Source: a virus. From it: a DNA stretch of 41,266 bases. The stretch lies in the UHGV virus genome UHGV-0150473. One strand, written 5' to 3'. Below the pieces are notes generated by a model. It made no database searches. It was not told where the DNA came from and saw nothing but the letters and a program-made list of their open reading frames with translations. This document shows positions 1 through 41,266 of this stretch, one piece after another. The position numbers were made by a program, and so were the translations under genes. Position 1 is the stretch's first letter. Each line of letters opens with the position of its first letter.

Positions 1-50
1 GAGTTTTTCAGCTAGTTCTGGTGCTTTCTTAAATTCTGCAATGTTCTTCA
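1..50 (-). CDS. N-terminus of a leftward gene that runs off the window edge (MKNIAEFKKAPELAEKL...); function unknown
   Basis: ATG at 48-50 preceded by the same 27-bp GGAGG-containing leader found at 812-841; only 16 codons in window. Confidence 0.35.
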
Positions 51-85
51 TATATTAATTCCTCCAATTTGTTTATATTATTATT

Positions 86-541
86 TTAACGCACTTTAAA
101 TAATTTTTCAACTCTTTTTTTATTTTTACCATGTTTTATAGTATTATTAATATTTACTAAACAGTCCTTACTCCAAACACATTCAAATTTATCTTCTGGC
201 ATTTCATATTCACTTATTAATACTGTATTGTTTTTTGCTAACTCTATAGCCCACTTATCAAATTCTTCATATGGAAATTCACCTGTAGAATACCCTGTTG
301 TTTTTCTGTAAGGTGGGTCTAAATAGAATACACAGTTATTGTATTCTTCTGGATTATAGTCTATAAACGACTTACAATCAAAGGTAATACCCTTTAAATT
401 AGGCGCTTGTTTAACTAAATTTCTAATACCTTCTGCTGGCATATCTCTTTTAGTTACTTTGTCTGCTTTATATGCTCTAGCAAAACCTGACATATAGGAT
501 GCCCCAAACGAGCCACAGAATCCAACTAAACCAACATACAT
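86..541 (-). CDS. C-terminal part of a Dam-like (D12 class) N6-adenine DNA methyltransferase, containing the DPPY motif; overlaps the upstream fragment in a different frame
   Basis: Motif IV 'YLDPPY' and region 'YVGLVGFCGSFGASY' typical of Dam family; 16-nt overlap with ORF 526..816 in another frame. Confidence 0.7.
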   Translation of the reverse strand: MYVGLVGFCGSFGASYMSGFARAYKADKVTKRDMPAEGIRNLVKQAPNLKGITFDCKSFIDYNPEEYNNCVFYLDPPYRKTTGYSTGEFPYEEFDKWAIELAKNNTVLISEYEMPEDKFECVWSKDCLVNINNTIKHGKNKKRVEKLFKVR

Positions 542-816
542 GGTTCGTAGTCATTTCTATTTTCTTTTACACGATAGAACTCTTCTTCGCTGAATGTTTC
601 TGGTAATTCTTTGTAGTTATCCCTAGCATATTTTAATAACTCAATTAATTCCTTGTGTAGGTCACTACCAATTTTATTATGGTGGTTTATTTTATCAATC
701 ATGTTTGCACCACCTACAAATGGTTCAATATATGCTACTGTTTCATCTGTGATATAACTTTGAATAATTGGTGCTAATTCCTTACTTAGTCTGTTTTTAC
801 TTCCTACATATTTCAT
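526..816 (-). CDS. N-terminal part of the same Dam-like methyltransferase (SAM-binding motif I); split from the DPPY part
   Basis: 'KYVGSKNRL' and 'EPFVGGANM' (FxGxG) motifs; strong RBS GGAGGA 8 nt upstream; ends 'EPCMLV*' overlapping start of 86..541. Confidence 0.7.
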   Translation of the reverse strand: MKYVGSKNRLSKELAPIIQSYITDETVAYIEPFVGGANMIDKINHHNKIGSDLHKELIELLKYARDNYKELPETFSEEEFYRVKENRNDYEPCMLV

Positions 817-850
817 ATATTAATTCCTCCAATTTGTTTATACTACTATC

Positions 851-1075
851 TTACTTGATTATTGTTATTCTGTCAAGTGTTTTTGTTGCTAATTTCAACT
901 CACGTTGTAAGAATCCTTCTGTAGCACCGTTTGCAAATCTACAGATAAGTTCTACACCATCTACTGGTTTAAATAGTTTAGCTAGTATAACTACCTTATC
1001 ACCTTTACTACCAATACCATTGTGATTGTCGTTTTTAAGTTCTACATAATTACCTACATTAAATGTGTTTTTCAT
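851..1075 (-). CDS. hypothetical early protein (74 aa)
   Basis: ORF with RBS AGGAGG + 8 nt + ATG. Confidence 0.5.
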   Translation of the reverse strand: MKNTFNVGNYVELKNDNHNGIGSKGDKVVILAKLFKPVDGVELICRFANGATEGFLQRELKLATKTLDRITIIK

Positions 1076-1144
1076 TGTTACTACCTCCTATATGTATATA
1101 ATAACAAAACCCTAACATAAGTCAAGGGTTTTGTTTATTTATTT

Positions 1145-1855
1145 TTAGAATGGTAAATCATCAGCTGTAATGTCAATTGAGTTATCAACTTCTTCAACTG
1201 GTTTTTGTTCTGGTTGGTCCTCTGGGTCAAGAGGTAATGCTTCTAACCAACCAACGTTGCTTGTTGTGTCTAATTGGTTTTTGTTAACTGTTACATCAAC
1301 AACCAGTCCAATTGCTTTTTCTTTTGCATTGTCCCAATCCACACCAACATCTTCAAACACTTCATTGAAGCGTACTTTTGCTTTTGCAATTTTTGCTTTG
1401 TTTGGAATGAATTGTTTTTTCTTTTCTAACCATACACCTGTGTTGAAGTTGAATGCGTAGTGCTTACCTTTATGTTCAATTACTACTGAACGACATTTAG
1501 GTGAATCTTGAATTGCAACAATTGGTGCTTTCTTAATACGTTTTAAGCTAACTAGTGGTTTCTCAATTTTGATAAAGCCAGAACCTTCTGTAAAGTATGC
1601 TTTGCCTGATTGTTCATCAACAAATAGTTCAATCTCGTTATCTTCTTCAAAACTTCCACCAGCTAATTTTAATGCTTCCTTATATTTTTTCATTGCTTCT
1701 TTTGAATCTTCCCATTTTTCAGTATCTTTATTGAATTGTTGTTTGTATGCTACTGCGTCATACATTTCTGAATAGTCTAATTTTGCAACTTGTAATTTAG
1801 TTGAAATTTCTGAATCATCTACACTCACGATAACTAATTTTGTTTTTTCTGACAT
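1145..1855 (-). CDS. putative ssDNA-binding protein (non-canonical) with SSB-type acidic C-terminal tip ...DITADDLPF
   Basis: C-terminus ends DDLPF like bacterial SSB tips (DDDIPF/DDDLPF) after acidic/Pro-rich linker; RBS GGAGGAA; sits in recombination/replication module. Confidence 0.45.
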   Translation of the reverse strand: MSEKTKLVIVSVDDSEISTKLQVAKLDYSEMYDAVAYKQQFNKDTEKWEDSKEAMKKYKEALKLAGGSFEEDNEIELFVDEQSGKAYFTEGSGFIKIEKPLVSLKRIKKAPIVAIQDSPKCRSVVIEHKGKHYAFNFNTGVWLEKKKQFIPNKAKIAKAKVRFNEVFEDVGVDWDNAKEKAIGLVVDVTVNKNQLDTTSNVGWLEALPLDPEDQPEQKPVEEVDNSIDITADDLPF

Positions 1856-1932
1856 AATAAAGTTCCTCCAATAATTTGCTTTTATTTTTTACTACTTAAA
1901 TAGTATAACATACTTTCCCTAACTTGTGTACC

Positions 1933-2181
1933 TTATTTTCCTAAAATAATATAACGTTTATTGTAATTAATGAAGATATTAATTAGGTCACCACCTAGTT
2001 CATGTGCAGTACCTTTTAAGGTGTATTCATTTTCATTTTTAGTAATTGTAAAATTATCTAAATAGTATCCTACCTCATCAATCTCTACCCAACTGCTAAC
2101 ATACGCTGAAATCCCATGAACAACGATTGCTTCTGTTTTTCCATCTAATGTGTGTACATTCCACATTGGTAATTCAGTCAT
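1933..2181 (-). CDS. hypothetical protein (82 aa)
   Basis: ORF, start/stop coupled with neighbours. Confidence 0.45.
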   Translation of the reverse strand: MTELPMWNVHTLDGKTEAIVVHGISAYVSSWVEIDEVGYYLDNFTITKNENEYTLKGTAHELGGDLINIFINYNKRYIILGK

Positions 2182-2475
2182 TTAAATTTCCTCCAATATC
2201 ATTGTATTTACGTTGTAGTCAACATCAAGGTGGAATCTACCACCAGCATATTTTTCGCTACCATCCATAGTTATAAGCACCGCTCTCATAACGTGGAACT
2301 CATTTGTTTTATATTCTACTTCCATACTTTCAACATAAAATGTAGCACCGTCAAAGTCAAATTCTGGCGCATTGTGTTTATTTCTACGCTCTACCAGTTT
2401 TTTAAATGTGATACTTCCTTCTTTTAAATCCTTTGAAAAATACGTACAACGTAATACATCTTCTTTGATAATCAT
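2182..2475 (-). CDS. hypothetical protein (97 aa)
   Basis: ORF; ATGA/TAAATG coupling with flanking genes. Confidence 0.45.
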   Translation of the reverse strand: MIIKEDVLRCTYFSKDLKEGSITFKKLVERRNKHNAPEFDFDGATFYVESMEVEYKTNEFHVMRAVLITMDGSEKYAGGRFHLDVDYNVNTMILEEI

Positions 2476-3294
2476 TTAAATTTCCTCCCATTCAATTCCT
2501 AATTGTCTTAATTTGGTTAAGTCTGATGTCTTAACCTTAATATTAGTATAACTCACTTCAATTGGTTTGTCAACAACTTTATCTTCATTTCCTGTTAAAA
2601 TTACAATGTCAGGAACTTTTGTTTCTCTTACTCGTTGTTGTTCAGCTTCCAGTCGTTCACGTTCTGACTTCATTTCTTTAAATTCTTCAATAGCTTCATT
2701 CATATTGAAACCATTTCTTGAATATGCAATAAGTATTGCCATGCGGTCATCTTTGTCTGTTACCTGTTCTTTCAAGTCTGAATAGTCTTGTTTAAACAGT
2801 TCAAAATACATCACAATTGCTTGTGTGATTGTTTTTTGTGAGGTTGCTTTATTAGTTACTAAACTTCTGTTTTTTACAATGAACTTATCAAAAGATAGCC
2901 ATTGTGGCGCATTATATGAAGCTTGGTACTTATTGAAAAGTTCTTCAATTTGTAATGTACGTTCTTTTTGTTCTTGCTCGTTGAACGTTTTAATTTGTAC
3001 ATTAACATGTTCTATACCTTCCTTTAGTACATCTTTTAAAGTCTGAATCTTCTGGTTCAATTCGTCATAAGGTGTCATGATTTCACTTTTCACTAGTTTA
3101 CGTTGTGTGTCTAGCTCTCTAATTCGTTTATTGATTGTAGCTACTAGTTTTTTATTCTCTTTGATTGTTTCTTCTGTAACTTCTTGTTCTTTCATTTTAT
3201 CAGCCAACTTCTGTGCGTCATTTAGTATTTTTTCATAGTCTGCAAATTCGATTGACTGAACACCATTGGTTTTAATTGCAATTTCAAATTCCAT
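2476..3294 (-). CDS. coiled-coil phage protein, DUF1351-like (often paired with recombinases)
   Basis: 272 aa, highly charged coiled-coil composition; position next to SSB-like gene; family assignment from memory only. Confidence 0.4.
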   Translation of the reverse strand: MEFEIAIKTNGVQSIEFADYEKILNDAQKLADKMKEQEVTEETIKENKKLVATINKRIRELDTQRKLVKSEIMTPYDELNQKIQTLKDVLKEGIEHVNVQIKTFNEQEQKERTLQIEELFNKYQASYNAPQWLSFDKFIVKNRSLVTNKATSQKTITQAIVMYFELFKQDYSDLKEQVTDKDDRMAILIAYSRNGFNMNEAIEEFKEMKSERERLEAEQQRVRETKVPDIVILTGNEDKVVDKPIEVSYTNIKVKTSDLTKLRQLGIEWEEI

Positions 3295-3466
3295 TGCGTT
3301 CGTCCTCCGCTTTCAATCGTAGCCACTTAGCTTTGAAAATCTCGTTAAATGTGAATCCCATTTTAATTAGGTCTGTTCGTTCCTCTAATGTGTTTAGTAG
3401 GTCATTTACAGTATAACCATAATCTAACATTAATAACATTTTATAACTCATTTGTTCATTCTTCAT
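3284..3466 (-). CDS. hypothetical protein (60 aa; start chosen at MKNEQ with RBS GCGGAGGAAA)
   Basis: RBS-supported internal ATG of ORF 3284..3520. Confidence 0.4.
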   Translation of the reverse strand: MKNEQMSYKMLLMLDYGYTVNDLLNTLEERTDLIKMGFTFNEIFKAKWLRLKAEDERNGI

Positions 3467-3592
3467 AAAAATTTTCCTCCGCTTCAATAACCTTTTTGAT
3501 TGTTTCTTTAAATGGTTCACTTACATTGTAAAACCCTACTTTCATAATGTAAGTATTCATCATGTCAATAATATTCAGAAAGTCTGTTTGTG

Positions 3593-4372
3593 TTAGGTTG
3601 ATTGCTTTTTCTTTTTCCATTCTTCCACGTCCTCCATTGTCAATCTGTTTTCATCTTTTTTAGTACGTTTGATTAGTCCTTCAAAAGTTGAATATGTTTC
3701 GCTTTGGTGTAATGGTACCACAATTGAATCTGGTTTGCAATACTTTTCTGTAAATTCTCTATGTTCAGTTGAAGCTAAGTGACGATATGAACCGTTGCTA
3801 AAAATATCAAAACCAGTGTGGGCTTTTGTGGATTCATAAAATTCAATTACTAAAGGATTGTAATTAGATTCTAACAGACAGTAGTCTACTTGTAAAGAGT
3901 TTTTATCTAAATATTCCTGATAATCAATTGTAGTACTTAAATCAGTTGCATATAACAATACTTCACCTGATTCAACATCTTCAATAATGAAACCATGGCA
4001 GTCAACTAATTCTTCACCAGCACCATGATAGTTCTGAATCGTTGTGAATTTCATTGTACCAATTTGAAATTGAAAGTTATCACTAAAAACAATATCTGCA
4101 CCCATTTTAGTTTTTTCAAACATTAAATTATTTACTTCTTCATTAGCTAAAATTTTAATGTTTGGAAAGTTTTCACGAATCTTCTTATAAACAGCTGGCT
4201 TGAAATGGTCACCGTGCCTGTGCGTTACAATAATGAAATGCACATCATATAAGAAGGGTTCAATATATTTATACGGTTTACCAAAATCTACTAAGATACC
4301 TAGATTGTTATTAAAGATTGATACTGCGTTTCCTTTACTACCTGTGTAGTGTACGTTCCATTTGAATGACAT
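3593..4372 (-). CDS. MBL-fold metallo-hydrolase (metallo-beta-lactamase superfamily)
   Basis: HxHxDH motif 'THRHGDH' near N-terminus, 259 aa. Confidence 0.7.
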   Translation of the reverse strand: MSFKWNVHYTGSKGNAVSIFNNNLGILVDFGKPYKYIEPFLYDVHFIIVTHRHGDHFKPAVYKKIRENFPNIKILANEEVNNLMFEKTKMGADIVFSDNFQFQIGTMKFTTIQNYHGAGEELVDCHGFIIEDVESGEVLLYATDLSTTIDYQEYLDKNSLQVDYCLLESNYNPLVIEFYESTKAHTGFDIFSNGSYRHLASTEHREFTEKYCKPDSIVVPLHQSETYSTFEGLIKRTKKDENRLTMEDVEEWKKKKQST

Positions 4373-4382
4373 TTGCTACCTC

Positions 4383-4862
4383 CTAATATTGAGATGGTGT
4401 ATTGCGTTCAGACCATGGGTTGCCTTCTAATTCCCATAACTCTTTGCCAAGTCGTTTAGCAGTATCCCATTTGTCTTTGTCAATACATTTATTGATTTCA
4501 ATAATTAATTTGTGACGCTTATCCTCTACTTTTTTGCGCAGTGGACGTGCTACACGTTGTTTACCTTCTTGTGGGTTAATAGCCCAACCAAGATTATTGC
4601 AGTGTGTGTTATTAACATCACCATCTTTGTAATATAGGTAGCCTAGATTATCTTTGTTTAGTACAAATGATTCAGCTACTAAGTTAGCAATAAAAAATTT
4701 ACGTGTCTTGTTGTGTGAGCCTTCTAATACTACATATGGTTTGCCGTTGTCATCATATGAGTTCCATACCGTTAAACTTGTGTCACGGTCAATCACATAT
4801 CCCATGTTTGAAACTGCGTATCTCTCATACGGTTCAAACAATGGTTCAAATTTTTCAATCAT
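4383..4862 (-). CDS. HNH homing endonuclease (NUMOD4/HNH_3-like)
   Basis: 'YAVSNMGYV' NUMOD4-like N-term and 'DGDVNNTHCNNLGW' HNH_3-like motif. Confidence 0.6.
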   Translation of the reverse strand: MIEKFEPLFEPYERYAVSNMGYVIDRDTSLTVWNSYDDNGKPYVVLEGSHNKTRKFFIANLVAESFVLNKDNLGYLYYKDGDVNNTHCNNLGWAINPQEGKQRVARPLRKKVEDKRHKLIIEINKCIDKDKWDTAKRLGKELWELEGNPWSERNTPSQY

Positions 4863-5062
4863 TTAAGTTCCTCCAATAGTTTTTCTAGTTGTTCAATATT
4901 TAATACAATATCATTATCTGGAAAATTTGTATCTATACTAACCGAAATATTACCATCTGGATATTTTGTTACTTCTAAATAGTCATCTTTGTTCCATTTA
5001 CATAATAAGTGTATAGTTTTATAATTTCCAATTGGTCTATTAAACACTTCTACATTTTCCAT
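4859..5062 (-). CDS. hypothetical protein (67 aa; start at MENVEV with RBS AAAGAGGG)
   Basis: ORF with RBS; overlaps stop of downstream neighbour (ATGA). Confidence 0.4.
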   Translation of the reverse strand: MENVEVFNRPIGNYKTIHLLCKWNKDDYLEVTKYPDGNISVSIDTNFPDNDIVLNIEQLEKLLEELK

Positions 5063-5063
5063 A

Positions 5064-5582
5064 TTACAACCCTCTTTCTTCAATATCTTCAATCAGCCAA
5101 GTTAGATAAGTTTTTGCTTTTTTAAGGTCCTCTAGTCCGTTTTTATCTTCATAACGCAATGGATATTTTAGAATGTTACCTTCTAAGAAACCACGGTATT
5201 TCTCTTTAGTCATGTTAGCTTTCATGATTTGAATTGGTTGGATACCGTTGTTTGTGTAATGGTCTTGTTTGTCAATTAAATCAGAAGCTGTTTTATGTGC
5301 TTCTTTTTCTAAATGTTTTGTAACAACATCATCTGACTGGTTTAAGTATTCGTCATATGTCATAGTTTCTTCTTGTTCATGTTCAACACCATCACATTTT
5401 GAATCATCAAAATTAACTTCTAATTCAGGAATAACAAAATGGTTTTTAAAAGCACTCTCTGTAGTATATGTGTGTGTTCCATCATGGTATTTGACTTTCC
5501 ACATTTTACCTTCCATTTTATGTGCTACACCTTTTTCCCCATTATCTTTGCGTTTTACTAACATTCCATCATGTAACTTCAT
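5064..5582 (-). CDS. DUF3310-domain phage protein
   Basis: C-terminal 'GNILKYPLRYEDKNGLEDLKKAKTYLTWLIE' matches DUF3310 consensus (GNVIKY..R....G.EDL.KA..YL); own TTGACA-17-TAGAAT promoter upstream. Confidence 0.55.
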   Translation of the reverse strand: MKLHDGMLVKRKDNGEKGVAHKMEGKMWKVKYHDGTHTYTTESAFKNHFVIPELEVNFDDSKCDGVEHEQEETMTYDEYLNQSDDVVTKHLEKEAHKTASDLIDKQDHYTNNGIQPIQIMKANMTKEKYRGFLEGNILKYPLRYEDKNGLEDLKKAKTYLTWLIEDIEERGL

Positions 5583-5711
5583 TTAAATTCCTCCTAATGT
5601 TTTATAATATTATTCTATCATATTGACGTTTATTTGTCAACACAAAACTTTAATTTTATGTTATAATAAATTATAAGTTAGTAAAGGTGATTCCTCCCAC
5701 CTTAGACTAAT

Positions 5712-5750
5712 TACACCTCACGTTACGGCGTGGGGTTTTTTTTTTTTTAC
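5712..5750 (+). terminator. plus-strand (antisense to early genes) intrinsic terminator with T13
   Basis: CCTCACGttacggCGTGGGG + T13 on plus strand. Confidence 0.5.
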
Positions 5751-5956
5751 CAATCCATGACCTCTGCCATGTAATGAAATACTTCACTTGCGTATTGCAT
5801 ATTTTGAAAACTTGTAAATCCTTCATCACGTTTATAGGTCATTACTGAATATGGAAAATCTGTACTGTACACATCACCAAACCCATTGGGGTTGTGTTTA
5901 ATACTAATACCCCATCCATTTTCAAACTCTCTACTTAACATATCCATACTATTCAT
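5747..5956 (-). CDS. hypothetical protein (69 aa)
   Basis: ORF translationally coupled to primase gene. Confidence 0.4.
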   Translation of the reverse strand: MNSMDMLSREFENGWGISIKHNPNGFGDVYSTDFPYSVMTYKRDEGFTSFQNMQYASEVFHYMAEVMDW

Positions 5957-6696
5957 TATTCATTCTCCATTCTTCTAATTTCTCGTTTTTTAACTGAATC
6001 ATATGTGCGTTTCAGTTCTGTACTGTCAAGTGGGGGATTACATCCTATCTGGTTAGTATATTGCGCCCAAACCCATACTTCTTCATGCTCTAATCCTGTA
6101 GCAAACAACTTACCAATCATTTGCGTTATCCAGTTGTTTCGTCCTCCTTCATCACTTCCAGCGATAATATCACCTAACAGGTTTGCAGTCCATTTGCGTT
6201 CACGTTTTTTGTTCTTTTTCTGAATTGTTTTATCTGTGAAAATATCAAACCATTTTACAGGTAGGTCTGCAATTGGTGAATTGTCAATCACTTCATATTT
6301 TACACCATCAATAGTTGAACCCCACCCAACAATGTAGCGTCCATGTGTTTGGAAGTCAACACCTTCAAGTTCCTTATGGTTTTGAATAAATTGCACATCA
6401 TTATATTTTTCAGGTAGGTTGTAATACAGATGAAGCCCACCACTTGGTGTCATAACTGTTTTAGTGTCTGGTAACTCAATATCATACTTTTCGCAAAACT
6501 CTTTGAGGTTATCAGCACCACTAACACCATTATGAGTGTCAATATCAATTACTGCAATACCTGATAACTTACCAGTTAAAATACCATAGTTACCACCTTC
6601 TGCAACCCACTTCTTTACTTCTACTTTATCTTCACCATTAAATGAACCAGCAACTAACGGTGCTTTGCCATTCTTTTTAAGTCTTAATAGTTCCAT
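5956..6696 (-). CDS. DNA primase/polymerase (Prim-Pol, bifunctional DNA primase-polymerase N-terminal domain)
   Basis: 'GIAVIDIDTHNG...SGGLHLYY' Prim-Pol motifs; start at MELLRL with RBS AGGAGGAA (ORF-track start 6717 contains the RBS). Confidence 0.65.
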   Translation of the reverse strand: MELLRLKKNGKAPLVAGSFNGEDKVEVKKWVAEGGNYGILTGKLSGIAVIDIDTHNGVSGADNLKEFCEKYDIELPDTKTVMTPSGGLHLYYNLPEKYNDVQFIQNHKELEGVDFQTHGRYIVGWGSTIDGVKYEVIDNSPIADLPVKWFDIFTDKTIQKKNKKRERKWTANLLGDIIAGSDEGGRNNWITQMIGKLFATGLEHEEVWVWAQYTNQIGCNPPLDSTELKRTYDSVKKREIRRMENE

Positions 6697-6707
6697 ATTG
6701 TTTCCTC

Positions 6708-6896
6708 CTATGAACATGCTACAATCTTAGCTGTTTCTAAATTATAACTATTTACTTCAATAATAAGCACATCAAGTCCATGTATGTTCTCCATCACTTC
6801 CTCCATATAATTTTCTGCTAACTCTTTGGTAGTGAAAACCTCTGATTGGTAAGCTAGTGTTCTAGCTTCAAAATCAATAATATTTACAATATACAT
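6708..6896 (-). CDS. hypothetical protein (62 aa)
   Basis: ORF downstream of consensus promoter at 6903-6958, RBS GAGGAGG. Confidence 0.45.
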   Translation of the reverse strand: MYIVNIIDFEARTLAYQSEVFTTKELAENYMEEVMENIHGLDVLIIEVNSYNLETAKIVACS

Positions 6897-6902
6897 TTTA
6901 AT

Positions 6903-6958
6903 TCCTCCTCTTATCTTATGTACCTACTATATCATAGGATATAGTAGTTGTCAACTAT
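6903..6958 (-). promoter_or_regulatory. early sigma-A promoter TTGACA-17-TATAGT with internal 10-bp inverted repeat (CTACTATATC-N4-GATATAGTAG); near-identical copy at 15419-15475
   Basis: Consensus hexamers on minus strand; palindrome spans spacer and -10. Confidence 0.55.
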
Positions 6959-7131
6959 TTAATTGAATAAAACACTAAGTTCTCTAATTTTAATACGAAT
7001 ATTTCTGAATCACCAAAACTAAGTTCTAAAAAACGTTGTGTGATATTTACACGTTTAACATTGGTAAATAAGATATTTCTATTATCTTTACCAGCCATAA
7101 AGTTTACTGTTACTTCTTTTAATTCTTTCAT
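6955..7131 (-). CDS. small hypothetical protein (58 aa, MKELKEVTVNFMAGKDN...)
   Basis: Not in ORF track (<60 aa); RBS GGAGGA 9 nt upstream; ATGA overlap with helicase stop. Confidence 0.4.
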   Translation of the reverse strand: MKELKEVTVNFMAGKDNRNILFTNVKRVNITQRFLELSFGDSEIFVLKLENLVFYSIK

Positions 7132-8432
7132 TTTAATATATCCTCCATCATTTCATTAGTAAAGTCTTGACCGTTTGTAACTGTTTCAAAAATCTTTTTC
7201 TCCGTTGGTGTTTCAGGTACAATGTGATAATAAAGTGGTTTCTTGGTTTGACCATAACGGTCTGTGCGTGCCTTAGATTGTTCATAGTTGATTGATTCTA
7301 AAGGCATTGAATTGTAAATTGTCACATTTGCAATAACAAAATCATTAATACCTGTAGAAGCTGATTTGTAGTGTGCTAACACAACACCGTTGTCTTTACC
7401 TTTAAATACTTTTAAGTCTTTGCTAGCGCCATTATATTGACTATATGGACGTTTTAACTTGTCTAATACTTGTTTCAACATTTCAAATTCCACATTGTAA
7501 TTATAAAAGATAACTACTCGTTCGTTGTTATGTGTTTCAAGAATCTGGTTCAGTCGTTCAAATGGTTCTTTGCTTACCTGTTTGTTGATTCCTAATAAGA
7601 AACCATGTGATACACAGCGCATTGCGTTAAATAGTTTACTACTATTATCTAATTCAATCACTTCACCGTTATCTGCTTTGTACATGCGGTTTTTCTTTAA
7701 TTTATTAAACATTGCTGGCTTTTTAGTCTTATACACATAGTCTGCTGGGAAATAGTCTTTATCACGTGTGAAGCGTACTGCACATTGGTCAATCATTTGT
7801 TGTAATAAATGTTCGTTTTGATAACCTACAATATCCATAAACCGCATAGAACCCATTTGTCGCATTTGCTTAATAACAAATAGTTGCTCAAACTCTTTTT
7901 TAGGCTTGCGGAATACATTAAGCATAAATAACTGCGGATAGTAGTTTTCTAACTTGCCATTACTAACAGGTGTTGCTGTTAATAGTCTAACATAAGGTGT
8001 TTTCTTTGTCAACTTCATAGCAAACTTAGTTACTTTTGAGGAACTAACACCAACCTTGTGTGCTTCGTCTAAAATTATGAACGTGTCACTATCTACCCAT
8101 TTTAACAATTCAGTCACTCTCCAGCTACTTTCAAATGAGATTGCAACTCGTGTTGATTCAGCTAATAACTCTTTATTTTTCTTTGTTCCTTTATTGAGTG
8201 GTGTAATCTCAATATCCATCAACGCGCCATCTTCCACAAAGTCCGCAACTTTTGGTGCTAAACAGATAACTAGCAACTTCTTACACCCGCTTTGCAGGTA
8301 GGCACCCAAGGCGGTGAATGTCTTTCCAGTGCCGGCGTCACTTAAATCATAAGGCTTTTCTTTCCATTGTTTAATACCTTCAATTTGCGTTGGTAATAAT
8401 TCTATTTTGCCTATTTTATTTGGAATATTCAA
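7128..8432 (-). CDS. SNF2-family DEAD/DEAH-box helicase
   Basis: Walker A 'DAGTGKT', DEAH box 'ILDEAHKV', helicase C motifs; TTG start with AGGAGG RBS. Confidence 0.75.
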   Translation of the reverse strand: MNIPNKIGKIELLPTQIEGIKQWKEKPYDLSDAGTGKTFTALGAYLQSGCKKLLVICLAPKVADFVEDGALMDIEITPLNKGTKKNKELLAESTRVAISFESSWRVTELLKWVDSDTFIILDEAHKVGVSSSKVTKFAMKLTKKTPYVRLLTATPVSNGKLENYYPQLFMLNVFRKPKKEFEQLFVIKQMRQMGSMRFMDIVGYQNEHLLQQMIDQCAVRFTRDKDYFPADYVYKTKKPAMFNKLKKNRMYKADNGEVIELDNSSKLFNAMRCVSHGFLLGINKQVSKEPFERLNQILETHNNERVVIFYNYNVEFEMLKQVLDKLKRPYSQYNGASKDLKVFKGKDNGVVLAHYKSASTGINDFVIANVTIYNSMPLESINYEQSKARTDRYGQTKKPLYYHIVPETPTEKKIFETVTNGQDFTNEMMEDILK

Positions 8433-8916
8433 AGATATAACCTCCTACATGTTTTCGCTTACCGTTATTATATCTATAAAACTGTGTTTGTGATATTCCC
8501 AATTGCTTAATACACTCACCTAATGAATTATACACATTGTATTCTCCATTTGCAATATCTATAGCTTTTATTTTCTTTTGCTTAGATATGCTAGCTCTTA
8601 TGTTGCGTGTACCATGATTAAGATTCTCTTTAATTGTAGCCCATTCAAGATTAGAAACCATGTTGTTTGTTTTATCTTCGTCAATATGGTTTACTGTAGG
8701 TTTGTTTTCTGGGTTTGGTATGAATGTTTCTGCTACTAAACGGTGTACGTTTTTATTTTTATATGTGCCATCTTTATATAATTTTAATCTCAAATAATTT
8801 TCATGTGTTAATGTTCCAAATCTAATACTACCTCTTTTTAAGCTTTTAACTCTACCTAAGTTACTAACCTGATATAAACCCTCATAACCTTTAATATCTT
8901 TCCATTCTTCAATCAT
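8416..8916 (-). CDS. HNH homing endonuclease (NUMOD4 + HNH_3)
   Basis: 'EEWKDIKGYEGLYQVSNLGRVKS' NUMOD4 signature, 'HIDEDKTNNMVSNLEWAT' HNH_3; start MIEEW overlaps VRR-NUC stop (ATGATTGA). Confidence 0.8.
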   Translation of the reverse strand: MIEEWKDIKGYEGLYQVSNLGRVKSLKRGSIRFGTLTHENYLRLKLYKDGTYKNKNVHRLVAETFIPNPENKPTVNHIDEDKTNNMVSNLEWATIKENLNHGTRNIRASISKQKKIKAIDIANGEYNVYNSLGECIKQLGISQTQFYRYNNGKRKHVGGYIFEYSK

Positions 8917-9319
8917 AGTCAATCTCCAATTCATCATAATTTATTTCTGGCAAATCTGGTTGTTCATATGTGTATGGATATTCCACACCATTATCCATCT
9001 GGTCTAAGTGAAGTAATAGGTCCTCTAAATCATCAAGCGAATCTCTTAATAAAAGACCATATCCACCAGCACATCTAATTTCTTGTAAGTATCTTATTTG
9101 TAATTTATCAGCTTTATAGTTGCCTGTTTTAAGCTCTAAAGCGATATAATAGCCACTGTAGCAGGCTTCAATGTCTGCACGTCCAACACGGTCATATATG
9201 GTTGCTGTGTTAACATTTACAACCGCTCCTCTTGATTTCAAGTATTCTACTACTTCTTTACTAAATTTAGCTTCTTTTTTCACGTGCTGAACCACCTTTT
9301 TTAGACATACCTTGTGCAA
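8909..9319 (-). CDS. VRR-NUC domain nuclease (PD-(D/E)xK); start codon uncertain (TTG 9319 or GTG ~9283)
   Basis: 'GRADIEACYSGYYIALELKTG' D..E.K motif, typical partner of SNF2 helicase. Confidence 0.65.
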   Translation of the reverse strand: MHKVCLKKVVQHVKKEAKFSKEVVEYLKSRGAVVNVNTATIYDRVGRADIEACYSGYYIALELKTGNYKADKLQIRYLQEIRCAGGYGLLLRDSLDDLEDLLLHLDQMDNGVEYPYTYEQPDLPEINYDELEIDYD

Positions 9320-9503
9320 CCTCTGTTAGTTTTACAATTGCTTCTGGTACTGTATGTCCTTTTTGTTCCATCATTCCCAACAATCCTAGTGTAGAATATA
9401 ATGCGTATTTTTCCAACTCCTTATCTGTAACACCTTTTTCATTTAACTTGGTTTCCATATCCGTTAATAATGTGTCAATTGCTTGTATGCGTTCTGTTTT
9501 CAT
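9267..9503 (-). CDS. hypothetical protein (78 aa)
   Basis: ORF with RBS GGAGAGGAAG. Confidence 0.45.
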   Translation of the reverse strand: MKTERIQAIDTLLTDMETKLNEKGVTDKELEKYALYSTLGLLGMMEQKGHTVPEAIVKLTEVAQGMSKKGGSAREKRS

Positions 9504-9505
9504 TT

Positions 9506-9715
9506 TTATTCTTCCTCTCCAATTACTAATTCAATTGCACCCCATGATTCATTGTAACTGATATTTAACACTTTTGTCAACTCATTATACTTATTAAATA
9601 ATCGTGCTACTGACTTGTCACTTGTTGTGTCAATTACTAATGCAGTCATACCATTTGATTCTTTCACTACTAAAAAATGGCTATCAATCACTTCATATGC
9701 TTGTAATAAATTCAT
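9506..9715 (-). CDS. hypothetical protein (69 aa)
   Basis: ORF with RBS GGAGGA. Confidence 0.45.
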   Translation of the reverse strand: MNLLQAYEVIDSHFLVVKESNGMTALVIDTTSDKSVARLFNKYNELTKVLNISYNESWGAIELVIGEEE

Positions 9716-9716
9716 T

Positions 9717-9878
9717 TTAGTTATCCTCCTTAAATGTTTGAATTGCTAAGAATGTTAATGCGAATGATACTAACCAAGATACTAAACCAGCGTCACTTGA
9801 CGTTGTGAATACAATTGTTAAAATACCTACTAAATTTGCCACTAAAATTGCCGTTAAAACTTCCATATTTTCATTCAT
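9717..9878 (-). CDS. small hydrophobic membrane peptide (53 aa, MNENMEVLTAILVANLVGILTIVF...)
   Basis: Not in ORF track; RBS GGAGGA 8 nt upstream; two predicted TM helices by composition. Confidence 0.45.
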   Translation of the reverse strand: MNENMEVLTAILVANLVGILTIVFTTSSDAGLVSWLVSFALTFLAIQTFKEDN

Positions 9879-9879
9879 T

Positions 9880-10164
9880 TTATTTATCCTCCAATTTGTT
9901 AATTCGTTTTTCTAATTCGTTAATTAATTGTTCATTATCTAATGATTGAGTGATACTTGATACTTCAATTCCTGATACTTGCTTATACTTCAAAATAATA
10001 TCTTGTTGCCGTTCATTCAAGCCTTTGTATAGACTTACCTCTTCCTCCATCTTGTTGATTTTAACTTGTGCATTTCCTTCAGTATTAAGTGTTCCAACAA
10101 CACTACCAATACCAACACTTGCTATAATTATGAGCATTGTTCCAATACTACTAACGTTTTTCAT
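9880..10164 (-). CDS. membrane-anchored coiled-coil protein (94 aa)
   Basis: N-terminal hydrophobic helix then coiled-coil; RBS GGAGGTG. Confidence 0.5.
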   Translation of the reverse strand: MKNVSSIGTMLIIIASVGIGSVVGTLNTEGNAQVKINKMEEEVSLYKGLNERQQDIILKYKQVSGIEVSSITQSLDNEQLINELEKRINKLEDK

Positions 10165-10241
10165 TATTTGTACACCTCCGCAATTCCTACTGTTAATGTT
10201 CCTACTAATGCTACGATTGCTAATACTAATGTGAATGTCAT
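10164..10241 (-). CDS. mini-ORF, 25-aa hydrophobic peptide (MTFTLVLAIVALVGTLTVGIAEVYK)
   Basis: Strong RBS AGGAGGAA + 7 nt + ATG directly downstream of consensus promoter 10262-10318; TAATG coupling to next gene. Confidence 0.4.
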   Translation of the reverse strand: MTFTLVLAIVALVGTLTVGIAEVYK

Positions 10242-10296
10242 TTTTTGTTTCCTCCTATTTGTTTTTATCTTATGAACTTATATTACCATCTCTGTT

Positions 10297-10758
10297 TTAT
10301 TTTGTCAAGTGTTTTGGTAAATTAATTTTTAAATTTTTGTCATATCGCCGTGGGTCAAGTGTCTTATGTCTATCACTAGCTTTGTTTAAATAGCTTGTAA
10401 TTACTTTACCGCTAAATAGAGAAACCACTATACATTGTACTACTATATCATCAATAGATTCACCTACATGCCCAATTCCTGAACGAATCAAAACACGTTT
10501 ATCTGCACCTGTTTCGTTATATTCAATAATTTCACCATGTATCATTGCTTCCATTGCTCGCAGATATGAAAATTTAGTTTCACCGTTTCTTATTTTATCT
10601 TGTAAGTGATACCCTGTTTTTATACCACGCTTTAACCACAAGTCTTTCACTCTGTCTTTTGCTTTGTTTAGTTGTTCTTTCTCTTGTGGAGTACATTGAC
10701 TTACGTGTTTCTTTACTTGTCCTTGTGTGCGTTTTACTGTTCCTTTTTGAAAGTCCAT
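10297..10758 (-). CDS. hypothetical early protein (153 aa), possibly regulatory
   Basis: ORF with RBS AGGAGGG; own promoter upstream. Confidence 0.45.
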   Translation of the reverse strand: MDFQKGTVKRTQGQVKKHVSQCTPQEKEQLNKAKDRVKDLWLKRGIKTGYHLQDKIRNGETKFSYLRAMEAMIHGEIIEYNETGADKRVLIRSGIGHVGESIDDIVVQCIVVSLFSGKVITSYLNKASDRHKTLDPRRYDKNLKINLPKHLTK

Positions 10759-10761
10759 GTT

Positions 10762-10832
10762 TAATCCCTCCTATTAACTTATGAATTAAGTATATCAGTT
10801 GGGGCTGAACTTGTCAGCCCCTTTTCTGATTT
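10762..10832 (-). promoter_or_regulatory. early promoter (cTGACA-17-TGaTATACT) overlapping GGGGCTGAacttgTCAGCCCC hairpin; paralog at 15192-15262
   Basis: Conserved ~50-bp element; hairpin plus T-tract reads as terminator on plus strand. Confidence 0.5.
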
Positions 10833-11020
10833 TATTTTAAGTTTTCTAATACTGTTTCAGTTAGTAAAATCACATCTAACATTTTTTCTAGTCTATCGTT
10901 TAGTTCATGTCCTAGTTCTTTGTTTCCGTTGTCGTATGCTTCAATCATTTGCGCTTTTAACTCGTCATATCTTTTATTTACTCTTTCTAATTTAGCTTCA
11001 TATCTTTGTTTTGTTGTCAT
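10832..11020 (-). CDS. hypothetical coiled-coil protein (62 aa)
   Basis: ORF with promoter TTGACA-17-TATTAT and RBS. Confidence 0.45.
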   Translation of the reverse strand: MTTKQRYEAKLERVNKRYDELKAQMIEAYDNGNKELGHELNDRLEKMLDVILLTETVLENLK

Positions 11021-11059
11021 GTTTGTTTCCTCCCTTATATCTATGAATTAATAATACCA

Positions 11060-11407
11060 TCAATGTAATAGATTGTCAACACTTTTTATAAAATAAAATC
11101 GTTCTTGGTGCATTTTATTTTCAATGTCATATATCATCATAATTGTTTTAATTTCTGAAACCAGTTCACGAACTTCCTTTTCATAAAATTCAACATTAGC
11201 TACTGTTTTCCAATATCTTTGTGTTGTGTGTGATTGCATATTTTCTCTTTCATTCATCTCAATCAGTTTCTTGGTTGCGTTATCTCTTTTCTTGTCTGCT
11301 TTCTTTAATTCAGACACTAAATATTTTAATAACACTGGATAGTGGTTATCAAGTAGTATTTCTTTTTCCTCAATTGTGTTTTCTAATTCTACGTAATATG
11401 GTTTCAT
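11060..11407 (-). CDS. hypothetical protein (115 aa)
   Basis: ORF with RBS GAGGAGG. Confidence 0.45.
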   Translation of the reverse strand: MKPYYVELENTIEEKEILLDNHYPVLLKYLVSELKKADKKRDNATKKLIEMNERENMQSHTTQRYWKTVANVEFYEKEVRELVSEIKTIMMIYDIENKMHQERFYFIKSVDNLLH

Positions 11408-11480
11408 TTCTTAATTCCTCCTCTTAACTTATGAATTAAGTATATCATGCTAAAAAAAAGAAAGTCAACTGTTTTAGTCA
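11408..11480 (-). promoter_or_regulatory. minus-strand terminator (AAAGAAAGTTGAC hairpin + T8) fused to promoter TTGACT-18-TGaTATACT; paralog at 13082-13160
   Basis: Hairpin/T-run then consensus hexamers then leader 'taattcataag' and RBS. Confidence 0.55.
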
Positions 11481-11497
11481 ACTTTCTTTAAAATATT

Positions 11498-13078
11498 TTA
11501 GAAAATATTATCTGTTTCAGTAAAGTTGTTAGCCCATTTGATATTGGTTAGCACATACTGTGGTTTTCCGTTAACTCGTTTTTTAACTCTGTTTAATACA
11601 ATATTCTGCGATTTACGTTGTAGTTCTGGCACAAACTTGCGAGCTGAAACGGTCATTAGTCCTTCATTAACTAACATATCGTTATATGCTTCTAATAATT
11701 CGTTTGTTGGGATAAATGAGTTTTCATCTTCCGTGAACTCAATTTCGTTCATGTCAATAAAGTTTGCCATTGTGTCATTTCCTTGTATAAATGCGTCACG
11801 CAATTTATTTGCATTCTCACTGGTCCAGAAATGCCCTTTGGTTTCTCCGTTTAGTCCAAAAAGTACATTTCTATATTGTTGTAAACAGTAGCTGATAAAC
11901 TCTGATTTTTCTTCATATGTGAAATTCTTTGAACGTTCCAGCCACATTGAATCTGTTGGGTTATCTCTTCCCATTGTCTTATTAAACGGTAATGTGATAA
12001 TACGGCGCAAGAAACCATGTGAGGTGTCTGAAAACGTAGGCATGTTATTAGTTGTGAAAATCATTAGTGCGTAGTTGGTAAATGTGAACTTGTTAATACC
12101 TTTGTACTCTGCACTCATAACATCATTACCTGATAGTGTTTTCAGTGTACCTGTTTGTTTAATGTGTTGTGCTGGCATATCTGTTTCAATATTCACCATT
12201 TTACCAAATAATTGAGAGCTTGCGAATTTGTCATTATTACCTGACAAGCTAGCTAGTGTTGCATGACTTGTATTTGATTTTCCTACTAGTTCCTCAATAA
12301 ATGCCATAACGTGAGATTTACCGTTACTACCTTCACCAGTTGCGAATACCATTGCTTGCGGGTCTTGGTTGCGGTAGAAAATACGTCCAATCAATTGAAA
12401 TAGTGTTTTTGCGTCCTCTTCTAAAATATACTCAATCCATTCAGCAACGATATTGTGTTTAGGATTCTCAATATAATCATATTCAATTCTTGTTGTTTGG
12501 TAGTCCTCTTTTACCGTTGGTTTTAATGTGTCCTCTTTAAAGCGATATGTGCCATTTTTAAAGGCTATTTTGTTTGGGTCCATTTTGTCATTAAATGGTA
12601 AGTTAGCACCAGAAGCAAGTGCATTTTTTGCCATTCTTTGAACTGCATTTCTAAATTGGTTAGCAACCTTTGCATTTTCTGCATAATGTGGTGTGTATAC
12701 CATCATAAACTCATTGTAAAGCTTTTGCCATAAACGAGCTTCTAAATTGTCCTCTGATACCTCATAGATTTTTGTGTCATGATTATAAACCACTGGTAAA
12801 CCAATTGTTGAACTTGCGTGTACTGGTAATACCTTAGCCATGTGAACAGCTAATGCTTCTGCGTTTAATCCGTCATAACTTGGTTCTGGTCGTTGTGGCT
12901 CTGCATTCTTAGCCGCATCTCCATTTTTGAAGTCAACTTCCCACTCTTTATGGTCCTTTTCGTATTCTGATAATGCTTTGATATATTGCTTGCTTGGTGT
13001 CAAAGTCTTTTCAAGCGTGCTGATAAAGCTTAATTCAACTGGTTGGTCATATTCAACTTTTTGTAATTCATTTACCAT
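11498..13078 (-). CDS. primase-associated SF3 helicase, phage/plasmid primase P4-family C-terminal domain / D5-like
   Basis: P-loop 'ATGEGSNGKS', Walker B region; 526 aa; RBS AGGAGG. Confidence 0.7.
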   Translation of the reverse strand: MVNELQKVEYDQPVELSFISTLEKTLTPSKQYIKALSEYEKDHKEWEVDFKNGDAAKNAEPQRPEPSYDGLNAEALAVHMAKVLPVHASSTIGLPVVYNHDTKIYEVSEDNLEARLWQKLYNEFMMVYTPHYAENAKVANQFRNAVQRMAKNALASGANLPFNDKMDPNKIAFKNGTYRFKEDTLKPTVKEDYQTTRIEYDYIENPKHNIVAEWIEYILEEDAKTLFQLIGRIFYRNQDPQAMVFATGEGSNGKSHVMAFIEELVGKSNTSHATLASLSGNNDKFASSQLFGKMVNIETDMPAQHIKQTGTLKTLSGNDVMSAEYKGINKFTFTNYALMIFTTNNMPTFSDTSHGFLRRIITLPFNKTMGRDNPTDSMWLERSKNFTYEEKSEFISYCLQQYRNVLFGLNGETKGHFWTSENANKLRDAFIQGNDTMANFIDMNEIEFTEDENSFIPTNELLEAYNDMLVNEGLMTVSARKFVPELQRKSQNIVLNRVKKRVNGKPQYVLTNIKWANNFTETDNIF

Positions 13079-13178
13079 CTTTATTCCTCCTAATATCTTA
13101 TGACATTAATATACCATCTAAAAAAGAGAAAGTCAACTGTTTTATTTAACTTTCTCCCTTATCATAGCATATTTAATT

Positions 13179-13370
13179 TTAAAAATGTTTGTCGTATTGG
13201 TATATGCCAAACCATAGTAATATAGTTACTAGTAAAATTATACCTAGTATAATCCAGCCAATTGGTTTCATTACAGATAAAGTCATTATAATACAAAATA
13301 GTATTAGACCAAATGCTATTAACGCACCTACTGCGATACATGCCATCATAAAAGCTTCAAATTTACTCAT
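13179..13370 (-). CDS. small membrane protein (63 aa, 2 TM)
   Basis: Hydrophobic segments; ORF. Confidence 0.45.
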   Translation of the reverse strand: MSKFEAFMMACIAVGALIAFGLILFCIIMTLSVMKPIGWIILGIILLVTILLWFGIYQYDKHF

Positions 13371-13585
13371 TTTGTTTCCTCCTCAAATTGTTGTTTTTGT
13401 GCTTTAGTTGCTTTAAAGTCACATATTGTTGCTTGCTTGTGTATCCATGTTTTAGAAACCATGTGTATTTCATTATCTAATAATGTGATAAAATAACCAC
13501 GTGTGTCTATCTGGTCAATTCTGTAAACATTTAGACCGTCAGTTGAAGCCCATATTGAGCCAATAAACTTTACTGAATCACTCAT
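13367..13585 (-). CDS. hypothetical protein (72 aa)
   Basis: ORF, overlapping-stop coupling. Confidence 0.4.
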   Translation of the reverse strand: MSDSVKFIGSIWASTDGLNVYRIDQIDTRGYFITLLDNEIHMVSKTWIHKQATICDFKATKAQKQQFEEETK

Positions 13586-13799
13586 GTTTTCCTATCACCT
13601 CAATTAGGTAGTTATTCATTTCAAAATTATCACTTGGTACAAAATATGCTGTTTGTTCGTGTTTCATCATCATAAAACTAATTTGATTATTTGAAGTGTC
13701 AATTGCGCATACACTAACTTCATCTTCAAAACTACCAATCACAAAGAAGTACCATGAATCATTTTCGAATTTCCAAAATGTACCTACATCTTTCTTCAT
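13578..13799 (-). CDS. hypothetical protein (73 aa)
   Basis: ORF. Confidence 0.4.
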   Translation of the reverse strand: MKKDVGTFWKFENDSWYFFVIGSFEDEVSVCAIDTSNNQISFMMMKHEQTAYFVPSDNFEMNNYLIEVIGKHE

Positions 13800-14023
13800 T
13801 ACTTAGCGTCCTCCAATACATATAAGATTGAATCAACTGGAATGGTGATAAATGTGTATTGCTTTTCACCATCAATATAAAGTGTTTCTGGTTTTTCTAA
13901 TTTCAGTAGTTTTTCATCATTTTCAACCGCTTTTTCATACATTACTAAAATTGGTGTTTCTGTGGATATAGTGATGAGTTCATTATTTGTTAGACAAATA
14001 TAATAGTTTGTTTTGGTTGTCAT
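13799..14023 (-). CDS. hypothetical protein (74 aa, start MTTKTNYY with RBS GGGAGGA)
   Basis: RBS-supported start; ORF-track start 14050 lies inside upstream mini-gene. Confidence 0.4.
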   Translation of the reverse strand: MTTKTNYYICLTNNELITISTETPILVMYEKAVENDEKLLKLEKPETLYIDGEKQYTFITIPVDSILYVLEDAK

Positions 14024-14163
14024 TATTTTATCCTCCCACATTTTTTGCATTTTTCATGTGCGCCTAAAGTATATGATTTGTACACACCAAATGGTTCGTA
14101 ATCATGTATACAAAAGTTTTCTTTCCAAACTTCTTTAATCCATAAAATAAAATCACCAATCAT
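14023..14163 (-). CDS. 46-aa Cys/His-containing small protein (C-x-H...H-x2-C-x2-C), possible zinc ribbon
   Basis: Not in ORF track; ATGA coupling upstream, TAATG coupling downstream. Confidence 0.35.
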   Translation of the reverse strand: MIGDFILWIKEVWKENFCIHDYEPFGVYKSYTLGAHEKCKKCGRIK

Positions 14164-14315
14164 TTCACTACCTCCAATTTTATAATACAAGATAAACCAT
14201 TTATACGTTTTGCTCTACGTAACGCTTCATTATAGTGGTATGCTTTAAGATATGCACGCTGTACCTTGTTTTCTATATTTCCATATGTTACTTTAAATGT
14301 TTTTAGGTTACTCAT
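14160..14315 (-). CDS. small basic protein (51 aa, MSNLKTFKVTYGN...)
   Basis: Not in ORF track; RBS AGGAGGAA. Confidence 0.4.
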   Translation of the reverse strand: MSNLKTFKVTYGNIENKVQRAYLKAYHYNEALRRAKRINGLSCIIKLEVVK

Positions 14316-14336
14316 CTTACTTGTTCCTCCTAGTCC

Positions 14337-14405
14337 TCAATATACTTGATAATGTTGTAAGTTCCCCAGATTCCAATTGTTACAAATACTAAACCAAACA
14401 CTGCC
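14337..14405 (-). CDS. mini-ORF, 22-aa hydrophobic peptide (MAVFGLVFVTIGIWGTYNIIKY)
   Basis: RBS AGGAGGAA + 7 nt + ATG directly downstream of consensus promoter 14406-14478. Confidence 0.35.
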   Translation of the reverse strand, partial: GSVWFSICNNWNLGNLQHYQVY

Positions 14406-14473
14406 ATGTTGTTTTCCTCCTTAGTTATCTTATACACCTACTATATCTGATGGTATATTAGGTGTCAAGTGTT

Positions 14474-15184
14474 TTATTCAAATTCTTTGATACTTTCAAT
14501 AAGGTTGTTAAGTTTGCGTGCCTTTTTGCTTAAGTTGATTGCCTGTTGCTCCAAGCGGTCACGCTTTTTGAATAAGTGTTCTGCTTCCGTTGTTAGTGAG
14601 TCAATTTTAGCTTGTACACTAGACTTCAAGTCTATAGTTGTTTTAAAAGTTGGTGTTTCTTCTTTTTCAACTAATTCATATTGTCTTTCTGAAATGAAAT
14701 AGTATGGATATTCATCATTTAAATAAATATAGCAATTATCAGTTAAAGGACTCTTATATTCTACAATTTTATATGTTTTACCAATTTCTAAACCAAGTCT
14801 TTTGTCAATGTTATGTGGTCCTAAATATTTTGTAATTTTAGCATATTTTTTCATTTCTTTTTCCTCCAATTCATTAATTCGTTGTTCATATTGTAAAACA
14901 ATTTTGTCAACTTTTTCTAGTTCTGATTTTGTTTTAATAAGGTTTTGAAACAATTCTTTGTATTTTTCCTTGTATGTGTCACGTTCAAGTTTTAGGTTGT
15001 TTATATCTCTATTCTTTTCTATCTTAATCTCTCTAATCATCTCTCTTAACTCGTTTATCTCCTCGTATGCTCTGTCAAGGTTGTTTGCGTGGTGAATACA
15101 TCTTCCTTGCCATGTATCCCTATCATCTACTAACTCATTGTAGTTCTTAATCAATAAATCATGCTTTTTCTTTGATACTAACAT
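14474..15184 (-). CDS. coiled-coil protein (236 aa), function unknown
   Basis: ORF with RBS GGGAGGA; heptad-rich. Confidence 0.5.
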   Translation of the reverse strand: MLVSKKKHDLLIKNYNELVDDRDTWQGRCIHHANNLDRAYEEINELREMIREIKIEKNRDINNLKLERDTYKEKYKELFQNLIKTKSELEKVDKIVLQYEQRINELEEKEMKKYAKITKYLGPHNIDKRLGLEIGKTYKIVEYKSPLTDNCYIYLNDEYPYYFISERQYELVEKEETPTFKTTIDLKSSVQAKIDSLTTEAEHLFKKRDRLEQQAINLSKKARKLNNLIESIKEFE

Positions 15185-15260
15185 TTTATATCCTCCCTTT
15201 AATTTATATATTTAGTATATCAGTTGGGGCTGAACTTGTCAACCACTTTTCTGATTTTTA

Positions 15261-15395
15261 TTAAATTAATTCAGCTGTTTTGTATGATTCACCATTAAGA
15301 TACATGTAAATGTCATTACCTAATTGAATCACTTCTAATTTGTTACCTAACATTTCTTGTAATTTCACTTCTGCATTGATTTGTTCTTTTGTCAT
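15261..15395 (-). CDS. small hypothetical protein (44 aa)
   Basis: Not in ORF track; RBS GGAGGAA; downstream of promoter 15398-15475. Confidence 0.35.
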   Translation of the reverse strand: MTKEQINAEVKLQEMLGNKLEVIQLGNDIYMYLNGESYKTAELI

Positions 15396-15418
15396 TTTTA
15401 ATTCCTCCAATTTGTTTG

Positions 15419-15475
15419 TTGTTATCTTATGTACCTACTATACCATGTGATATAGTAGTTGTCAACACTTTTGTT
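15419..15475 (-). promoter_or_regulatory. early promoter TTGACA-17-TGgTATAGT, paralog of 6903-6958 element
   Basis: ~90% identical to 6903-6958. Confidence 0.55.
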
Positions 15476-15484
15476 CAAAAAGTT

Positions 15485-15697
15485 TTAAAGAATTTCAATA
15501 TATAATCCACCAACTGGTGTTGTTGAAATATTCATTACCGCACGTTCAAGGTGTGGTTCAACTTTTTCATATTCTCGTTTATATTGTAGTTCTTTTGATT
15601 CTGTGAAAGTGCAAATCTCTTCTTCTGTACCATGTTGTACTAATACTACCGTTTTACCATATTCAACAAACATTAGTAATTGTCCTAGTGTAATCAT
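15485..15697 (-). CDS. hypothetical protein (70 aa, start MITLGQ, TAATG-coupled)
   Basis: ORF. Confidence 0.4.
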   Translation of the reverse strand: MITLGQLLMFVEYGKTVVLVQHGTEEEICTFTESKELQYKREYEKVEPHLERAVMNISTTPVGGLYIEIL

Positions 15698-15963
15698 TAT
15701 TCTTCCGCCCATTCAATTTGTTTGATTGATACTAAACCAAGTGTGTTGCGTAATGTGTAATGTTCATTCCAGTATATAAACTGTGTTAATAGTGGTTTAT
15801 CGTTACCAGTGTATGTTTCTTGTTTATTATAGTTACGTTCTTCAATTTGTTCTTCAATTTTATCTACCATTTCATGATAATACTTGAGCGCACTCTCATA
15901 TGAACTGAACCCTCTCATTGCTGGCACTTTATAATCAACTTTTACTAACCATGCGGTTTTCAT
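15697..15963 (-). CDS. hypothetical protein (88 aa, start MKTAWLV, TAATG-coupled)
   Basis: ORF. Confidence 0.4.
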   Translation of the reverse strand: MKTAWLVKVDYKVPAMRGFSSYESALKYYHEMVDKIEEQIEERNYNKQETYTGNDKPLLTQFIYWNEHYTLRNTLGLVSIKQIEWAEE

Positions 15964-16145
15964 TATACATGCCCCCAAATCTCTTTGATAGTTTCAATCA
16001 TTAAATCTTGTTCTGCTTCAACTTTTTTACATACACGAATTAAGCCAGCCATTAACATGTAAATCACTTCTGCTTCATCTGCTTTTTTAATATTAATACT
16101 TAACTCTTTGTTTTCATCAAGTGTTAGTAACACTTTGTTTGTCAT
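15963..16145 (-). CDS. hypothetical protein (60 aa)
   Basis: ORF. Confidence 0.4.
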   Translation of the reverse strand: MTNKVLLTLDENKELSINIKKADEAEVIYMLMAGLIRVCKKVEAEQDLMIETIKEIWGHV

Positions 16146-16183
16146 TGCTCACTACCTCCTTAGTTGTCTATGAAACCAGTGTA

Positions 16184-16549
16184 CTATACATTCTTTAGTT
16201 TGTCAAGTCTTTTGTGTAAATCTTTTAATCTTTCTCCATATCGTTTCATTATTCCATCATACTGTTTTACATACTCTCTATAATCGTTCATATTACCTTG
16301 ACTATAGTAGAAATTCATATTATCAATACAATTGTCTAAGTCCTCTGTGAAATGGTCCTGTGTGCTTTTAATTAGTTGTTCAAGCTTTTGTACTTCATTT
16401 TCATGTTCTTCAACTTCTGTTTCAGTAATAATGTAATGCATACCATCAGATACAGTGTACTGTGCCAGTGTTTCATCATCTCCCATTTTGTCCAAGTGTT
16501 CTTGTAGTGCTAACTGTGTATGAAATACGTGTGCTTTACGTTTAATCAT
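16184..16549 (-). CDS. hypothetical early protein (121 aa)
   Basis: ORF with RBS. Confidence 0.45.
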   Translation of the reverse strand: MIKRKAHVFHTQLALQEHLDKMGDDETLAQYTVSDGMHYIITETEVEEHENEVQKLEQLIKSTQDHFTEDLDNCIDNMNFYYSQGNMNDYREYVKQYDGIMKRYGERLKDLHKRLDKLKNV

Positions 16550-16563
16550 TTTTCTATTCCTCC

Positions 16564-16776
16564 TTAAATATATGACTTATTATATAGTAGTTCTTTCATT
16601 TCGTCAAGTGATTCATATATGAATTGTTCTTCATCTGGTGAGAATATTAATCTAGTTCCATATGAACCATAAGTACACCTAACTACTACTGCATCATAGT
16701 CTGTCAGTTTATACATAGTGAAATGATAGTCCTTACCGTTGAAACGTGTTCCTTTTTCAGTCCATGTGTATATCAT
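16564..16776 (-). CDS. first early gene of leftward arm, hypothetical (70 aa)
   Basis: ORF with RBS GAGGAGGAAA, promoter TTGACA upstream. Confidence 0.45.
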   Translation of the reverse strand: MIYTWTEKGTRFNGKDYHFTMYKLTDYDAVVVRCTYGSYGTRLIFSPDEEQFIYESLDEMKELLYNKSYI

Positions 16777-16859
16777 AATTGTTTCCTCCTCGTTTGTTTA
16801 TAATTGTTGTGGTTTACATTTACTATACTAAACCATGTTGATTGAATTGTCAACAGTTT

Positions 16860-17281
16860 TGTTTAAATTTATTTAAAAATAATGAAACCAGTTGAAAAGT
16901 TCTTGATTGTTCTTCATTGAAGAACATGCTTTAGCCTTAGAGCCACAAGGGATTGAACCAATGCGTTCTCGATTGGAGGTGTTTTTACTACTCACCTACC
17001 AGAATTATATTTTATATTATATATTTTTCTACAAATAGAGTAGAATATATGAAGAACACAGAGAACAGTTATAATAAAATAAGCTAAGAATGTTGGTTTA
17101 TCAATGTTTATAGGTGTTCTTCATTGGAATATTTGGTTACTTAAAAAGAGAACACATCAAGAACATCAAGAACGCATGAAGAACATTTCATTGGTTATTA
17201 ATGATTAATCTATTCCCTAAAGTACAAATAAGTATGGTATAATATAGAAGTAAAGTAAAAACATATTAGGAGGAATTAATT
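16860..17281. promoter_or_regulatory. divergent early/late control region with GAAGAACA iterons, perfect 9-1-9 palindrome TGTTCTTCATTGAAGAACA, AT-rich tract; candidate origin/switch
   Basis: Eight or more copies of GAAGAACA/TGTTCTTC within 300 bp; AT-rich 16985-17045; divergent promoters (minus TTGACA at ~16836, plus TGgTATAAT at 17235-17243). Confidence 0.5.
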
Positions 17282-17482
17282 ATGAATAAAGAAGTAGGAA
17301 ACATCATTGGGATTGTATTAGCAAGTATCTTGGTACTTGGTTTGTTAGCACTTAACATCTATATCCTATGGGTAATTGTAGGCGTATTGTTTGCAACAGG
17401 TCATAATATAATCGCATGGTTAGTTATTGTTAACATTGTATTCACTGTACTATTCAACGCAACTAAACGAGGTGATAAGTAA
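17282..17482 (+). CDS. small membrane protein (66 aa, 2 TM), first gene of rightward arm
   Basis: RBS TAGGAGGAA; hydrophobic. Confidence 0.5.
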   Translation: MNKEVGNIIGIVLASILVLGLLALNIYILWVIVGVLFATGHNIIAWLVIVNIVFTVLFNATKRGDK

Positions 17483-17730
17483 TGGAACATGAACTATATA
17501 ATAAGACAGATAAGCAGTTACTAAAGAGTAACAAGGTGGACCTAGTGGCATACATCAGAACACTGGAGGGTACACTAGCCACATACGTTAACAATGCAGT
17601 AGAACCATTAGATAGTGAAGGGAATGTATATGATAGTACACAACCATCTATCACTGAACCAACACCACAACACTTGACATCATATACCTTTACTGATACA
17701 GTAACTAAGAAAGACATCTACTCATTCTAA
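17482..17730 (+). CDS. hypothetical protein (82 aa)
   Basis: TAATG coupling both sides. Confidence 0.45.
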   Translation: MEHELYNKTDKQLLKSNKVDLVAYIRTLEGTLATYVNNAVEPLDSEGNVYDSTQPSITEPTPQHLTSYTFTDTVTKKDIYSF

Positions 17731-18125
17731 TGTATAAGAAGTGCAAGGTTGCTTTATGTAGAGAATACGTAAAGCAACCAGAGGTGTATTGTGATAAGCA
17801 CAAAGGTAACGCAGCCACACAATACAACAAGTATGTGCGAACTAATCCACAGAACAAAAGGTATGCAGAGTTCTACCAGTCAAGTGAATGGAAAAGGTTA
17901 AGACAATACAAGTTAAGTATCAATCCAATGTGTGAAGTATGTGAACGCAATGACCACACCAAGACGCTTGCCACTATCGTCCACCATGTGGAGGAAATAC
18001 GTACACCAATTGGTTGGGAAAAACGTTTAGATATTAATAATTTAGAATCAATTTGTCAATCCTGTCACAATAGAGAGGACCACGCTCATTCCTTTAAAAA
18101 TGCAGGTAGGGCTAACCATAAATAA
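17730..18125 (+). CDS. terminase-associated HNH endonuclease
   Basis: Cys pairs and 'HHVEEI...CQSCHN' HNH motif; located immediately upstream of cos/terS as in cos-type HK97-like phages. Confidence 0.75.
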   Translation: MYKKCKVALCREYVKQPEVYCDKHKGNAATQYNKYVRTNPQNKRYAEFYQSSEWKRLRQYKLSINPMCEVCERNDHTKTLATIVHHVEEIRTPIGWEKRLDINNLESICQSCHNREDHAHSFKNAGRANHK

Positions 18126-18200
18126 TTTTAAGGGGGATAGCGCCAAAAGCGAGGGGAGGGTAGCTGAAAATTTTAACCCCCCCCGCCAAATTTTTGGTGG
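18126..18200. other. candidate cohesive-end (cos) site region: anomalous GC-rich tracts (GGGGGATAGCGCC, GAGGGGAGGG, CCCCCCCCGCC) in AT-rich genome
   Basis: Position between HNH and terS; compositional anomaly. Confidence 0.4.
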
Positions 18201-18402
18201 CTACAATCGGAGATTCCTTCTTTTCACACAGAATTCTAAAAACGAAGTTTCAAAACAGCCTTTTTCCCTCGTAAAAAACGATTCAAAACCGGTTTCTTTT
18301 CAATAATATCAAACGTTTCACGCATTGTTTCATAATCTCACTAATACGAATTTCTTCCCTCATAAACAGTACAAAACCTGGTTTCTCAAACAATAGGTTT
18401 TG

Positions 18403-18411
18403 TGCTATAAT
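18403..18411 (+). promoter_or_regulatory. late-arm extended -10 promoter TGcTATAAT (class also at 17235, ~19580, ~19690, 26927, 27672, 32211, ~36845)
   Basis: TGnTATAAT without recognisable -35, recurring upstream of late genes. Confidence 0.45.
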
Positions 18412-18464
18412 ATTGTTAGGGACTTTTCTTTTAAACTAAAATGTAACGCAAAGGAGGTTGACGA

Positions 18465-18638
18465 ATGCCAGCACCAAAACCTATTATGGTAAAAGATTTG
18501 CGAACACAGCAAACAAGAGCTTTCAAATCGCAAACAGAAGCAGACAAATTTTATGGTAAAAAATCAGGTTACTTCAAAGACATCAAAACTAAACTAGGTG
18601 GTAAGAATCGCCACTATGAAATTATTGAAGTTGTATAA
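18465..18638 (+). CDS. small basic protein (57 aa, MPAPKPIMVKDL...) upstream of terS
   Basis: Not in ORF track; RBS AAAGGAGG + 7 nt; promoter TGcTATAAT at 18403-18411. Confidence 0.45.
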   Translation: MPAPKPIMVKDLRTQQTRAFKSQTEADKFYGKKSGYFKDIKTKLGGKNRHYEIIEVV

Positions 18639-18652
18639 GGAGGTGAAAAATA

Positions 18653-19126
18653 ATGGGTAGACCAAGAAAGTTAATCAATGCCCAAGTTGGCAACCTTACA
18701 CAAGAGCAACAACACCAACGCAAAAAGGAAGAAGAAAAGTTATATAACTACGAGAAGTTAGACTTTTCATATTATCCAGCTGGATTGTTGCAACAAGCCT
18801 ACCACGAGTGGGAACGTATTTCACACTTTATTGGTGACCTACCAATTTCAGAACTTGACCAACAAGCAATGGTTAGGTATTGCAATTATAGTTACCTATA
18901 TTCAGAAATGGCTGAACAAGTTGCATATGAAGGACCTTTGACAGAAGACGGAAAGTTAAACCCTAAAGTAACTGCTATGAACTCTTACTCAAAGGAACTA
19001 AAAAGCGCAACAAATGACTTAGGTTTAACTATCAATTCAAGATTAAAACTGGTAGCACCAAAAGAAGTTGAAGATGAATCAAAAGACCCATTAGGTCAAT
19101 TGCTTAAAATGCGCGCACAAGGTTAG
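18653..19126 (+). CDS. terS: terminase small subunit (P27 family)
   Basis: N-terminal 'MGRPRKL' motif, 157 aa, RBS AAGGAGGTG, upstream of terL. Confidence 0.7.
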   Translation: MGRPRKLINAQVGNLTQEQQHQRKKEEEKLYNYEKLDFSYYPAGLLQQAYHEWERISHFIGDLPISELDQQAMVRYCNYSYLYSEMAEQVAYEGPLTEDGKLNPKVTAMNSYSKELKSATNDLGLTINSRLKLVAPKEVEDESKDPLGQLLKMRAQG

Positions 19127-19714
19127 CAATTTGTGTTATAATGTATTTATGGAAAACGCCTTCCAGATGATTTGTAGGTTTAGAATTGTATTGAGGTTTA
19201 CAATTCAGGCGCAACTTTTGGGTAGAAGTTGCGGACATGTTAGCGGGCTTGGGTTGTAGCTTGCTCCCGCCTAGGGGCTTAACTAAGTAAAAAATAATAC
19301 TAGGAGTAGCAACTACTATGCTTAACAGTAGCGCAACCATAGGTGTGAAAACCTAACAACTGTACACATGAGGTGCAGTATAAAGAAGGGCTATCATGAG
19401 ATGGGTAATTGAGCAAAACTCTATTAAGTGTTGTGAGGTAGTCCGTAGGTGGAATGTCCACCAACCATATAACAACACTTAATCATTGAAGAAGGGTTGC
19501 AGTGCGACCAATTGACTTAGACTAGTTATCGCCTTATGGGAATAACTACCTAAGTCTTTTTATTTACACACAGAAACTATTTTTTATGTTATAATGTATA
19601 TAACGAGATTAAGTTTCAATCATGTTGACTTAGGTAAGTTTGTTATCCCCTTTGGATAAACTCATGACCTAAGTCTTTTTATTTATGCTATAATATAAAT
19701 AAGGAGGTATACAT
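19127..19714 (+). other. 588-bp non-coding structured region between terS and terL with tandem hairpin/T-tract + TGnTATAAT units
   Basis: No RBS-supported ORF; GC-richer hairpins (e.g. GGTGGAatgTCCACC 19446-19460); repeated 'cctaagtctttttattta' at 19543 and 19668 each followed by extended -10. Confidence 0.4.
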
Positions 19715-21442
19715 ATGAATAATATAGATTTTGTAGCTGATTATATTAATTATATAAGAGATAATCAAATACCAGTAGGTAATAAAATCAAACAAGCTAT
19801 TAGACGTCATGAGAAAGACTTAGAAAAATCAAAAGACCCAGCTTATCCATACTATTACGACCCAAGCGAAACATATGAACCAGTCGCATTTATTGAAATG
19901 TTACCAGACCCAAAAAGTAAAAAGACAAATAAACTAGCTAAGTTCCAGAAGTTTATTGTAGCATTAATCTATGGTTGGCGCAAAAAGAGTAATAAAATGC
20001 GCAGATTCAGAAAAGTATATATCAGTTTAGCACGTAAAAACGGTAAATCAATTCTTGTTGCTGGTATTTCATTATATGAGTTTATCTTAGGACAATATCC
20101 AAAAGCTTCAAGACAGATTGTAGCTGGCGCAAACACTAAAGAACAAGCTGGAATTGTATTCCGTATGTTAAAATCACAGCTGAAAGCATTGAGAAATTCA
20201 AGTGATAGTGTGCGTAGAATTACTAAGGTAAACAAGTATGACATTGAACATTTAGAAGATGAATCAACTGTTAAACCTTTAGCAAGTGACGCAGATAGTT
20301 TAGACGGACTAGACGTACTTTGCGGTGTATTAGATGAATACGGAGAAGCAAAAAGCACAGCATTAATTGAGGTATTAGAAAGTTCACAGTCACAACAACC
20401 ACAAGGTTTAATTTTGATTATTAGTACAACAACTAAAAATCTTAATGGACCAATGCACAGCATAGAATATCCATTTATAACTAAGCTATTAAATGAAGAG
20501 GTTGAAGCAGATGCATACCTTGCTTTATGTTGGGAAATGGATAGTATCAGCGAAGTTGACGACCAAGCCAATTGGATAAAATCAAACCCACTGTTTGAGA
20601 ATACTCAATTGTATGAAACCATGTATGAACATAAGGTTAATTCATTGGCAGAGTATAAAGCAAAAGGTGACATGAGTGGTTGGCTAACTAAAGAAATGAA
20701 CTTCTGGGTACAAGCTTCACAAGATAGTTTCATGGATAAAGAAAGCTGGGACGCAATCAAAGCAACAAAAGAATATGATATTAGAAAACGCCCTGTATTT
20801 ATTGGAATGGACTTATCACGCACAAAAGATATAACGGCGGTTAGCTGGATTATACCAATTGCAGAAGAAGAGAAGCTACTCGTAAACACCCATGGTTTCA
20901 TTTCATCAATTGGAGGTATTGAAAAGAAAATCCAAGAGGACAAAATACCATATCGCCAATATGAAAATGAAGGTATCGTTTCAATTAGTAAGTTAGAATC
21001 AGGATTGATTGACCATGCGGACATGTGCGACTGGATAGTTGATTTTGTTGAAACATATGACTTGGACCTACAAGGTATTTTCTATGATGGTCACCAAGCG
21101 TCACAATCAGTCTTGAGATTAGCGGAAGTTTTCGGTGAACGCTATCTAATTGAAGTACCACAGCGGATACAGTATTTAAACGCTCCTACTAAGTATCTAA
21201 GGGACGCAATATACAAAGGTGATATAATACATCAAAACAACCCACTACTCAATACAGCGATATATAATGCGTATATGAAAGAGTTTGCTGACAACATAGC
21301 AATTGAAAAGAAAATGAATCGTAACAAGATTGATTCATTGGATGCTTTAATAAATGCAATGAGTGAAGCAATGTATTATGACTTTGGATATTCAAGTTTT
21401 GAAAACATGTTAGAACAAGGTACATTTGGCTTTGGTGTTTAA
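19715..21442 (+). CDS. terL: terminase large subunit (Terminase_1 family)
   Basis: Walker A 'ARKNGKS', 575 aa, nuclease C-domain; RBS AAGGAGG. Confidence 0.9.
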   Translation: MNNIDFVADYINYIRDNQIPVGNKIKQAIRRHEKDLEKSKDPAYPYYYDPSETYEPVAFIEMLPDPKSKKTNKLAKFQKFIVALIYGWRKKSNKMRRFRKVYISLARKNGKSILVAGISLYEFILGQYPKASRQIVAGANTKEQAGIVFRMLKSQLKALRNSSDSVRRITKVNKYDIEHLEDESTVKPLASDADSLDGLDVLCGVLDEYGEAKSTALIEVLESSQSQQPQGLILIISTTTKNLNGPMHSIEYPFITKLLNEEVEADAYLALCWEMDSISEVDDQANWIKSNPLFENTQLYETMYEHKVNSLAEYKAKGDMSGWLTKEMNFWVQASQDSFMDKESWDAIKATKEYDIRKRPVFIGMDLSRTKDITAVSWIIPIAEEEKLLVNTHGFISSIGGIEKKIQEDKIPYRQYENEGIVSISKLESGLIDHADMCDWIVDFVETYDLDLQGIFYDGHQASQSVLRLAEVFGERYLIEVPQRIQYLNAPTKYLRDAIYKGDIIHQNNPLLNTAIYNAYMKEFADNIAIEKKMNRNKIDSLDALINAMSEAMYYDFGYSSFENMLEQGTFGFGV

Positions 21443-21530
21443 GTAACACCCACAAGGTAAGGGATATATGATATATTATAGAAGTAGTAGAGATAGTAAC
21501 AAAAACAGACAGATAGAAAGGAAGATTCAA

Positions 21531-21797
21531 ATGTTATTACAAATTAACAAGGTAGTAAAGGAATTACCAGAAGGAGAACCGTGTGCCGCGTTGGTAGATT
21601 ATGTAGATGGGATTACACATACTCAACAATTTACAGATGGTATCAAATGTTTCAAGAAAGATGGTACTCAAATTTTAGTGGTACGAAAAAATACGTTTGA
21701 AATTGAGATTGAAAACCTTGATAATTATGAAGGTTTTAAAGTTTATGCTGTATATCTATTAAATGATGAAGGTAAAACATTACGTAAATTAGCATAA
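21531..21797 (+). CDS. hypothetical protein (88 aa; start at MLLQIN with RBS GAAAGGAAG)
   Basis: ORF followed by intrinsic terminator 21803-21831. Confidence 0.4.
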   Translation: MLLQINKVVKELPEGEPCAALVDYVDGITHTQQFTDGIKCFKKDGTQILVVRKNTFEIEIENLDNYEGFKVYAVYLLNDEGKTLRKLA

Positions 21798-21802
21798 ATT
21801 AA

Positions 21803-21831
21803 AAGAGTGGCTAAACACCACTCTTTTTTTA
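21803..21831 (+). terminator. intrinsic terminator
   Basis: AGAGTGGctaaacACCACTCT + T7. Confidence 0.7.
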
Positions 21832-21871
21832 TATGTTTTGTGTTAAAATAAGGTGTATAGGAGGGTTTAAT

Positions 21872-22036
21872 ATGAAAAATCCAGTAATTTATGTAGTGTT
21901 ATTTTACGTTTTAGGAGTATTAGCACTTGTAACAAGCATGTTTTTTGTTAGTATTGTAGTTGGTTTAGTAGCATTAGGGCTATCATTATTAGTACCAGCA
22001 GTAGTATTATACCTAGAATTGAAAGAAGGTGAATAG
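21872..22036 (+). CDS. small membrane protein (54 aa, 2 TM)
   Basis: RBS TAGGAGGG; hydrophobic. Confidence 0.45.
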   Translation: MKNPVIYVVLFYVLGVLALVTSMFFVSIVVGLVALGLSLLVPAVVLYLELKEGE

Positions 22037-22040
22037 TTAA

Positions 22041-23213
22041 ATGGGCGTATTTATTGCACCACAGACTAAAGCAGAGAAGAATTTCATTGATTATATTGAA
22101 AGCGGAATGGATAACCTAGGTTATTTGACAGGTGAAAGAGCGTTACAAAATTCAGACGTGTTCACAGGTGTTAATATCATTGGTGGTGATATTGGTAAAT
22201 CACTATTTAGAAAAGTTCCAGATGAACACGCAGACCAAAGTTTTTTACAACTAATCAACAAGCGACCACATGAAAAACAAAGTCATTATACATTCATGTA
22301 TGCAACGGTTGCACAGCTGATTCTTTATGGGAACTCATACGCAATCATTCATAGAGAAAAAGAGAATGATTATAATTCACCAATTAAGTCATTAGAGTTT
22401 GTAACAGCAGACCAAGTGAACCTAATTCAAGATATGACAACAGGTGAATGGCGCTATGATGTAACGTTAGATTATGGCAACCACATGTTACGGTGTGAAC
22501 CACGTGACATTTTACACTTTAGAATTTCAGTTGTAGATGGTTTCATTGGTCGTAGTCCTTTATTGTCTTTACGTGACGAAATCGGAATGCAAACAAATGG
22601 CAACAAGATTTTATCCAAGTTCTTTGCTAACGGTGTTTTCGGTGGCGGAATCTTAAAACTTAATAAAGGTTATGTAGACAACGCAACCAAAAAGAAAATT
22701 CGTGAGGATTTTGAAAGAGCTAACGGAGGAAGCACAAACAGTAATGGTGTTATCGTTTTAGATGAAGCAACAGACTTCACAGAATACAAAATGAATACTG
22801 ATATTTTGAAATTGATTCAATCAAACAAATTTAGTACGCAACAAATTGCAAAGGTTTTAGGTATTCCATTGAACCGTTTTGGCATGGAGTTAGTAAACTC
22901 AACAGATAGCGGACAAAATGACATCTATATTGCTTCAACAATTAGTCAATATGAATCTGCAATCTGTGACGAAATCGCAATTAAAACAGGTAATGTCTTA
23001 GAAATGGACTTTTCAAGTCTAATGAACGATACATTAGATGACAGACGCAAACAATTATTTAGTGGAAAAGCAAGTAAAGAATTACTATCAACTATCAAAG
23101 AAAACGAAGTTCGTGCATATTATGGGTATGAACCGTTAGAAGATGGCGAAACAACAGTTAAAACAGAGAATGAAGAAAAGGAAGTGTACGAGAATGAAAC
23201 AGACGGAACTTGA
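22041..23213 (+). CDS. portal protein (HK97 family)
   Basis: 390 aa, position after terL, characteristic portal length and conserved core. Confidence 0.8.
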   Translation: MGVFIAPQTKAEKNFIDYIESGMDNLGYLTGERALQNSDVFTGVNIIGGDIGKSLFRKVPDEHADQSFLQLINKRPHEKQSHYTFMYATVAQLILYGNSYAIIHREKENDYNSPIKSLEFVTADQVNLIQDMTTGEWRYDVTLDYGNHMLRCEPRDILHFRISVVDGFIGRSPLLSLRDEIGMQTNGNKILSKFFANGVFGGGILKLNKGYVDNATKKKIREDFERANGGSTNSNGVIVLDEATDFTEYKMNTDILKLIQSNKFSTQQIAKVLGIPLNRFGMELVNSTDSGQNDIYIASTISQYESAICDEIAIKTGNVLEMDFSSLMNDTLDDRRKQLFSGKASKELLSTIKENEVRAYYGYEPLEDGETTVKTENEEKEVYENETDGT

Positions 23214-23748
23214 AATTAGACAACTGCAAGAGTTCGTGAATGACAACAATGTTGTTGAAGGTTACGCATTAAAATTCAATAAACCATCAAAAGACCTAGG
23301 TGGTTTTATTGAAACTATTGACGCAAGAGCATTAGACGGTGTTAATATGGAAGATGTAAAATTATTTTTAAACCATGATTCAGGCAACTTACTTGGAAGA
23401 ACAAAGAGCGGTACACTTCAATTATCAGTTGATGAAGTAGGGTTGAAATTCCGTTGTGAGTTACCAAATACAACACTTGGAAATGATGTTATGGAACTTG
23501 TAAAACGTGGTGACCTTAGTCAGTGTTCATTTGGCTTTACGGTTGCGGAAGATGAATGGGAACGGAGAGAAGGAAAACCTGTTAGAACTATCAAAAAAAT
23601 CAATACACTGGCTGAAATCTCACTGGTTTCAATTCCAGCATACGACGACACAGATGTTGCAGTGGCTAAACGCTCACTTGAAAACATGGAAGTAAACGAA
23701 ATGGAAAAACGCAAACTAGAATTACAGTTACGACTAGCAACCTTGTAA
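23194..23748 (+). CDS. prohead maturation protease (HK97 family, S78/U35)
   Basis: Follows portal, ~185 aa, protease-family similarity; start MKQTELEI with RBS AAGGAAG. Confidence 0.7.
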   Translation: MKQTELEIRQLQEFVNDNNVVEGYALKFNKPSKDLGGFIETIDARALDGVNMEDVKLFLNHDSGNLLGRTKSGTLQLSVDEVGLKFRCELPNTTLGNDVMELVKRGDLSQCSFGFTVAEDEWERREGKPVRTIKKINTLAEISLVSIPAYDDTDVAVAKRSLENMEVNEMEKRKLELQLRLATL

Positions 23749-23824
23749 GAGTGACGCCCACAACTCACCTTGTTCATGATATACTATCTTTAGTAAGAAA
23801 ATAATATGTAAAGGAGTTTACAGC

Positions 23825-25042
23825 ATGAACAAGGCAGAGTTAGAAGCGCAAGCAAAATCTTTGTTAGCAGAAGGTAAACTTGACGAAGCTAAAAAAGTTA
23901 TCGAACAGTTAGAAGCTTTGAAAGATGAAACACCAGCTGAAAACGAAGAACGTGCAGAAGATAAAGCAGAAGCACCTAAAGACGAAGTCAAAAAGGAAGA
24001 GCCTAAAGAAGAACCAAAGGATGAACCTAAAGACGAAGTCAAAGACGAACCAAAGGAAGAACCAAAAAAAGAAGAACGTTCAATTGAGAACGCAAAAGGA
24101 GAAGATATTGACATGGAGAAAGTAAAAATCAATGGTAAAGAGTTAGCAGAGCCAGTAACAGAACAACGTGCGTTTTTAGACTACGTAACTTCAAAATCAA
24201 CTAGCGTAAAATCATTTAACGAAACACGTGCGGTTGATGACGGACAAGTTAAATCAACAGACGCAGAAGCAATTATCCCAGAAGATATTATCACAAAAGC
24301 ACGTAAATTACCAGACACAGTTGTTGACTTACGTAATAAAGTGAATAGTATCAAAGTAAAAACTTCTGGCGGTAAATACCCAATCTTGAAATCAACTACT
24401 GCAAAAATGGTAACAGTTGAAGAGTTGGCAAAAAACCCAGCATTGGCAAAACCTGAATTTGAAGAAGTCCCTTACAACGTATCAACATACCGTGGTCAAA
24501 TTGTTGTATCACAAGAATCATTAGACGATTCAGCGGACGACTTAGCTGGAATTATCGCTGATTCAGTACAACGCCAAGGTTTAAATACAACTAATGATGT
24601 ATTAGCTGGATTATTAAAAACAGCTACAGCAGTACCAGCAACTTCATTAGATGACATCAAGACACAGATTAACACTGGTTTCGACCCAGCTTATGGATTG
24701 GAATTAATTGTTACTCAATCATTCTACAACGGAGTTGACATCATGAAAGACGGCGAAGGACGTTACTTATTACAAACTGATATTACAGCACAGTCTGGCA
24801 AATCATTGTTTGGTGTTCCAGTAACAGTGTTGAAAGATGAAATGTTAGGTAACAAAGGTGATAAAGTGGCATTCTTGGGCGACCCAGTAGCATTTGCAAC
24901 ATTCTTCAATCGTGCAGAAACTACCGCTCGTTGGATTGACCATGAAATTTACGGTCAATACTTAGCAATCTTCATGCGTTTTGACGCTAAAGTAGTAGAC
25001 CCAGCGGCTGGAAAATTCATTACACTAACGCCAGCACCCTAG
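23825..25042 (+). CDS. major capsid protein, HK97 fold, with N-terminal scaffold-like delta domain carrying (K/E)EPK acidic repeats; ends at CCC_TAG shifty stop
   Basis: 405 aa; C-terminal HK97 MCP-like; no separate scaffold gene; coiled-coil plus KEEPKEEPKDEPKDEVKDEPKEEPKKEE tract. Confidence 0.85.
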   Translation: MNKAELEAQAKSLLAEGKLDEAKKVIEQLEALKDETPAENEERAEDKAEAPKDEVKKEEPKEEPKDEPKDEVKDEPKEEPKKEERSIENAKGEDIDMEKVKINGKELAEPVTEQRAFLDYVTSKSTSVKSFNETRAVDDGQVKSTDAEAIIPEDIITKARKLPDTVVDLRNKVNSIKVKTSGGKYPILKSTTAKMVTVEELAKNPALAKPEFEEVPYNVSTYRGQIVVSQESLDDSADDLAGIIADSVQRQGLNTTNDVLAGLLKTATAVPATSLDDIKTQINTGFDPAYGLELIVTQSFYNGVDIMKDGEGRYLLQTDITAQSGKSLFGVPVTVLKDEMLGNKGDKVAFLGDPVAFATFFNRAETTARWIDHEIYGQYLAIFMRFDAKVVDPAAGKFITLTPAP

Positions 25043-25098
25043 TACGCCACCTGTGGTAGGGCAGGTGACACCAGCTGACACAAGTGTAACAATTGAAT
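25037..25098 (+). repeat. 62-bp direct repeat copy A (after capsid stop), encodes +1-frame extension
   Basis: ~87% identical to 27534-27595. Confidence 0.8.
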
Positions 25099-25110
25099 TA
25101 TCGTAAACAC

Positions 25111-25143
25111 TAAGAGGTGGGGCATACGCCTTACCTCTTTTTA
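25111..25143 (+). terminator. intrinsic terminator after capsid gene
   Basis: AAGAGGT...ACCTCTT + TTTT. Confidence 0.6.
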
Positions 25144-25167
25144 AAATATAAAAGGAGTGTGTAAATT

Positions 25168-25368
25168 ATGGCTAAAGTATTTAACGTATACAAGAAAACA
25201 GGTGAAAAGATTGTGACTGAACAACCATCACCAGTAACAATCACTGGTTTAACAGCAGAAACACCATATGCAAAAGGTGACTACCAAGTAACAGCAATTG
25301 AAGATGGTAAGCCAGAATCTAGCAAAGTAGATGTACCAGCATTCACTACAACTGCAACAGCTGGATAA
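25168..25368 (+). CDS. small structural-module protein (66 aa), possibly head decoration/Ig-like
   Basis: RBS AAAGGAG; own terminator 25370-25395. Confidence 0.4.
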   Translation: MAKVFNVYKKTGEKIVTEQPSPVTITGLTAETPYAKGDYQVTAIEDGKPESSKVDVPAFTTTATAG

Positions 25369-25369
25369 T

Positions 25370-25395
25370 AAAAGAGGGCTTAGCCCTCTTTTTAA
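25370..25395 (+). terminator. intrinsic terminator
   Basis: AGAGGGCttaGCCCTCT + T5. Confidence 0.7.
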
Positions 25396-25411
25396 CTAAG
25401 GAGGTATGATA

Positions 25412-25705
25412 ATGTTAACATTAGAAGAAGTTAAGAACAACCTAAGATTAGACTATGATTCAGACGACATTTATATCCAGACATTAATTGACACAAGTTC
25501 AATGTTTATATTAGGAGCTATTGAGGTTAACACAGTTCCAGAAGATGTACGTTTTAAGACTTGTCAGTTCATGCTGGTTTCTCTTTGGTATGAAAACCGT
25601 GTTCCAGCAACCAGCGCACTTCAACAAGATGTACCGTTCACTATTCAGGCATTTATTTGGCAATTAAGGGGGTTATCTGATGGCGATACCAACACAACAT
25701 CTTAA
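25412..25705 (+). CDS. head-tail connector (gp6-like DNA packaging/head-tail adaptor)
   Basis: 'LEEVKNNLRLDYDSDD' signature of gp6-like connector family; RBS GGAGGT + 7. Confidence 0.7.
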   Translation: MLTLEEVKNNLRLDYDSDDIYIQTLIDTSSMFILGAIEVNTVPEDVRFKTCQFMLVSLWYENRVPATSALQQDVPFTIQAFIWQLRGLSDGDTNTTS

Positions 25706-26012
25706 TCAGAAAATCACTATTCAAGAGAAAACAACAGCTAAAAACGATAAATTTGAATGGGTAACAACGTGGGTTGACAAAGCAACTATATGGTGTAGTG
25801 TAAAACAGCAGTATTTCAGAGATTTTAAAGAAACATATGGTACTGCATTAGAGGATACAACTAATTTTGTTGTGCGTTATGAACAGCGTTTCCAATTACA
25901 AAATGATATGCGTGTTGTATATAAAGGTGTTAACTATGAAATAGTATCCATTTTAGAAGGTAGTTATGACCGTGATTTTACAACATTAGTATGTAAGAGG
26001 GTTAAGAAATGA
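25680..26012 (+). CDS. head closure / head-tail joining protein
   Basis: Size and position in HK97-like morphogenesis order. Confidence 0.55.
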   Translation: MAIPTQHLNQKITIQEKTTAKNDKFEWVTTWVDKATIWCSVKQQYFRDFKETYGTALEDTTNFVVRYEQRFQLQNDMRVVYKGVNYEIVSILEGSYDRDFTTLVCKRVKK

Positions 26013-26416
26013 GTAAGCAGAATTATGCTGACTTTTCAGACGCATACAACGCACTTATAAAGATTGGTAAAAATGCAGATAGTATCACAGCAAAAGCACT
26101 GAATAAAGCTGGTGAAATAGGAGAGCAAGAACTTGCTAAACGCACCCCATATTGGAACGGTAAAAAGTACAGTAGAAAAGACCAGATGTACAAGCGTGAA
26201 CATATGCAGAAAAATACAGCAATGACAAAAGCAAGCAAAGGTAAACATGAGGTCTTAATTGGGTATAATGACCAAGTTTCGTGGCGTGTTCACTTTACAG
26301 AATTGGGAACAATGACACAAAGACCACAACATTTCATTGAAAAGACTATTAAAGAAGTTCAAGACGAAATAGAAAAGGTAATTATAAAAGCAATGGAGGA
26401 GGCGTTTCTAAAATGA
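26009..26416 (+). CDS. tail component, HK97 gp10-like
   Basis: Position/size; ATGA coupled. Confidence 0.5.
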   Translation: MSKQNYADFSDAYNALIKIGKNADSITAKALNKAGEIGEQELAKRTPYWNGKKYSRKDQMYKREHMQKNTAMTKASKGKHEVLIGYNDQVSWRVHFTELGTMTQRPQHFIEKTIKEVQDEIEKVIIKAMEEAFLK

Positions 26417-26778
26417 CATTACCTATTTTACAAGTGGCGCAGATACTTAATGAAGCACACCCAGAAGTCAACTGGTTTACTAACGAGGTACCAAATGAAT
26501 TTGTATCACTTCCTAAGTTACCAGTGGGTAGAATCACAGAGCTAGACATGGACTATCACGCATACGCAAGTGCAGACCCAAATTATTACACAACCTATAT
26601 CCAAGTTGATTTGTGGGTTGAAGATTTGACAATGTTGGATAAATACTATCTAGAAATTGATAAGACAATGCGTGCTGATAACGTACAATGTTCATTTAGT
26701 ACACAGACATATGAACCTGACCTAGAGGGTGCCAGTCGCATTGTGAAGCGTTACGTAATCACACAAAGAGTTGTCTAA
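26413..26778 (+). CDS. tail completion/terminator-like protein
   Basis: Position upstream of major tail protein. Confidence 0.5.
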   Translation: MTLPILQVAQILNEAHPEVNWFTNEVPNEFVSLPKLPVGRITELDMDYHAYASADPNYYTTYIQVDLWVEDLTMLDKYYLEIDKTMRADNVQCSFSTQTYEPDLEGASRIVKRYVITQRVV

Positions 26779-26966
26779 ATCATAAAAATTATGATATACT
26801 GTATACATGAGGTGATTAAATGTATACAGTATATTTGCATATAAACAAAGTCTTACGAGCTAAAAGAAAAACACACAAGGGGTTCTCAATAACATTCGCA
26901 TAACACACACAAGAGTATGATAGTATGCTATAATAACTATAGTAACAAAATAAACTATATTGAGGA

Positions 26967-27539
26967 GTGGTTATCATAGCTGTAGTAGGATTCAAAAAAG
27001 CAATCATTAGTGTACCTAAAACAGAAGGTGTTGGTGTTGATAAATACACAATTGATAAAAGCGGTGGTGGTACTATTGAAGCGTCAATTCAAGGAATTTC
27101 AGCAGAACAAACAACCGTTTATGCGTCAAACGTTCCAATTTGGGTATCAGCTAAAGGGGTTGGAGAGTTAACAGCTTCATTAAACGTATTTGACTTGTAT
27201 AAAGACAACGTTTATGAGAAAATTTTAGGTATTGAACGTGGTGAAGATGGTATTGCAATCGTTGGTGAAGATACAGAAGCACCTTACGTTTCAGCAGTAT
27301 TTGTTGCAGACGGTGCAGACGGTAAAGAAATGTACTTTGGTTTAGTTAAAGGACGTTTCAGCCACCCAGAAATCGCATTGAATACAACAGAATCTGGTGG
27401 TACAGAACCAAACACAGAAACAATTGAAGGTTCATTTGTAACAGATTCACGTGGATTTGCATACATGAGTGCTGTTTCAAGTGACACATTAACACTTGAC
27501 AAATTTGTTGACAAAGTAAACAACATTACTACACCCTAG
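26967..27539 (+). CDS. major tail protein (TP901-1/phi13-like); GTG start overlapping RBS (start uncertain); ends CCC_TAG
   Basis: 190 aa; own TGcTATAAT promoter (26924-26945) and terminator (27602-27629). Confidence 0.75.
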   Translation: MVIIAVVGFKKAIISVPKTEGVGVDKYTIDKSGGGTIEASIQGISAEQTTVYASNVPIWVSAKGVGELTASLNVFDLYKDNVYEKILGIERGEDGIAIVGEDTEAPYVSAVFVADGADGKEMYFGLVKGRFSHPEIALNTTESGGTEPNTETIEGSFVTDSRGFAYMSAVSSDTLTLDKFVDKVNNITTP

Positions 27540-27595
27540 TACACCACCTGTGGTAGGACAGGTGACGCCAGCAGATACAAGTGTATCAATTGAAT
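27534..27595 (+). repeat. 62-bp direct repeat copy B (after major tail stop)
   Basis: ~87% identical to 25037-25098. Confidence 0.8.
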
Positions 27596-27601
27596 TGACT
27601 T

Positions 27602-27629
27602 AGAAGAGCGTAACAGCTCTTCTTTTTTA
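27602..27629 (+). terminator. intrinsic terminator after major tail gene
   Basis: AGAAGAGCgtaacaGCTCTTCT + T6. Confidence 0.7.
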
Positions 27630-27713
27630 TTACACTGGTTTCACCAACACCCACAACCATTGCTTTTAATGCTATAATAACTATAGTAAATAAAATTATT
27701 TGGAGGAATAAAC

Positions 27714-28046
27714 ATGGCAAAACAAACAAAATCATTCAGTATTAACTTAATTATTGACGGAAAAAACCGCAAAATTACAAAAAAAGGTGTCAAAGTTAAG
27801 ACAATGCGTAGTATTATGAAGTATTACCGTGATATGGAAAACGTACAAAAAGACATGGCTAATGGTGTAGAAGTTGACCAATTAGAATTGTTAGATTCAA
27901 TGATTGTATTATTAGTTGAAATCTTTGAACACCCAGAAGTTACATTTGAAGCAATTGAAAACTCAATTGAATCTGATGACTTAGTAGACGTTTTAGAAAA
28001 CATCTTAGGAACTATCATGGGGGTTGATGATTCAAAGGAAGCCTAG
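27714..28046 (+). CDS. tail assembly chaperone (gpG-like)
   Basis: 110 aa acidic C-terminus, precedes tape measure; RBS GGAGGAA. Confidence 0.7.
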   Translation: MAKQTKSFSINLIIDGKNRKITKKGVKVKTMRSIMKYYRDMENVQKDMANGVEVDQLELLDSMIVLLVEIFEHPEVTFEAIENSIESDDLVDVLENILGTIMGVDDSKEA

Positions 28047-28285
28047 AGGACGGTGTAGAAGTTAACTGGGACGAATCTTTAGAATCACTAAATAAATTAT
28101 ATAATTCATACATGGAAGGTGGTTGGACCGTTAATGATGTTAGCGAAGCTGACTACCTTCTTTTATTGGAATTATTCAGTGATAATACTAAAGAGAAAAA
28201 AGAAGAGAAACAAGACCCATTAGCATTTTTTGGCACTGTCCTATCACCAACAGACCTAGCAAAAGCAAAAGGAGAGATTGAATAA
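27714..28285 (+). CDS. tail assembly chaperone GT-like fusion via predicted -1 frameshift near 28034-28037 (A_AAG)
   Basis: -1 frame open from 28031 to TAA 28283-28285 which overlaps TMP ATG; shifty A_AAG three codons before gpG stop. Confidence 0.5.
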
Positions 28286-31200
28286 TGGCAGACAAAGTTA
28301 TTGGCAATATGAAGTTTGGTATTGGTGTTGACGGTGTAGACCAGACCATTAATACATTAGACAAATTAAACAAGTCAATTAAACAACAAGAGTCCGCAAT
28401 GAAAGCCAATTTATCAGTGTTTGATAAATCAGGACAAAGCATTGAGAAGCTACAACAAAAAGAAAAAGACTTGGCAACAGCTACTGACTTACAAGGTAAG
28501 AAAGTTGAATTATTAAGTAAGAAACGTCAAGACGCTATTGCAAAATATGGTGAAGAATCAAACCAAGTTAAAACACTAACAACACAGTTAAACAATGCTA
28601 GTGCCAAATACAACGGAATGCAAAAAGATTTGCAAAAAACTACAGCTGACGTTATCAAGTTTGAGAATGGTTTAGATAAACTAGGTCAAGAAATCAAAGA
28701 TAACGCAAAAGACTTCCAAACACAAGCCAACGCAATGGATAAAGCTGGCGACAAAATGGGTGCTTTGGAAACAAAACAGGCTGGTTTAAAACGTCAATCA
28801 GACCTAACAAAACAGGCTATTGCTGGTCAAGAAAACGCAATCAAACAATTAACGCAAAAGTTTGGTAAAAATTCAACAGAAGTTAGCAAAGCTGAACAAG
28901 AGTTACAAGGATTCAAAAAGCAATTAAACAACACAGACAGCGAACTAGATTCAGTATCTAAAGGGATGCAAGAACTAGGTAAGTCAAGTGGTGAAACTAG
29001 TGAAGGTTTAGGACTAGCAAGTAAAGGACTACAAGGTTTAGTTGCTGGTGTTGGTATGGCAGTAGCTACCAAAGCTATGGATATGATTAGTGACGCTGTT
29101 TCAGAAGTTGTTGAAAATATTAATGCTGGTATTGAAGCGGTTGACAAATTCAAAGGTGCGTTTGATTGGGACGCAGAGAGCGCCCAAGCTGTTTCAAGGT
29201 TAGCTAACCAGTTAGTTGCAGAAGGTTATTCAGACGACATCAACGAAGTAGCAGAAGCAATGATACGTGTTCAAAATGTAATGGGTGCTGAGGGCATGGA
29301 TGATGACATGCTACAACGCATGACACGTAATGCAATTGCATTTTCTAAAAATACAGGCGCAGACGTAAACGAGACTATTCGTGGTATTGGTAAAATGATG
29401 ACCAACTTTGGTATTGACGCAGACAAAGCTTGGGACTTGATGGCACGTGGCGCACAAATGGGACTTGACCAAACAGACGAACTAGGCGACAACATGGCTG
29501 AATACTCACAGATTTTTGGTCAAGCTGGTTTCACAGCAGAACAAACATTTGACATGTTACAAAGTGGTCTAGATGGTGGAGCATACAACTTAGACAAAGT
29601 CAATGACTTAATCAAAGAAATGGCTATTTCATTAACAGATGGTCGTTTTGAGGACAACATAGGTATGTTCAGCGGTCAAACACAAGAACTGTTTAGACAA
29701 TGGCAACAAGGTGGAGCAACACAAGCGGACGTTATCCGTTCAATGATTAGTGACTTTGGAGGTATGGAAAACCAATATGAAGCACTGAACAAAGCTGGGA
29801 CAATCTGGTCCGCATTAGGTGAAGATAACAGCTTAAATGTTATCAAGTCATTAAACAATACATCAATGGCATATGATAACGTAGAAGGCGCACAAGACGC
29901 AATGAACAACGCAATGAGCAACACAACTGGAATGGACGCTTTTAAATCAGCATTAAAAGCATTAGGAAATGAAATTGGTATCTCATTGAACCCAATGTTT
30001 GGTGGAATGGCAGACGGTATCACAAACTTTACCAAGAAAATTCTACCAATGGTGCAACCAGCATTGCAAAAAATGTGGGAGTTTGCACAACCAATTCTTG
30101 AAAAGTTAACGCAATATCTTGGTACATCTTTCAAGGTTGCGGGCGACATTATGGGTGTTGTGATTAAGTATATTGCAGATGACTTAATACCTTACATCAT
30201 GCCTAAGCTTCAAGAACTTGGCGATAGGTTGGGTGCTGTTTTTGATAAGGTGACTAAGTGGTGGAATGAGAACGGACAAGCAATAATGAATGCACTTAAA
30301 AAGTGGTTAGAATTATTAACACCAATTTTTAAAATTGCAATTGATATTGTAATGATGTTTGTTGATTCAGTAGTTGGTTTGATTGAAGGTTTCTTCAATG
30401 TAATTGAAGGGGCAACAAAAATCTTTAAAGGTATTTTCAACGGTGATTGGAAATTAATTTGGGACGGTATCAAACAATTAGTTTGGGGTGCTATTCAAGT
30501 AATTTGGAACTGGATAAATCTTTCATTCTTTGGTAAAATATTAAAAGGTGTAAAAGGTTTTGGCGCAACATTCAAAGGTTCAATTTCTGGAATGTGGGAA
30601 GCTGTTAAAAACTTCTTTAAAGGTGGTATATCAAATGTAAATGGTGCCGTTTCTGGTTGGTTTGGTAATGTAACACGCATTGCACGTGACCTTAGAAGTA
30701 ATGTTTCAGGAACTATTTCATCTCTTTGGAAGGGAATCAAAAACACATTCAGTGGTGGTATTGATACAATTGTACGCTGGTTTACTGGTTTGCCAGAACG
30801 TTTAGGCGGTGCAATTAGTGGCGGTGCTAAGCATGTTACTGGTGCATTTAAAGGTATTTTCAATAAGGTATTGAGTGCAATTGGTGGTCCAGTAAATGGT
30901 ATCATTGGCGGTGCTAACTGGGTGTTAGAAAAGTTTGGCGCACCTCAAATTCCTAAATGGGACGTACCACAATATGCAAGCGGTACTGACGGTCACATAG
31001 GCGGACCTATGGTAGTAAATGACGGTGGTGGCGCTGAAATGGTAATCGCACCAAACGGTCAAGCAATGATTCCAAAAGGTAGAAACGTTATGATGAATGC
31101 ACCAGCTGGCACACAAGTTCTAAATGCCAAAGAAACATCAATGGTGTTAGGACAAAAAGGGCGCATTCCATTCTATAAAAAAGGAACTGGTTTCATGGAC

Positions 31201-32172
31201 GGAGTTCGCAACATGTGGGACAATACCAAGTCATTTGTTGGTAATGGTATTAACAAGGTAAAACAAACCATTGGTGATATTATGGACTGGGTAGGAAATC
31301 CATTAGACTTAGCACGAAATGCAATTATGGGTGCAATGGACTTAGGTGGTCTAACACACGTAGCATTAGACATGGCAAAAGGTTTAGGAACAAAAGCTAC
31401 AACTGCATTTGCTGAAAAGGTGAAAGCCTTATTCAAAAAGAAAGAAGAGGAAGAACGTGTTAGTGGTCCTGTAGATGGTAACTGGCGTGCATTAGTCATC
31501 AAAGCTTCCAAAGAAATGGGCGCAAATGCTAGTGAAAGTGAAATCAATGGTATCTTGGCACAGATTCAACGTGAATCAGGTGGTAATGAAAAGATTGTTC
31601 AAAGTTCAGCAGTATGGGATGTCAACACAGCAAGCGGAAATCCAGCACGTGGTTTACTTCAATATATCCCACAAACGTTTGACGCATACAAGGTGAAAGG
31701 ACATGGCAACATTTATTCAGGTTATGACCAATTACTAGCATTCTTCAACAATACTAACTGGCGTCAAGACTTACCTTATGGTAAATCTGGTTGGGGTCCA
31801 TCTGGTGGACGCATTAGAGGTTATTATAATGGTGGTATTGCAAAAGGTCCACAAATTGCAAAACTTGCTGAAAATGGCTATCCAGAATTTATTATTCCAA
31901 CTGAACCAGCTAAACGAGGAAGAGCAATGGCATTGCTTAACCAAGCTAAACAAGCATTGGGAGTGAAGGAAGAACGCAACACACCTAAGCAAGGAACATC
32001 AACAGACTTAGGAACAGTCATTGCTTTAATGCAACAACAGAATGAATTGTTGCAAGCTATCTTAGCCAAAAATACAGATGTGTTATTGGACGGTAAGAAG
32101 CTTAACAAGGAACTTAACAACCTAAATAAAACCGCAGAACGTAATCGTTCACGTGACTTAGGTATTGTTTAA
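28285..32172 (+). CDS. tail tape measure protein with C-terminal lytic transglycosylase (SLT) domain
   Basis: 1295 aa, coiled-coil N-half, TP901-type core, 'ESGGNEKIVQ...GLLQYIPQTF' SLT motif ~31560-31690. Confidence 0.9.
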   Translation: MADKVIGNMKFGIGVDGVDQTINTLDKLNKSIKQQESAMKANLSVFDKSGQSIEKLQQKEKDLATATDLQGKKVELLSKKRQDAIAKYGEESNQVKTLTTQLNNASAKYNGMQKDLQKTTADVIKFENGLDKLGQEIKDNAKDFQTQANAMDKAGDKMGALETKQAGLKRQSDLTKQAIAGQENAIKQLTQKFGKNSTEVSKAEQELQGFKKQLNNTDSELDSVSKGMQELGKSSGETSEGLGLASKGLQGLVAGVGMAVATKAMDMISDAVSEVVENINAGIEAVDKFKGAFDWDAESAQAVSRLANQLVAEGYSDDINEVAEAMIRVQNVMGAEGMDDDMLQRMTRNAIAFSKNTGADVNETIRGIGKMMTNFGIDADKAWDLMARGAQMGLDQTDELGDNMAEYSQIFGQAGFTAEQTFDMLQSGLDGGAYNLDKVNDLIKEMAISLTDGRFEDNIGMFSGQTQELFRQWQQGGATQADVIRSMISDFGGMENQYEALNKAGTIWSALGEDNSLNVIKSLNNTSMAYDNVEGAQDAMNNAMSNTTGMDAFKSALKALGNEIGISLNPMFGGMADGITNFTKKILPMVQPALQKMWEFAQPILEKLTQYLGTSFKVAGDIMGVVIKYIADDLIPYIMPKLQELGDRLGAVFDKVTKWWNENGQAIMNALKKWLELLTPIFKIAIDIVMMFVDSVVGLIEGFFNVIEGATKIFKGIFNGDWKLIWDGIKQLVWGAIQVIWNWINLSFFGKILKGVKGFGATFKGSISGMWEAVKNFFKGGISNVNGAVSGWFGNVTRIARDLRSNVSGTISSLWKGIKNTFSGGIDTIVRWFTGLPERLGGAISGGAKHVTGAFKGIFNKVLSAIGGPVNGIIGGANWVLEKFGAPQIPKWDVPQYASGTDGHIGGPMVVNDGGGAEMVIAPNGQAMIPKGRNVMMNAPAGTQVLNAKETSMVLGQKGRIPFYKKGTGFMDGVRNMWDNTKSFVGNGINKVKQTIGDIMDWVGNPLDLARNAIMGAMDLGGLTHVALDMAKGLGTKATTAFAEKVKALFKKKEEEERVSGPVDGNWRALVIKASKEMGANASESEINGILAQIQRESGGNEKIVQSSAVWDVNTASGNPARGLLQYIPQTFDAYKVKGHGNIYSGYDQLLAFFNNTNWRQDLPYGKSGWGPSGGRIRGYYNGGIAKGPQIAKLAENGYPEFIIPTEPAKRGRAMALLNQAKQALGVKEERNTPKQGTSTDLGTVIALMQQQNELLQAILAKNTDVLLDGKKLNKELNNLNKTAERNRSRDLGIV

Positions 32173-32179
32173 AAACATT

Positions 32180-32212
32180 AAGACAACTCCTTTACAAGGG
32201 TTGTCTTTTGTG
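32180..32212 (+). terminator. intrinsic terminator after tape measure gene
   Basis: AAGACAAC...GTTGTCTT + TTGTGTT. Confidence 0.55.
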
Positions 32213-32251
32213 TTATAATACTAGTATAGTAAATTATAAAGGAGAATGAGA

Positions 32252-34330
32252 ATGGCTGAAAATTATGATTTTTTAAGAAGCTTTACATTTGACGGTAAAG
32301 AAACAAGTCACCTGTTTCAAATTGCTAAAGTGAACATACCGTTTTTATCAAAAGACAATGACTTTTTCACCGTAGGTAATACAGACGGAAAACATTTTAG
32401 AAACACTAGATTAGGTGAATATACACTTAGTATTGATGGTTTCATAATCGCAGACAATAGCGGTATGACTGTTTCAGAAACCAAAGATGAACTAGTTAAA
32501 ATCATCAACACAGACGAACCAAAGCAGTTAATTTTAGACCTATTCCCAGATAGATATTTTAACGCTATCTATACAGGAACAGAAGAGTATGACGCAACAG
32601 ACCCAAAGTATACACCTTTGACATTAACATTTGATGTACCTGATTCATTAGCACATGCAATCAATCCAGCTGGGTTTACAAATGTAAAAAGTGGTAATAT
32701 GAATTTAATCTATGATAGTGAGTTCACTAAGATTGACCAATACTTGAAACCTTGGGTAAAGGTACTACCAGAAAAACGATTAAATAGTACAGTTATTGGT
32801 GCAGACTTTACAAGTGGAATACCTTTTAATTATGATAAAAATAGCACAAAAGGTCAAGCATGGTTTCAAATGAATCAATACACCAGAAGAATGATTCCTG
32901 ATTTAAAAGTTGGTGATAGGGTTGTTGCTGGTATTGATTTTAAAGGATTTATTGATGATGATGAACCAGAAAATGCTGGTGCGCTTATTGTTGAAGAATG
33001 GGGGGACGCTCCATTAAGAATCCTAAAAAGGCACACTAAAGATATTCCAAAAGGTACAACAGAATGGACACATTTCTTTTTAGACATTACTATTGAATCA
33101 CCAGACTGTAAAGGTATTAACTTAGCATTTGGCGCATTTGGTGACGCATTTAGTGTTGCATGGTCAAGACCTTACATGTATTTAAACCCAGAAACAACAG
33201 GGGTATATGTCCCATCAGAGTTCCAATACAATGAGAATATCACAATTCAAAACAAAGGAACATACAAGTCCTATCCAACTTACACATTTAAAATGAATAG
33301 TGATAATGGGTTCTGTGGTTTAGTTGATGGAAAAGGTAATGTGTTACAATTTGGATACCCAGCAGAAAAAGATTACATTGAAAAGACACGTTTTGAAACT
33401 GTGAAATGGTGGACATTTTGGGGTAACGATATACCACCTGAATTTAAACTTAACCAAGGCTTTGTATCTTATTATCCAAACTATGGTAGTGACATAAGTA
33501 AACCAAATATATTTGATGGGTCATTAGATATGAAAAAAGACCCAGATTCCGTAACACCTGTTTTTGGTAGTGCAAATGACCAATATTGGCATGGTCCAGC
33601 AATCACAGCACCAATAACACCACCATCAGATAATGACAGAACACATAACTTTACAGCTAATATACGATTGACATTTGAATTTGATAAAGCAGTTCAAGCA
33701 ATGGGACGTATGGAAATAAATTTAGTTGACACAGAAGGTAACTACGTAATGGGTGTAGTATTCCGTGATTCAACATCAACAAATGATTTCATTAATATGG
33801 AAATGATTTATCAAGGTAAGGTATTAGATACCTACACACTTGATAAAAAGAAATTTAAAGTTGGTTGGCGTGAAATTAATTTAGAACGTTGGTCAAATAG
33901 TGTTAGGTGGCGTTTATGTGCAATCAAAACACTTGATAAGAACACAGATAATGTTGTTATCAAAGATGAATATAAATACGTTCACAACGTAGAAAACAGA
34001 CAAAACATCATGAGTTTTGGTACATGGTTTATGCGCTGGCGTTCTAATCAACATATTCTAATGAGTTTGACAGATGTAAAAATTAGATGGCGTGACACAC
34101 CTTATTTACAAGATGTGAAGAATGTATTCCGCAATGGTGACTTGGTGACGATTGACACAGCAACACGTACGCTTTACGTTAACGGAACACCAAACGGAAC
34201 ACTAAATACGTTAGGTAATGACTGGGAAAAATTTGTATTACCAGTAGGTGAAACAACAATAAAACCAGTGTTTTCTGACTTTGCATTAACACCAGAAGTT
34301 AGCGTTTCAGTAAACGAAAGATATTTATAG
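32252..34330 (+). CDS. distal tail protein (Dit), enlarged/evolved with large insertion (likely carbohydrate-binding)
   Basis: N-terminal Dit/Sipho_tail-like region (FTFDGK...LTFDV); 692 aa vs ~250-300 typical; follows TMP. Confidence 0.7.
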   Translation: MAENYDFLRSFTFDGKETSHLFQIAKVNIPFLSKDNDFFTVGNTDGKHFRNTRLGEYTLSIDGFIIADNSGMTVSETKDELVKIINTDEPKQLILDLFPDRYFNAIYTGTEEYDATDPKYTPLTLTFDVPDSLAHAINPAGFTNVKSGNMNLIYDSEFTKIDQYLKPWVKVLPEKRLNSTVIGADFTSGIPFNYDKNSTKGQAWFQMNQYTRRMIPDLKVGDRVVAGIDFKGFIDDDEPENAGALIVEEWGDAPLRILKRHTKDIPKGTTEWTHFFLDITIESPDCKGINLAFGAFGDAFSVAWSRPYMYLNPETTGVYVPSEFQYNENITIQNKGTYKSYPTYTFKMNSDNGFCGLVDGKGNVLQFGYPAEKDYIEKTRFETVKWWTFWGNDIPPEFKLNQGFVSYYPNYGSDISKPNIFDGSLDMKKDPDSVTPVFGSANDQYWHGPAITAPITPPSDNDRTHNFTANIRLTFEFDKAVQAMGRMEINLVDTEGNYVMGVVFRDSTSTNDFINMEMIYQGKVLDTYTLDKKKFKVGWREINLERWSNSVRWRLCAIKTLDKNTDNVVIKDEYKYVHNVENRQNIMSFGTWFMRWRSNQHILMSLTDVKIRWRDTPYLQDVKNVFRNGDLVTIDTATRTLYVNGTPNGTLNTLGNDWEKFVLPVGETTIKPVFSDFALTPEVSVSVNERYL

Positions 34331-34341
34331 GAGGAATCAGA

Positions 34342-36711
34342 ATGGACTTTTATATCACAGACCGCACTTTTCAATTGAAAACAGTAACAAGCACAAACAG
34401 TGATACACCATTTAAAGTAATTTCTGCGGAAGATGTTTCTACACTTGAAACATCTTCTCGTAGAATGACAATGGAAATCAGCTTCACACCATCAACAACA
34501 GACCAAGCAAAAGACTTTTTCAAGGTAGGTAACTACGTATTGTTTATTGACTTAAATGGTAAATATGAATGGATGACAATCCTAAAATCAACACATAATC
34601 CACTTACACAGGTTAGGTCGTTAGAGTGTGAAGATGCTGGACTGGACCTACTGAACGAAACAGTAAGCACATATAAGGCAGATAAGGCATATAACGTTGC
34701 GCATTACATTAATAAGTTTACGTATGACAGTGGTTTCAAGATTGGCGTAAACGAAATATCAAAACTTACACGTAAACTTGAATGGGAAGGTGAAGCAACA
34801 GCATTAGAACGTATTCAATCAGTAGCAACACAATTTGATAATGCAGAAATAGAATTTAGATTTGAATTTATTGGAAACCAACTAAGTCAACGTTATATTG
34901 ATATTAAGAAGAAACGTGGTACAACTGATTTCCACAGAATGTATGTAAATAAAGACATTCATTCAATTGTAGTTGAAGAAGATATATACCAACTTGTGAA
35001 TGCTATCTATGCTACAGGTGGTACAGAAGAAGGTAAGGACCAACCTATTAACCTAAAAGGATTCACATGGACGGACCCAGAAGGGCGCTTTGTATTAAAT
35101 AAAAGTGATGGCGTTATACGTGATACGCAGAACATTAAGCAATGGTCAAGAGATAACACTAACTCACATTACTTCTTACAACACAAACAGTGGGAGACAA
35201 CAAACAAAACAACACTAGTAAATAACGTGGTTTCACATCTTAAAAAATACAGTCAACCAATAACTAATTACATTGTTGATATTGCAAACATTCCTGATAT
35301 TTTACAGGTAGGCGATACCGTTGAATTAGTTGACGAAAACGAAAAATTATATCTTAGTTCACGTGTTCAACAATTGACATTTCGTTATGAATCAAATACT
35401 TGTGAAGCAGTCTTATCTGATTTTGTACGTTTAGAATCTGGAATTGCTGAACAACTACGAGAAATTCAAATAAACATAAACAATAAAACAGAACAAATGT
35501 TCAATAGTGTACCACAAGTGTTTGTTCAACAGGAAGAGCCAGCAACACCAAAAGAAAATGATATTTGGTGGGTACAAGAACCAGTCGCACCAGCAGTACC
35601 TGAAACTCGTTTATTACGTTTAAATGCGGTAGCTGATACACCAACAACAGGTGATGTTATGGTAACAGCATACAAGGTGTATAAAGATGGTGTGTGGCAA
35701 GAACAAACAATTGACCAATCTGTGCTAAACATTGAAACACTTAATGCAGTAAACATCAATGGTTCAACAATCAATGGTTCTGAATTTATCAACACATGGA
35801 ATACAACAGAAGATATTGACGGTGGCAAAGCACGCAGACAAGGAACAACAGTCATTGAAAATGGGGCTATCATACAGGACAATGACACATTTATTATCCC
35901 TACAGGTTCAACAATAGAAAAACTTAGAACAGAGGAAACAACAAAAATACAATATGGTCAAGTACTAAACACCATTAATAATTATGATGTTGCAACAGGT
36001 ACTAAAATAGAACGTAAGTCAAATGGTTTATTATCAGCGAACAGAGTTTACCTAAATGAGCTTGACTATAGAACTGCCAATACTGAAATAAACCAGCGGG
36101 CAACATTAGAACCTAGAGGACTTAGCTTTGTAACAACAACTAAAGAAGGTAGCAACCCAGCGACATTAACAGGTACTACAGAGCTTTCAGGTGGTCTAAT
36201 AAAAGTTAATGGTCATAGTCCAAACATTTCAGCTTGGGGGGAAGGCATAAATACTACAAATGCTAAAAAAAATGACCTATTTAAATTTGGAGCTTTACAG
36301 GCGCTAGGCTTCAATACCACGGTTAGTGCATTAAATGGTCTAGTACAAGCCAATACGGCAAGAGACGCATTCCAAGCACAACGAGACGCAAAGATTAAAT
36401 TCCAAGGTACTGTTTTAATGCAAGGGTCAGGGGCTTCTACTGATACAGACTATGCTTATGCTAAAATGCAAGTAAAGAATAATTATAATGACTTACACAC
36501 AACCAGTGGTGGTACACACTTAATGTCCGCGCTAGGTACTGGCGATAATCGTTCAGTATTCCTGCAATGGATAGGTACAGCCACAGTTGTAATTGATGTA
36601 AAAGCTGGTCAATGGTTTGGTGTTGTTCTTGAATTACGAGATAGTAGAAATAACTTGATGGCAATGCGTTTAGTAAATGTTCAGTTAGAAGAGTTATTCC
36701 CAATTTCATAA
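34342..36711 (+). CDS. tail-associated protein Tal / receptor-binding tail fiber (baseplate hub + C-terminal RBP head)
   Basis: 789 aa after Dit; N-terminal Tal-like, C-terminal distinct domain. Confidence 0.7.
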   Translation: MDFYITDRTFQLKTVTSTNSDTPFKVISAEDVSTLETSSRRMTMEISFTPSTTDQAKDFFKVGNYVLFIDLNGKYEWMTILKSTHNPLTQVRSLECEDAGLDLLNETVSTYKADKAYNVAHYINKFTYDSGFKIGVNEISKLTRKLEWEGEATALERIQSVATQFDNAEIEFRFEFIGNQLSQRYIDIKKKRGTTDFHRMYVNKDIHSIVVEEDIYQLVNAIYATGGTEEGKDQPINLKGFTWTDPEGRFVLNKSDGVIRDTQNIKQWSRDNTNSHYFLQHKQWETTNKTTLVNNVVSHLKKYSQPITNYIVDIANIPDILQVGDTVELVDENEKLYLSSRVQQLTFRYESNTCEAVLSDFVRLESGIAEQLREIQININNKTEQMFNSVPQVFVQQEEPATPKENDIWWVQEPVAPAVPETRLLRLNAVADTPTTGDVMVTAYKVYKDGVWQEQTIDQSVLNIETLNAVNINGSTINGSEFINTWNTTEDIDGGKARRQGTTVIENGAIIQDNDTFIIPTGSTIEKLRTEETTKIQYGQVLNTINNYDVATGTKIERKSNGLLSANRVYLNELDYRTANTEINQRATLEPRGLSFVTTTKEGSNPATLTGTTELSGGLIKVNGHSPNISAWGEGINTTNAKKNDLFKFGALQALGFNTTVSALNGLVQANTARDAFQAQRDAKIKFQGTVLMQGSGASTDTDYAYAKMQVKNNYNDLHTTSGGTHLMSALGTGDNRSVFLQWIGTATVVIDVKAGQWFGVVLELRDSRNNLMAMRLVNVQLEELFPIS

Positions 36712-36714
36712 CAT

Positions 36715-36745
36715 AAAAACACCTCTTTTCAGGGGTGTTTTTATT
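36715..36745. terminator. bidirectional hairpin terminator after Tal, adjoining repeat copy 1
   Basis: ACACCtcttttcagGGGTGT + T5. Confidence 0.55.
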
Positions 36746-36807
36746 TGCATTTTAATGTATAATCACCTTACTTTGAATCTGAAACGTGCTTAGAATCGTC
36801 CTATGAA
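36740..36807 (+). repeat. 68-bp direct repeat copy 1 flanking lysis cassette
   Basis: Near-identical to 38399-38466. Confidence 0.8.
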
Positions 36808-36889
36808 GCACACTATTTCCCTTATTTAAATGCTATACTATAATAGTAGCTGAAAGGCGGTGATTATAATAAGATAGGGAGATGTAGGC

Positions 36890-37135
36890 ATGGAAGATAA
36901 GGACTTTATGGAAATAAAAGTGCAACTAGCTAGAATTGAATCAAATTTAGAAGGTATTCCAGATTTGAAAAATGAATTAAAGGCAAACAATAATTTATTG
37001 AGTGAAACACATCACCGTTCAATTCAAAATGAGAAAGACATTGCTAGTATAAATGACCGTTTAACTTGGCTAACACGCACAGTATCAGGGGCAATCATTG
37101 TTGCTGTTATTGGTGCTATTATAACTATATTATAA
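36890..37135 (+). CDS. XhlA-like lysis-associated membrane protein (hemolysin XhlA family)
   Basis: 81 aa: N-terminal coiled coil, C-terminal TM 'VSGAIIVAVIGAIITIL'. Confidence 0.6.
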   Translation: MEDKDFMEIKVQLARIESNLEGIPDLKNELKANNNLLSETHHRSIQNEKDIASINDRLTWLTRTVSGAIIVAVIGAIITIL

Positions 37136-37150
37136 GGAGAGTGTTAAAAA

Positions 37151-37383
37151 TGGATTGGAAAACACGTATCAAAAACAAAGCGTTCTGGATTGCTTTAATT
37201 CCAGCAGTAATTGTTCTGATTCAAGTTGTGGGAAACATTTTTGGATTGGACTTATCAAACCTAACTGGTTTGAGCCAACAACTAATTGATGTTGTTAATG
37301 CGGTATTCGTTGTATTAAGTATTTTAGGAGTAGTTATAGACCCAACCACAAAAGGTATTAAAGACAATAAGGAGGATAAATAA
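37151..37383 (+). CDS. holin (phage_holin_1 family)
   Basis: 'DWKTRIKNKAFWIALIPAVIVLIQVV...VVIDPTTKG' matches holin family 1 consensus; RBS AAGGAGAG. Confidence 0.75.
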
Positions 37384-37385
37384 GT

Positions 37386-38369
37386 ATGAAATTAAAAGGT
37401 ATTTTATTTGGTGCATTAGCAACCATTGGTTTGTTTGCTGGAATGCAAACAGCTAACGCATATGAAGTTAATAACGAGTTCAATTTAAACCCTTGGGAAG
37501 GTTCAGGACAGGTTGCAGTACCTAATAAGATTATCTTACATGAAACTGCTAATGAACGTGCCACAGGACGAAATGAAGCAACGTACATGAAAAACAACTG
37601 GTTTAATGCTCATACAACAGCTATCATTGGTGACGGTGGTATTGTGTATAAGATTGCACCAGAAGGCAACGTTTCATGGGGCGCTGGTAATGCAAACCCC
37701 TACGCACCTATTCAAATTGAGTTACAACATACGCATGATAAAGAGTTATTCAAAAAGAACTATAAAGCGTACATTGACTATACAAGGGACATGGGTAAAA
37801 AGTTTGGTATTCCTATGACGCTTGACCAAGGTACTTCTGTTTGGGAAAAAGGTGTTATCTCTCATAAATGGGTATCAGATTATGTATGGGGTGACCACAC
37901 AGACCCATATGGTTACTTAGCAGAAATGGGAATTAGCAAAGCGCAACTAGCTAAAGACTTAGCAAATGGCGTTCAGGGTGATTCTAAGCCGTCAAACCCA
38001 GCAACACCTAACAAACCATCTAAACCAAGTGTAACACCTCAAAAACAACGTTTTAACTATAGAGTTGATGGGTTGGAATATGTAAACGGAATGTGGCAAA
38101 TCTATAACGAACATTTAGGTAAAATTGACTTTAATTGGAATGATAACGGTATTCCAGTTAGTGTTGTTGATAAAGTAAACCCAGCTACTGGGCAACCAAC
38201 CAAAGACCAAGTTCTTTCTGTAGGTGATTACTTCAATTTCCAAGTTAATTCTGTAGGTGTAGTGCAAGAGCAAACACCTTACGGTGGTTATACATTATCT
38301 CATGTACAGTTACCAGAAGAGTTCATTTGGTTATTCACTGAAAACAAAAACACTTTATTATATCAATAA
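37386..38369 (+). CDS. endolysin: secreted peptidoglycan amidase-like hydrolase with N-terminal signal peptide and C-terminal cell-wall-binding domain
   Basis: Signal peptide MKLKGILFGALATIGLFAGMQTANA|YE (AxA site); catalytic region 'ILHETANE...NVSWGAGNANPY..IQIEL' with His residues, no Cys. Confidence 0.7.
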   Translation: MKLKGILFGALATIGLFAGMQTANAYEVNNEFNLNPWEGSGQVAVPNKIILHETANERATGRNEATYMKNNWFNAHTTAIIGDGGIVYKIAPEGNVSWGAGNANPYAPIQIELQHTHDKELFKKNYKAYIDYTRDMGKKFGIPMTLDQGTSVWEKGVISHKWVSDYVWGDHTDPYGYLAEMGISKAQLAKDLANGVQGDSKPSNPATPNKPSKPSVTPQKQRFNYRVDGLEYVNGMWQIYNEHLGKIDFNWNDNGIPVSVVDKVNPATGQPTKDQVLSVGDYFNFQVNSVGVVQEQTPYGGYTLSHVQLPEEFIWLFTENKNTLLYQ

Positions 38370-38374
38370 AACAC

Positions 38375-38408
38375 AAAAGACACCCTATAATGGGTGTCTT
38401 TATTTGCG
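38375..38408. terminator. bidirectional terminator at convergent endolysin/nrdH junction, adjoining repeat copy 2
   Basis: AAGACACCCtataatGGGTGTCTT flanked by T-runs both sides. Confidence 0.65.
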
Positions 38409-38466
38409 TTTTAATGGATAATCACCTTACTTTGAATCTGAAACGTGCTTAGAATGCTCCTATGAA
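38399..38466 (+). repeat. 68-bp direct repeat copy 2 flanking lysis cassette
   Basis: Near-identical to 36740-36807. Confidence 0.8.
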
Positions 38467-38687
38467 ACAATGGTTTCCAAGATATTTGGTGCATATCCAC
38501 CAATTACAATAGGTCCATCATTATTGAACACAACTGGTAAAGAACGAAACCCACATTCCATTAAAAATTCTAATGCTTCCAAATTTTCATCTACATTAAT
38601 TTCTTTATAGTTAACACCTAACTCTTGTAGTTTTCGTTTTGTCATTTTGCAAGGCATGCAATTGTTTTTAGTATATACTGTAATCAT
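38460..38687 (-). CDS. nrdH: NrdH-like glutaredoxin/thioredoxin-fold redoxin
   Basis: 75 aa, CMPC redox motif near N-terminus, thioredoxin-fold spacing. Confidence 0.6.
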   Translation of the reverse strand: MITVYTKNNCMPCKMTKRKLQELGVNYKEINVDENLEALEFLMECGFRSLPVVFNNDGPIVIGGYAPNILETIVS

Positions 38688-38698
38688 TTAAATTCCTC

Positions 38699-38962
38699 CT
38701 AGTTATATCCCAATCTGGTTTTTAATTTGTAAGATTCGTAACCTTTTAATCTTATACGTTCTGGAAAATCACTTATTCTTGATGTCAAAGGAATATGAAC
38801 ATCATTTGATAAACCATGCAACACAATGTTTCCTTGTTGTAATCTGAATGAACCACGTTCAACACCTAATGTATCACACAATTCGTTCATTAGTTCTTTC
38901 TTGTATTTGTTCATTTCCTTTACTGTTTTAAATTCAGGTGATTCATATTCAAATACTTTCAT
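38699..38962 (-). CDS. hypothetical protein (87 aa)
   Basis: ORF with RBS GGGAGGAAG and consensus promoter 38963-39025. Confidence 0.45.
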   Translation of the reverse strand: MKVFEYESPEFKTVKEMNKYKKELMNELCDTLGVERGSFRLQQGNIVLHGLSNDVHIPLTSRISDFPERIRLKGYESYKLKTRLGYN

Positions 38963-39025
38963 AATTGCTTCCTCCCTTTAACTTATGAACTAAGTATACC
39001 ATGTTAAAGGGAGGTTGTCAACACT
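38963..39025 (-). promoter_or_regulatory. early promoter TTGACA-17-TGgTATACT with conserved 'tagttcataag' leader
   Basis: Perfect -35, extended -10. Confidence 0.55.
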
Positions 39026-41266
39026 TTAATCAATATAATTTTTTACTTCCACTGGTTTGAACCCTTGTAATTCTCGTTCATGATGTGCTTGTTCAATACG
39101 TTCTTTCCAGTTCTCACCAAACCATAGTTCAAGCGTATCTTCTACTTGGTCAATATAGTATTGTTTGTCAACTTCATCAATTGTAATACCTTCGCCAATA
39201 GCTTCATTACTGATTGTGTAGTATTCTGGTGCGTTTGCCAATCCTTTTGTATATGAAATGTTATCCTTAAATTCATCAGCTTCAATATCTAATAATTGAC
39301 CTTCTTTGACCTTAAATAATTCTACTGCATTAGTTTTGTCTTTTACTGCGAAAACACGGTTAACCTTTTGTGCGTTGAACTCATTACTTTCACTGTCACG
39401 TGCAACTGTTCTATCAAAGGTCCAACCTGTTTTAGTAATAATTTGAAACTGTCTTAGTTCATTACATTCATTGATAAACTCTTTATAATCTTTACCAGCT
39501 ACCAGATAATTAATGAACGCATTAGATACAATGGCTTTTGACACTTTCATACCACCTGTTAAGCCAATAGCACCTTTTACTTTTACTTTTCCATTTGGTT
39601 GTACTGCAATGTAGTTATTTACATCTTTTTGCCAAATTTCACGGAACATGTCTTTATCTAGTGTAAGTCCAATCTTGTTAGCAAATTCATCTAATGCTTC
39701 ATCAATAGCTTTATCATCTGCTTCACTGTTTGGAATATATGCGTGTGCGTCCGTATTTGATTGAATAAACTGTGCTTTACCTTTAATTAATTCATACATG
39801 TTTGTCATAATCAATTGACCAGTTGCACAAACTAAGAACTGGTTTCTTGGGTCATACAAACCATTAAACTGCGCACCAGTGGCACCAAACTTAGTATTCA
39901 ATGGTAACTTGATACCGTTAATCATTACATATGTTGGTACTTCTACACCTTTAATGTTTGCCACTTCTTCACCTGAATACTTGGCGTCCATACGTTGTTT
40001 TAGTAAGTCACCATAACGGTGAATCTTATCCTTTGGAATATTTCTTGATAGTAAATTAAATTGTTCCATTGTATTTGGATATAGTGAACCCCAGTCACGC
40101 ATTGGGAACATTCCAATGTGAATGTAACTAGCTTTAGCACCATGTACACCACCACTACCAAAAATCATTGTATATCCATCTTCGTCCGTGTACTCTAATG
40201 ACACGTTCAATTTACCATCTTCATTTAGTTCAAACTCATGGTTCAAGTATGCTTCTGCGATTTCTTTTGTATTGATATTTAATCGTTTATCTAATTCTAA
40301 TGGGTCTGTCAAGTCTGGTCTTACTTCTTGTTTAGTCGCACCAAGTAACTTAGCTGTTAAATTTGCATTGGTTTGCAATAGGTCTGTCTTATCCATGTCA
40401 AACATTAAAGCAATGGTTGCTTTAGCCAATAACATACCAATATTTTGTTCAAAACGTTTTTCAGTTGCTAACACATCATTTTTACAGTATGCAATATTTT
40501 TCTCTTTCTCTTCATCTGTCAATGGTCTATCCATGTCAAAATCTACTTCTGTTTCTTTAATGTTGATACCTAAGAAAGCTGAATGCTCTTTTAAGCTAAA
40601 ACCTTTGTTATCTTGGTATAGGTCCATTCCAAATAAGGGTGTTTTATGACTATCAAACATCTTGTAAACTAGACCTCTATTATCTGATTCAATAATAGTT
40701 TTAGACATTTGATAAGCGTTTTTGCCTTGTAAATATCCACGCATTACATTGTTGTCATATGACGCATTATTATACCCAATAAACATTGAATCACGGTATT
40801 CAAGGTAAAACTTGCGTAATTCTTCAAGGTCATTATTAATAATGAACCATTCTTTTGTAAAGTAATCACGGAATACAAATAAGCTATCATGTTTAAAAAT
40901 CTCAATATCAAATAATAAGATGGTTTGTTTTGTCAATGGTTCACTTGGTTTGAATGGTGGTACATTACCTTTTGAAATACTTCTAACTGGCTTAACTGTG
41001 GCAAAACCATTACTGAACTTCAAATCAATTAGTAAACGGTCACCAACTTCAACATTTTTCCATTTGTCCCAATCATATTTGCGAAACTTCATGATGTAAC
41101 TTGTAACCTCCCTACCATCTTCTAATGACCGCAATTTAACTACCTTCATTTCTTTTCCTTTTGCTGATAATTTTTCAGTTGATTCAATGACAACCACATC
41201 ATGTTGACCAGCTCGCATAGGGTCAAGACTACGTGAATTACCTTTTAAGTTACTGAATACTTCCAA
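39026..41266 (-). CDS. DNA polymerase, family B-like, with 3'-5' exonuclease; truncated at window edge (N-terminus probably beyond 41266)
   Basis: Exo I 'LFDIEIF', Exo III 'YCKNDV'; pol motif A 'DWGSLYPNT', motif B 'KLPLNTKFG', motif C 'SNTDAH'. Confidence 0.7.
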   Translation of the reverse strand: MEVFSNLKGNSRSLDPMRAGQHDVVVIESTEKLSAKGKEMKVVKLRSLEDGREVTSYIMKFRKYDWDKWKNVEVGDRLLIDLKFSNGFATVKPVRSISKGNVPPFKPSEPLTKQTILLFDIEIFKHDSLFVFRDYFTKEWFIINNDLEELRKFYLEYRDSMFIGYNNASYDNNVMRGYLQGKNAYQMSKTIIESDNRGLVYKMFDSHKTPLFGMDLYQDNKGFSLKEHSAFLGINIKETEVDFDMDRPLTDEEKEKNIAYCKNDVLATEKRFEQNIGMLLAKATIALMFDMDKTDLLQTNANLTAKLLGATKQEVRPDLTDPLELDKRLNINTKEIAEAYLNHEFELNEDGKLNVSLEYTDEDGYTMIFGSGGVHGAKASYIHIGMFPMRDWGSLYPNTMEQFNLLSRNIPKDKIHRYGDLLKQRMDAKYSGEEVANIKGVEVPTYVMINGIKLPLNTKFGATGAQFNGLYDPRNQFLVCATGQLIMTNMYELIKGKAQFIQSNTDAHAYIPNSEADDKAIDEALDEFANKIGLTLDKDMFREIWQKDVNNYIAVQPNGKVKVKGAIGLTGGMKVSKAIVSNAFINYLVAGKDYKEFINECNELRQFQIITKTGWTFDRTVARDSESNEFNAQKVNRVFAVKDKTNAVELFKVKEGQLLDIEADEFKDNISYTKGLANAPEYYTISNEAIGEGITIDEVDKQYYIDQVEDTLELWFGENWKERIEQAHHERELQGFKPVEVKNYID

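What the first reader, a model, noticed from the sequence alone, without database searches (positions are those of the whole stretch)
16860..17281. Divergent early/late intergenic region with GAAGAACA iterons, a perfect 19-bp palindrome and an AT-rich tract: candidate origin and/or transcriptional switch
Between the first leftward early gene and the first rightward gene there are at least 8 copies of GAAGAACA/TGTTCTTC in both orientations. These include TGTTCTTCATTGAAGAACA at ~16906-16924 and a direct array at 17149-17185 (gagaacacatcaagaacatcaagaacgcatgaagaaca). There is also an AT-rich stretch at 16985-17045. No gene in the window is an obvious iteron-binding initiator, so the binding protein may be one of the unknown early proteins or a host factor.
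Basis: seen in the sequence. Interest (0 to 1): 0.65.

Follow-up and report, generated by a model that had tools for sequence, protein, structure and literature searches.

The report
Phage replication origin with iterons
The repeats are real and most likely mark the replication origin of an Enterococcus phage, bound by the phage's own SaPI-Rep-like helicase; this kind of origin is known and was recently predicted for a related phage.

Summary
The window is an Efquatrovirus-type Enterococcus faecalis siphophage. The 505-bp gap between the leftward early genes and the rightward genes holds 11 copies of a 10-bp repeat, AT(G/C)(A/G)AGAACA. Four lie left and seven right of an AT-rich tract, mostly in opposite orientation, and conserved promoters sit at both ends.

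The exact 8-mer GAAGAACA occurs only 5 times there, not 8. The palindrome is two head-to-head repeats at 16908-16926.

Related phages keep this architecture, but the repeat sequence changes: GTTAC, ATAAC, GGAAC, GGTCA, GTTCC, GTCCC. The only early gene that tracks the change is the 526-aa protein at 11498-13078(-). It has D5_N and an SF3 helicase core, matches TIGR01613, and its best structural match is SaPI5 PriRep5. Of 35 fixed differences between AGAAC-type and GTTAC-type phages, 34 fall in its C-terminal ~85 residues, a predicted winged helix.

So this is most likely a SaPI-like iteron origin recognised by a self-loading helicase. No experiment supports this yet.

The cos site is about 1 kb away, so the repeats are not a packaging signal. 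A 2026 paper predicts the same kind of origin for the related phage Abitsa. The finding is real but of modest novelty.

The parts
16825..16853 (-). Leftward early promoter: -35 TTGACA (16853-16848), 17-nt spacer, -10 TAGTAT (16830-16825)
   Evidence: Consensus scan scores 10 of 12. Nearly invariant in 24 relatives.
16898..16973 (.). Left iteron set, 4 copies. AGAAC cores at 16899(-), 16909(-), 16921(+), 16965(-). It includes the 19-bp palindrome 16908-16926, which is two head-to-head iterons.
   Evidence: Orthologous positions carry other cores in other phages.
16936..16969 (.). Conserved block CTTAGAGCCACAAGGGATTGAACCAATG(C/T)GTTCT; function unknown
   Evidence: Alignment. The 15-mer occurs reverse-complemented in L050.
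16996..17050 (.). AT-rich tract, the candidate DNA-unwinding element between the two iteron sets
   Evidence: 88% AT in 40-bp windows. The sequence varies, but AT-richness is kept in all iteron types.
17049..17185 (.). Right iteron set, 7 copies. AGAAC cores at 17053(+), 17062(+), 17116(-), 17149(+), 17160(+), 17169(+), 17180(+). Spacing within clusters is 9-11 bp.
17070..17075 (+). Internal -10-like TATAAT just downstream of the iteron pair 17053/17062. A possible internal promoter, not conserved in all iteron types.
   Evidence: Read from the sequence and the alignment. Inference only.
17093..17108 (.). Conserved element TTGGTTTATCAATGTT, kept in every iteron type and sometimes present as a palindrome; binder unknown
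17197..17247 (+). Rightward promoter block ATTAATGATTAATCTATTCCCTAAA...TGgTATAAT. Extended -10 at 17235-17243; poor -35.
   Evidence: Almost invariant in all relatives. CTATTCCCTAAA occurs once in the window.
11498..13078 (-). Candidate initiator: 526-aa Rep-like self-loading SF3 helicase, annotated 'DNA primase' in relatives
   Evidence: Pfam D5_N and DUF5906. TIGR01613 at 142.6 bits against a cutoff of 108.7. The only PDB sequence hit is 7OLA, SaPI5 PriRep5. Best fold match is 7OLA, E 3e-22, TM 0.73.
11501..11773 (-). C-terminal winged-helix domain (aa 436-526), the candidate iteron-recognition module
   Evidence: 34 of 35 fixed differences between AGAAC-type and GTTAC-type phages lie here. 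The AF2 model shows helix-strand-helix-helix-hairpin topology. Best fold matches are RFX DNA-binding domains, TM 0.72-0.73.
5956..6717 (-). Prim-Pol + PriCT_1 primase, the likely partner of the helicase
   Evidence: Pfam hits at 1.6e-23 and 3e-13.
18208..18216 (.). Predicted cos overhang (CGGAGATTC). Not part of the origin; listed to show that packaging and origin sites are separate.
   Evidence: The phiNASRA1 and TV54 records end at the position that aligns with window 18207. IME-EF4 termini were determined experimentally (PMC4445525).

Best explanation
Region 16898-17185 is the phage's origin of replication, of the SaPI type. It has two sets of 10-bp iterons, AT(G/C)(A/G)AGAACA: four on the left, mostly on the minus strand, and seven on the right, mostly on the plus strand. 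They flank an AT-rich unwinding tract.

Proposed mechanism (all steps inferred):
1. The early leftward operon expresses the 526-aa Rep-like SF3 helicase (11498-13078, minus strand).
2. Its C-terminal winged-helix domain reads the iterons.
3. Hexamers assemble on each side, melt the AT-rich tract and load themselves.
4. The separate Prim-Pol primase (5956-6717) and the phage DNA polymerase then start bidirectional synthesis.

The origin sits between the two divergent promoters. Transcription and Rep binding may therefore influence each other, but that is not shown.

What is shown: repeat enrichment, conserved architecture, co-variation of iteron and C-terminal domain, and protein family and fold. 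What is inferred: binding, melting and initiation at this site.
For: 1. The repeats are strongly enriched and confined to the intergenic region.
2. In 24 or more relatives the layout is kept: iterons in opposite orientation around an AT-rich centre, with invariant promoters at both ends.
3. The iteron sequence changes between phages at orthologous positions:
   - AGAAC (window)
   - GCGTTAC
   - GCATAAC
   - GTGGAAC
   - GTGGTCA
   - GTGTTAC
   - GTGTTCC
   - GTCCC

4. Of 46 window ORFs tested against 14 loci in a mosaic background, only the 526-aa protein tracks iteron type. It is 99% identical in 9 of 9 AGAAC loci, 90-91% in 4 of 4 GTTAC/ATAAC loci and 69% in the GGAAC locus.
5. 34 of 35 fixed differences lie in aa 442-523.
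6. In GenBank, 26 records carry the type-B C-terminal domain. All 23 records hit by the type-B iteron core are among them, and 0 of 80 type-A records are hit.
7. The protein matches the SaPI Rep / P4 family, and its C-terminal domain is a predicted winged helix.
8. SaPI Reps use exactly such a domain to read iterons on both sides of an AT-rich region (PMC9371898).
9. The cumulative GC skew minimum lies at about 17000.
10. An independent paper predicts the same kind of origin for the Efquatrovirus phage Abitsa (PMC13517437).
Against: - There is no experimental origin mapping for any phage of this genus.
- GC skew is confounded by the switch in transcription direction.
- The co-variation counts lineages, not independent events. 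There are perhaps 7-8 independent changes.
- One pair fits only partly. P0003/L052 has a C-terminal domain 80% identical to the window's, yet its iterons have a GTCCC core. They do share the 5' AT(C/G)(A/G) flank and the 3' A with the window's iterons, 5 to 6 of the 10 iteron positions.
- Unlike in SaPIs, the origin is not next to the rep gene; it lies 3.8 kb upstream.
- The AT-rich tract is not exceptional for this genome.
- The winged-helix fold matches have weak E-values, the best being 1.9e-3.
Confidence: 0.8

Rival explanations
1. The repeats are operators that only regulate the divergent early and rightward promoters, forming a transcriptional switch. They would be bound by Rep or another early protein, and replication would start elsewhere.
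For: The repeats lie between two conserved promoters. A four-repeat array sits about 50 bp upstream of the -10 of a rightward promoter that lacks a good -35. Two repeats occupy the -35/spacer position of an internal TATAAT.
Against: The protein that co-varies is an SF3 helicase of the SaPI Rep family, not a regulator. Inverted sets around an AT-rich centre are an origin layout. The distance from the array to the promoter is not fixed, since ZAT1, Ef212 and IME-EF4 carry insertions of about 95-130 bp. The internal TATAAT is absent in type-B phages.
Confidence: 0.08
2. The repeats are terminase small-subunit recognition sites (cosB-like) used for DNA packaging.
For: The region lies upstream of the packaging genes, and repeats in both orientations occur in some pac and cos regions.
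Against: The cos cleavage site maps to about 18208-18216, 1 kb to the right and beyond three genes. TerS identity does not track iteron type: a type-B locus has 96% TerS identity to the window while type-A loci have 78%.
Confidence: 0.02
3. The repeats bind a host protein such as DnaA, a nucleoid protein or a host regulator.
For: Some elements in the region are conserved whatever the iteron type (TTGGTTTATCAAYGTT, CTTAGAGCCACAAGG) and could be host-factor sites.
Against: The iteron core differs between phages of the same host species and co-varies with a phage protein. There is no DnaA box with one mismatch or fewer in the region.
Confidence: 0.04
4. The repeats are a chance or compositional artefact, or a degenerate mobile or coding remnant.
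For: GAAGAACA is favoured on coding strands. Small ORFs can be drawn in the region.
Against: There is about 12-fold local enrichment. Positions and orientations are conserved across the genus. No ORF is conserved. No tRNA or Rfam family is found.
Confidence: 0.01

Closest known systems
SaPI replication origins with Rep / PriRep self-loading helicases (SaPI1, SaPIbov1, SaPI5; PDB 7OLA, 7PDS)
   Same: Both have an SF3 helicase with D5_N and a C-terminal winged helix. Both have 6-12 short iterons split around a central AT-rich region, with opposite orientations on the two sides, and a separate or fused Prim-Pol primase. Specificity resides in the C-terminal domain (PMC9371898).
   Different: Here the origin is not immediately downstream of rep; it lies 3.8 kb upstream, in the divergent promoter region. 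The element is a lytic phage, not a satellite. The iterons are about 10 bp long with a 5-nt variable core. Sequence identity to PriRep5 is only about 18-19%.
Predicted origin of Enterococcus phage Abitsa, genus Efquatrovirus (PMC13517437, 2026)
   Same: Same genus and same reasoning: a PriRep5-like helicase and seven 10-bp iterons around an AT-rich region, near one genome end.
   Different: That is a prediction by analogy in a different species, and I could not compare its sequence. The co-variation of iteron type with the C-terminal domain across the genus is not among the passages I read; I read section 3.6 and term hits, not the whole paper.
Phage P4 alpha protein and its ori/crr iterons
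   Same: The window protein meets the TIGR01613 'P4 family primase C-terminal' model. In P4 a C-terminal winged-helix origin-binding domain reads iterons. P4 OBD 1KA8 appears among the fold matches at TM 0.47-0.51.
   Different: No primase domain is detected in the window protein. The fold match to the P4 OBD is weak, at rank 49.
Lambdoid O protein / ori-lambda specificity types (from my own knowledge)
   Same: Iterons and the DNA-binding domain of the initiator change together between related mosaic phages.
   Different: O is not a helicase, its DNA-binding domain is N-terminal, and ori-lambda lies inside the O gene.

Membership tests
SaPI-type Rep/iteron origin | Initiator is an SF3 helicase with D5_N, homologous to SaPI Rep / PriRep5 | tested here: met
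   Pfam D5_N and DUF5906. phmmer finds only 7OLA, E 1.4e-14. Foldseek top hit is 7OLA, E 3e-22, TM 0.73 normalised to the target.
SaPI-type Rep/iteron origin | C-terminal winged-helix domain in the initiator | tested here: met
   Prediction only. AF2 pLDDT is about 85-90 over aa 436-515 with winged-helix topology. Best matches are the RFX1/RFX5 DNA-binding domains, TM 0.72-0.73, with weak E-values.
SaPI-type Rep/iteron origin | 6-12 short iterons on both sides of a central AT-rich region, at least two per side, pointing in opposite directions | tested here: met
   Eleven iterons, oriented - - + - | + + - + + + + around 16996-17050. The same pattern occurs in seven other iteron types.
SaPI-type Rep/iteron origin | Origin lies immediately downstream of the rep ORF | tested here: not met
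   The origin is at 16898-17185 and rep at 11498-13078(-). It therefore lies 3.8 kb upstream, with about 13 ORFs between. In L051 rep is the first gene next to the origin, but it is still upstream.
SaPI-type Rep/iteron origin | Rep binds its cognate iterons specifically and melts the origin | not testable with these tools
   Indirect evidence only: co-variation of the C-terminal domain with the iteron type.
SaPI-type Rep/iteron origin | A cognate Prim-Pol primase is encoded | tested here: met
   Prim-Pol and PriCT_1 at 5956-6717(-), not adjacent to rep.
P4 alpha-type primase-helicase | Meets the TIGR01613 model (P4-family primase C-terminal region) | tested here: met
   142.6 bits against a cutoff of 108.7, covering aa 170-482.
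P4 alpha-type primase-helicase | Primase domain in the same polypeptide | tested here: not met
   No primase family is found by Pfam or NCBIfam in aa 1-157. Prim-Pol is a separate gene.
cos / terminase recognition region | Adjacent to the cohesive-end cleavage site | tested here: not met
   cos aligns to 18208-18216, 1023 bp from the last iteron.
DnaA-dependent origin | Cluster of DnaA boxes TTATCCACA | tested here: not met
   No box with one mismatch or fewer within 16777-17281. There are 12 in the window against 17.6 expected.

The most novel reading that the evidence does not exclude
The iteron sets may do more than start replication. In nearly every specificity type examined, a tandem iteron array (two to four copies) sits upstream of a near-invariant rightward promoter that lacks a -35. 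In this phage, two more iterons cover the -35/spacer of an internal promoter. Rep occupancy of the origin could therefore directly time the switch from early to late transcription, coupling packaging and structural gene expression to replication initiation. Separately, the genus would carry at least eight interchangeable modules, each pairing an origin with a Rep-wing specificity.
Probability: 0.12. Interest if true: 0.55.

Novelty: new member of a known kind. Interest (0 to 1): 0.35.

Why it matters
- It locates the probable origin and initiator of a group of phages widely used for Enterococcus therapy. The initiator is mislabelled 'DNA primase' or 'hypothetical' in most records.
- It shows that the origin and the last ~85 residues of the helicase are exchanged together between otherwise mosaic genomes.
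- The natural series of matched iteron / winged-helix pairs is a ready data set for working out how SaPI-type Rep domains read DNA, and for building orthogonal replicons.
- The gain is incremental, not surprising. Iteron origins with cognate initiators are textbook, and the same prediction was published for a sister phage in 2026.

Tried and rejected
- **tRNA and Rfam scans of the whole window:** nothing found.
- **cos site in the region:** rejected. The IME-EF4 terminal sequences do not match here, and record ends of relatives place cos at about 18208.
- **TerS as the binder:** TerS identity does not track the iteron type.
- **Other early ORFs as the binder:** none follows the A/B split. The 60-aa ORF 15963-16145 comes closest, but it is missing from an AGAAC locus, L041.
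- **Small ORFs inside the region:** none is conserved.
- **Intragenic GAAGAACA copies as extra iterons:** rejected.
- **DnaA boxes:** none.
- **Search for other phages with the L052 iteron type:** the pattern scan of IMG/VR was too permissive and gave only single chance matches.
- **P0003/L052 as a counter-example:** I first read it that way, because a type-A-like C-terminal domain is paired with different iterons. After orienting the copies, its iterons share the 5' flank and the 3' A with type A and differ in the 5-nt core. It fits partly and is not a refutation.
- **Ubeda 2007 (PMC1964853):** not held, so SaPI origin features are cited from PMC9371898.

Full report
**What the window is.** The region and its flanks match about 100 Enterococcus faecalis siphophages of the genus Efquatrovirus at 76-94% identity. 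The best match is MSF2. Genes run leftward from 16776 and rightward from 17282 to the lysis genes near 38369. The leftward arm appears to continue round the window ends to about 38460, which would make the window a whole genome in circular permutation; I did not test that. The finding lies in the 505-bp gap between the two arms.

**The observation.**
- Exact GAAGAACA occurs 10 times in the window against 1.9 expected, but only 5 of these are in the region.
- The conserved core is AGAAC. There are 11 copies between 16899 and 17184, at 16899-, 16909-, 16921+, 16965-, 17053+, 17062+, 17116-, 17149+, 17160+, 17169+ and 17180+.
- Oriented, they give AT(G/C)(A/G)AGAACA, with 9-11 bp spacing inside clusters.
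- Density is 10 per 300 bp, against a genome mean of 0.8 and a maximum of 6 elsewhere.
- The 'palindrome' at 16908-16926 is two head-to-head units.
- The AT-rich tract at 16996-17050 is real but not exceptional for this genome.
- Three exact copies in nearby early genes are ordinary coding sequence. They persist in phages that use other repeats.

**Anatomy from 24 aligned relatives.**
- Both ends of the gap are near-invariant promoters. On the left is TTGACA-17-TAGTAT, reading leftward (16853-16825).
- On the right is the block ATTAATGATTAATCTATTCCCTAAA...TGgTATAAT (17197-17247). It has an extended -10 and a poor -35.
- Between them, four iterons lie left of the AT-rich tract, mostly on the minus strand, and seven lie right of it, mostly on the plus strand.
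- No ORF in the gap is conserved. No tRNA or Rfam family is found.

**The key result: the repeat changes and one protein changes with it.** At the same positions, other phages carry different cores:
- GCGTTAC in L012/L044-L046
- GCATAAC in L047 (IME_EF3)
- GTGGAAC in L048
- GTGGTCA in L049
- GTGTTAC in L050
- GTGTTCC in L051
- GTCCC in L052

The orientation pattern around an AT-rich centre is the same in each.

I compared 46 window ORFs (40 leftward, 6 rightward) with 14 loci. The genomes are mosaics, with most ORFs at 40-99% identity in no consistent pattern. The 526-aa protein at 11498-13078(-) is the exception:
- 99% identical in all 9 AGAAC loci
- 90-91% in all 4 GTTAC/ATAAC loci
- 69% in the GGAAC locus

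Of the 35 positions that separate AGAAC-type from GTTAC-type proteins, 34 lie in aa 442-523. The first 440 residues have one.

In GenBank, 26 records have the type-B C-terminal domain. All 23 records that match the type-B iteron core are among them. The other three are IME_EF3, which has its own variant. None of the 80 type-A records match.

One pair fits only partly. P0003 is 80% identical to the window in this domain, yet its iterons have a GTCCC core. These iterons share the 5' AT(C/G)(A/G) flank and the 3' A with the window's and differ in the 5-nt core. All other types have an AAG(C/T)-like 5' flank.

**What the protein is.**
- Pfam finds D5_N and DUF5906.
- NCBIfam TIGR01613 (P4-family primase C-terminal region) scores above its cutoff.
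- The only PDB sequence hit is 7OLA, the SaPI5 PriRep5 helicase.
- An AlphaFold model (mean pLDDT 85.5) has 7OLA as its best structural match, E 3e-22. Chains with the C-terminal domain built align over more columns than chains without it.
- The domain aa 436-526 has winged-helix topology. Modelled alone, it best matches the RFX DNA-binding domains (TM 0.72-0.73). Orc1/Cdc6, RepE and the P4 origin-binding domain rank lower, and all E-values are weak.
- The putative recognition helix (aa 479-489) is similar in all types. The hairpin wing that follows is the most variable part. From my own knowledge, this would fit RFX-like binding, where the wing reads the major groove. That step is inference.
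- A separate Prim-Pol/PriCT_1 primase (5956-6717) and an SNF2-type helicase (7128-8432) are also encoded.

**Comparison with what is known.** SaPI Reps are self-loading SF3 helicases. Their C-terminal winged helix recognises 6-12 short iterons placed on both sides of an AT-rich region, with opposite orientation on the two sides (PMC9371898). The window matches all of these features except position: SaPI origins lie just downstream of rep, whereas here the origin is 3.8 kb upstream, between divergent promoters.

A paper of August 2026 on the Efquatrovirus phage Abitsa makes the same prediction by analogy. It describes a PriRep5-like helicase and seven 10-bp iterons around an AT-rich region near a genome end (PMC13517437). 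The kind of element is therefore known and already proposed for this genus. What this analysis adds is the co-variation evidence and the mapping of specificity to the last ~85 residues.

**Rivals.**
- Packaging site: rejected. IME-EF4 termini were determined experimentally. The phiNASRA1 and TV54 records end at the position that aligns with window 18207, which puts the 9-nt overhang at 18208-18216, 1 kb from the last iteron. TerS does not track iteron type.
- Host-factor sites: unlikely, because the core changes between phages of one host species. No DnaA box is present.
- A purely transcriptional role: cannot be excluded for some copies. The co-varying protein is a helicase, and the layout is that of an origin.

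**Limits.**
- Nothing here is experimental.
- GC skew has its minimum near 17000, but that coincides with the change in transcription direction.
- The co-variation rests on perhaps 7-8 independent switches.
- Several conserved elements inside the origin remain unexplained.

Noticed in passing
window 18126-18220: The predicted cos site. The phiNASRA1 and TV54 records end where window 18207 aligns. The 9-nt 3' overhang would be 18208-18216 (CGGAGATTC), preceded by a G-run/C-run stretch (GGGGG...GAGGGGAGGG...CCCCCCCC, about 18133-18184). It lies between the HNH endonuclease gene (17730-18125) and TerS (18653-19126), an HK97-like arrangement.
   Followed up: partly
L001 (IME-EF4) 957-1581; also L036 (SANTOR1), L037 (Ec-ZZ2), L041 (AL2): These four phages carry eight extra copies of AAAAAGTGTAGACA inside the origin region (about 503 bp instead of 375) in addition to 11 AGAAC iterons. 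Their Rep is type A, so a second, unidentified binder or an inserted element is implied.
   Followed up: no
window 17197-17247: The rightward promoter block ATTAATGATTAATCTATTCCCTAAA..TGgTATAAT is almost invariant across all origin types. It has no recognisable -35. It contains the near-palindrome TTAATGATTAA. CTATTCCCTAAA occurs only once in the genome. It may need an activator or a modified RNA polymerase.
   Followed up: partly
window 16936-16950; L050 7017-7466: The 15-mer CTTAGAGCCACAAGG is conserved in most AGAAC-type origins and occurs reverse-complemented in L050. A related CCCTTG(T/G/A)GAGAGTAAG occurs at other positions in Alamo, MF-DL, SHEF4, the type-B phages and IME-EF4. Function unknown.
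   Followed up: no
window 17093-17108 (and 16953-16965): The element TTGGTTTATCAA(C/T)GTT, or its complement, is kept in every iteron type. In L047 it forms the perfect palindrome CGTTGATATATCAACG. It is a candidate site for a factor that does not depend on the iteron type. It is not a DnaA box.
   Followed up: no
window 16184-16776 and relatives L013-L024: The first one or two leftward genes next to the origin differ completely between relatives (products of 62 to 147 aa), while the origin itself is conserved. In L051 the rep gene itself is the first gene.
   Followed up: partly
window 8416-8937 (-) and 4383-4862 (-): There are further HNH-type genes inside the replication arm. ORF 8416-8937 has NUMOD4, HNH_3 and I-HmuI-like domains; it is absent from some relatives and only 38-65% identical in others, as expected for a mobile intron-less endonuclease. 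ORF 4383-4862 corresponds by size and position to the HNH endonuclease annotated in Sigurd and is conserved at 81-99% wherever that region is covered.
   Followed up: no

Follow-up and report, generated by a model that had tools for sequence, protein, structure and literature searches.

What occupies the 588 nt that separate terS from terL in an Efquatrovirus-type Enterococcus siphophage, and does it serve terL or something else? The spacer covers positions 19127–19714 of the window, that is, the whole 41,266-nt stretch of viral DNA that was analysed (UHGV virus genome UHGV-0150473). Efquatrovirus and IME-EFm1-like phages are therapy candidates against Enterococcus faecalis and E. faecium, and public annotations leave the 0.2–0.7 kb beside terL blank or fill it with spurious small ORFs. 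The original prediction described a structured non-coding insert and suggested that it might encode a small RNA, be a degenerate intron or mobile remnant, or act as a processing or attenuation site controlling terL.

Results

A structured non-coding spacer between terS and terL

The observation of the spacer is confirmed. A gap of 588 nt lies between the terS gene (18653–19126; Pfam Terminase_4, E=7e-13) and the terL gene (19715–21442, initiated from an RBS and ATG of its own), and its GC content is higher than that of the flanking genes, as had been claimed (0.40–0.44 over 19100–19500 vs 0.30–0.38). The strong folding that was pointed out is borne out by comparison of the spacer with shuffled sequences (z=-4.9 for the plus strand, -6.0 for the minus strand); for the predicted RNA at 19149–19566 the folding z score is -3.7. 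All spacer ORFs of at least 30 aa lack an RBS, in agreement with the prediction, and none is common to sequences other than near-identical relatives. The window contains no tRNA or tmRNA.

The two tandem units are formed by a 19-nt sequence, ACCTAAGTCTTTTTATTTA, present twice with 100% identity (19548–19566 and 19667–19685), each copy lying 3′ of a long hairpin and 5′ of a TGnTATAAT box. Both boxes listed at the outset are real, and a third, TGTTATAAT at 19134–19142, located 8 nt past the terS stop, had been overlooked. The two hairpins singled out as examples need correction. Hairpin GGTGGAatgTCCACC (19448–19462) exists in the window but is peculiar to its lineage, and relatives have UAUGUGG[AAGGUCCGCCAA]CCACAUA, a covarying stem. 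The GCGGG...CCCGC hairpin is not a conserved register; it is broken by GCAGG or CCCAC variants, which keep the pairing AGCRGGCU/AGCUUGCU (19242–19265).

Promoter-like boxes and terminator-like hairpins

TGnTATAAT is found 13 times in the whole window against 4.2 expected matches, and none of 100 shuffles reaches 13, so chance can be excluded for this box. Three exact copies lie in the spacer, each resembling a sigma-A extended -10 element from which a start would be possible a few nucleotides downstream. P1 (19130–19149, plus strand; TTTGTGTTATAATGTATTTA, with TGTTATAAT at 19134–19142) belongs to a four-copy direct repeat family, D1, and has a predicted start site near 19149–19150. P2 (19583–19602, plus strand) contains TGTTATAAT at 19587–19595, and neither P1 nor P2 has an RBS or ORF downstream. 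P3 and the terL RBS share 19686–19714 on the same strand, with TGCTATAAT at 19686–19694, AAGGAGG at 19701–19707 and the terL ATG at 19715. The -35 elements of the spacer boxes are weak (CGCACA for P1). Boxes are also positioned 20–45 nt upstream of an RBS and ATG at 17235, 18403, 26926, 27670, and 32211, and there are six such late-region sites in all.

T1 (19514–19565, plus strand) is a hairpin with the base GACUUAG/CUAAGUC, a stem spanning 19514–19556 and a following UUUUUAUUU tract (dG -17.9 kcal/mol, z -5.2). T2 (dG -19.1 kcal/mol, z -4.4) is likewise followed by UUUUUAUUU. Both combine a stable stem-loop with a U-tract on the transcribed strand, the features expected of intrinsic (Rho-independent) terminators. 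Their stems are long and GC-poor, and a simple terminator scan missed them because its loop limit is 8 nt, which theirs exceed. The T1 base stem is common to T2 and to the short terminators of two relatives (L007, L010), and the T1–P2 cassette is sequence-identical in all nine relatives that have it. T2 came up as a module in 24 of 44 spacers from IMG/VR metagenomes, all of these Efquatrovirus-type, and the GenBank annotators of phage 9184 independently placed a terminator just before the terL RBS. The late region of the window has another terminator-then-promoter junction at 32180–32219.

The spacer most likely comprises two plus-strand genes for non-coding RNAs, each equipped with a promoter-like box and a terminator-like hairpin of its own. 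We infer from these signals that the boxes fire and the hairpins terminate. Host sigma-A RNA polymerase would start at P1, just past the terS stop, to give RNA-1 of approximately 415 nt ending at T1, would restart at P2 to give RNA-2 of approximately 80 nt ending at T2, and from a third start at P3 would produce the terL mRNA.

Modules of the predicted RNAs

RNA-1 (about 19149–19565, plus strand, from P1 to T1) is predicted to string together hairpin modules that are largely independent of one another, their loops conserved and their stems covarying. It opens with a mostly unpaired 5′ leader (19153–19178, AAAACGCCUUCCAGAUGAUUUGUAGG), which is nearly invariant in 13 relatives (alignment A3). 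A search for phage targets of the leader turned up no exact complement longer than 10 nt elsewhere, and the matches lie on the strand antisense to the genes. Hairpin H1 (19183–19206, GAAUUGUA/UACAAUUC) has a G-rich loop and covaries, with two pairs changed on both sides, three and two pair types (AU/UA/GC and AU/GC), and 99% of cells paired. A possible resemblance of GGUUUAGAAUUGUA to the E. faecalis type II-A CRISPR repeat was considered and dropped; the bases belong to the covarying H1 stem. Hairpin H2 (19210–19233, CGCAACUU/AAGUUGCG) has a variable loop, and in four of its eight pairs both partners have changed (CG to AU, CG to UA, UA to AU, and UA to GC).

Domain C (19242–19358) consists of the hairpin AGCGGGCU/AGCUUGCU (19242–19265) and a conserved, branched region of approximately 90 nt. 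It is present in 10 unique relatives at 90–100% identity and shows one compensatory pair as well as changes from G-U to A-U or G-C; with so little variation, its fold past the first hairpin is uncertain. The adjacent hairpin ACUGUAC[ACAUGAG]GUGCAGU (19359–19379) is portable, being placed differently in six relatives (L002, L010, L017, L019, L137, and L140). At 19390–19411 (GCUAUCAUGAGAUGGGUA), alignment identifies a truncated hairpin and a deletion junction, where the window is without approximately 40 nt present in most relatives (the AAGGA...UCCUU / GCUCUUA...UAAGUGAGC module). A compensatory change from AAGGA/UCCUU to AAGGC/GCCUU is visible by eye in those relatives.

Domain D (19423–19483) is built of a 12-bp outer helix (19423–19434 with 19472–19483), which is a perfect inverted repeat (I17), and an inner hairpin (19446–19452 with 19465–19471) with a loop that relatives conserve. 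In the window one pair of the inner stem is mismatched and an alternative GGUGGA/UCCACC pairing is possible, and the inner hairpin and loop carry four substitutions, the stem mismatch among them. With one module lost and these four substitutions, the RNA of the window may be decaying. A small hairpin, GGUUGC[AGU]GCGACC (19495–19509), with an invariant U-G pair, is conserved in 13 of 14 sequences. The domains so far described, like the predicted RNA-2 (19602–19684), lie on the plus strand; RNA-2 would comprise a 5′ single strand and T2 (stem 19627–19675, U-tract 19676–19684).

Covariation and strand

Domain B has six pairs with changes on both sides (24 cells), compared with at most one in shifted-register controls, and none of 500 shuffles reaches the observed number of cells, percentage paired or covariation score. 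Six pairs (three plus three) are changed on both sides in domain D, where 98–100% of cells are paired; again, none of 500 shuffles reaches the observed values, and shifted-register controls give at most three. Compensatory changes are found in at least four helices in the genus of the window, and the core of the IME-EFm1 group likewise covaries. The predicted folds of RNA-1 and this core include a long-range helix and a pseudoknot. G-U pairs exceed A-C pairs in the covarying helices by 35 to 2, which points to an RNA from the plus strand. As judged from these alignments, the RNA modules are under selection for structure. Among the explanations first offered, the small RNA gains support from the promoter-like and terminator-like signals of its own and from helices that covary on the plus strand.

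A fixed frame with changing content

The comparison set comprises 62 unique spacers from Efquatrovirus and IME-EFm1-like phages, two genera whose terL sequences are only 60–65% identical. Spacer length ranges from 44 to 1927 nt. A box lies within the first 40 nt in 60 of the 62 spacers and within the last 50 nt in 60, and a T-run directly 5′ of the last box is present in 59. The order promoter, RNA, terminator, promoter is thus kept, while hairpin modules are gained, lost, and swapped. Relatives of equal spacing with unconserved structure, which would have spoken against a functional insert, are not the pattern found: spacing is variable and structure is conserved.

Relatives without the insert had been proposed as a check, and near-empty slots do exist but are rare. 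In relative L006, the spacer is 44 nt despite terS and terL being 96–98% identical to those of the window, and L071, of the other genus, has a 95-nt spacer; only one promoter-like box and an RBS are left in each. The insert is present in 115 of 116 GenBank relatives, and the sole contiguous terS–terL junction is that of phage vB_EfaS_Ef6.4. The slot can also hold protein-coding genes, namely a DNA methyltransferase in L031 (phrog_56, E=8e-27) and HNH/NUMOD4 homing endonucleases in L033 and DELF1.

When viral contigs were scanned for patterns from the conserved RNA segments, only the same two phage lineages came up, and a metagenome scan with a terL profile gave no relatives beyond 57% identity. 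No module was matched in BLAST searches of the spacer against plasmids; the sole plasmid match is a 28-nt identity between the P2 region and Ligilactobacillus salivarius megaplasmids. Rfam scans gave nothing relevant in the whole window at the gathering threshold or in the region under permissive settings, and only the abiF motif in 42 related loci.

An orphan antitoxin motif in sister phages

The abiF-motif RNA has been shown experimentally to be the antitoxin of AbiF (PMC12373285). The motif (Rfam RF03085) is a hairpin whose outer stem has approximately 6 bp and whose inner stem has 3 bp, with GCCUCUnAACnAUGC as its conserved loop. It is present in 11 of the 62 relatives, in both genera, and where the locus was read closely it follows a promoter box as the opening module. 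RF03085 matches L016 and L133 with 31.1 bits, short of the gathering score (37); the E-value is 0.0013 when 631 nt are searched and 0.073 for 34.5 kb. The phage stems covary in six of eight pairs, with no shuffle out of 500 reaching the observed cells, percentage paired or covariation score, and seven of the 11 carriers have an 18-nt core identical to that of bacterial copies. The window itself has no abiF match at E≤10 (Rfam, 1.8-kb scan) and no regular-expression match on either strand.

Of 44 testable bacterial loci with the core, 21 have an Abi_2 gene immediately downstream of it. Among viral contigs with the core, one of 25 has Abi_2 downstream and 24 have no detectable toxin gene. No Abi_2 gene was found by tblastn in the window or in phage loci L001–L076, and in neither does the motif occur as the 5′ leader of a toxin gene. 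Orphan motifs are also located just upstream of a packaging ATPase in unrelated viral contigs (L167, Podovirus_Gp16, E=9e-69). A scan of one genome per species for the abiF 18-mer gave no Enterococcus copy, and an Enterococcus plasmid Abi family gene, examined as a possible host link, has no abiF motif upstream, so that a host target is at most putative even for the relatives. The CCUCCUUAACCAAGUG module was ruled out as an abiF relative, since compensatory changes support the AAGGA/UCCUU pairing and the abiF model gives no match. The literature searched contains no description of the spacer RNA or of orphan abiF motifs in phages.

Discussion

We tentatively favor the reading that the spacer is a modular RNA locus that acts in trans and can be dispensed with, plausibly a decoy against host defence, composed of accessory "moron"-type transcription units. 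Its repeated promoter and terminator sequences would let recombination duplicate, delete, and exchange cassettes between phages. The RNA would act in trans rather than on terL, most plausibly as a decoy that binds and titrates defence proteins with which the host recognises RNA; the orphan abiF motif of the sister phages is the model. By the same analogy the leader, H1, H2, C, and D of the window would be decoys. As the window has no abiF motif, and its modules are unlike any Rfam family or plasmid sequence, a decoy role here rests on the analogy with sister phages. The fixed position beside terL in two genera could instead indicate a packaging-linked role.

A bolder form of the decoy model, which we regard as rather doubtful, treats the slot as an "anti-defence island" made of RNA: an array primed for recombination, whose hairpin modules would each imitate the RNA (antitoxin or guide) that a different RNA-binding abortive-infection protein of the host has as its partner. 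On this view the abiF motif is the first of them to have been recognised, and the leader, H1, H2, C, and D would be decoys for undescribed defence-associated RNAs, which searches of host genomes with the module models could then reveal.

Control of expression in cis is an unlikely explanation. In this scheme the terminators would uncouple terL from terS and shield P3, the hairpins would stabilise the 3′ end of terS mRNA or be RNase processing sites, and these effects would jointly set the TerS:TerL ratio. In two genera the position immediately upstream of terL is invariable, a comparable junction recurs at 32180–32219, and transcripts from the 18403 box would cross the region and end at T1, making the RNA a terS 3′ UTR as well. 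However, a stabiliser or insulator needs one hairpin, not 130–700 nt of covarying modules with conserved loops, and the modules are wholly different between phages with near-identical terS and terL. L006 and Ef6.4 manage with a promoter-like box and RBS only, P1 and P2 would have no purpose, and the slot takes protein-coding cargo too. The attenuation or processing site controlling terL that was initially suggested is also disfavored by the fresh promoter-like box right after each terminator and by the box and RBS kept in the 44- and 95-nt spacers. Still less probable is an RNA that works with the terminase or, like cabRNA, is sensed by host cGAS-like cyclases. Staphylococcal siphophages make a structured RNA of approximately 400 nt at the terS–terL boundary, and diverse phages make non-homologous hairpin RNAs there (PMC10686824); the RNA of about 415 nt predicted here falls at the same junction, and the orphan abiF motifs next to a packaging ATPase (L167) fit a packaging association. 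Yet cabRNAs have no sequence or structure in common against which membership could be tested, and the rare relatives without the RNA argue against an essential packaging role. The experimentally mapped ends of IME-EFm1 (100% identical to L027) are 447 nt upstream of terS (PMC4445525), which places cos in the intergenic region preceding terS and not in the spacer. The cohesive-end sequence of IME-EF4 and its flanks were not found in the window.

Extreme length variation, mosaicism, the HNH homing endonuclease genes of L033 and DELF1, and the deletion within the copy of the window would all suit functionless debris, left where homing endonucleases and recombination between promoter and terminator repeats have inserted and deleted sequence again and again. 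We consider this very improbable: the modules are not debris because they are under selection for structure, with compensatory changes maintaining at least four helices in the genus of the window and more in the other, loops conserved where stems vary, strongly strand-asymmetric G-U pairs, and near-universal retention among GenBank relatives. The proposed mobile remnant is therefore apt for the slot, a hot spot where cassettes come and go and which holds a homing endonuclease in two relatives, but not for the modules. Group I introns occur in terminase genes of Gram-positive phages, and some GenBank annotators call hypothetical ORFs of 30–80 aa in the spacer. A degenerate self-splicing intron or hidden small protein genes are nevertheless scarcely credible. 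There is no group I or group II Rfam match in the window and 42 related loci, permissive scans included, terS and terL are complete, separately initiated ORFs, and no spacer ORF has an RBS or is conserved beyond near-identical sequences.

The spacer appears to encode a covarying modular RNA outside Rfam, which would be a new class of structured RNA for phage biology. Imitating AbiF antitoxins with RNA may be a common way for phages to counter host defence, given the orphan motif in sister phages and in 24 of 25 viral contigs; no report of it was found in the searchable literature. Should other modules act likewise, they would help to determine host range and offer a route to RNA-dependent defence systems not yet described.

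Comparison with known systems

With cabRNA, which is defined by binding and activating the CBASS cyclase CdnE (a CD-NTase), the predicted RNA shares position at the terS–terL junction of a Gram-positive siphophage and size, and only these; cabRNA overlaps coding sequences, lacks a promoter and terminator of its own, and has no sequence relationship to the spacer (PMC10686824). ROOL and GOLLD, large phage-associated ornate RNAs of Lactobacillales, are also several hundred nucleotides long, multi-domain and phage-borne, with covarying helices. Their covariance models give no match at permissive E-values in the window region and related loci, and the spacer RNA shows much more module turnover and is bounded by a fixed promoter/terminator frame beside terL. 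The predicted units resemble the lambda PR'-6S RNA-tR' unit in their constitutive-looking promoter-like box and in a short non-coding transcript that would end at a late-region terminator. They differ in that each spacer terminator is followed by a new promoter-like box, so that read-through is not needed for terL, and in that terS lies upstream of the unit.

The pseudo-ToxI of Pectobacterium phage phiTE is a case of phage RNA mimicry of a type III antitoxin. Phages phiSHEF4, Paulomi, Ef212, phiNASRA1, and dArtagnan similarly carry the abiF antitoxin motif without a toxin gene, and in phiSHEF4 it begins approximately 8–9 nt from where the transcript is predicted to start, matching the arrangement in the native RCd22 antitoxin. 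In contrast, the modules of the window, which is without the motif, match no known antitoxin, and the spacer has no tandem repeats of one unit.

Morons, as reportedly defined for lambdoid phages by Hendrix and colleagues, are independent promoter-gene-terminator cassettes between conserved late genes. The spacer differs from them in that its cargo is a non-coding structured RNA rather than a protein gene, the cassette itself is modular, and the slot is filled in nearly all members of two genera. As in a moron, promoter-like and terminator-like signals of its own, as predicted here, lie between two conserved neighbours that are adjacent in some relatives, the content is present, absent, or different in close relatives (empty in L006, Ef6.4, and L071), and in some the slot carries a methyltransferase or endonuclease instead.

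Results

The window, ~41 kb long, represents an Efquatrovirus-type Enterococcus siphophage; every one of the 106 phage records matching the terS-terL spacer is from an Enterococcus phage, and the fetched phage records are classified as Efquatrovirus. On the + strand, an HNH endonuclease gene (17730-18125, Pfam HNH) is followed by a GC-rich intergenic region (18126-18464), a conserved 57-aa ORF (18465-18638; phrog_10805, E=7e-36), terS (18653-19126, Terminase_4), the 588-nt spacer (19127-19714) and terL (19715-21442). The 57-aa ORF, a member of a conserved phage family directly upstream of terS, has a strong RBS. Between the HNH gene and this ORF, positions 18126-18400 are GC-rich, with G-runs and one C8 run, and are likely the cos region by analogy with phage IME-EFm1, whose left genome end has been mapped to 447 nt upstream of terS (PMC4445525); the published IME-EF4 end sequence has no match in the window. 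Given the position of the IME-EFm1 end, the spacer itself was rejected as a cos site.

The terS-terL feature is real. GC content (0.40-0.44 vs 0.30-0.38 in the flanks), folding relative to shuffled sequence (z of -4.9 and -6.0 on the two strands) and a search for RBS-bearing ORFs, which found none, all agree with the original prediction of a structured, GC-richer non-coding spacer. Four copies of a 20-nt box, TTTGTGyTATAAT..., are present in the window (18399, 19130, 19583 and 19682), and the TGnTATAAT motif is enriched (13 matches vs 4.2 expected). These boxes are best read as extended -10 promoters for the host sigma-A RNA polymerase, since the other + strand copies (17235, 18403, 26926, 27670, 32211) are each followed, 20-45 nt downstream, by an RBS and ATG. 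Three fall within the spacer: P1 (19134-19142), P2 (19587-19595) and P3 (19686-19694). All other intergenic + strand boxes of the window are followed by an RBS and a gene; P1 and P2 are not. Two long hairpins, T1 (19514-19565, dG -17.9 kcal/mol) and T2 (19627-19684, dG -19.1 kcal/mol), share the base GACUUAG(G)/(C)CUAAGUC, are each followed by UUUUUAUUU, and look like intrinsic terminators. P1 would thus drive an RNA of ~415 nt ending at T1 (RNA-1, ~19149-19565), P2 an RNA of ~80 nt ending at T2 (RNA-2, ~19602-19684), and P3, with its RBS, would serve terL. A second terminator-then-promoter junction is present at 32180-32219, where TGTGTTATAAT and the RBS for the gene at 32246 come directly after the hairpin AAGACAACTCC...GGGTTGTCTTTT; the late operon as a whole seems to be punctuated in this way. 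The 28 nt around P2 (19574-19601) are 100% identical to Ligilactobacillus salivarius megaplasmid sequences, present in 2-3 copies, and no annotated features were found at those sites.

Sixty-two distinct terS-terL spacers were collected from IMG/VR loci (via terL), metagenome contigs, DNA pattern hits in viral contigs and GenBank records. They fall into an Efquatrovirus group (terL at least 80% identical to that of the window) and a group of IME-EFm1/EFm5-like phages of E. faecium and other enterococci (60-65%). In 60/62 spacers a -10 box is found no more than 40 nt from the terS stop, in 60/62 one is found no more than 50 nt from the terL start, and in 59/62 a T-run immediately precedes the last box. 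Within this frame, length ranges from 44 to 1927 nt and content is not conserved. Efquatrovirus RNAs are pieced together from shared blocks, each of which may be present or missing, duplicated or relocated: alternative 5' modules, hairpins H1 and H2, domain C, a portable 21-nt hairpin, a probable pseudoknot module, domain D and a T1-P2 cassette. The shortest RNA-bearing forms (~170 nt) comprise the mostly unpaired leader (19153-19178 in the window), H1, H2 and a short terminator (locus L007), or H2 and T2 only (locus L013). In the window, ~40 nt of the pseudoknot module are missing from the RNA, and the inner hairpin of domain D differs by four substitutions. At least one module, CCUACUGAUGUUUAAGGACAUUAUGCGCACCAUACGUGGC, is common to both groups. 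Otherwise the IME-EFm1 group has a different RNA sequence, with a conserved ~110-nt core (alignment A6: loci L021-L028, L032, L050-L053, L068, L070, L074) closed by a 7-bp long-range helix, AGUAUCU/AGAUACU, around covarying inner helices. A further covarying segment pair (CCCUAC/GUAGGG vs CCCUCU/AGAGGG) cannot be accommodated in the nested fold, pointing to a pseudoknot. Several GenBank records (L133, L135, L138, L141, L142, L143) annotate 30-130-aa hypothetical proteins inside the spacer on either strand, six of them in the vB_Efm8_KEN21 record. None has an RBS or is conserved, and they are therefore probably gene-calling artefacts over structured RNA.

Comparative evidence supports selection on the structure of the spacer RNA. 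In domain B (H1 and H2, 13 sequences), 98% of cells are paired and six pairs are changed on both sides (24 cells); in domain D (outer, inner and small hairpins, 14 sequences), the figures are 98% and six pairs. For neither domain did any of 500 shuffles match the observed cells, percentage paired and covariation score, and shifted-register controls gave at most 1 (B) and 3 (D). Domain C beyond its first hairpin varies too little for its structure to be judged. Two hairpins of the original prediction do not hold as conserved pairings: GGUGGA/UCCACC is confined to this lineage, and GCGGG/CCCGC is contradicted by GCAGG or CCCAC variants. G-U pairs outnumber A-C pairs 35 to 2 in the supported helices; as a G-U pair would be a C-A mismatch on the opposite strand, the functional strand is +, which is also the strand on which the promoter-like and terminator-like signals read.

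When the relatives were scanned against Rfam at permissive thresholds, only one match was meaningful: the abiF RNA motif (RF03085), at 31.1 bits (gathering score 37) in phiSHEF4 and Paulomi. The module occurs in 11/62 spacers, across both genera, and is the first element after the promoter box in spacers examined closely; none was found in the window. Its stems covary at 6/8 pairs (0/500 shuffles reach the observed cells, percentage paired or covariation score). In phiSHEF4 it starts ~8-9 nt from the predicted transcript start, as is reported for the native antitoxin RCd22 (PMC12373285). In 7/11 carriers, GCGCCTCTTAACAATGCG forms the 18-nt core, and this core, with the typical covarying stem, is also found in 55 bacterial loci. 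An Abi_2 gene lies directly downstream in 21/44 bacterial copies with enough downstream sequence, four of these genes being Pfam-confirmed (E<=1e-51). Among 25 viral contigs with the exact core and covarying stem (including L167, L165, L158, L151/L157 and L150), one, L166, has Abi_2 downstream; in L167 a phi29-type packaging ATPase gene (Pfam Podovirus_Gp16, E=9e-69) follows the core (L167:384-401) at a distance of 52 nt. No Abi_2 gene is encoded in the window or any phage locus searched. Phages may commonly carry abiF antitoxin motifs of this orphan kind. An Enterococcus plasmid has a drum RNA (RF02958, 50 bits, above the gathering score; L149:69-166) ~470 nt ahead of an Abi family gene at which no abiF motif is present.

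Discussion

It is well supported by these sequence comparisons that 19127-19714 encodes structured, modular non-coding + strand RNA, predicted to be transcribed independently, and that the locus is a dispensable accessory one. Of the origins first proposed, a small RNA is favoured by the covarying helices, the G-U bias and the predicted promoter-like and terminator-like signals of its own, while the Rfam scans disfavour a degenerate intron. The RNA is probably not essential: one relative (L006) has a 44-nt spacer with only a promoter-like box and RBS, between terS and terL genes 96-98% identical to those of the window, and an IME-EFm1-like phage of the other genus (L071) carries a 95-nt deletion form. 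Such empty sites are rare, which speaks for a benefit of the RNA in nature; in GenBank, vB_EfaS_Ef6.4 alone, 1/116 matching records, has a contiguous terS-terL junction. The slot behaves like a moron-like hot spot for accessory genes, as in relatives it is occupied by a 229-aa DNA methyltransferase (phrog_56, E=8e-27; L031), an HNH/NUMOD4 homing endonuclease (L033 and DELF1) or an ~86-aa ORF of no assigned function (L023 and EF36P1). In these IME-EFm1-like phages (slots at L031:1067-2995, L033:2076-2947 and L147:1105-1537, and loci L023 and L144) the protein cargo adjoins the RNA.

We infer that the RNA may act in trans as a protein-binding decoy against host defences. A decoy is favoured by the conserved loops carried on covarying stems, the free swapping of modules, the known antitoxin mimic that sister phages have within the same RNA and the anti-restriction-type cargo of the same slot; against it, none of the window's own modules is linked to a known partner, and neither a core scan of one genome per species nor inspection of an Enterococcus plasmid Abi family gene yielded an Enterococcus host AbiF with an abiF motif. 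The main rival, a role in cis in setting terL expression or stabilizing terS mRNA, accounts for the position of the spacer, but leaves unexplained its covarying multi-module content, the additional promoter-like boxes and the existence of empty-site phages. By positional analogy, a cabRNA-like or packaging-linked role may also be considered (PMC10686824). Functionless debris is disfavoured by the compensatory changes in domains B and D and the G-U vs A-C asymmetry, and hidden peptides by the lack of RBS-bearing spacer ORFs.

The RNA has no family match in Rfam, and no description of it was found in the literature searched, nor of an orphan phage abiF motif as a decoy. The abiF-motif RNA is experimentally demonstrated to be the antitoxin of the AbiF HEPN toxin, which it neutralizes in trans via direct binding (PMC12373285; review PMC12737573), and an orphan copy in a lytic phage would therefore most simply serve as a decoy antidote, much like pseudo-ToxI. 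The genomic arrangement is of an already known kind, the accessory cassette or moron, and the mechanism is likely, by analogy, RNA mimicry of defence partners as established in other systems.

What the first reader, a model, noticed from the sequence alone, without database searches (positions are those of the whole stretch)
36712..38470. Lysis cassette (XhlA-like, holin, signal-peptide endolysin) bracketed by 68-bp direct repeats each fused to a bidirectional terminator
A 68-bp block (tttatttgcRttttaatgKataatcaccttactttgaatctgaaacgtgcttagaatSStcctatgaa) occurs at 36740-36807 and 38399-38466, each directly after a different but functional hairpin terminator. The repeats flank exactly the three lysis genes. 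This could mark a recombinationally exchangeable lysis module, or a conserved regulatory or small-RNA element duplicated at both borders.
Basis: seen in the sequence. Interest (0 to 1): 0.6.

Follow-up and report, generated by a model that had tools for sequence, protein, structure and literature searches.

The report
Conserved terminator-linked repeat flanking phage lysis genes
The 68-bp repeat on both sides of the lysis genes of this Enterococcus phage is real, is kept in over 100 related phages, and is a two-part non-coding motif also found in unrelated enterococcal phages and plasmids; its function is unknown, and the lysis genes are not swapped between the repeats as one block.

Summary
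The block at 36740-36807 recurs at 38399-38466 with 64/68 identity. Each copy follows a hairpin terminator, and together they bracket XhlA, holin and endolysin. The window is an Enterococcus faecalis Efquatrovirus. Both copies are present in all 32 distinct relatives examined and in 107 phage records.

The unit is terminator plus a bipartite block, here called R:
- left box TTTAATGkATAATCACC;
- an 11-bp spacer of fixed length but free sequence;
- right box CTGAAAnnnGCTTAGAATnnTCCT.

Copy 1 lies upstream of an invariant extended -10 promoter for the lysis genes. Copy 2 lies where late and early transcription converge and overlaps the nrdH stop codon.

R also occurs once in unrelated 58-kb enterococcal phages, in E. 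hirae plasmids, in a plasmid-like gut contig and in two Enterococcus chromosomes, in either orientation relative to its neighbours. It has no conserved RNA fold, no Rfam match and no canonical promoter.

Both units are homology breakpoints, but what varies is the tail-gene end and the endolysin wall-binding domain, not the cassette. The near-identity in this phage comes from patchy conversion of copy 1 by copy 2.

My best reading is a DNA-level factor-binding insulator or operator that recombination also uses (confidence 0.38). This is inferred, not shown.

The parts
36713..36744 (.). T1: intrinsic-terminator hairpin closing the tail operon. It has an A-tract upstream and a T-tract downstream.
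   Evidence: 14 pairs, + strand. One search shows a strong hairpin on both strands. Relatives keep the stem with changed bases, e.g. CACCTC/GAGGTG versus CACCCT/AGGGTG.
36740..36807 (.). Repeat copy 1 (R c1). T-tract 36740-36749; left box 36750-36767; variable spacer 36768-36778; right box 36779-36802.
   Evidence: Nucleotide diversity is 0.12 (left box), 0.44 (spacer) and 0.087 (right box), against 0.19-0.22 at third codon positions.
36808..36889 (+). Nearly invariant intergenic stretch between copy 1 and xhlA. It is the presumed lysis promoter plus 5' UTR.
   Evidence: most columns 100% conserved in 32 relatives. (diversity 0.099).
36831..36839 (+). Extended -10 promoter-like site TGcTATACT (TGnTATAAT type, no -35). 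It is the candidate lysis-cassette promoter. R c1 then spans about -96 to -39.
   Evidence: Read from the sequence. In 32 relatives TG and TATACT are invariant and only the 'n' varies. Not tested experimentally.
36890..37135 (+). XhlA-like membrane protein gene
   Evidence: PF10779, E = 1.3e-10.
37150..37383 (+). Holin gene (Phage_holin_1)
   Evidence: PF04531, E = 2.3e-23. Start chosen at the ATG behind the GGAG ribosome-binding site.
37386..38369 (+). Endolysin gene: signal-peptide-like N-terminus, Amidase_2 domain, ZoocinA_TRD wall-binding domain.
   Evidence: The C-terminal part from about 37960 is replaced in many relatives.
38376..38401 (.). T2: bidirectional intrinsic terminator at the point where late (+) and early (-) transcription converge.
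   Evidence: called on both strands. Relatives show a compensatory G-C to A-T change at the stem base.
38399..38466 (.). Repeat copy 2 (R c2). Left box 38409-38426; spacer 38427-38437; right box 38438-38461. Its right end overlaps the nrdH stop codon.
   Evidence: diversity 0.10 overall, 0.071 in the right box.
38460..38687 (-). NrdH-like glutaredoxin gene, the last gene of the leftward unit. Its TAG stop lies inside R c2.
   Evidence: PF00462, E = 1.2e-15.
38993..39021 (-). Near-consensus sigma-A promoter (TTGACA-17-TATACT with TG). It would drive orf87 plus nrdH towards T2, so R c2 would be the 3' UTR of that transcript.
   Evidence: 11 of 12 consensus matches. Not tested experimentally.

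Best explanation
The repeat is one paralogous pair of a conserved non-coding unit. The unit is an intrinsic terminator hairpin followed by a ~58-bp bipartite block, R. R has a left box TTTAATGkATAATCACC, an 11-bp spacer of fixed length but free sequence, and a right box CTGAAAnnnGCTTAGAATnnTCCT.

Copy 1 closes the tail operon. It sits about -96 to -39 from a strictly conserved extended -10 promoter for xhlA-holin-endolysin. Copy 2 closes the lysis cassette at the junction where late and early transcription converge.

I read R as a DNA-level, orientation-independent binding site for a protein. The protein is most likely host-encoded, because unrelated enterococcal phages and plasmids carry the same motif and share no regulator gene with this phage. 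Together with the terminator, R would act as an insulator or operator. It would keep read-through from the tail operon and from the convergent early unit out of the lysis genes, and it would condition the lysis promoter.

Because the two units are homologous and conserved, recombination also uses them. Three consequences are visible:
- patchy gene conversion of copy 1 by copy 2, which is why the copies are 94% identical in this phage against a median of 79% in relatives;
- tandem duplication, and insertion of a homing-endonuclease gene, in relatives;
- use as right-hand homology anchors when the tail-gene end or the endolysin wall-binding domain is exchanged.

Shown here: existence, conservation pattern, bipartite architecture, distribution, absence of a conserved RNA fold or canonical promoter, breakpoints and conversions. 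Inferred: protein binding and the insulating or regulatory role.
For: Existence and conservation:
- The repeat is real and non-random.
- Both copies are present in 32 of 32 distinct relatives and in 107 phage records.
- Conservation is block-wise with strictly constant spacing (one 1-nt indel in 64 copies), while the copy 1 spacer is replaced wholesale.
- Box diversity is 0.07-0.12, against 0.19-0.22 at third codon positions of the neighbouring genes.

Distribution outside the genus:
- The same architecture and spacing form the only conserved island in a long intergenic region of five unrelated 58-59-kb phages, where the spacer again varies.
- It is also in E. hirae plasmids, in gut and sewage metagenome contigs L094, L105 and L107, and in two Enterococcus chromosomes.
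- Orientation relative to flanking genes and to the nearest terminator differs between contexts.
- The only protein family shared between this phage and the 50 kb of EG103P1 fetched plus the other R-bearing loci is an HNH endonuclease, so no shared phage regulator was found.

Against the RNA and promoter alternatives:
- No consensus RNA structure on either strand and no Rfam hit.
- No sigma-A -35/-10 pair in R on the + strand.

Position and recombination:
- Copy 1 lies directly upstream of an invariant TGnTATACT site.
- Breakpoints fall at T1/c1 and T2/c2.
- Conversion, duplication and endonuclease-insertion variants are seen.
Against: - No binding factor is identified, and the boxes lack the dyad or direct-repeat symmetry usual for dimeric regulators.
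- Constraint is moderate, not extreme: box diversity is about half the synonymous-site level.
- The invariant (T/C)AGAAT keeps the two key -10 positions. In L039 it is preceded by TTGATA at 18 bp, so a weak or factor-dependent promoter is not excluded.
- In other contexts the distance from R to the nearest downstream extended -10-like site is not constant (about 34, 41 and 70 nt). That does not fit a classical upstream activator site.
- Copy 2, the better conserved copy, has no promoter next to it.
- Conservation might partly reflect recent spread by recombination or homing rather than selection.
Confidence: 0.38

Rival explanations
1. R is a promoter read on the + strand. The invariant (T/C)AGAAT is its -10 element, used by host RNA polymerase with little or no -35, perhaps with a helper factor. 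Copy 1 would give a lysis mRNA with an ~87-nt leader. Copy 2 would give an antisense RNA running into nrdH and the early genes. The unit would then be a terminator-promoter cassette.
For: - AGAAT, with the A and T at the critical -10 positions, is invariant in all ~25 distinct homologues, including the E. hirae GCTCAGAAT variant.
- R follows a terminator in Efquatrovirus, L094 and L107.
- R lies 90-190 nt upstream of a co-oriented gene in four contexts: copy 1, L094, L107 and the E. hirae plasmid.
- In L039 the motif reads TTGATA-18-TAGAAT.
Against: - There is no -35 at 16-18 bp and no TG at -15/-14 in any phage copy. The -35 position falls in the variable spacer.
- The consensus scan reports no + strand promoter in R.
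- Sequence is also conserved downstream of the hexamer (GCTCCT) and 5 bp upstream (TGAAA), which a sigma-A promoter does not need.
- A separate invariant extended -10 already lies 34 nt downstream of copy 1.
- In the EG103/EC55 phages, where nearly all annotated genes are on the other strand, this promoter would only make antisense RNA.
Confidence: 0.17
2. R acts as RNA on the minus strand, as the 3' UTR of the strongly promoted orf87-nrdH unit (R plus T2). This could be a stabilising or processed 3'-UTR RNA. It could also be an antisense partner of + strand transcripts that cross copy 1. The logic would be that of direct repeats transcribed in opposite directions, as in the pAD1 par RNA I / RNA II pair.
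For: - In copy 2, L039 and L030 the minus-strand form of R starts at or within 17 nt of a stop codon.
- A near-consensus promoter drives orf87-nrdH towards T2.
- The minus strand has a small hairpin, UAGGA-GCA-UUCUA. It is extended in copy 1 (GUGCUU/AAGCAC) and in E. hirae (9 pairs followed by a U-run).
- The CGT/AAC polymorphism in copy 1 keeps pairing only on the minus strand, as read.
- The copy 2 minus strand and the copy 1 plus strand are complementary over 64/68 nt in this phage.
Against: - RNAalifold finds no consensus structure on either strand, and there is no Rfam family.
- The always-present hairpin is only 4-5 pairs.
- Copy 1 and copy 2 of the same genome are no more alike than copies from different genomes (39.6 versus 39.6 of 51 positions, permutation p = 0.42). 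In 17 of 32 genomes the central 14 nt differ.
- If the lysis promoter is at 36831-36839, copy 1 is not part of the lysis mRNA.
- R lies in the opposite orientation relative to neighbouring genes in copy 1, L094, L107 and E. hirae.
- No small toxin ORF is present.
Confidence: 0.15
3. The units matter mainly as recombination substrates. They would be conserved linker sequences, comparable to the promoter-stem-loop cassettes of T4-type phages, that let modules be exchanged between co-infecting phages. They would have no sequence-specific function beyond the terminator.
For: - Homology with close relatives starts exactly at T1/c1 and, after the divergent endolysin C-terminus, resumes exactly at T2/c2.
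- 8 tail-end types, 4 endolysin C-terminal types and several nrdH types reassort freely.
- Conversion tracts run between copy 1 and copy 2. Copy 1 is tandemly duplicated in phage Vaquero.
- An HNH endonuclease gene sits inside copy 2 in LY0322/KEN02-type phages, and a homologous one lies next to R in EC55P1. The slot beside R is variable in that family.
Against: - The lysis cassette itself is not exchanged as a unit, and one major breakpoint is inside the endolysin gene.
- Mere homology does not explain the bipartite conservation with fixed spacing, nor survival of the same motif as a single copy in unrelated phages, plasmids and chromosomes.
- Any conserved segment next to a diversifying gene will look like a breakpoint.
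Confidence: 0.15
4. Copy 1 is a neutral relic of an old duplication of the late/early junction (terminator, R and the nrdH 3' end). It is kept similar only by occasional gene conversion from copy 2, and R has no function of its own.
For: - Weak homology continues ~15 nt past R into what is the nrdH 3' end in copy 2.
- Copy 1 is more variable than copy 2, and several copy 1 versions carry copy 2-like patches.
Against: - The right box of copy 1 is as conserved as that of copy 2 (diversity 0.087 versus 0.071), while its spacer has diverged fully (0.44). That is a selective pattern, not uniform decay or uniform conversion.
- R is conserved in independent lineages as a single copy.
Confidence: 0.1

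Closest known systems
PeSL (promoter-early stem-loop) cassettes of T4-type phages (Arbiol et al. 2010, Genome Biol Evol; cited from my own knowledge, not read here)
   Same: A repeated non-coding unit made of a stem-loop plus an adjacent conserved block. It sits at the borders of gene cassettes, next to variable slots and homing-endonuclease genes, and coincides with mosaic breakpoints.
   Different: PeSLs carry a recognisable sigma-70 early promoter and occur in many copies per genome. Here there are two copies, and no canonical promoter is found in the block. The same block also occurs in plasmids and chromosomes. Excised mini-circles or cassette transfer were not shown.
xhlA-xhlB-xlyA type lysis cassette of Bacillus subtilis PBSX and related Firmicutes phages (from my own knowledge)
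   Same: The same gene order and families: XhlA (PF10779), a small holin and an N-acetylmuramoyl-L-alanine amidase.
   Different: I know of no report that this cassette is bracketed by a duplicated terminator-linked block. The endolysin here has a signal-peptide-like N-terminus and a ZoocinA_TRD wall-binding domain.
par locus of Enterococcus faecalis plasmid pAD1 (RNA I / RNA II; from my own knowledge)
   Same: Direct repeats read in opposite directions by convergent transcription units that share a bidirectional terminator. This makes the two RNAs complementary. The host genus is the same.
   Different: The par repeats are ~100 nt apart inside a ~400-bp toxin-antitoxin locus that encodes the Fst peptide. 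Here the copies are 1.66 kb apart, no toxin ORF is present, and the copies do not co-evolve.
Cluster-specific intergenic repeats of mycobacteriophages (stoperators, start-associated sequences; from my own knowledge)
   Same: Short conserved non-coding motifs repeated at gene borders across a whole phage cluster, acting as DNA or RNA signals rather than as genes.
   Different: Those motifs are 13-35 bp, occur in many copies per genome, and have a known partner (repressor or ribosome). R is ~58 bp, bipartite, present in one or two copies, and its partner is unknown.

Membership tests
Intrinsic (rho-independent) terminator | G+C-rich hairpin followed directly by a T-run. For a bidirectional terminator, also an A-run upstream. 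| tested here: met
   T1 36713-36744 and T2 38376-38401. T2 was called on both strands. T1 was called on + only but folds on both strands with flanking A and T runs. Stems are kept with changed bases in relatives. Termination activity was not measured.
Sigma-A promoter | -35 and -10 hexamers 16-18 bp apart, or TGn plus a -10 hexamer | tested here: not met
   Within R there is no + strand hit. TAGAAT has no -35 at 16-18 bp and no TG. By contrast, the site 34 nt downstream of copy 1 (TGcTATACT, 36831-36839) meets the extended -10 rule and is invariant in relatives.
PeSL-like mobile regulatory cassette | Stem-loop immediately followed by a functional early promoter | tested here: inconclusive
   The stem-loop is present. 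The adjacent block has only a -10-like hexamer. Activity is not testable here.
PeSL-like mobile regulatory cassette | Copies flank cassettes that differ between related genomes | tested here: inconclusive
   The units coincide with breakpoints and adjoin variable segments and endonuclease insertions. However, the genes between the two copies are mostly invariant, and one breakpoint is inside the endolysin gene.
Small RNA or structured cis-RNA (any Rfam family) | Match to a curated covariance model, or a conserved secondary structure with covariation | tested here: not met
   No Rfam match above noise (best E = 0.38, far below gathering score). RNAalifold returns an empty structure on both strands for 25 homologues.
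par-like type I toxin-antitoxin arrangement | Small hydrophobic toxin ORF plus convergent RNAs that share direct repeats and a terminator | tested here: not met
   Convergent units and a shared terminator exist at copy 2. No Fst-like ORF is seen, and the copies do not co-vary within genomes.
RNA anti-CRISPR (solitary CRISPR-repeat mimic) | Significant similarity to a CRISPR repeat of the host | tested here: not met
   The best local match is to the Enterococcus type II-A repeat DR6 (repeat sequences from PMC10165109). It scores 12, and 13% of dinucleotide shuffles reach that score.
Homing-endonuclease target or insertion site | An endonuclease gene occupies the site in some genomes, and the empty site is cleaved by that enzyme | tested here: inconclusive
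   An I-HmuI-like HNH gene replaces T2 and the left part of copy 2 in LY0322/KEN02-type phages. A homologue lies next to R in EC55P1. Cleavage is not testable here.
XhlA-holin-amidase lysis cassette | Adjacent genes of families XhlA, holin and peptidoglycan hydrolase | tested here: met
   PF10779, PF04531, and PF01510 plus PF16775.

The most novel reading that the evidence does not exclude
R is a so-far undescribed recognition site for a host (Enterococcus) factor that unrelated mobile elements (two phage lineages, plasmids and integrated elements) place at operon junctions. In Efquatrovirus the two copies would insulate the lysis cassette and time its expression. They would also mark the 3' borders of the two host-specificity modules, the receptor-binding tail protein and the endolysin wall-binding domain, so the same element would couple regulation with modular host-range exchange.
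Probability: 0.2. Interest if true: 0.65.

Novelty: new variant of a known kind. Interest (0 to 1): 0.45.

Why it matters
Efquatrovirus phages are among the most frequently isolated E. faecalis phages and are candidates for therapy. If R controls when the holin and endolysin genes are transcribed, it is a handle on lysis timing and burst size.

The segments just upstream of the two units are the variable end of the 789-aa tail gene (called minor tail or host-interaction protein in relatives) and the variable endolysin wall-binding domain. If the units serve as fixed anchors next to those segments, they are natural junctions for engineering host range.

The same motif in unrelated enterococcal phages and plasmids suggests an unrecognised host factor or signal that mobile elements share. 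If R proves inert, the finding reduces to a well-documented case of a duplicated intergenic linker kept alive by gene conversion.

Tried and rejected
- Canonical promoter in R. Consensus scans and manual checks of all 16-18-bp spacings found none in the phage copies. On the minus strand only TTCAAA-17-TAAAAT appears in copy 1; it is not conserved and would fire straight into the terminator.
- Other copies of R, or of its boxes, in the window. None beyond chance. A weak GCTAAGAAT at 17074-17091 lies in the early/late divergent region.
- Shared motif between the lysis promoter region and other promoters of the window. None found.
- Known RNA families and a conserved RNA fold. Negative. Single-sequence folds are dominated by the terminators. 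A covariation analysis of the terminators was blurred because T1 and T2 stems align out of register.
- Trans-antisense co-evolution of copy 1 and copy 2. Not seen (p = 0.42).
- Coding explanations. In most relatives R is non-coding. The nrdH ORF extends through R in only about 4 of 31, and the variable dinucleotide in the right box falls on codon positions 1-2 of the only recurrent reading frame. Small ORFs on either strand are not conserved (manual reading).
- CRISPR-repeat mimicry. Not significant.
- Motif recall from memory. I compared R by eye with the CcpA cre, CodY, Rex, Fur/PerR, LexA, CIRCE, parS, dif/XerS, hix/gix, Chi, sigma-54, ECF, sigma-H, ComX box, SPO1 late and T4 MotA box consensus sequences. 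None fits over the conserved positions. These are recollections, not tests.
- Literature. The sequence strings do not occur in any relevant paper, and the Efquatrovirus paper that was opened holds only in-silico promoter and terminator predictions.
- Plasmid search. R occurs in only two E. hirae plasmids; the other hits were to an unrelated part of the query.
- A regulator gene shared by R-bearing elements. None found; only HNH endonucleases are shared. The last 8.5 kb of EG103P1 was not included.
Full report
**1. The observation**

The window carries a direct repeat at 36740-36807 and 38399-38466. The central 38-mer occurs exactly twice, with none expected in 100 dinucleotide shuffles.

Homology runs further left through the terminators: 95 nt, 36716-36810 versus 38375-38469, at 86%. 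It continues weakly for ~15 nt to the right.

Each copy follows a hairpin plus T-run:
- T1, 36713-36744, 14 pairs;
- T2, 38376-38401, 10 pairs, called on both strands.

The scan called T1 on the + strand only. It nevertheless folds as a strong hairpin with flanking A and U runs on both strands. The first 5-10 nt of the block are the terminator's T-tract.

Pfam identifies the genes between the copies:
- XhlA (PF10779), 36890-37135;
- a Phage_holin_1 holin, 37150-37383;
- an endolysin, 37386-38369, with a signal-peptide-like N-terminus, Amidase_2 and ZoocinA_TRD.

The right end of copy 2 overlaps the stop codon of a minus-strand NrdH-like glutaredoxin gene, 38460-38687.

**2. What the window is**

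The window is an Enterococcus faecalis siphophage of the genus Efquatrovirus; 109 phage records match this region. Its layout:
- early and replication genes on the minus strand (1-17 kb, and 38.4-41.3 kb, which I take to be continuous in the phage genome);
- late genes on the plus strand (17.7-38.4 kb).

Copy 2 therefore sits where late and early transcription converge. Copy 1 sits between the last tail gene and the lysis genes.

**3. Conservation**

A 71-nt query finds the block in 107 phage records, mostly at two places each. With a more sensitive search, both copies are present in all 32 distinct relatives for which I held the locus.

Aligned, the block (which I call R) is bipartite:
- left box TTTAATGkATAATCACC;
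- an 11-bp spacer;
- right box CTGAAAnnnGCTTAGAATnnTCCT.

Length is constant; there is one 1-nt indel among 64 copies.

Nucleotide diversity across the 32 genomes:

| Region | Diversity |
|---|---|
| Copy 2, left box | 0.088 |
| Copy 2, spacer | 0.098 |
| Copy 2, right box | 0.071 |
| Copy 1, left box | 0.125 |
| Copy 1, spacer | 0.44 |
| Copy 1, right box | 0.087 |
| Third codon positions (xhlA, endolysin, nrdH) | 0.19-0.22 |

The boxes are therefore under moderate constraint in both copies. The spacer is free in copy 1.

The 82 bp between copy 1 and xhlA are almost invariant. They hold TGcTATACT at 36831-36839, where TG and TATACT never vary and only the middle base does. This is the pattern expected of an extended -10 promoter. 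If it is the lysis promoter, R copy 1 spans about -96 to -39.

**4. Why the two copies are so alike in this phage**

Copy 1 comes in three forms:
- an old form, CACCCACATTGGCGACTGAAAAACGC, in 17 of 32 genomes;
- a form whose spacer alone is copy 2-like;
- a form, in the window, VP15 and Vaquero, in which the spacer and the CGT triplet are both copy 2-like.

The window's closest relative over the cassette is vB-EfaP-1017 (97%). It still has the AAC version of copy 1. I read the window's centre of copy 1 (about 36760-36787) as a short conversion tract copied from copy 2.

Across the 32 genomes, copy 1 to copy 2 identity ranges from 32 to 64 of 68, with a median of 54. Copies of the same genome are no more alike than copies from different genomes (permutation p = 0.42). 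Conversion is therefore sporadic, and there is no selection for the two copies to match.

Other rearrangements at the units:
- a tandem 77-bp duplication of copy 1 in phage Vaquero;
- an I-HmuI-like HNH endonuclease gene replacing T2 and the left part of copy 2 in LY0322/KEN02-type phages.

**5. Is the lysis cassette exchanged between the repeats?**

No. Clustering segment by segment gives this picture:

| Segment | Types among relatives |
|---|---|
| Tail-gene 3' end, upstream of T1 | 8 |
| xhlA + holin + amidase domain | 1 (31 of 32 genomes) |
| Endolysin C-terminal part | 4 |
| nrdH | several |

All of these reassort freely.

Sliding identity of the window against five relatives shows the breakpoints:
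- 1017 is unrelated up to ~36700 and 83-100% identical from T1 onward;
- VP15 is 96-100% identical from copy 1 to ~37960, ~50% over the endolysin C-terminus, and 98-100% again from T2/copy 2 to the end of nrdH.

Both terminator+R units are thus homology boundaries. The variable pieces lie immediately upstream of each unit. They are the end of the 789-aa tail gene (Prophage_tail family; relatives call it minor tail or host-interaction protein) and the wall-binding domain of the endolysin. A further breakpoint lies inside the endolysin gene.

**6. R outside this genus**

- Five 58-59-kb phages of E. gallinarum/casseliflavus-group hosts (EG103P1-3, EC55P1-2) carry one R in a long, iteron-rich intergenic region. 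It is the only conserved island there. It has the same box spacing and, again, a variable spacer.
- In EG103P1 nearly all annotated genes lie on the strand opposite to R's orientation as defined in my window. Relative to the neighbouring terminator and genes, R is therefore inverted compared with copy 1.
- R also occurs in two E. hirae plasmids, upstream of a small tyrosine recombinase gene.
- It occurs in a plasmid-like gut contig, L094, as terminator plus R upstream of a helix-turn-helix gene and beside a rep gene with iterons.
- It occurs in contigs L105 and L107.
- It occurs in Enterococcus sp. LJL51, just after a serine recombinase gene, and the right box alone is in E. diestrammenae.
- The only protein family shared between my window and these loci is the HNH endonuclease. 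One such gene lies beside R in EC55P1, and the slot next to R differs among the EG103/EC55 phages.

**7. What R is not, as far as tested**

- R has no Rfam match.
- It has no consensus RNA structure on either strand across 25 homologues.
- It contains no + strand sigma-A promoter. TAGAAT is -10-like, but the -35 position falls in the variable spacer and there is no TG.
- Its resemblance to Enterococcus CRISPR repeats is not significant (p = 0.13).
- No coding pattern is conserved.
- The paper library holds no description of it.

**8. Interpretation**

Four features fit best with a DNA site for a sequence-specific factor:
- the bipartite architecture with fixed spacing;
- independence of orientation;
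- presence in unrelated mobile elements of one host genus, with no shared regulator gene;
- absence of any RNA fold.

The factor is probably host-encoded. In Efquatrovirus the site is paired with a terminator at the two borders of the lysis cassette. Together they would insulate the cassette from read-through on both sides and condition the lysis promoter downstream of copy 1.

Binding and the regulatory role are inferences, and I give this reading 0.38. The rivals are:
- a factor-dependent promoter using TAGAAT (0.17);
- a minus-strand 3'-UTR or antisense RNA role (0.15);
- a pure recombination-linker role of the PeSL type (0.15);
- a neutral relic (0.10).

Use of the units by recombination (conversion, duplication, endonuclease insertion, mosaic junctions) is shown. 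It is compatible with all of these readings.

**9. Verdict**

The repeat is real and conserved across the genus, and it belongs to a wider, undescribed motif family of enterococcal mobile elements. The 'exchangeable lysis module' idea holds only in a weaker form: the units are module borders, but not for the cassette as a whole. Function remains open, and 5'/3'-end RNA mapping plus a binding assay would settle it.

Interest is 0.45. I class it as a new variant of a known kind, namely repeated regulatory or linker cassettes at phage module junctions.

Noticed in passing
window 16890-17190: An array of at least eight GAAGAACA/AGAACA iterons in the intergenic region between the divergent early and late gene blocks. 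It may be an origin of replication or a regulator-binding array.
   Followed up: no
window 38993-39021 (-): A near-consensus sigma-A promoter (TTGACA-17-TATACT with TG) lies just after the DNA polymerase gene. It makes orf87 (38699-38962, no Pfam match) plus nrdH a separate short unit that ends at T2.
   Followed up: partly
window 38427-38462 (-): The nrdH TAG stop is followed in frame by 10 sense codons (EHSKHVSDSK) and then TAA, running across the right box and spacer of copy 2. Relatives L005, L061 and LY0322/KEN02 have CAG or GAG instead of TAG, which gives an NrdH about 13-14 residues longer (manual translation).
   Followed up: partly
L021 5685-6215 and L027 5686-6216 (LY0322, KEN02); L081 1829-2341 (EC55P1): An I-HmuI-like HNH homing-endonuclease gene replaces T2 and the left part of repeat copy 2 in some relatives. 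It is 59% identical to the window's own HNH gene at 8419-8940. A homologue at 33% identity lies next to the single R of an unrelated phage.
   Followed up: partly
L020 2152-2296 (phage Vaquero, PV544183): Copy 1 is tandemly duplicated with a 77-bp period, and each unit is preceded by a different terminator (CCTAGCACAGGGGG...). TexasRanger also shows additional places.
   Followed up: partly
window 37960-38369: The endolysin C-terminal (ZoocinA_TRD) part is one of four unrelated alternatives among relatives. The breakpoint is at the inter-domain linker, near 37960.
   Followed up: partly
window 36758-36767 and 36859-36868: A 10-nt inverted repeat, TATAATCACC / GGTGATTATA, brackets R copy 1 and the lysis promoter. 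Its 3' arm lies just upstream of the xhlA ribosome-binding site and is only partly conserved in relatives.
   Followed up: partly
L022 3486-4264 (phage EG103P1): A 780-bp intergenic region with several families of short direct repeats (GTCCAAAAG..., AAAAATCCCGGGG..., GCTGATTGAAAGG...) surrounds the single R copy. It may be an origin or a control region.
   Followed up: no
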